Assembly: GCF_006345805.1 (NCBI RefSeq)
Contig: NW_021835149.1
Location: forward strand, 1-37,396
Direction of reading: 5' to 3'
Length of the DNA stretch: 37,396 bases
Source of the DNA: Octopus sinensis
Lineage: Eukaryota
The translations under genes and the position numbers were made by a program. A model generated the notes under the pieces. It had not been told where the DNA came from. It searched no databases and worked only from the letters and a program-made list of their open reading frames with translations. Shown here in pieces: positions 1 to 37,396 of this stretch; the stretch's first letter is position 1, and each line of letters opens with the position of its first letter.

Positions 1-590
1 CTCTTTCGGAGGACTTTCCGATCGGGAACTATCAAGGATATTTTCCAGATGTCTTTGACCAGGCAGTGCTACTGTGGGGAGCTACCGGTACGGATGTATT
101 GTCAGACAGGTTTGTCCAAGGTGCGTGCAGTGACGAAACCGTTCTGCACGCACAGGTTCAGTGTCCAGGCATTGCTTACTTGTGGGGTTATGTCGAACAG
201 CTGCTGTCACGTGTGGGACGGATCCGTCTGTCGGCGGAGTCTGTAGCTATGATCACCTTAACGCCCTCCTTCAATCGGGCAGGCAATGCAGTTTTCCTAT
301 GCTTGGTGGTTATAGCGAAAGAGGTTGTTTGGTGGACAAAGCTGAAAAGCATGGGGACAGATGCATTCCCCTTTGGTAGAGATCTCATTGACTTCTTCAA
401 GTTTCACTTGAAAAGGAAATTGAGAGTGAAGAGGGAAAATGCTGGCCTCGAGTGAGTTTATTGAAAGGTGAGTGACAGCTGCGAAAATGGCAAGAGTGGA
501 TGATACCTCTTTAAGTGTAGACCTGTGAGCCGGAGAGAAGGAATTGAAGAGGGCACTTGCTCTTGGGGTTTCAGGAAAATCTCGGACAGT
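1..590 (+). mobile_element. Degenerate Tx1/L1-clade LINE, ORF2 C-terminal region and start of 3' UTR
   Basis: Frameshifted reading ...ELPVR(D)...SDETVLHAQVQCPGIAYLWGYVEQLL...KEVVWWTKLK...FFKFHLKRKLRV...AAKMARVDDTSLSVDL* resembles the zf-RVT (ET-x2-H-x4-CP) C-terminus of L1/Tx1 ORF2. Related relics at about 10400-10990 (-) and 31020-31420 (+). Confidence 0.65.
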
Positions 591-1402
591 CAAGGTCAGC
601 GAGGTGCATCAAAAATGGTGAAGATGCTGTTGAAATCCAACCTGAATGCCAAAAATTTGATTACTGCAATGAATGTCTTGGCAGTTGCGGTGGTCAGATA
701 TAATGCGTCCATCCTCAACACTGGATAGAAGAACGAGAGATTTTATGGCGCTGTATGGGGCGCTACACCCTAAAGCAAACGTAAACGGACTGTGTAGGTA
801 AAGAAAGAATTGTATAGACCATTGTATAAGGAGTGAAAAGAGAACGCTTGCCGAGTATTTGATAAATAGCGATGAAGACCTTCTGCAACATGCCGCAAAA
901 GATATGGGAGTAAATGATGGGCAAGGAAGAGTTTAACTAAAGAGCTGAGGAGAAGAGAAAAGAAGACCTTCTTGAAATGAGAACGCATAAACAGTTTGAA
1001 AGGAATATACAAGACGCTAAGGATAATACAGCATCATGGGTATGGCTTGGGAGAGGTGATCTGAAGCATACCACCGAAAGCCTGATCATTGCTGCACAAG
1101 ACCAGGCTCTCGCGGGTCCATATTTCGGTGATAGTAGCAAATATTCCACCAAATGACATGAATGTTGTGAGTAAAGAGGTTGAAAATATCACCAAGTACT
1201 CCGCCGAATTGAACGTGGAAATGGCAAGACTGTGGAATGCGAGAGGCTAATGTAAAAGTGATATCAGTGGTGAAGTATTTCATCTATAAAACTTCTGACA
1301 CCCTGAAATGCAGACTCTGTGGAAAGAATGTGGAAAATGTGACCCACCTGGTAAGTGGATGTAAGGGCCTTGCACAAAAAGAATACAAGCGCCGCCACAA
1401 TA

Positions 1403-1453
<51 letters not shown>

Positions 1454-1923
1454 TTCATTGGCTCTTATGCCGTAAATACGAATACGAAGTAACAGAGAAC
1501 TGGTATGAACGTGTACCAAGTAAAGTTATGCAGGAGGATGGAAAAGTAACGATACTCTGGGACTATGATTTTTCAGACAAATACTGTCAGATCATTGATG
1601 TAGCCATGCGAAATGACATGAATATTGTGAGTAAAAAGGTTGAGAGAATCACCAAGTACTCCGAACTGAAAGTAGAAATGGCAAGATAGTATGGAATGCG
1701 AGAGGTAATGTGAAAGTGATAGCAGTGGTGATCGGAGAGTTGGGCTCAATCCCATTGAAACTTCAAGACTTGTTATGGCAACTGGAAATCCCATGCAAGA
1801 TTGATGTCTTGCAAAAAGCAGCCTTACTTAAGGAAAGCATTATCTGTCTGAGGTCCTTGTTGTGACTTGACTCCGGTGCATTTTTACCTACACTGTTTTA
1901 CGAAGGAATAATTATAATAATAA
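590..1923 (+). mobile_element. Decayed R4/Dong-clade non-LTR retrotransposon (RT thumb, CCHC zinc finger, REL endonuclease, 3' UTR)
   Basis: Motifs in order across frames: LLKSNLNAKNLITAMNVLAVAVVRY, LHPKANV, TESLIIAAQDQAL, CRLCGKNVENVTHLVSGC (CCHC), YKRRHNKV, ILWDY, CQIIDVA, ITKY, LQKAALL. Multiple stops and frameshifts. Ends in a (TAA)n-like tract at about 1905-1923. Confidence 0.82.
1405..1452. repeat. (GT)24 microsatellite inside the R4/Dong ORF remnant
   Basis: Perfect GT run between codons RHNK and LHW; 48 nt, so the frame is kept. Confidence 0.95.
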
Positions 1924-2143
1924 TCAACATGGCTCAAAAAGATTGGTAAAAATGTAAAAGTAGAACACCTCCAAAAATCAGAATTGCTTGGAACTGGAAG
2001 AATTCTTTGCAGGGTTCTTGAAGCATGACCTGTAAACAAGTGTCACCTTAGTCTGCTGGCTGTGGACAGCTGACACTTTCCATCATCCCCAGCAAAATAA
2101 GCTGAGAGATTTCATCAAATAATAATAATGATAATAACAATAA
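1924..2143 (+). mobile_element. Second, strongly 5'-truncated R4/Dong 3' end
   Basis: Reads TWLKKIGKNVKVEHLQKSELLGTGRILCRVLEA* (the LQKS-x-LLGT-x-RIL terminus of R4/Dong ORFs), then a short UTR and an AATAATAATGATAAT tract. Confidence 0.75.
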
Positions 2144-2144
2144 T

Positions 2145-2337
2145 TTCAAATTTTGGCACCAGGCCAGCAATTTTGGGGTGAGGATAAGTCGTTTACATAG
2201 ACCCCAGTGTCTTAATGGGCCTTATTTTATCGAAAAAACAATAAAAGGTAAAGTCGACCTCGGCGGAATTTGAACTCAGAACGTACAGACGGATGAAATG
2301 CTGTAAGCATTTAGCCCGCCGTGCTAACGATTCTGCA
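2145..2337 (-). mobile_element. tRNA-derived SINE, family A
   Basis: Minus strand GCAGAATCGTTAGCAC...GTTCTGAGTTCAAATTCCGCCGAGGTCGAC (B-box-like). Same sequence recurs at 5752-6140, 7628-7750, 21120-21510 and 32141-32275. Confidence 0.85.
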
Positions 2338-2899
2338 ACAACAACAAGGATAATATTCACCGTTCGTTTGCGGTCCACTGAGCTCTCTCGTTATGAGAAA
2401 TTGATCAAAATTTGCGCTGTTTTTAAAAGCTAATATATTTCTTTCTAGATGAGGTCGCGCCATGTTATATCGACAGTATTTAAGGCCTGTCATGATTTCA
2501 TAAGCAATAATTGAAGCATGCCTGTTTAGTAGTTTAGACTCTCAGTGTCACTTGGTCTTTTGAACTAGTCCAGGCACTAAAAGCGTTCGTATGAACATCA
2601 GTTACGCTTTGCAGATTCTTGTTTGTCTCTCGCTAACCTAAAACCACTTTAATATATATAGCATCAGAGTAAATATTTTCCAAGATTTCTTCATTTACCA
2701 AACTCTGAAGAATGTCGTTAAATATGTTCAGCGTTAGCAGTATTTGTGTGTATGTTATTCACTCTCTTTTCTTTCATTTTTTTGTATTTTACGCATTTAT
2801 TTGTTTAATTTTTCTCACTTAAGTGTATCGGTGTGTGGACGTGTATGTACAGGGATGTGCGTATGTACGCGGGAGTTTGACTGTTTAATTGTGCGAATG

Positions 2900-3112
2900 T
2901 ATGAATACATATATGCACGTGTATATACGTATCTATTCTTGTGTGCGTGTGTGTATGTATCTATGTATATATTTATATATATGTATACTTAAAAATATAT
3001 ATAATATATTATATATATATATATATATATATTACATATATATATATAATATATATATACATACATATTTATCTAAGTGTGCTTATTTGTGTATGTGTGT
3101 GTGTATAAGCTG

Positions 3113-3152
<40 letters not shown>

Positions 3153-3800
3153 ACATATCTGTCTATTTATCTATCTGTCTATCTTTCTATCTATCTATCC
3201 ATTTATCTCTCTCTCTCTCACTATCTATCTATTTATCTACCTACCTATCTATCTGTCTCTCTTACTCTCTTCATGTGTGCTAATGTGTGTGTGTGCTTTT
3301 GTGTGACTAAGTATATATATAATATATATATATATACACACATATATATTTAATGTATATATATATATATATACGTATATATACATATAAATATATATAT
3401 ATATACGTATATTTATATATATATACATATATATATGTGTGTCTGTGTGTGTGTGTGTACATTAAATATATATATATATATCCTTCTATTTATGTATCTA
3501 TCTGTATTTACGAAACAAAATATCACTTTAGTTAACAAACAATATATCAGACTATCAAACAATCTATCTCCCACTCTTTCCTTCTTTCTTTCTCTCTTTC
3601 TTTCTCCCCCCTCTCTCTCTTTCTCTCAAACACACATCTTGCTAAATGTTACTGTAGCAATATATATGTCTAACCCTCATTTTTCCTTCTCCACCCACTC
3701 CTCCTTCAACACCTCTCCTTATTTTCCCTCCACCTCTCTCTCTCTCTCTCACACACACACATACATACACGCACACACAATTATGCGCACGCACACATTA
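2900..3800. repeat. Compound microsatellite block (TA, TG, TATC, TC, CA)
   Basis: Directly visible; explains the low-complexity ORFs here. Confidence 0.9.
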
Positions 3801-4068
3801 ATACTGACATATACACAGATACACTTCCTTGCTCTTAGTCACAAATATATTTATAAATGAACTTATAAAATATTTATTTTTTCCCGCTCACAGGGGAAAT
3901 AAACGAAATGACATCAAAACCTATCTGTATTATCTGCTTCACAAATACTAATAAGCGATATTTAACAGCGGATGACATGATTTCATAAATATGGAAGCGA
4001 AAACACGAGATGGGTAGTTGATGTCAAACCTTTATCCGAAGGGGTTAATCTCTTGAATTAAATGGATA

Positions 4069-4440
4069 AGCTAAAGTATTGATTCTTAAGCATTTTTCTT
4101 TCATGACCCCATTTTTCACCACGAGATTTTTCGCGACCCCAGATATTAAATATAAGTTTGTGAAATTACATATATTTATTTCGGTCATTTGGCTGAATTT
4201 AATTTTCGCGACCTCATTTGGGGTTGTGGCCCATAGTTTAAGAAACGCTGAGCTAAAGTATTGATTCTTAAACATTTTTCATCCATGACCCCATTTTTCA
4301 TCACGACATTTTTCGTGACCCCAGGTATTAAATATAAGTTTGTGAAATAACATATAGTTGTTTCGGTCATATGGTTGAATTTAATTTTCGCGACCTCATT
4401 TGGGGTCGTGGCCCATAGTTTAAGAAACGCTGAGCTGAAG
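4069..4440. mobile_element. Two tandem copies of a 174-bp hAT/Charlie-like MITE (period 182 bp)
   Basis: Units 4077-4250 and 4259-4432 are near-identical and end in GTTTAAGAAACGCTG (rc CAGCGTTTCTTAAAC, Charlie-type TIR). They are bounded by 8-mers AGCTAAAG / AGCTAAAG / AGCTGAAG. Confidence 0.75.
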
Positions 4441-4583
4441 TATTGATTGTAGACCCTTTTTAATGTATGAATCCCTTTCATTCCTAATTTTACTCGGGTG
4501 GATCCTCATAGCCATTCGATGTTTAAAATGTCCCGTTATATTTTCATCCGTAAATATTATTAGGAAATGTACGAAATATTCAA

Positions 4584-5023
4584 GTAAAGATTGTTTGCCA
4601 ACATGACATGGCAGTCCTGGTTTAGGACTAATGTTGCTGTAATTTAGCCCCAGGAGACATTGTCTCCAGCTGGCTATACGATACACTCTGTGTCCTTATA
4701 TTTTCGAACAAGGGAATCTAGCACTCCCCACTCAGCTCAAAATAATATCTGTGTATCGCGATTTCAGGGTTATTTCTCTTCATCAGCACCGAATAATTGT
4801 TCGGCTAAAGGTGGTGCTGCCAAATTCCTGTTCGAAATATATAGGTTTCAAAGTGGCAACTAGTTACTGATTTATAAATTAGAAAATTACTATTTTTAAA
4901 TCTCACAACGTCAGATATTCAGCAAACCAGGACTGCCATGTTATGTCGTCAAACAATCTTTACTACAAAGTACTGTTGCTGAATATCTCACATTGTGAGA
5001 TTTACAAATAGTAATTTTCTAAA
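4584..5023 (-). mobile_element. Non-coding Penelope-like/retrozyme-like insertion with internal inverted repeats and a hammerhead motif
   Basis: Flanked by 15-bp near-direct repeats GTACGAAATATTCAA (4569-4583) and GTACGAAACATTGAA (5024-5038). Inverted pairs about 4583-4625/4923-4965 and 4879-4925/4976-5022. Contains the hammerhead core listed next. Confidence 0.6.
4749..4791 (-). ncRNA. Minimal type-I hammerhead ribozyme motif
   Basis: Minus strand cgGTG-CTGATGA-AGAGaaataaCCCT-GAAA-TCGCGA-TA-CACag. Intact CUGAUGA/GAAA/UH core, stem I GUG:CAC, stem II 3 of 4 bp, palindromic stem III (AUCGCGAU), predicted cleavage after AUA. Confidence 0.72.
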
Positions 5024-5329
5024 GTACGAAACATTGAAATATTTTGTGTATTTTAAAAGTGTGACCAAGTTTATAGCACATAAATTTTAACCAGAAAATA
5101 CTGTATTGACCCCAAAGAGTGTTACGGACCCCGGGTGAAAGCCACAGAGCCAAAAGAAGAGACTCAACTCAGGATTCAGGATTTGGATATCCAAAGGGGA
5201 TTTGCGTTTATTCTAGAAGTAAATAAATGCAATGATTAACCGGAAAGTTTCATATAATTTAAAGATGAAAAGACAATATGTTGTGAATTTCATGACTAAC
5301 TTTAATTAATGTAACTGAGGTAAGTGAAG

Positions 5330-5545
5330 GCACTTTACTTCACGTTCCTTCAGTTTCGTTCAGCTGTAAAAAAGAGTTGCGATGTCACTGGTGCCAAGCT
5401 GAATCGATCTTTGACTTTTCCTTGGATAACATTGCTGGAGTGAAGAGGGGAGGCTGGTATGCATGGGTGACTGCTGGTCTTTCATAAACAACCTGGGAGG
5501 GCACTTTGTAGGTGCAATCGTGACCGAAGTGGGGGCGGGATTACC
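5330..5545 (+). mobile_element. Body/3' part of another SINE family, headless
   Basis: CACTTTACTTCACGTT...CAGCTGTAAAAAAGAGTTGCG...GGAGGCTGGTATGCATGGG resembles a recalled octopus SINE body with a CORE-like central box; no A/B box left. Confidence 0.5.
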
Positions 5546-5751
5546 TTTGTTTTACAACAGCTTGAAATACCTGATGAGAATTTGAACGTAGGACTTAGTG
5601 TTTCAGAGTCTACCTATGCTTGTTTATTTACTTTTCTAGAGACACAGGGAACATTGAGCAGAAGAAAAAGAAACAGTAGAAGAGAAAAGAAAGACTAGAC
5701 AGACATAACCACAAGAGAGAGTGAGTGGGAGAGAGGGGTGATGCAGAAATT

Positions 5752-6140
5752 CTCTAGGCACAAGGCCCGAAATTTTTGAGGAGGGGGGCAGTCGATTGGA
5801 TCGACCCCAGTACGCAACTGGTACTTAATATATCGACCTCGAAAGAACGAAAGGCAAAGTCGACCTCGGCGGAATTTGAGCTCAGAACGTAGCGGCAGAC
5901 GAAATACCTATTTCTTTATTGCCCACAAGGGGCTAAACATAGAGGGGACAAACAAGGACAGACATAGGTATTAAGTCGATTATATCGACCCCAGTGCGTA
6001 ACTGATACTTAATTTATCGACCCCGATAGGATGAAGGCAAAGTTGACCTCGGCGGAATTTGAACTCAGAACGTAAAGACAGACGAAATGCCGCTAAGCAT
6101 TTCGTCCGGCGTGCTGACGTTTCTGCCAGTTCGCTGCCTT
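5752..6140 (-). mobile_element. Dimeric family-A SINE with target-site duplication
   Basis: Two head-to-tail monomers (about 5909-6140 and 5752-5908), each with a GTTCTGAG(T/C)TCAAATTCCGCCGAGGTC box. Flanked by GTGATGCAGAAATT (5738-5751) and GTGGTGCAGAAATT (6143-6156). Confidence 0.88.
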
Positions 6141-6324
6141 GAGTGGTGCAGAAATTGTGAAAGAAAAGATAATAAAGAAATTAATGAAAGGAAGAGGGAA
6201 AGAAGGAAGAAAGGAAGCAACAAAAGAAAATGGCGATTCCTTCTCCTAGACTTGATCAAAAGCATATTTTATCTTACAACAAAACTGATTTTCTGCATAG
6301 AGTATTAAATGTTGTTAGAACTAT

Positions 6325-6327
6325 TGT

Positions 6328-6360
<33 letters not shown>

Positions 6361-6367
6361 CGACGAC

Positions 6368-6398
<31 letters not shown>

Positions 6399-6540
6399 CC
6401 GATGCCGATGATGATGATGATGATGGTTATGATGACGATGATGATGATGATGATGACGATGATGATGATGATGATGGTTATGATGACGATGATGATGATG
6501 ATGATCTTCTTGTCGCTGCTGTATTTGATGTTAGTGTTGT

Positions 6541-6579
<39 letters not shown>

Positions 6580-6940
6580 CGCTATTGCCGCCATTGTTGT
6601 TGGGAGTGCTGGTCGTTGTTGTCGTCGTCGTCGTCGTTGTCGTCATTTTTCTTCTTCTTATAGCTGTTGCCATTGCTATTCCTGTTCTTGTACTTGCTGC
6701 TGCTGCTGCTGCTGCTGTTGTTGTTGTTGTTGTTGTTGTTGCCGTTGCCTTCTTTCTATTCATGTCGTTGCGACTATTATTGTTGTTGTTGTTGTTTTCG
6801 TTGACGCCGTTGCAACTATTGTTGCTGCGTGTTATTCGGGTTATTGCTATTGTTGTTGCTGGTGGAGACGTTGCTCTTGTTACTGTTGTTGCTCTTGTTG
6901 TTGTTGTTGTAGCTGTTTATTGTTGTTGTTGTTGTTGTAT
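6325..6940. repeat. Large compound trinucleotide tract (GAT/GAC, GCT, GTC, GTT)
   Basis: Directly visible; produces spurious poly-D, poly-M, poly-C and poly-I ORFs. Confidence 0.95.
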
Positions 6941-7493
6941 CTATGACGTAGACACAATGATAGAAACCCGATGGCGGCGCTGCCGCGTGCTTCCCCTATT
7001 ATTACCAACAAAGGCCTTTTCACTCACAGAATAACGCCAAACAACGATCACCTTTATTAAGAACAACAGCTTCCGATAGATTATTCACCAACAATTGATA
7101 ATAATACTCTACACATACCCGGGTTACACTGATCTCTCTCCCTCCCCCCTATCTCCCCTCTCCCTCCCTCTCTCCTTCCCCCTCTTTCCCTTCCCCCTCT
7201 CTCCCTCTTTCATTCTCTTCATTCGTTTTTCTTTCTTATCCCTATCTGCCTTTCATAATGTCTTCTTATTTGTCTTAAATCTTTCTTTCGTTCTTGCTTT
7301 CAGTTTTCGTTTCTTTCTTTCTCTCTTTCTTCTTTCCTTCACTGTCTTTTTTTCTTTCTTTTTCTTTGTATAGCTTTAAACGTTCTTTCATTCCTCTACA
7401 GTTTATTTCTCGACCTCTTTCTTTCTTTCTTTTCTTTTCTTTTAATCTTTACCTATCTTTATTTCTGTATTCCTTCTCATCCATCCATTCATA

Positions 7494-7626
<133 letters not shown>

Positions 7627-7627
7627 C

Positions 7628-7750
7628 GGTGAGCTGGCAGAATCGTTAGAGTTTCAGCTTTTCCTTATAGATCTTTACGTTCTGAGTTCGAATCCCGCCG
7701 TTGTCAACACTGCTCTTCATCGTTTAGGAGTCGTTAAAATAAAGTACAAC
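7628..7750 (+). mobile_element. Family-A SINE, degenerate partial copy
   Basis: GGTGAGCTGGCAGAATCGTTAG...GTTCTGAGTTCGAATCCCGCCG (A/B-box head). Confidence 0.75.
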
Positions 7751-7765
7751 TGAGATTGGTATATG

Positions 7766-7927
7766 CGCAAGTATGGGTGTGTGCTAAGAAGTTTGATTCC
7801 CAACTGCATGGCTCCGTGTTCAATCCCACTGCGTGGCACCTTGTCCAAGTGTCTTCTATTATACATTCGGACCGACCAAACCCTTGTGAGTGGATCGGGT
7901 TGACGGAAACTGAAAGAAGCCCGTCGT
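7766..7927 (+). mobile_element. Family-B SINE, 5' half
   Basis: GTTCAATCCCACTGCGTGGCACCTTG...CTTGTGAGTGGAT...GGAAACTGAAAGAAGCCCGTCG followed by (TA)n. Confidence 0.85.
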
Positions 7928-7951
7928 ATATATATATATATATATATATAG

Positions 7952-8160
7952 TTTTAGTTGTTTCAGTCATTTGACTGCGGCAATGCTGGAGCATCGTCTT
8001 TAGTCGAACAAATCAACCCCAGGACTTATTCTTTGTACGCCTAGTACTTATTCTAACAGTCTTTTTTGCCGAACCGTTAAGTTACGGGAAGTAAACATAC
8101 CAACATCGGTTGTCAAGTGATGGCGGAAGGACAAACATAGGCGCGCACACACACACACAT

Positions 8161-8195
<35 letters not shown>

Positions 8196-8355
8196 CAAAC
8201 AAACACACACATATATATATATATATATGATGGGCTTCTTTCAGTTTCCCTCAGGCTATAGAAGAAGACACTTGCCTAAAGTGCCACGCAATGAGACTGA
8301 ACACGGAACCATGTGGTTGGTAAGCAAGCTACATACCACACAGCCACTTCTGTGC
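7952..8355 (-). mobile_element. Family-B SINE with internal (TA)/(TG) microsatellite and internal deletion
   Basis: Head GTGGCTGTGTGGTA on the minus strand and tail GCTCCAGCAT...CAGTCAAATGACTGAAACAA; same family as 11124-11564. Confidence 0.85.
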
Positions 8356-8427
8356 CAATACATACAAATATACATATGCATATGTATATATACATATACA
8401 TACACATATATATATACATAAGTATAT

Positions 8428-8662
8428 ATTATGTGTTCCTTCTAGAACCATGACTGGCTCATAAGGGCCGGTTTCCCGGTTTCCTTCGCGTATGGGTTCC
8501 CCACCTGGACGGGACGCCGATCCATCGCAGGTAAGCTGCAAGATGCAGGAGGACAATTGAGAGAAATTTGTGGCGAAAGAGTCATCGCCCGGTCCGAGAT
8601 TCGAACCCGCGATCCCTAGACCGCGAATCTGCTGCTCTAACCACTAGACCATGTGTCTCCAC
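8428..8662 (-). mobile_element. Family-C tRNA-head SINE, tail variant 4
   Basis: Head GGAGACACATGGTCTAGTGGTTAGAGCAGCAGATTCGCGGTC...GGGTTCGAATCTC, then CCTGCGATGGATCGGCGTCCCGTCCAGG body. Confidence 0.8.
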
Positions 8663-8713
8663 ACACGCACACACACACATACACCACATATATATATATA
8701 TATATGCACACAC

Positions 8714-8753
<40 letters not shown>

Positions 8754-9440
8754 TTACATGTATTTATGTATATGTGCTCATAGACTGTGTGCATCATGTA
8801 CAACCTGTCTGAAATAAGTTTCACAGAAAAGTCAATTAGCCCAAACAAGCGAGCAGCCGGCTTAGTTAAAGCAATATTAGCGAGACAAACAATGGCTGTA
8901 TTAAGGAGAATTACGATTGTCTTTTTGATAAATAACGTTGGAGTGGCTTTACACACAGATTCAATGAGAGTTTATTATTAATTCATTGCATGACGTATCT
9001 TCTCTGGCTCAAAAGCTTTGCGTGTTGCGTTCTCTTAAGTCGACAGCGTCATCGTATCTTCTTGGTTTTGTCTTCTTCAATCACGGCGGTTTCCTAAATG
9101 TAATTTCATCCAACAGGTTCGTTCGTTTCACGAAGAATGTTTACACCGTATCCATATGGTTTTTCTAATTCTCCCACATATATGAAGAATCGAATTATAC
9201 ATATATATATATATATATACATAGTACATATATATATATATATACAGATATATACATACATATATATATATTATATATATATATATATTATATATATATA
9301 TATACTTATGTGTGTGTGTGTGTGTGGTGTGTGTGTGTGTGTGTGTGTGTATGTACATATATATATACATATATATACATATATATACGTATGAACTATG
9401 TGTGTGTGCGTGTGTATGTGTACGTGCGTGTGTGTGTGTA

Positions 9441-10154
9441 TGAGGTGTTTGGGTTAATTTTGACTGCATTAAAAGAAAAGAAAACACTATATCCCATCCA
9501 AAAAGGAAAGTATTTCGAAAAATCAAAAAATATCAACAAGATTATGATTTGGGGATAAAAGTTTACTCAAGGTAGCCGTCCTCGATTTCCACTAGGGCCT
9601 CAAGACGGTCTCAAAAGGGCTCCAGCCGGCCTTAAGATGGTTCCACAGCCTCAGAACACTCCAGACGGCCTCAAGACGGCTCAATACGGTCTCAAGAGGC
9701 CTCCAGACGGCCCCAAGACAACCTCAAAACGACTGAAAAACCTGCATCCCCGAGTAAACGTCCAAATACAAGTTGCCTAGCGAGGGATTGACCAGTCTCC
9801 AGCAGCTTCACATAGTAGTCTGAATTGAACCTAAATCCCAGTTCAAATATGAGGAGGTGCCCTATGCCGCGCGAACGCCGTTGGAACACCTGCTGTGACC
9901 CTTCCTGCTAGCCACGTCCTCCCAGTCTCCGCAGCAGACTTCCATGTCTTACAGCTTTCGCAGTATTCACAGAGTGTTGAGCAGTTGTCACGATATCAGC
10001 ATTTTGATACCCGGTCCTCCATGTCACCGAACTTCTTCTTGGCTACAATCTTCAACTTTGTACTCTTCAGAGGTGTTCACTGTTTACCAACACATCCAAA
10101 TGTTCTTGAAAAAAGGAGACATAAAACGCCGTCAAATTTAGCACGAACACTCTG
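9441..10154 (-). mobile_element. Internally deleted Tc1/mariner-superfamily (maT/DD37D-like) transposon
   Basis: Ends TA-CAGAGTGTTCGTGCTAAATTTGAC (at 10154) and degenerate TA-TGAGGTGTTTGGGTTAATTTTGAC (at 9441), 16/24 identical. Peptide relics GYQNADIVTTAQHSVNTAKAVR, IFELGFRFNSDYYVKLLET and C-terminal RLEALVEIEDGYLE*. Confidence 0.68.
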
Positions 10155-10399
10155 TATATAGACATATACATACATATACACGCACGCATGGTTGTATGTA
10201 TGTATATATGTATGTATGAATGTATGTTTGTATGTGTGCATTTATGTATATACATTATTCTTTAACAAGAATATTGCGGCCAGCTTAGCCATCATGGGAC
10301 TGTGGTACACTTGAGTTTGTTTTAGCGCTATATATAGTCTCTGTTAACTTAAAATTTTTTCCGATAACCTGAGCCCTGTTGAATGATAATTAGGCTGTA

Positions 10400-10990
10400 T
10401 GGCAGGTTGAGCTGCAAAATATTATGTAGGGTTTTAATTGCTTAAATTTGAGCTTTTGTTTATTATTTTGAATTTATTTATCCATGCAGAGCTTTGCAAT
10501 CAGATGTGTATATTTAGGAGTCTCATCTTCAGGTCAGAAGCATCCCAAAAGAATGAAGTTAATATGTTGGTCAGCAGATGTGTCGTTAGGTTTAGTTGTT
10601 GTTGGGGGTCTTTTGTATGTTAATGAGAGATTTAAACTTTTGTTAAGTGCAGTTCAGTATTTAAGTCTTTGGCCATAAGTCCTTAATTCAACAATTTTCA
10701 GACACGTAACGACTGCTTGGCGAATAGCTTTGTCACTCTCTGCAGATCTTGGAGTGGCTCAGCTATTGGCACAATGGTCTCCATAAAGTTTATCTCGAGC
10801 TCGCAACCTGCAACCTGCAGTAAAGAATGCAATACCAAAGACACCTGTAAGTTCCCAATAATCTCCGACCAGAAAGTGCTCCAATAAAAACCGCGTAGTT
10901 GAATTTCATCGAGATCCAAACAGTCTCTAGGAGACTGTCGGTGATACTCGCCTCTAAAGTTCACATTGTACCACCCGCCCATATTACCCG
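10400..10990 (-). mobile_element. Old Tx1/L1-like ORF2 C-terminal relic
   Basis: Minus strand DEIQLRGFYWSTF...RDKLY...SDKAIRQAVVTCLKIVELRTY loosely parallels the element at 1-230 (LFRRTF...PVRD...SDETVLHAQVQCPGIAYLWGY); heavily mutated. Confidence 0.45.
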
Positions 10991-11123
10991 CCTGTTATAA
11001 AAATATGAATATCTGACAATATTCCAGACTATCAAACTCTCAGGCAGAGTGTCGCTGAATGTTGTTGAATGTTGTCGGGAATTGGTTCCTGGAGATAATT
11101 TTTAAAAATTTCAGTCTAAACGC

Positions 11124-11331
11124 TTTTACTTGTTTCAGTCATGTGACTGTGGCCATGCTGGAGCACCGCCTTTAGTCGAGCAAATCGACCCTAGGACTTA
11201 TTCTTTGTAAGCCTAGTACTTGTTCTATCGGTCTCTTTTGCCGAACCGCTAAGTTACGGGGACGTAAAAACACCAGCATCGGTTGTCAAGCGATGTTGGG
11301 GGTGACAAACACAGACACATAAACATATACG

Positions 11332-11401
<70 letters not shown>

Positions 11402-11564
11402 CGACGGGCTTCTTTCAGTTTCCGTCTAACAAATCCACTCACAAGGCTTTGGTCGGCCCAAGGCTATAGTAGAAGACACTTGCTCAAGGTGCCACGCAGT
11501 GGGACTGAACCCGGAACAATGTGGTTCGTAAGCAAGCTACTTACCACACAGCCACTCCTACGCC
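11124..11564 (-). mobile_element. Full-length family-B tRNA-derived SINE with internal microsatellite
   Basis: Minus strand A-box-like TGGCTGTGTGG, B-box-like GGTTCAGTCCC, internal (TA)n(TG)n, tail GGCGGTGCTCCAGCATGGCCACAGTCACATGACTGAAACAAGTAAAAG. Confidence 0.92.
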
Positions 11565-11980
11565 TACACACACTCACAGATACACACACCAACATATATA
11601 TATACACGCATATATATATACATGTGTATATGTATGTATAAATACACGTGTGTGAATATTTATATATATATATATACATATATATATGTATACGCAGAGG
11701 GAGAGAACGAAAGAGAAATATGTATATATATATATACACACACACACACACATATATATATACATATATATATGTGAGTGTTGTGTGTGTGTGTGTGTTT
11801 GTGTTTGTGTGTGTGTGTGTGTATATGTGTGTCGAAACCTATCAATTCATTTATATAACACTAATAATTAGTCTCTGTTGCATGATCTATCGTTAATAAT
11901 TAGAAACTAGATGATGAGGAGAAAAGCAATCAGCAGCGAGGATTGAGGCTTGATTTGTGTTGGCAGGGGAGGATTGGTGA

Positions 11981-12040
11981 GGTCAGCTGTGGTCAGCTGT
12001 GGTCAGCGATGGTCAGCTATGGTTAGCTATGGTCAGTTAC
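11981..12040. repeat. 10-bp minisatellite GGTCAGCT(G/A)T x6
   Basis: Six consecutive units directly visible. Confidence 0.9.
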
Positions 12041-12300
12041 ATACAAACTAAGGTATTAAGCACAATAGGATATTAGTCACGTCCACGAATGATCGCCTGT
12101 GTTAGGGAGATGCAAAGACTAACACAAAATAATTATGGTCCTATATACACCCGCACATGGAATTATATATACATACATGCACGTGACACGCAATGGCACG
12201 TGCATGCAACATGAGCGTACGTATTCAAACGGTTTTTCAAGACATGGGGTGGGGCAAAGACATAGTCACGCATACACACTCATACACATATAAGTATGTG

Positions 12301-12339
<39 letters not shown>

Positions 12340-12344
12340 TAATA

Positions 12345-12590
12345 TATAAATTAGATAAAAGCCACTATTATGCAATTCAAACAATGATAGACATAAACCA
12401 AATCATAAATAAAAAATAAAATATATATTAAAACATATAACTAGATCACAAAAAGTACAAAAAGGAATAAACAATATATAATAAGTAAAAAAAAACTACG
12501 TACGTTTCATGGCTATAATTTAAGTTCGAATTACAATTCAAATTTAATCTGAATTGAATTTTTCCCTGTAAGTTTGGACTCCCTAATATT
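12345..12590 (-). mobile_element. AT-rich Penelope-like terminal-repeat fragment with half hammerhead, between microsatellites
   Basis: Minus strand AGCCAT-GAAAC-GTAC-GTA (12514-12497): GAAA plus palindromic stem III ACGUACGU and a GUA site. The CUGANGA half is missing. Confidence 0.4.
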
Positions 12591-12824
12591 ATGTATGTAT
12601 GTATGTATGTATGTATGTGTGTGTGTATGTATGTATGCGTGTGAATAGTATTTACTCAAACGCCGCATCTTCAGATCTTTGTTGCTAATTCAGTTCTTCA
12701 CTAAATTGAAAGCTGTTAACATTTTTGAAGAAGACTGGTCCCTAGCTACATTTTGGCATAATAAATTGAGATGATTTGATCCAGTAGAAAAAGTTTACAT
12801 TAAAATTTGTAGCAACGCTATAGG

Positions 12825-13115
12825 AGTGTAAGTAATGCCACCAATTAAATTTAGATCTAAAAAACTTTTTTTTTATTTCAAAAGCAAAATATATTTATCT
12901 TAGATTCAACGATAGGAGAAAGCATGGAGAATTTCATAGTTTTGTTCCCATGCAACAAAAATTTGTATCAAAAATATCATGAAAAAAATATAAGTAAGGC
13001 CCAAAATTGGATTTAGATATAATTAACTTTTTTATTTTAAAAACAAACTATATTTTAATTAAGCTTAAATGATAGAGCTCAATTCAAGGAATTTCGTAGT
13101 ATCAATCTCATGCAA
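12825..13115. repeat. Degenerate tandem duplication, period about 163 bp
   Basis: TAAGTAA..CC..AATT..ATTTAGAT.TAA..AACTTTTTT...GATAG...GAATTTC.TAGT...CATGCAA occurs twice. Confidence 0.65.
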
Positions 13116-13381
13116 TGAAGTTTTAAAAGAACAAAGTTATGAGTGTTTGTTTCTCAAATTTGAGGGTGATAATATAGTTCTATACTTTTTTATGAATATA
13201 GTTCTGTTGGGGACTTTTAATATATGACACCGGCGTCATTCAGCTACAGAAAAAAATTATCAACGACATCGCTAATTGACACAGTTGACACATTATTAGT
13301 TAGCATAATAGCATAGCCTGGTAAAAACATGGATTATATGGGAAAATGCGAGCAAGAGAAATAATATTCTTAAGGTTATAA

Positions 13382-13460
13382 GCCTGGAAAATTGCAGGAC
13401 AAGTTATTACACTTGGCAAAGTTCAGGACAACTATTACATCTGGCGAAGTACAGAAGAAG
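13382..13460. repeat. About 29-bp minisatellite, 2.7 copies
   Basis: CTGGAAAATTGCAGGACAAGTTATTACA / CTTGGCAAAGTTCAGGACAACTATTACA / TCTGGCGAAGTACAG. Confidence 0.7.
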
Positions 13461-13721
13461 AGAATTTATACTTAAAATATTGCAGCTAAGGATATAATTT
13501 GAATATTAAAAATTATTTTATTTTAATTTACAAAGTAACATTATAATTAAAAACGGTATCATCATTTTGTTAAAATATTGACAGAGTAGAATTAAAAAAT
13601 GAGACCCAGAAGTACCAATATGGCTAAAGTTTGATGCAAAGTAGAACAGTATATATGGTAGGCAAATCCATTATGTAAAAAATAAGACATTGGGTCAATA
13701 CTAAAAATGTGAAGACTTACG

Positions 13722-14140
13722 CTTTTACATGTTTTACTTGTCTTACTCTTTAACTTGTTTCAGTCACTTTACTGCGGCCATGCTGGAGCACCGCCTCTAG
13801 TCGAGCAAATCGACCCCAGGACTTACTTTTTGTAAGCCTAGTGCTTCTTCTATCGGTCTCTTTTAGCCGAATCGCTAAGTTACGGGGACATAAACACAGC
13901 AGCATAGGGTGTCGAGCGATGGTGAGTGGGGGGTAAACACAGACACACAAACATATAAACACACATACATACAAATATACGACGGGCTTCTTTCAGTTTC
14001 CATCTACCAAATCCACTCATAATGTTTTGGTCGGCCCGAGGCTATCGTAGAAGACATTTGACCAAGGTACCACGCAGTGGGACTGAACCCCGAACCATGT
14101 GGTTCGAAAGCTAGTTACTCACCACACAGCCACTCCTGCC
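13722..14140 (-). mobile_element. Full-length family-B SINE
   Basis: Same head, body and tail as 11124-11564; shorter internal microsatellite. Confidence 0.9.
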
Positions 14141-14639
14141 CTTATGGCAATAACTCATGCAAATTTTTGTATTATTCTATTTATTGTACTACTACTATTT
14201 TTTTTAAACCTATTTTCAAATTTCTAATTATTAATTAATAATTAAAGACATGAATTTTTTAAAGTGCAAAAAATATTTTAATTGAATTGTTTTTTTTTTC
14301 TTTTTATAGAAGTAACAAGTAATAACAACTAGAAGTAATAACTTGTAATGAAATTTTTAGTTTTAATAAAAGCTAATATTTTCTAAAACTAAATATTTTA
14401 TTTGAAATTTTATCCTTAGCTGCAATGTTTTAGTTTGGCAACATCTTTGGGGATAGCAGCAGATGGTCTGATGGGACCATTGGTTTCCTGTTGGAAAAGT
14501 AGACAAGAAACATCTTGTAGACAGGCATGGGAATGCTACAATCACAAAAGCGTCGAACTAAGGCAAAGTGTGAAGCTAAATGATCAGAGTATATACATGT
14601 TCTTACATACACGTTCACATGAGTGTTTGAATGTGAGTT

Positions 14640-15405
14640 TATATGTGTATATGTATGTTGTGTGTGTATGTGTGTGTGTATGTGTGTCTCTGTGTGTATA
14701 TGTGTGTATGTGTGTGTCTATATGTGTGCGTATGTGTGTATGTGTGTGTGTGTGTATGTTGTGTGTGTGTATTGTGTATATGTGTGTATGTGTGTGTATG
14801 TATGTTGTGTGTGTATGTGCGTATATGTGTATGTGTGTGTATTTATGTTGTGTGTGTGTATGTGTGTGTATGTATAAAAACGGATCTGTAGACTGTTCTC
14901 GCTGTTTTGGTTTAAAGTCTATTCTCCCTCGGTAGGGGTGGTCGCCGAAGAATGAGCTGCCAGGAGCTAAATCGGAATCATGTCATCATCAGCATCAGCA
15001 ACATCACCATGATCATCGTCATCATCATTGCCGTCCTCATCATTGCCGTCCTCATCAATGCCGAACTTCCATCAGCACATTGGCATTAGACAAAAAATAA
15101 CAATAACGACAAATCTACTGCCATTCAAAAATACCACCACCACCATCACCGCCACCATCGCCGCCACCACAATCACCGCCACCACCACCACTACCTCCAT
15201 CACCACTCACTTCGCTAATACAACCAGAAGCACTAATAACAACAGCAATAACAAAACTGCCATCAAGAGCAGTCACCAACATCAAGAGTACTGCCAAAGA
15301 CCTCAGCAGTGGTGGCCATCAGCATCAATCAACGACCACGTCACATCCACCAATGTCCCTCATCACTTTTCTATGTCAGTTGCATTTCGTGACATTACTT
15401 TCATG

Positions 15406-15464
<59 letters not shown>

Positions 15465-15560
15465 ATCTATCTATCTCTATTTATCTAGCTACCCGTTTCT
15501 CACTCTTTCTCCCTCACTCTCTCTCTATTTCTCTCTCTTTCCCTTAAATATATATATATA
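14640..15560. repeat. Compound (TG/TA), (CAT/CAC/AAC) and (TC) low-complexity block
   Basis: Directly visible; source of the Val-Cys, poly-Thr and Ser-Leu ORFs. Confidence 0.85.
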
Positions 15561-15573
15561 TATAATTTTTCTC

Positions 15574-15968
15574 TTTTACTTGTTTCAGTCATTTGACTGC
15601 GGCCATGCTGGAGCACCGCCTTTAATCGAGCAACTCGAACCCCGGACTTTTTTTTTTGTAAGCCCAGTATTTATTCCATCGGTCACTTTTTGCCGAACCG
15701 CTAAGTGACGGGGACATAAACACACCAGCATCGGTTGTCAAGCAATGCTAGGGGGACAAACACAGTCACACAAACATACACACTCATACATATATATACA
15801 TATATCCGACAGGCTTCTTTCAGTTTCCGTCTACCAAATCCACTCACAAGGCATTGGTCGGCCCGAGGCTATAGCAGAAGACACTTGCCCAAGATGCCAC
15901 GCAGTGGGACTGAACCCTGAACCATGTGGTTGGTAAGCAAGCTACTTACCACACAGCCACTCCTGCGC
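15574..15968 (-). mobile_element. Full-length family-B SINE
   Basis: Same head, body and tail as 11124-11564. Confidence 0.92.
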
Positions 15969-15996
15969 ATGTATATATATATATATATTATATATA

Positions 15997-16050
<54 letters not shown>

Positions 16051-16385
16051 TTGTATATGTGTGTGTGTGTGTGTGTGTGCGTGTGTGTGTGTGTGTGTGA
16101 GTGTCTGTGTGTAGATATAGATACATAGATAGATAGATAGATATGCATACATATATTTATCTATCTACCCATCCTTCTATTCATCCATAAAGTGCTCTCT
16201 AGCCCGCTCTCTCCCTCCCCCCTCTCTCTCTCTCTCTCACTCTCTCCCTCCTTCGCTTGCTCTCTTCCTGCATATCCACTGTATATGTGTCTGTGTGTAA
16301 ATATTCATATAAATCTATGTGTGAAAAACATATACATGCAAATATAAATTTATATACATATATATGTATGTATATATATATGTAC

Positions 16386-16416
<31 letters not shown>

Positions 16417-17334
16417 CATATATATGTATATATATATATGTGTATGTGTGTGTGTGTGTGTGTAGATACATATATATATATGTATATATATACATACATT
16501 TATATATGTATGTATATATATATAGTGTGTGCGTATGTTGGTTTGTTTGTGTGTGTATGTGTGTGTGGTCAGTACACTTCGTTTTCTTCCTCTCTCTTCT
16601 TCAATGTCTTCCCCTCCTCCACCCCAGCTGACAACTTATTGTTGCCATAGTGACGGTCACGCCAGAACTGCGCCATGTAAACAGAGAAGTGCGGAGTAAT
16701 TCAATGACTCCGTTCCCCCCCAAACCCTCCACCTAACTCCCTCTCCATCATAATATTTCTAACACACACACACAGACACACGCACCCACGCACTCATTCA
16801 CAAGTACAGGGTACCTTGAAAGTGCGATATAAGAAGCGGGGTGCGTATGGTGCCATACAGTGGGTGGGTATTTGCTGGGTGCCGTGTGGTGGTGAATCAT
16901 GATATTGTGCTTGGTTGACATACGGCATATACATCGCGATGTACGGGTATATATATAAATATATATTTGCTATTGTTAATTAGCTCTTCTCTTTGTCAGC
17001 AGAAAACAACGTGATATTAATGAAATTTCGCTGTTATTTCTAGCCAGTCAGCTGACCGCATAAAGACTTACACTTTGAGCCGTGTTGTACACGGTTTAAT
17101 GAGCTAACATAGTTGATGTTTCGTCCGGGGCCAGTAAACTTATAATCATCAAAGGTGTTCCAACCATACCCATCCCGTATAGAACCATATTATCTAATAC
17201 TTCTTTTTGTCAACATGAGGACAATATGAGGACAATTTCGGTGTGATTTCTAGCCGGTCAGTTGGCTGCATAAAGGCTTACACTTTGGGTTGTGTAATAA
17301 ATAGTATAAAGGGCTGTTGTTGTTGTAATTTGAT

Positions 17335-17480
17335 GGCGCGTAGCCTAATGGTTATCGTGTATGGCTCGTAATCATTTGATGGCGGTTTCGTATCCTGGGC
17401 TTTGCGTCCTTGAGCAGGACAGTTCCTTTCATTTTTGCTCTAATCCACTCGGTTATAGATACGGACCAACCTAGTGCGCA
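17335..17480 (+). mobile_element. Old tRNA-head SINE fragment
   Basis: TAGCCTAATGG (A-box-like), GTTTCGTATCC (B-box-like), then GCGTCCTTGAGCAGGACA...TTGCTCTAATCCACTC central domain. Confidence 0.6.
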
Positions 17481-17794
17481 ACGCTCTGTCGCTTTTACTC
17501 TCCTCCAGCTGTCACTATCCGTGATGTACCTCTGGCTCAGGGGCGAGAGAGCCGAGAAAGTGTCTGCATCTGCTCGCAATTACACAGGAACCTAAAACAA
17601 TCAACGATATTAATCGCCGTGCTCCCACGTACTCACTTCCGGGAGGCTGCTAAACATATCTCATTGCTTTCATCCGCTATATCTAGGACTAAATGCATTC
17701 GAGTTGTGACCCTACTAATACCTCTGGGTACACAACTAGTTGACAGATGGGCTCACAATCAAGTGGTCTTTCTATAAAATAGATGTTTCCTAAT

Positions 17795-17991
17795 CACTTG
17801 GTCCCGGGTTCAGTCCCTTGGGGAGGTGTCTTCTACAGCTTCGGGCTGACCAAAGCCTTGTGAGTGGATTTGGTAGACGGGAACTGAAAGAAGCCCGTCG
17901 CATATATATGTGTGTGTGTACAGCTGTGCGTGTGTATATGTATGTATATATATATATACACATATACATATACATACATACATATATATAT

Positions 17992-18050
<59 letters not shown>

Positions 18051-18330
18051 GTGTGTGTGTGTATGTCTGGGGAGAGTCATTTTCTTTTTGTATCTTATAA
18101 TTTAACTCACTCACACACACACATGTATATATGTGTGTGTGCGTGTGTATGAGGAGCTCCTTTCAGCTTCCGTCTACGAAATCCACCCACAAAGCTTTGG
18201 TCAGTCCGTGACTAGACTAAAAGACATCTGCAAAAGGTGCCACGCAGTGGAACTGAACCCAAAGCGTTGTGGCTGGGAAGAAAACCTTTTACCGCATAGC
18301 TACTCCATGCATCTGTGTATATAAATATTT

Positions 18331-18374
<44 letters not shown>

Positions 18375-18401
18375 AGTATGTATGCACACACACAAACACA
18401 C

Positions 18402-18436
<35 letters not shown>

Positions 18437-18720
18437 AAGAAAGAGAGAGATGTATCTGTATATATCAGTACGTATGTGTGTCTTTGTACCTGTGTTTGCC
18501 CCTCCCCTCCCATATGACCACCACGGTTTGATAACCAGTATTAACATGCTTAAGTCCCCGTAGCATAGCGCTTCAGCAAAAGAAACCGACAGAATAAACA
18601 CTAGGAATAAGTACAAAAATAATAAGCACCAGAGTCGATTCGTTCGATCGAAAGTCCTTGAAGGCGGTGCTCCAGCATGGCCGCACTCTTATGACTGAAA
18701 CTAGTAACAGAATAAAAGCT
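17795..18720 (+). mobile_element. Family-B SINE whose internal microsatellite is expanded and hosts an inverted SINE half
   Basis: 5' half at 17795-17900 and 3' half at 18470-18720 are in the same orientation, separated by microsatellites and a minus-strand head. Confidence 0.75.
18148..18310 (-). mobile_element. Family-B SINE 5' half, inverted and nested
   Basis: Plus strand CTTTCAGCTTCCGTCTACGAAATCCAC...GGTGCCACGCAGTGGAACTGAACCC. Confidence 0.8.
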
Positions 18721-18966
18721 CAAAAGATAACAGAGAAGGACAAACTACTTTCGAGAATCTGAACGAATCAGATCTAAGATGTTACGTTCTGACTTAGAAG
18801 ACACGAAATAGATCGGTTTTGTAACTTTCTAACATCTTAAGATATATGAGTAAGGACATCCGGGTTATTCATAGACTATACATTCGATACACACACATAC
18901 ACATACACTTATATGTCTGCGTATGTATATAAAATATATGTATATATATATATATACATACATACA

Positions 18967-19000
<34 letters not shown>

Positions 19001-19067
19001 CATATATATATATATACACACATATATATATATATACACACATATATATATATATATACACACACAC

Positions 19068-19101
<34 letters not shown>

Positions 19102-19252
19102 ACACGCACGCACAGAAATGAATAATATATCGGTATATGTATATTGCATATATGTGTATTTTACATACATTTACACACGTATATATACACATACACGCAT
19201 ATATACATATAAGTTACACATATGTAAAAACAAATATATACATGTATATACA

Positions 19253-19285
<33 letters not shown>

Positions 19286-19292
19286 GTGTGTG

Positions 19293-19343
<51 letters not shown>

Positions 19344-20131
19344 TGTGTCTGTGTATGTATGTGTTTATATATAGACACATTATTCATACATACATACATA
19401 CATCTCTGAAAAATTAGGATAGAAAATTACATAGATTGCGTAGCATAATTCTCCAAAGATATCAGAAGAAACTAAACTACAACAACAACAACAACAACGA
19501 CAGCAATAACAACAACAACAACAGTAGCACTAACAACAAAAACAAAACCGATATTTTTGTATGATTTATATTCTCTCTATATCTATCATTGATTGATATT
19601 ATTTCCTTTCTTCATACCAATGACTCGGATCTCATTTGCATACACGCCATTTGACCAGGACTGGTGGTTTTGCTTTCAATTTGCAAGGCGGTTTCTGACA
19701 ACGGAGCTTAACTTCATCGCTAAAACACCGACATTGTTATTCATTCAATGATGGCGGATGAGATCGTTTGCAATTTATCTGCCATTTTGTTTCGTTAGTA
19801 AGATGATGTTTGCTTTGACGAATTACTATGTAAATATTGCGGTGATGGTAGTAGTGTCGGTGGTACGTGACGGTGATGGTAAGGGTACAGTAGGAAGGCT
19901 ATAGAGGTAGATTATCAATACAGATATCGTGTGCTTAGATTGATTATTGTGTTGTCGGTCGGGCTATTGTAGTTGGATGTAGCCATTTACATAAACAACC
20001 AATTAATAAACATTTGTCCAGAAACGCTATTGTCCGTTGATGTCACCATAAATAATATATAGACCCGATACCATTCACTTTCAATTTCATTTCATTATCT
20101 TATAATCACTTTATATCCGTCCGTTCCTAAC

Positions 20132-20147
20132 ATTATTATTATTATTA

Positions 20148-20180
<33 letters not shown>

Positions 20181-20219
20181 TATTATTATTATTATTATTA
20201 TCATTATTATTATTATATA

Positions 20220-20254
<35 letters not shown>

Positions 20255-20519
20255 CATTATTATATTATTATTATTATTATTATTATTATCATTATTATTA
20301 TTATTATGATTATATATTATTATTATTATCATTCATGAGTGCATTCAGTGCGGCGGCGTCTTGCATTAATTGGAAACCTGTTCGTTACTGATCCTCCCCT
20401 CTTCTCCTCTTCCGCTTCATTCCTCTCCTCTTCCTCACCGTCATCGTCGTCGTCGTTGTCCTTCTCCTCCTCCTCTTCTTCCTCCTCCTCCTCCTCCACT
20501 TCTTACTCCTTCTACTACA

Positions 20520-20550
<31 letters not shown>

Positions 20551-20742
20551 GTCAAGGAAGGACGCTTTTAGATATATTTTATCAGGCGGGATGTTCACGG
20601 TTGGAACGCTTTCAATCATTGATCTTAAAGCGGGCTTACTTTTCCCAAACAACGACAAAACCAACAACTACTACGGCCGCTATTACAACTATTAAAACTA
20701 CTGCCACTACTACTACTACCACCACTACTGCCACCACCACTG

Positions 20743-20775
<33 letters not shown>
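20132..20775. repeat. (TAT)n, (TCC/TCG)n and (TAC/CAC)n trinucleotide tracts interleaved with short unique segments
   Basis: Directly visible. Confidence 0.9.
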
Positions 20776-21119
20776 GTATTGAAACATGTTAAGATTACAT
20801 TTCTCGTCGGTTTTGTTAGATTTGCTAGCAACAGGTACTTGCTTGTAATTCCACACTTCATGGTGGATTTGTTTCTGGTCCCAGGTAGGGAACAGCTGGA
20901 AGTGAACAGGCTTATTAATGGTCTTTTTGGTTGCAGCTATTGATATATTACAGCGTTGCTTCTCGATCACCCAGCCCTCCCCCTCCCCCAGCCTTTTCAC
21001 GTGCAGTCAGTCAGTCAGTCAGCGATATGAAAGATCTTCAGTTACGAATTAGACTCTTGGAAAATATCGAAATTTCTCTGAAGTAAGGAAGAATGTCCCG
21101 GTTTGTTATTAATGGGTCC

Positions 21120-21510
21120 ACATTTTAGCACAATGCCAGCAAGTTTGGGTGGGTGGGGTAAGACGATTACATCGTCCCCAGTGTTCAACTGGTACTTCTT
21201 TTATCGACTTTGAAAGGATGAAAAGTAAAGTCAACCTCGGAAGAATTTGAACTCCAATCGTAAAGACGAAGCATTTTGCCTGGCGTGCAAACGATTCTGC
21301 CAATAATAATAATTATGATAATGGTTTCAAATTTTCGTAGGAAGCCAGAAACTTTGATGAGAAGGGAGCACGTTGATTACATCGACCCCAGTACCTGACT
21401 GGTACTTTATGTTATCGATTCCGAAAGGGATTTGCAAAATTGGAACAAAGAAAGTAAAAAGGATTGTTAAGAATTCTGTCCGATGCGCTAACGATTCTGT
21501 CAGCTCGCCA
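21120..21510 (-). mobile_element. Two degenerate tandem family-A SINEs separated by an (AAT)n tract
   Basis: Both show ATCG.CCCCAGT...ACTGGTACTT...TTATCGA and end in AACGATTCTG. Confidence 0.75.
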
Positions 21511-21544
21511 CTTTAGCAATAAAAGTAATAATAATAGCAACAAC

Positions 21545-21942
21545 AGGAAGCGCAATGGCCCAATGGTTAGGGCAGCGGACTCGCGGTCGAAGGATCACGG
21601 TTTCGATTCCCAGACCGGGCGTTGTGTGTGTTTATTGAGCGAAGACACCTAAAGCTTCATGAGGCTCCGGCAGGGGCTGGTGGCGACCCCTGTTGTACTC
21701 TTTCGCTCCAACTTTCTCTCACTCTTTCTTCCTGTTTCTTATCCCCGACTTCCTACGCAACCGCTGAGCCTGGATGCGGATTCATGCATCCGTCGATGCT
21801 CTCGGTGTCGGGGGTTGACCTGCTTTCTCTTCTGCGGGTCTTACGTATAGCAAAGCACCACGTTTCGGACTTCTCCCACTACAGAGGCGCAATCTTGCGA
21901 AGACGAAGGCCGCTTCGCTCAACAGCAACAGCAGCAACAACA
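21545..21942 (+). mobile_element. Full-length family-C SINE, tail variant 1 ending in CAA/CAG repeats
   Basis: A box TGGCCCAATGG, B box GTTTCGATTCC; highly similar to 36877-37255 (-). Confidence 0.92.
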
Positions 21943-22239
21943 TTCATAACGTGTTTCCGTCTTTGTTTGAATGAATATTATGTTCTATTTGTGGAATCTA
22001 TTGTGAGGTTTTTTAGGGGTGAGTTACTAAGAAATTTGGAGAACTGCAACATTGAGTGTTTCACTGGAATTTCGTTTCATTTTATCGATACCAGAAGGAG
22101 GGAAAAACAAAACTGACCTCGACAAGGCTTGAACTTAAACCATAAAAAACCGGAACAAATAACTTGGGAAGATATCTGAAGAAGGAATCAGTATTTATAT
22201 AATATACATTTTCTGACCTGAAATATTGAGCCAAGGTGC

Positions 22240-22270
<31 letters not shown>

Positions 22271-22283
22271 AAGCAACAAGATG

Positions 22284-22456
22284 GGTAAGGGTGATTAGGT
22301 GATGGTCTAGGGCTTAGGGGCGGGAGACCCCAGACCGTGGGAAAAAAACTTTAGTCGTCTCGTTGTAGTCGAGGGCTCTTCGTTGACGCCCGTCACCACT
22401 GGGAGGTGGCCCTTGAAGTCACTGGAAATGGAGATCTCCAGGTCCAAATTCTTGGA
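22284..22456 (-). mobile_element. Short TSD-flanked retroposed fragment (probable LINE 3' end)
   Basis: GC-rich 173 bp between exact repeats CAACAAGATG (22274-22283 and 22457-22466). Strand and family are inferred only. Confidence 0.5.
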
Positions 22457-22524
22457 CAACAAGATGCTACCAAAGAGTTTTACATTAATCGTTTGTAACA
22501 TCAAAAGATTTAAACAATCGTATT

Positions 22525-22725
22525 TCTACATCATTTACATTATTTATATTATTTACATTTGACGGTGTCCTCATCTTGGTTGTTGCTAACACAACGTTTC
22601 GCCCTGATATACCCTCCAGCCTTCACCAGCCGAAACGTTGTGTTAACAACAAAGATGAGGGCACCATCAAATGTAAATAATGTAAATAATGTACATAATT
22701 CCTCATCTCTTAAATATAGAACTGT
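22525..22725. mobile_element. TSD-flanked fold-back Penelope-like element with degenerate hammerhead
   Basis: Exact 11-bp repeats ACAATCGTATT (22514-22524, 22726-22736). Inverted arms about 22527-22601 and 22631-22693. Minus strand CTGGTGA-AGGCTG-gagggtatat-CAGGGC-GAAAC-GTT-GTGTT. Confidence 0.7.
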
Positions 22726-23514
22726 ACAATCGTATTGTATAGTTCTTCAGCTGCGTGGTTTGGAGTTCAGTCCCACTGCGTGGCACCATGGGTAAATGTT
22801 TAATAGAACAGCCGCTGGGCGAACAGAGCTTTGAGAGTGAAATTTGTAGCAGTCGTTTATTTGTTTTTTTAGGGCTTTCAAGACTGATGCGAAGAGCACT
22901 TGAAGATATCTCCCGACCAAACACCTAGCGTGAATCCTTGTAAAGGATCCGAGTCTGGATCTTAAATGATGTAAGAGGTTACGTCTACCACCCAAGCGGA
23001 ACACCAACATTATCACTTGGCTAATTAGGAATGACAACTAAATTTCCCTCAAATCCCACCTTACAGTCATAATGAAAGAAAGTAGAAGAATGTTGTACTT
23101 CATATTGGGGTGTGGGGATCCCATATGTCACGTGACAACTCGGATCTACACCTGGAAAGTTTGGTTCCAGGGGGTAGATCTAAATAAGATCTTAATCTTT
23201 ACTGAAGGCTTGCAATTGTCCATGTATGAAAATGTCCCCATCTCTGCATCACTAATATTTTCAAGGCAGAAGTAAGGGCTAGTAAAGCTGATATTCGTAT
23301 CCTTGCAGACGTTGCCAAAATACCTGAAGAGGTAACCGAAGGTGCCCTCTCTAAACTTTTAGTAATTCTCCAATCGTACAACCTAGACTGGTACATTTTT
23401 TTAAATCGACTTTAGAATGCTGTCGTCCCTTGGATTTCTCCCTTGGTTCATGATTTCGACGAGGAAATCGTAGAAGATAAAACAAATGTCAAGTATTTTA
23501 GGGTGTTTGATGTA

Positions 23515-24058
23515 CGAGGGTGAGTCAAAAAGTAATGCCATTTTATTTAGGACAGGTATAATTACCAACACGTATCATACATCAAAATGAAGCTGGTCCT
23601 CTTTGGATCACATCCCTACTTCTCAACATAGTCACCATTTCTCTCAATAGCAATGTTCCACCTTCGAATGAGAGTATGTATCCCTGCCCCGTAAAATTCT
23701 GTTGGTTGTTCTTTGAGTCGCTTCTACACTACAGTTTTCACTTCTTCGTCATTAGACTATCATCATCTCTTCGGCCCCATGAAAGAAGGTCTGAGAGGCA
23801 AACATTATTCCAGTGACGAGGAAGTGAAAACTGTAGTGAAGAAGTGGCTCAAAGAACAGTCAACATAATTTTACGGGGCAGGAGTACACGCTCTCATTCG
23901 AAGGTGGAACATTGCTATTGAGAGAAACAGTGACTATGTTGAGGAGTAGGGATGTGATCCACAGAGGACCAGCTTCATTTTGATGTATGATACATGTTCC
24001 TGTGGTGGTAATTACACCTGTCCTAAACAAAATGGCATTACTTTTTGACTCACCCTTG
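23515..24058. mobile_element. Palindromic mariner derivative built from two inverted transposase 3' ends
   Basis: TA|CGAGGGTGAGTCAAAAAGTAATGCC ... GGCATTACTTTTTGACTCACCCTTG|TA with arms of about 240 bp. 23755-23949 reads DYHHLFGPMKEGLRGKHYSSDEEVKTVVKKWLKEQST*FYGAGVHALIRRWNIAIERNSDYVEE*, a mariner transposase C-terminus. Confidence 0.92.
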
Positions 24059-24965
24059 TACATATTAATTACAAGTGTAAAGTACTCCAGCATTGCCTTG
24101 CATGATAAAAATTGAGAGGGACGGGATCTAGATCTTACAACATATTACAGCATATCATTTATGAAATATTCCTGAAGTCCCCTATATGTTTAACAATAGC
24201 AACGTGTTGTTGCTGACGATCTTATGCGTATTTTCAAACATGACAAATATTTTAGCGCCACAGAAATTGGAAACAGAGAACTTAGAGACGAAATCTGGGA
24301 GACTCCATCGATTCGAACAAAGGCATTTGAATGTGTGAGCGCCTGTTTCTGTATACATGTATATGTGTGTGTGTGTTGTGCTCGCGCGCGCATAAAGAGT
24401 TGAAGTGTAAACATAAAAAAAACAGATCCATGGTAATTAAAAGCTCAATTAATAACAGGTCGTTAAACTCCAACAGGTTGTAACATGGCATTAAATCCAA
24501 GCGGGACCAATTTGCATGGATATACATTAAAGGATAAAAGGATCTCTAACAGCAACAGATTCAGAATACAAACAGACAAGCTTACATTTCACATGTGGTA
24601 CTGTGATACACGCGGACACACTCAGAGAGACATACGTTCAGCGATCCATCCATCCATTCATCCATACTTACACACACACACGTATATACATACATACACG
24701 CACACATGCATACATACATACATACATACATAAGTACATATATACATGTAGCCATCTCGCTCACACGCCACATGTAAGTTAAACTCTTCCCCCCCCCTCT
24801 CTCTCTATATATATAATATATATATGTGTGTGTTGTGTGTGCGTGTGTGTGTGTGCGTGTGTGTGTGTGTATATATAGATATATCTATCTATCTATCTAT
24901 CAGTCAGTCTTTCTATCTTCCTTTCTATTTCTCTCTCTCCCTCTCTCTCTCTCAGTGTGACTGTG

Positions 24966-25000
<35 letters not shown>

Positions 25001-25874
25001 GTCTTTCTGTCTGTCTGTCTTTCTATCTATCTATTTTCTTTCTATTTATCTCTGTATCTGTCAGTCTGTCTGTGTCCATTTATCTACTTATCTTATCTGA
25101 TTATCATATCTATCTTATCTATCTATCTGTCTATCTACCAACCTACCAACCTATCCTTCTGTTTGTCTGTCTGCTTACCTATTCATCTCCCTGTCTACTC
25201 TCATATCTCCTTCCACATCCATAAACCCTTTTATACATCCTCAATCTCTTACATCTATGACCTTTTAAAACTTTTATATCCCCAAACCTATCACGAAAAT
25301 TAAACCTCCCCACACCTCAATCTATCTCGTTTCCTTTTAATTCATTTTATTTTATTTCACCATTTTCCATTTCCATTTTAACCTTCCTATTAACAGCGTT
25401 ACTCAGTCTTCCTACTATGTTGCCTGAGATGCTCCAACACATTATACATACATACACACACACACAACACACACACATACATATATACATACACACACTC
25501 ATACATACATACGTACATACATACATGCATATACTCATGCATGCAATCTAAGTACATGCGTATATACACATATGTACATTCATGCATATACATACGTTTT
25601 TTCAAATACACATACATGAACGCATGCATGTATACATATATATGTACACATACATAGAGGCGCATACATACATATACACAAGCACGTGCACAAACACCTG
25701 CACATATATAATGTTATATATATTATATAACATTTATAATATATATATGTGATATATATATATATATTATATAATATATATATACATGTCTTCATACAAG
25801 CATTTATACATCCGTACACACATACATAACAAAATACATACATACGCACATGCATGCACACCACACACAACACA

Positions 25875-25929
<55 letters not shown>

Positions 25930-25951
25930 GAGATGTGGAACACGAGTTGTG

Positions 25952-26286
25952 ATATATAAAAAAGAAAATGAAGAAAATGCTGACAAAATTATTTAAGTAA
26001 GGGAGAGTGTATTTAATTAGGTGAAAGTTCTTTTTACCGGTTGCGCATTTGTTATACTTATCAAAAGATATTTTTTTAAGAGAGATAGGAGTTCCTTTCT
26101 GATAGATTTTTTTCTCTTATCTGATAAGAAAAAAAATCTATCAGAAAGGAACTCTATCTCTCTTAAAAATATATCTTTTGATAAGCATAACAAATGCGCA
26201 ACCGGTAAAAAGAACTTCACCTAATTAAAATACACTCTCCCTTACTTAAATTATTTTGTCAGCATTTCTTCATTTCCTTTATATAT
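25952..26286. repeat. Near-perfect 335-bp palindrome in (TA)n, probably Penelope-like terminal-repeat derived
   Basis: Centre TCTTATC-T-GATAAGA at 26122; arms match out to ATGAAGAAA(A)TGCTGACAAAAT / ATTTTGTCAGCATTTCTTCAT. Confidence 0.9.
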
Positions 26287-26296
26287 ATATATACAT

Positions 26297-26365
<69 letters not shown>

Positions 26366-26627
26366 GATGGGCTTCTTTCAGTTTCCGTCTGCCAATATTT
26401 ACTCATAAGTCTTTGGTAAACTCGAAGCTCAGGGAGGAGAAACTTAGACAAGGTTCACACACAGTGAACGAAACCCTGCACTTCCATATACACTCATCAT
26501 ACACAACGTACACACACATGCACACACACACATACACACACACATACACACACACATGCACAAATACACACACACATGCACACACATACACACATACACA
26601 AATACACACACACACACATAACACACA

Positions 26628-26661
<34 letters not shown>

Positions 26662-26662
26662 C

Positions 26663-26958
26663 GTGGAGGCGCAATGGCCCAGTGGTTAAGGCAGCGGACT
26701 CGTGGTCTTAGGATCGATTCCCATACCGGGCGTTTTGAGTGTTTATTGAGCGAAAACACCGTAAGCTCCACGAGGCTCCGGCAGGGCGGGGTGGTGACGA
26801 TCCCTGCTATACTCTTTCACCACAACTTTCTCTCACTCTTTCTTCTGTTGGCCTGCTCATTTGAAGCGTCATTTGAAGGCTAAAACAATGCGAACTGCAT
26901 TGTGACCAGCGATGTGCAGCGATATCTGATAGCCTGGTCGGTCACGTGATCACGTGAT
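26663..26958 (+). mobile_element. Family-C SINE, tail variant 2, in (TA)n
   Basis: Head GGAGGCGCAATGGCCCAGTGGTTAAGGCAGCGGACTCG; tail GAAGGCTAAAACAATGCG...GGTCACGTGATCACGTGA. Confidence 0.88.
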
Positions 26959-27532
26959 ATATATATATATATATAATAATATATATATAATATATATATA
27001 TAGATATATATATAAATGATAAGCTCTAAAAAGGCCAACTTCGTCATATTATTACGTTTTGTTAATTAGCTGAAATATTGAATGACTAAATCCTAGAACA
27101 GGTAGTTGAGTATTCGACAGACATGTGCAAACTTAACATATAATCTCAGACAGAATCGGTGTGACCCTGTAGAACATGACTGGTCCTTGGAATCACACCT
27201 GTCCTTGGAATCATACCTCAAAAGGCTTCGACGACACAACGGAAGTTACGTTTTATTATGTTTATACAAAACATCAGGCAGTGAAAGCGAACGCCCGGTT
27301 TTGGGGTTGTGAGACAAATTTATAAACATTGAACCATGCCCACATCTATTGCCATAATTTAGACAAGGATATGAAGAAGTGTATGTTACTTGTTCTGTTT
27401 TCCATTTGTTTCTCTCGTTGTTTATGTATTCAGCTCTTGTTTTCATTTTCCATATTATTTACAGATTTTCGCATTTCATGTTGTTTACGGTTTGTGACGT
27501 CTTGTACCCATATATGCGTATATGTGTGTGTG

Positions 27533-27574
<42 letters not shown>

Positions 27575-28502
27575 GACTTTTATTGCTTTTATTTATACCT
27601 CAGTCATCTAATGTATATATCTTTCGTTGACTTTGCATAGAAAGCCTTTTTTAGTTACAATGTGCATTTTCGTCTATTTTCCTTACTTTCCACTTACATT
27701 GCCACGTGTAGTTTCTATTTTCTTTTTGTAACATATTTCCATTATATATATATATATACATATATACATATATATTATTTATATTATATATATGTATGTA
27801 TGTGTATATAAATACATATATATGTATGCATGTATATTTATGTTACGTATGTAATATATATATGTGTGTGTGTGTGTGTGTAATATATATGTATATATGT
27901 AATATTTTGGACAAATGAGTACATGTCAATTGTTGTACTGATGTGTTAAGTAAAGCACTGGCACAGTTTGTGTTACCTGGTGTCATCCGCAGTTGAGGTG
28001 TATTTACTTCAGGAATACCTCGGTGTTAGTTGACATAATAAACATAGTAAGCAATATATGGAATTGGTATAACGTTTTCTTTTATGTATATCATTTTATG
28101 TATATTTTATGTATATCATTTTATGTATATTTTATGTATATTATTTTATGTATTCATATATATTACAGTAGTAACAGCGCCAAGCAGTGTTCAGCCATAA
28201 GCGAATTTCAAGTTAGTTAAAATATTTCAGTGACATATTTCAACATTTAAAAGCAAACTCAGTGTAGTTATCGTGGAGAAACAAAAATTCTCTCTTCTGG
28301 TAAAAAGATGTAAAAGCGCCATATCTCTCCAGTGCTGACCCCTCTCGGATTCCCAGACGCGTCTCTAGTTGAGCCCCTTGCACATTAATTTCACGAGTAT
28401 ATGAATATGTGTGTGTGTGTGTGTGTGTGTGTGTATAACTTTGATAACTTTGATAGGCTTCGGCTAGTATGGGCCCAGGTCATGTCTAACTTAATAGCAC
28501 TA

Positions 28503-28568
<66 letters not shown>

Positions 28569-28569
28569 T

Positions 28570-29719
<1,150 letters not shown>

Positions 29720-29786
29720 ATATATATATTGAGACCAGTAAGAAACAATATGAACTTTTTTATAACACTTAACTTTTTAAAATATT

Positions 29787-29832
29787 TTTTTGATAAGGTT
29801 CGTTTTTTGAAGAAGAACCGAAACATGTAAAA
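29787..29832 (+). ncRNA. Hammerhead-like motif with U3-A8 covariant core
   Basis: ttt-TTGATAA-GGTTC-gttttttgaagaa-GAACC-GAAAC-AT-GTA-aaa: perfect 5-bp stem II, palindromic stem III ACAUGU, GUA site, weak stem I. Lies in a short AT-rich segment between (TA)n tracts. Confidence 0.5.
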
Positions 29833-29894
29833 TTTCTAAGAAAATTAAAATTTATCTTATATAGTGGTGTATATATATATATTATATATATACG

Positions 29895-30218
29895 TGGCAC
29901 CCCGTCGCTTACGACGACGAGGGTTCCAGTTGATCCTATCAACGGAACAGCCTGCTCGTGAAATTAATGTGCAAGTGGCTCAGTATTCCACAGACATGTG
30001 TACCCTTAACATAGTTCTTGGGAAGATTCAGCGTGACACAGAGTGTGGAAAGGCTGACCCTTTGGAATACAGGTACAACAGAAACAGGGAGATAGAAGGA
30101 GAGAAAATTGTGGGGAAAGACTACAGCAGGGTTCGCCACTATCCCCAGCCGAAGCCTCGTGGAGATTTAGGTGTTTCCGGTCAATAAACACTCACAACGC
30201 CCGGTCTGGGGATCGACC
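29895..30218 (-). mobile_element. Family-C SINE, 5'-truncated, tail variant 3
   Basis: Minus strand CCCAGACCGGGCGTTGTGAGTGTTTATTGA...AACACCTAAA.CTCCACGAGGCT, then tail CACTTGCACATTAATTTCACGAG...GTCGTCGTAAGCGACGGGGTGCCAC. Tail fragments also at about 27090-27215 and 28375-28398. Confidence 0.85.
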
Positions 30219-30574
30219 ATGAGATATAAGAAGTCAGACATAGTCTTAATTGAGAAAGGAAACAAACTACGCTGGATCAAAGATATAGCATGCCCAGCTG
30301 CCACAAGGTATGCGATAATGAAGAAAGAAAAGTCGATAGATACGAAGGGTTAGATGGTAGGTTAAGCAGTTGCGGTCGATGAAGAAAGTAGTAGTAGTAC
30401 CAATAATTGTCGGAGCCCTGGGAACAGTGAGCAAAAATCTCGAGAAGTACGTGGAACACTTGAAGAAAAGAGCACTGCTTGGAACCGCTCGAATACTCCG
30501 GAAGGTGCTCGAAAAATAAGAGATGTTACCTTCGTTTACTTGTAGTGAACAGCTGACACTGTAGTACATCATCA

Positions 30575-30631
<57 letters not shown>

Positions 30632-30958
30632 TATCGATAGATATGACATGTTTGCTTGGGAGGTTAAGCAGTTGTAGTCGATGAAAAAGGTGGAGGTAGT
30701 ACCAATAATTGTCGGATCCCTGGGAACAGTGAGTAAAAATTTTCAGAAGTATATGGAACAAATAGGGGGGGTTGCAATAAGGGTGAAGCACTTGCAGAAA
30801 ACAGCGTTCCTTTGAACCGGTCGAATATTCTGGATGGTGCTCGGAAAATTAGAGGTGTTACCTTTGTTCACTGGTAGTGAACAGCTGACACCGTAGTACA
30901 TCTCCAGTGATAGAAGCAAAGACAATAATAACAATTATAATAATAATATTAATAATAA
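30219..30958 (+). mobile_element. Two tandem R4/Dong 3'-end fragments separated by (TAT)n and ending in (TAA)n
   Basis: KSDIVLIEKGNKLRWIKDIACP (REL PD...D motif region), VVVVPIIVGALGTVSKNLEKY, ALLGTARILRKVLEK*. 30635-30902 repeats about 30335-30570. Confidence 0.8.
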
Positions 30959-31019
30959 CTGCCGACAAGTGATATAATCACTGCTCTGAGGCTGTATCTG
31001 AGCGAGAAAATATAACAAC

Positions 31020-31420
31020 TGCTTGTGATAGGTAAATGTGGCAAGGATGGCACGTATGAATGACGAAGCCACCTTGAGCATAATCCTATGAACCCGGGAA
31101 ATTTTAAAACAGAGGGTTACCTACTTGCAAATGAATGTGGTAACATGTAACATTATTGACCGAGGTTACTGTGGTCTTTTCCGTAGGTTTTTCTTTCCAC
31201 GGATAAGCCTTATCTGCTTCCCCCTTTACACTTTACATCATGATCGTTTTTTTCCTTTTTCTTTTCTTCTTTTCCTTTTTTCTTTCCCTTCTTTTTCTTT
31301 CCCTTTTACGATCCTTTTGATCGAAAACCTACCCCACTTTCTTTTTCTTCCCCAAAAGAAAAGCTCTTCTTTGTAATCTGTTCCGTCTGTGTGCAGCCCT
31401 GTGTGGCTAATAAAGAAAGA
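31020..31420 (+). mobile_element. Tx1-like LINE extreme 3' end with pyrimidine-rich UTR and AATAAA
   Basis: NVARMARMNDEATLSIIL* parallels TAAKMARVDDTSLSVDL* at about 475-528; ends GTGTGGCTAATAAAGAAAG. Confidence 0.6.
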
Positions 31421-31887
31421 CATTACATGTAGACTGAACTATCAAAGTTAATAAATCGGACATTGTTATTAAAGATCAAAACTATTGAGTTTGTTTATTG
31501 ATCGACATGAGCATTCCTTGTGATAATAATATCTGTGAATAAAAGAATTTCGCAAACCTACAAAATATAAAGATTTACTCATTCGAATTGAGAAAATGTG
31601 GCGATTAAAACAGTATCTGGAAATTATTTGAGAAAAATCCCTGATTTACCATTCCTGTAAGAAATGGAAAAGATTGTTTTGACTGGTATGTCACATATAC
31701 AGAAGAGCGTTGTCGAGTACCACCCTTGTATTTCTCCTTTTTTTTTCACGTAACTTCATTTCCTTTGGAAAATGGACAATCAGTCGTGGTTAGTTTAATG
31801 GCTTATCAATGTTTATAGTGAGTTTCTTTGCTGAAGGTATCGGGAAGACACTCGGCAAGAAATAGAAGCAAAACTGAAACAAAACGG

Positions 31888-32072
31888 TAATAATAATAAT
31901 AATAATAATGATAATAATAATAATAATAATAATAATGATAATAATAATAATAACGATGATGATGATGATAATGATGATTCTTTTTCTCCTACTCCTCCTC
32001 CTCCTCCTCCTCCTCCTCCTCCTTATTAATATTATTATTATTAGTATTATTGTTATTATTATTATTATTATA

Positions 32073-32126
<54 letters not shown>

Positions 32127-32140
32127 GTTATTATTATTAT
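31888..32140. repeat. (AAT)n-(GAT)n-(CCT)n-(TAT)n compound microsatellite
   Basis: Directly visible; the AAT and TAT arms are mutually complementary. Confidence 0.95.
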
Positions 32141-32275
32141 AGGCACAAAACCTGAAATTTTGGGGCAGGGGCCTAATCGATTAGATCGACCTCAATACAT
32201 GAACGGTACTTTGTTTTTATCGCTGTTGACTAGATGAACTGCAAAGTCGACCACGTCGGTATTTAAAACTCAAAA
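32141..32275 (-). mobile_element. Family-A SINE 3' part
   Basis: AGGCACAAAACCTGAAATTTTGGGG...GATCGACC...GCAAAGTCGACC matches 5755-5875. Confidence 0.7.
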
Positions 32276-32565
32276 GACAAGAGACATAAGAATTATTCCT
32301 TTACCGTGTCCAGTGAGGATATAAAAAAAAGAAAAGAAAAGAAGTATATGGACAACAGCAACAGCAACAACAACAGTATCAAAAGTAAAAAAAACAACAG
32401 CGATAACAACAACAACAACAACAACAACAACAACCGCGACGAAATTGTTCAACTTAATTTATTCACACTGAATTTGATAAAAACGACATAGAAGATTCCT
32501 TATATCATTTCATATATGTACGTATGTATATACACACCCATACGCATGCAAATATACACACACAT

Positions 32566-32597
<32 letters not shown>

Positions 32598-32674
32598 TAT
32601 ATCATACATACATATATATACATATATGCATACATATATATGTAAAACATATATATATATAACATATGCACACA

Positions 32675-32715
<41 letters not shown>

Positions 32716-33606
32716 ATACCATATATATACATACATATTCCTATATGTGTAGCTGTGTCTCAACATATATGTTATATATATATATTTATATATATTTATA
32801 TATAATATATATGTATGATATAGATATATAGATTATATATATTTATATATATATTATGTATGTAGATATATATATATTATGTATATGTGGTATTATATAT
32901 ATACATTATAACCAAATATATATATATAATTATATATATATATATATATACAAATATATATGTGTATATGTATGTATGTATATTGAAGAAGTTTTAAAAT
33001 GGAGAAAATATTTGCCAGACAATGAGCTTTAAATGGGAGCGGAATAAAGATTTAAAAAAAACCCAAAGACATAGCATTCGGCGTTTCAGTTCATTGAACA
33101 GCTCCGTCTACAGAAACGGTAAAATCAAATGTTTGTATTCTTTTATTGAGCGGGATTTCGCTGGCCACACACCGTTCCAGCACACATCTACCTTAGACAC
33201 ACAACAAGATTAACTTCAAAAATCAATTTGGGGACTTAAGGGCTTACTTTTTCACAAAACCCCTACGAAAAACAAAATGAAAATGAAGGACATTTGAGGG
33301 TTTGAGTTTTTTTTAAATAATTACATTCTTTTTTCTTTCTGTTCAATCAAATATATTTCCGTTTCCGTTTAACTTATAGTCACTTCCGTTGCAGTTTCAC
33401 AGAGAATGGATGTATGTAAACGAATACTTTTGTGTATATAAATACTCATTGTATATATACATTTAGTTGTGTACAGATGTATATGTCTGTTGTGTGTGTA
33501 TGTTAATGCAGGTGACTTTTCCTGTATCTGTTCATTTACACACATACACACGCAAATATACACACACACGCATACCATCACATGACTCTCTAACTTCTGT
33601 GTGGTG

Positions 33607-33650
<44 letters not shown>

Positions 33651-34027
33651 CACACACAAATGAGTATTACTGTTTATGTGTATGTGTGTGTGGACGTGTA
33701 ACTGTAGTTGGATATGTGTGCGTGTGTGCGTGTGTGTGTGTGTGTGCAATTATGTTCGCATGTATATTTAGAAGTATATTTGTGGCAGTTTTCGTGTTTA
33801 TATTTCATGAAAACAGAAACAAAAACAAAAAAAAAGCGTTGGTCTCTTTAAACTGCCTTGAGCAAGTCTCTTATCTTGCATATATATATACAGATATATA
33901 TATAATTATATAACTGGGCATTATGTTACCGTAGGTTTCGCAGCGGCATTTTTCTTCTTTTCTTTGCATCATTATATATTAATACTATTGACATAGTTAG
34001 TTCCACATTCCTGTATTACATCATGCG

Positions 34028-34076
<49 letters not shown>

Positions 34077-34690
34077 TATATATATTATGCATGCGATATA
34101 TATATCTTCCATAGTGCGTCATGTATATTTCCCTTTTGTACGAAACAGAAAGTTTTAATAACAAGAATATATCGGTTTATTTACAGAATTCTTCTCCTTG
34201 AATGTTTTTTTCATTGTTTACTTGTAGTTTTTCATTGTCTTATTTTTGTTATTTCATATATTCTTGTCCTGTTGTGTTATGCTTTTATTTTTCTTCATTT
34301 TTATATATGTATTATATTTTTTGTTCCGTTTGCAGTCATTTTTTTCTTCTTCTTCTTCTGCTGCAAAATAACCATTAAACAATGACAGAATGAATATTTG
34401 TGATTCTGTCATTTTTCGCGTTTTCATTTTTTTTTTTTAGTTTTTCTTTTTCTCATCGTTGGCAAAAAAAAAAATGAAATTGCCACGTGTAACCAGAGTT
34501 TGATTAGGGTTTGATTTATCGATTTCAAATGTCTCAGAATAAACAGAATAGAATTGTCTTCAAGAACAGAAACCTGAAGGAAAAAATTACAGATGGATTT
34601 CTCTTCCATAACACCTGTAAATGTGAATATTATGTATTGTATGCGTATATATACATTCACACATACATACATACATGCATATATAATAGA

Positions 34691-34767
<77 letters not shown>

Positions 34768-34916
34768 CATATATATATATACGTATATATACATATAATA
34801 TGTATGTATATGAATACTCTATACAAAGTTAAAATATTGAAATGTTTTAATAAATACACCTTATCCTGTGACTATTCACAACTTAAGTTTAAAGTGTACA
34901 TATATACACATATATA

Positions 34917-34997
<81 letters not shown>

Positions 34998-35379
34998 TAA
35001 ACATATGCATGCGTATGTATGCATATATATTATATGTATGTATCGCTCTCCAAATTTGAGTCTATGTATGTGCATGAATATGTATATATGTATATGTATG
35101 TATATATATATATATGTATGTATATATGTATGTATATATGTGTGTGTATATATACATATACATATACTGACAGATGTACATAGTTATATGTATATGCATA
35201 TGAATATTTACATATATATGCCTCATTTTTTAGCATTAGGTCCATATTTGCCTGAAAATTATTTTGTGTGTGTTCGTGTCGTGAATATTATGCATATATA
35301 TAAATATATATGTACATATATATACATATATGTATATGTCCATATATTATATATATATATATATTATATATATATATAT

Positions 35380-35410
<31 letters not shown>

Positions 35411-35490
35411 GTATAATACTGTATATATATATATACTGTATATAAATATATATATATATATATGTTTAAATGTATACGTGTATACGTTCT

Positions 35491-35628
35491 TCATTTGAAG
35501 TGCTTGCGGTCCATGCTCTTAAATTCTTCATCTTGGAATTGGCCCTGGACCATCCTTGTAGTTGCATTCGCCGCAGAATCGTGGTGCCAACATCTTGCAG
35601 GAGAAACTATGGAGAGCATCGTGTGCCT
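35491..35628 (-). CDS. Candidate terminal coding exon of an unidentified host gene
   Basis: Strong acceptor CTCTCATTTTTTTCTTTCACAG| followed by about 140 nt of balanced-GC non-repetitive sequence. Two open frames: [45 protein letters not shown] (stop 35491-35493) or [33 protein letters not shown] (stop 35528-35530). Protein not recognised. Confidence 0.55.
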
Positions 35629-36251
35629 CTGTGAAAGAAAAAAATGAGAGTACTTAGGAAGGGGCAAAACACTATTGCCCGCTGCTGATTAACTGACAGG
35701 TTGACAACAACAACGACAACAACAACAACAATAACAAGAACCACATGGACAATAACAGTAAAAACAGATAATTAAAGTTATAACAGTTAATTAAATTTAT
35801 TTCGCACGACAGTAACAGCTACGTGAATTTCGTGTTTTTTATGAAATTGGCCGCTTACGAATGGGGGAGTAGGGGACCTTAGCGAATAAAGACATTTAAG
35901 GAGACAGATATGCGAAGAATCCTACGAGCAACGGTACCGACCATTATTAGGGACCTTCTTAAAGCCAAAAACTACGAAGGGTTTTTTAACACTGTCATGT
36001 GTACGTGCATGCTCGCGCACCTCTGTGTCGGTGTATTCGCAAGTATGTTCGTATGTATGTATGTGTGTGTGTATGTATTTGTAACATACCTTATTATTAT
36101 TGTTTTTATTTTTCATGAACGATAATATTATATTCTATTATTTTCTACAATATTTTATCTCAGATAAAAATAGAGAAATCATAGACCCCAAGCAGAACAA
36201 AGTTTGAATAAAAGCCTTCTTTTGACTCAGTGAAGTTAGTAGTATGTAGAG

Positions 36252-36429
36252 TAGGATCTCTCGGCCCCTTTTTTTACATGGGAACCCCTTTGATTCTTAT
36301 TAAGAATGGTATTAAAAAAAGTTGTTAAAATATTTTCTGTATTTTAGAAGTATAACTAATCCATTGTATGAATCTCCAGCTAGCATATGGACCCCTAGGG
36401 CTCATATCGACCCCAGTTGATAAGCAATG
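36252..36429. mobile_element. hAT/Charlie-like MITE with 8-bp TSD
   Basis: Bounded by exact ATGTAGAG (36244-36251, 36430-36437). Right end CAGTTGATAAGCAATG, better preserved as GGTTGAGAACCAATG in the duplicate at 36556-36570. Confidence 0.7.
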
Positions 36430-36578
36430 ATGTAGAGCAAGGGTCGCCAAACTTTTTCGCACGGCGGGCTAGAGAAGTGAGAGAATGGCGAGCGCGGGAT
36501 GAATAACCATTTTGTTCAAGATGGCATATCGACCCTTAGGGTTCATATGGCTCCCGGTTGAGAACCAATGATGTAGAG

Positions 36579-37396
36579 CAAGGGATCACGAAACTATGTT
36601 TCAAGGCGAGCCAGATAACTGAGAGAACAATGAGTGCAGGCCGAATAACCGTTTTGTTCAATACAATATAATGAATACACAAAAAATAAAGACAACCGAC
36701 ATATTTATATCTCCAAAAGTTATCAAAGAAGGCGACATTAGCAATAAGATAGTTTTATCACACCCGGTGCACACATATCCGAATCTCAAACTAAGCAGCA
36801 AAAAAGGTTGGTGAGATTTGTGAAACTGGTGTTTAGCTTTTTAAAATATCATCAATATTTGCTTTGGAATTGCTGCTGTTGCTGTTGAGCGAACGGTCTT
36901 CTTCCCAGAGCTCGCAAGATGGGAGAAGTCCAAAACGTGGTCCTTTGCTATTCGTAAGACCCGCAGAAGAGAAAGCAGGTCAACCCCCGACACCGAGAGC
37001 ATCGATGGATGGATGAATGCGCATCCAGGCTCAGTGGTTGCGTAGGAAGTCGGGGACAAGAAACAGGAAGAAAGAGTGAGAGAAAGTTGGAGCGAAAGAG
37101 TACAACAGGGGTCGCCACCACCCCCTGACGGAGCCTCGTGGAGCTATAGGTGTTTTCGCTCAATAAACACACACAACGCTCGGTCTGGGAATCGAAACCG
37201 CGATCCTCCGACCGCGAGTCCGCTGCCCTAACCATTGGGTCATTGCGCCTCCACAGGAATTGCTGCATCCAACCAAGAGAATTGCTTTCAAATGTTCATC
37301 AATCAATCTTGTTCGATGTTCTGGCTTCGCATTCTTCGTTTTTGAAAATGTTGGCTCACAGACATAAGTTGTTCGAAACACTGATGCCATAACAGA
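36579..37396 (-). mobile_element. hAT/Charlie (GTF2IRD2/SPIN-like) transposon 3' end, interrupted by a SINE; runs off window
   Basis: MASVFRTTYVCEPTFSKTKNAKPEHRTRLIDEHLKAILLVGCSNS|KANIDDILKAKHQFHKSH is the hAT C-terminal dimerisation domain, rejoined across the SINE. TIR-like CAAGGGATCACGAAACT at 36579 and CAAGGGTCGCCAAACT at 36438. Confidence 0.82.
36877..37255 (-). mobile_element. Full-length family-C SINE, tail variant 1, with 11-bp TSD
   Basis: Exact GGAATTGCTGC at 36866-36876 and 37256-37266; closely similar to 21545-21942. Confidence 0.93.

Follow-up and report, generated by a model that had tools for sequence, protein, structure and literature searches.

A 440-bp stretch at positions 4584-5023 of an Octopus sinensis contig (NW_021835149.1; "the window" denotes the whole 37,396-nt stretch analysed) interrupts a MITE, lies between duplicated target bases and carries part of its own sequence in inverted orientation. 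What kind of element is it, and how were its two opposed arms made? An initial annotation had read it as a non-coding retroelement bearing a hammerhead ribozyme. Our analysis shows it to be an old copy of a non-coding repeat with a predicted hammerhead, the two arms of which were likely made by a borrowed Penelope-type RT/endonuclease that primed on both strands of a staggered cut with the repeat's RNA as template.

The insertion and its host element

The insert is a 440-bp copy of a dispersed non-coding repeat with a 353-nt unit, and the site has the following layout.

4441..5147, plus strand: host hAT-type MITE, 252 bp after subtraction of the insert and of one target copy; terminal inverted repeats degenerate
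4566..4583, plus strand: left copy of the target duplication, its final bases overlapping the site-A end of the insert
5021..5038, plus strand: right copy of the target duplication, its initial AA overlapping the site-B end

That these 440 bp are an insertion follows from the host family, since many of the 19 host copies examined join the left flank directly to the right flank with the insert absent; the nesting in a hAT MITE described by the initial annotation thus stands. The host family, a repeat of about 255 bp, shows the short terminal inverted repeats and the 8-bp duplication of a hAT-type MITE (match at 6 or more of 8 positions in four of the eight copies with good ends), "hAT" being the name that we take to belong to its end motif. 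The window's own host copy has degenerate ends and no 8-bp duplication. A flanking duplication of 13/15 had been noted for the insert itself (4569-4583/5024-5038, the left 15-mer included), and we found that it extends to 15/18 (4566-4583/5021-5038). The reported lack of a convincing open reading frame was likewise confirmed, the longest ATG-started ORF in the insert being 22 aa. Contigs from two DNA runs with differing organism labels span both insert junctions, with one difference each, and the contigs of a third DNA run do not contain the window flanks.

Two other features of the window were recorded. Immediately to the left of the host MITE lies a 182-bp tandem duplication (4069-4432; 93%), the units of which each terminate in what is presumably a hAT-like end motif. 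Decayed LINE-like reverse transcriptase fragments, with translations judged by eye, lie at 28690-29196 and 1213-1689.

A dispersed family of 353-nt units

The initial annotation had treated the 440 nt as the repeat unit; the unit proved to be 353 nt long, occurring in head-to-tail arrays of 353-nt period with nothing between units. Both tandem copies, each with a hammerhead, and dispersed monomers are present (loci L027, L025, L095, L060). A search of the 2.72-Gb genome returned 3231 family candidates, 40 of which were scored. A degenerate 34-letter hammerhead motif had at least 392 exact matches genome-wide (none for the reversed control), which establishes the insert as multi-copy; the true family count must be higher, because this pattern matches only 21 of 35 well-preserved units. 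The unit has a GC content of 0.37, and its longest open frame, when looped, is 73 codons. The looped unit folds at -120.5 kcal/mol, compared with -77 +/- 6 kcal/mol for mononucleotide shuffles, and the whole insert is strongly structured (z -10.7), for which the inverted arm accounts in part.

Divergence of copies from the family consensus is 4.0% at non-CpG sites and 27% at CpG sites; for the long arm of the window copy it is 5.3%. The overall difference is 7.8%. After insertion they decay roughly neutrally: changes hit the hammerhead core at 10/471 positions (2.1%) and the remainder at 587/15907 (3.7%), a difference that is not significant (P = 0.08; arms below 85% identity were left out before this count and before the count, given below, of arms that cross the unit junction).

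We further identified a sister family with a 352-nt unit (183 identities in 374 columns against the 353-nt unit), the copies of which are younger (94-99% alike), insert into TA repeats and are likewise two-armed (L161-L190, e.g. L164:1555-1818). Complex copies also occur (L063, L023, G000:C10064), in which a two-armed insertion and a target copy are duplicated in tandem, or partial units form arrays of ~165 bp period. Two flanking fragments (L109, L110) were resolved as a piece of the sister family and as a short, separate copy.

A predicted extended type I hammerhead

The ribozyme candidate lies on the minus strand of the long arm.

4742..4800, minus strand: predicted extended type I hammerhead, damaged in the window copy
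4786-4780, 4765-4762 and 4755-4754, minus strand: core, matching the motif as CUGAUGA, GAAA and UA
4792-4787/4753-4748, minus strand: helix I, with a distal helix at 4800-4796/4746-4742
4779-4766, minus strand: helix II
4762-4755, minus strand: helix III, an 8-nt palindrome

The intact core and palindromic stem III lie where the initial annotation had placed them, and our predicted cut falls at the same position, 3' of A4754. Its description as "canonical minimal" was imprecise, the predicted structure being an extended type I, in which an internal loop separates the 6-bp helix I from a distal helix of 5 bp. Of 36 units taken from the 30 best-match loci, 32 have an intact type I core (CUGANGA / GAAA / UH) and 17 retain the core together with all stems. 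In the family fold, helix II is 3 bp long with A.G as its closing pair, and helix III is palindromic. The conserved G10.1-C11.1 closing pair is absent, its place being taken by A.G in the family, A-U in the window copy and U.U, A-U or G.U in the sister family; an axolotl hammerhead family with a U.U mismatch at the helix II closing position is described in the available part of PMC7229834. The window copy has four substitutions, one in helix I (4790), one in helix II (4777) and the others at 4766 and 4743, and the modelled pairing probability of its helix I is 0.02 alone and about 0.25 within the whole insert. Its hammerhead is predicted not to fold, and the copy is probably inactive.

Taken alone, the loose core pattern occurs at chance level (1 match, 0.97 expected), the isolated 51-nt motif folds no better than shuffles (z +0.8), and the Infernal-type check proposed earlier was silent, no Rfam hammerhead model matching the insert at E up to 10 and only microRNA-family noise arising from microsatellites and hairpins. 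The case for a hammerhead rests on the family, namely on the 392 motif matches against none and on covariation. In a hand-picked alignment of 10 sequences from three families, representing about three independent lineages, 95.9% of the cells in the hammerhead helices were paired and 11 of 17 pairs showed compensatory change, stem covariation being one of the checks that the initial annotation had proposed. Helix III is self-complementary in three related families despite three different sequences, and a palindrome that is kept while its sequence changes matters only for a dimer. In silico, the consensus dimer reached -44.1 kcal/mol compared with twice -18.7 kcal/mol, with strand-swapped double-hammerhead pairing. 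The earlier suggestion of cleavage as a dimer fits both the kept palindrome and this predicted fold.

We also asked whether arm ends record cleavage. Among 28 unselected arms that reach the cut, six stop 4-10 nt downstream and 19 pass, a weak hint that cleaved templates may have been used alongside uncut or rejoined ones. Arm 5' stops within -5 to +12 of the cut number nine (one a duplicate), 4.5 times the average rate (P = 7e-5). This cleavage footprint is weak, and pausing is an alternative, as stops are raised along the whole paired rod.

The genome is rich in hammerhead-like motif families. A third related unit (L203:2880-2943, minus strand; L150) has a hammerhead with yet another palindromic helix III, and further unrelated hammerhead-like motifs, many with a palindromic helix III, lie in the flanks of L145, L147, L152, L162, L187, L189 and L190.

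Two arms with paired end sites

Numbering unit positions from the predicted hammerhead cut resolves the insert into two arms.

4583..4925, minus strand: long arm, 343 nt, unit positions 182-353 followed by 1-170, ending at fixed site A
4878..4879, minus strand: internal unit junction at position 228/229, where site-B sequence is followed directly by the beginning of the next unit, with no intervening ORF
4924..5022, plus strand: short inverted arm, 99 nt, unit positions 130-228, ending at fixed site B
4964..5022, plus strand: tail of about 59 nt bounded by sites A and B, within which 4965-4975 lacks a long-arm counterpart

Both inverted-repeat pairs noted in the initial annotation exist (4583-4623/4924-4964, 93%; 4868-4925/4976-5033, 86%), but they belong to a single structure, an inverted arm whose tail lies on one side only. 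The arms of the window copy are joined 5'-to-5', with 13 unit positions found only in the short arm and 256 only in the long arm.

Across the family, arms end near unit position 169 (site A) or 228 (site B), and the two sites are almost always paired. Of 74 two-armed junctions, 56 were A+B (one of these being a local duplicate, L063), none was A+A or B+B, and 18 had one or both ends undefined. A+B accounted for 26 of 29 junctions at the 30 best-match loci and for 30 of 45 at 58 loci chosen solely by the hammerhead motif, where 14 others had one undefined end and one had two. One-armed copies, read by eye, ended at A in six cases, at B in six and at an undefined site in three; since they use A and B equally, independent choice by each arm would be expected to give same-site pairs about half of the time. 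Counter-selection of perfect palindromes seems a weak cause of the missing A+A and B+B classes, on the reasoning that A+B copies also carry long inverted repeats. The sister family, counted without three assembly duplicates, gave 12 A+B among 14 two-armed copies, one unassigned and one true B+B (L171), and has a tail of 43-46 nt. In three DNA runs, contig ends accumulate at 4583, where they break off into diverse flanks, as they also do, for site B, at 4878 or 5022. Either the A or the B arm may be the longer one, and the arms overlap at their junction by a few bases, most commonly 3-4. In 20 of the 56 A+B insertions, the window copy included, each arm holds unique sequence, which goes beyond what fold-back copying can produce; the remaining 36 are nested and do not discriminate. 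Together, these copies display a Penelope-like insertion layout, that is, an inverted 5'-truncated arm and a one-sided tail between two fixed ends.

Polymorphic markers were used to compare templates, the comparisons not being independent of each other. In the 353-nt family, the arms of one insertion differed at 18/79 markers (23%), compared with 44% between loci; in the sister family they differed at 5/68, again against 44% between loci. Tandem units within one arm differed at 15/70 markers in the 353-nt family and 4/43 in the sister family. As the 23% between arms exceeds the overall 7.8%, either mixed templates or fast-mutating sites are indicated. A strict rolling circle of a single monomer as the sole template is unsupported by the within-arm differences, which later mutation and local duplication blur.

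Target-site microhomology

Target duplications scoring at least 6 accompanied 32 of the 56 insertions, compared with 0.15% of 2000 mismatched flank pairs. Their length varies, mostly about 12-13 bp, and exceeds the 4 bp given for retrozymes. We anchored 50 insertions (six of the 56 had no good anchor or were duplicated), 26 of them with confident register. At the A junction the target-derived letters were T in 17, T in 18 and G in 14 of these 26 (background T 0.33, G 0.19), and at the B junction A in 14 and A in 18 (background A 0.30). TTG and AA match the RNA at sites A and B, respectively. As read from these junctions, the footprint would fit a staggered double nick, with both 3' ends pairing by 2-3 bases.

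RNA reads

A search of sequencing runs listed no RNA data set as carrying the sequence. About 6% of each of three RNA runs was searched, all of them standard cDNA libraries with an organism label that may not be O. sinensis. Each run yielded 1384-1834 family reads, equal in both orientations, of which 65-73% run into unrelated sequence; the window flanks drew almost no reads in the one run examined for them. No pile-up at the cut site, and no shared start or end of reads, was seen in these three runs (possibly from other species), and back-joints in the reads from these subsampled cDNA libraries fit arrays as well as circles. The RNA reads are thus compatible with passive read-through, and such libraries are also compatible with circles. 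A loose read end, considered as a sign of a longer element, had no match in the O. sinensis genome.

Search for an autonomous driver

The 353-nt element itself lacks the RT + GIY-YIG ORF of an autonomous Penelope-like element, and the genome carries intact ORFs of this kind (about 780 aa). We obtained 5029 GIY-YIG candidates and scored 150, reading 30 loci and 20 long stretches, and retrieved 30 loci of a second clade by protein. In the 80 loci examined, no terminal repeat resembled the 353-nt unit over more than 18 nt, apart from separate copies of sister repeats, so the linkage to an RT/GIY-YIG ORF envisaged in the initial annotation was not found. The second clade (30 loci) had no convincing hammerhead downstream of the ORF and no link to the unit. 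Diagnostic unit motifs were also absent from the Craig 2021 supplement (PMC8557442), as far as its available part extends, except for one match in unrelated GC-rich sequence. As no driver was found, we infer Penelope-type mobilisation from the insertion footprint.

The search also brought up a Penelope-like element (L141, L144) whose repeat contains a hammerhead-like motif with a long helix II. This element has two overlapping long frames, one of 479 aa and one of 781 aa (RT/GIY-YIG), and at L141 a 5.9-kb tandem period. An abundant decayed GIY-YIG family (L191-L220) has two kinds of 3' sequence after the ORF, and no canonical hammerhead was found downstream of it.

A model for the two-armed insertions

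We propose the following course of events. The template would be a multimeric or circular unit RNA, and the hammerhead would cut multimers as a dimer. In AT-rich DNA, a GIY-YIG endonuclease would nick the two strands at positions offset by about 12-13 nt, and the exposed 3' ends would read TT or TTG. One 3' end would pair over 2-3 nt at site A and the other at site B, about 59 nt downstream, and each would prime a cDNA; the microhomology footprint is seen at the junctions, and the chemistry is conjectural. The two cDNAs would stop at variable points and join by microhomology of a few bases, which would yield the inverted arm, the one-sided tail and the target duplication. Biochemistry offers a parallel in the Poseidon protein of Anolis, which, according to the portion of PMC11167929 available, nicks and extends both strands, prefers AT-rich targets, is predicted to form a dimer and initiates at two internal positions, between which the tail lies. 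Points that would fit less well with the proposed course are the missing driver, the single B+B copy of the sister family (L171) and the 36 nested insertions, which fold-back could also explain. The 23% marker difference between arms, the RNA reads with no pile-up at the cut and a catalytic core that is not significantly better preserved than the remainder of the unit also count against it.

The inverted arm might instead come from a single priming event followed by self-priming, in which either the cDNA or an antisense template folds back; the accessible text of PMC3846280 proposes such an origin for head-to-head junctions of Penelope. Junction overlaps of mostly 3-4 bases, markers shared between arms and the nested majority all agree with such copying, but it does not account for the 20 insertions with sequence unique to each arm, for target microhomology to a specific RNA site at both ends, or for the freedom of either arm to be the longer. 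We regard it as quite unlikely and favour twin priming, since allelic markers are shared between arms and 20 of 56 insertions are non-nested. A closer relative of twin priming would have the two events take place on two RNA molecules, one per enzyme subunit, the A/B asymmetry being set by the protein complex. The arms usually overlap in template range, so a single RNA would need strand displacement, and the 23% marker difference between arms in the 353-nt family points the same way. Against this, sister-family arms agree at 63/68 comparisons, compared with 56% between loci (a pattern that could also arise on two RNAs if each burst had a single dominant source locus), and differences between tandem units inside one arm are as frequent as those between arms (15/70 and 18/79). 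On balance, two RNAs appear unlikely.

Explanations that dispense with a non-coding retroelement fare worse. The copies could in principle be truncated terminal repeats of a coding Penelope-like element, a class whose insertions include tailed, inverted terminal stubs, as reported in the parts of PMC8557442 and PMC3846280 available. This very unlikely reading is largely refuted by the gapless 353-nt arrays and by the course of the arms: 52 of 175, the window copy among them, cross the unit junction with unit sequence on either side, and only three end near it. Since no frame exceeds 73 codons either, we do not regard family copies as stubs of a coding element. Inverted ends and a target duplication would also be expected of a DNA transposon, a fold-back element or a satellite whose hammerhead-like motif is incidental, and this reading would sit well with the chance-level loose core and the silence of Rfam. 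However, the ends are asymmetric, the internal junctions vary, both arms are variably 5'-truncated, the duplications vary around about 12-13 bp, and the helices covary between families, which together make this the most improbable of the alternatives.

Extending twin priming by a borrowed enzyme to the enzymes themselves, we tentatively put forward, as an idea that may well prove wrong, that Penelope-type enzymes carry out programmed twin priming, in which one complex makes cuts ~12 nt apart and each strand uses its own site on a single, probably circular, ribozyme-processed RNA.

Relation to known elements and significance

Judged by its sequence features, the 353-nt family is best described as a metazoan non-LTR retrozyme, a non-autonomous Penelope derivative. 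Its unit is non-coding, falls within 150-450 nt, is low in GC and has no LTR structure. The multi-copy non-coding unit and the insertion footprint bear out the initial annotation in proposing a non-autonomous, hammerhead-bearing retroelement family of the Penelope/retrozyme kind. The non-LTR retrozymes described in the available text of PMC7229834 and 10.64898/2026.07.22.740005 are alike in their type I hammerheads, low GC (37% here), occurrence from monomers to multimers, target duplications above 4 bp and co-occurrence with Penelope-like elements, and mussel units measure 350-390 nt. Inverted two-armed insertions with fixed paired ends, seen in the 353-nt family, do not appear in the retrozyme text available from these two sources. 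Circular RNA and cleavage have been demonstrated for mussel and coral retrozymes, according to the same partial texts, whereas the 353-nt family is known from sequence and its ribozyme is predicted.

Endonuclease-bearing Penelope-like insertions (PMC3846280 and PMC8557442, in their accessible parts) share the inverted 5'-truncated copy, partial tandems, one-end tail, short overlap at the inverted junction and target duplications, theirs being 8-10 bp. The 353-nt family differs in having no ORF and a tail of about 59 nt (43-46 nt in the sister family) compared with their 30-40 nt, and its data favour twin priming where self-priming was proposed in 2013 (PMC3846280). Poseidon PAc of Anolis, as far as the consulted sections of PMC11167929 describe it, is similar in that two internal starts downstream of a hammerhead bound the tail, both strands are nicked and extended, and the target is AT-rich. 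PAc is protein-coding, and according to those sections its start site did not differ by strand and target homology was not seen, whereas every insertion of the 353-nt family combines an A end with a B end and carries target microhomology of 2-3 nt. Of the hammerheads defined earlier, the canonical metazoan type I and the minimal Penelope forms (PMC4209133, part of the text) resemble ours in the 6-bp helix I and the short palindromic helix III, predicted to be dimer-dependent; ours differs in its A.G closure of helix II, in lacking G10.1-C11.1 and in not being of the minimal type with short helix I and long helix II. The open literature, to which our search extended (most subscription papers and Repbase were beyond its scope), yielded no description of the 353-nt family or of the one-A-one-B rule.

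As an element, this is a common sort of genomic parasite from a class already described, in a lineage for which the open literature searched gave no account of one. Its value lies in the mechanistic record that its insertions preserve. In the published view, as far as the available texts go, the tandem and inverted structures of Penelope arise through undefined steps, with antisense self-priming offered, and the 2024 biochemistry has two starts that are unlinked to the two ends. From the nearly strict A+B rule, the symmetry of the microhomology and the occurrence of arms that are not nested, a sharp and cheaply tested prediction follows for a reconstituted reaction, and the insertion footprint ties animal retrozymes to Penelope enzymes beyond co-occurrence alone. 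The sister family offers the best material for work on cleavage and circles. If twin priming is true, the inverted arm and one-sided tail of Penelope, long unexplained, would directly record two starts used once each, and 353-nt retrozymes would be ready-made minimal substrates for this reaction.
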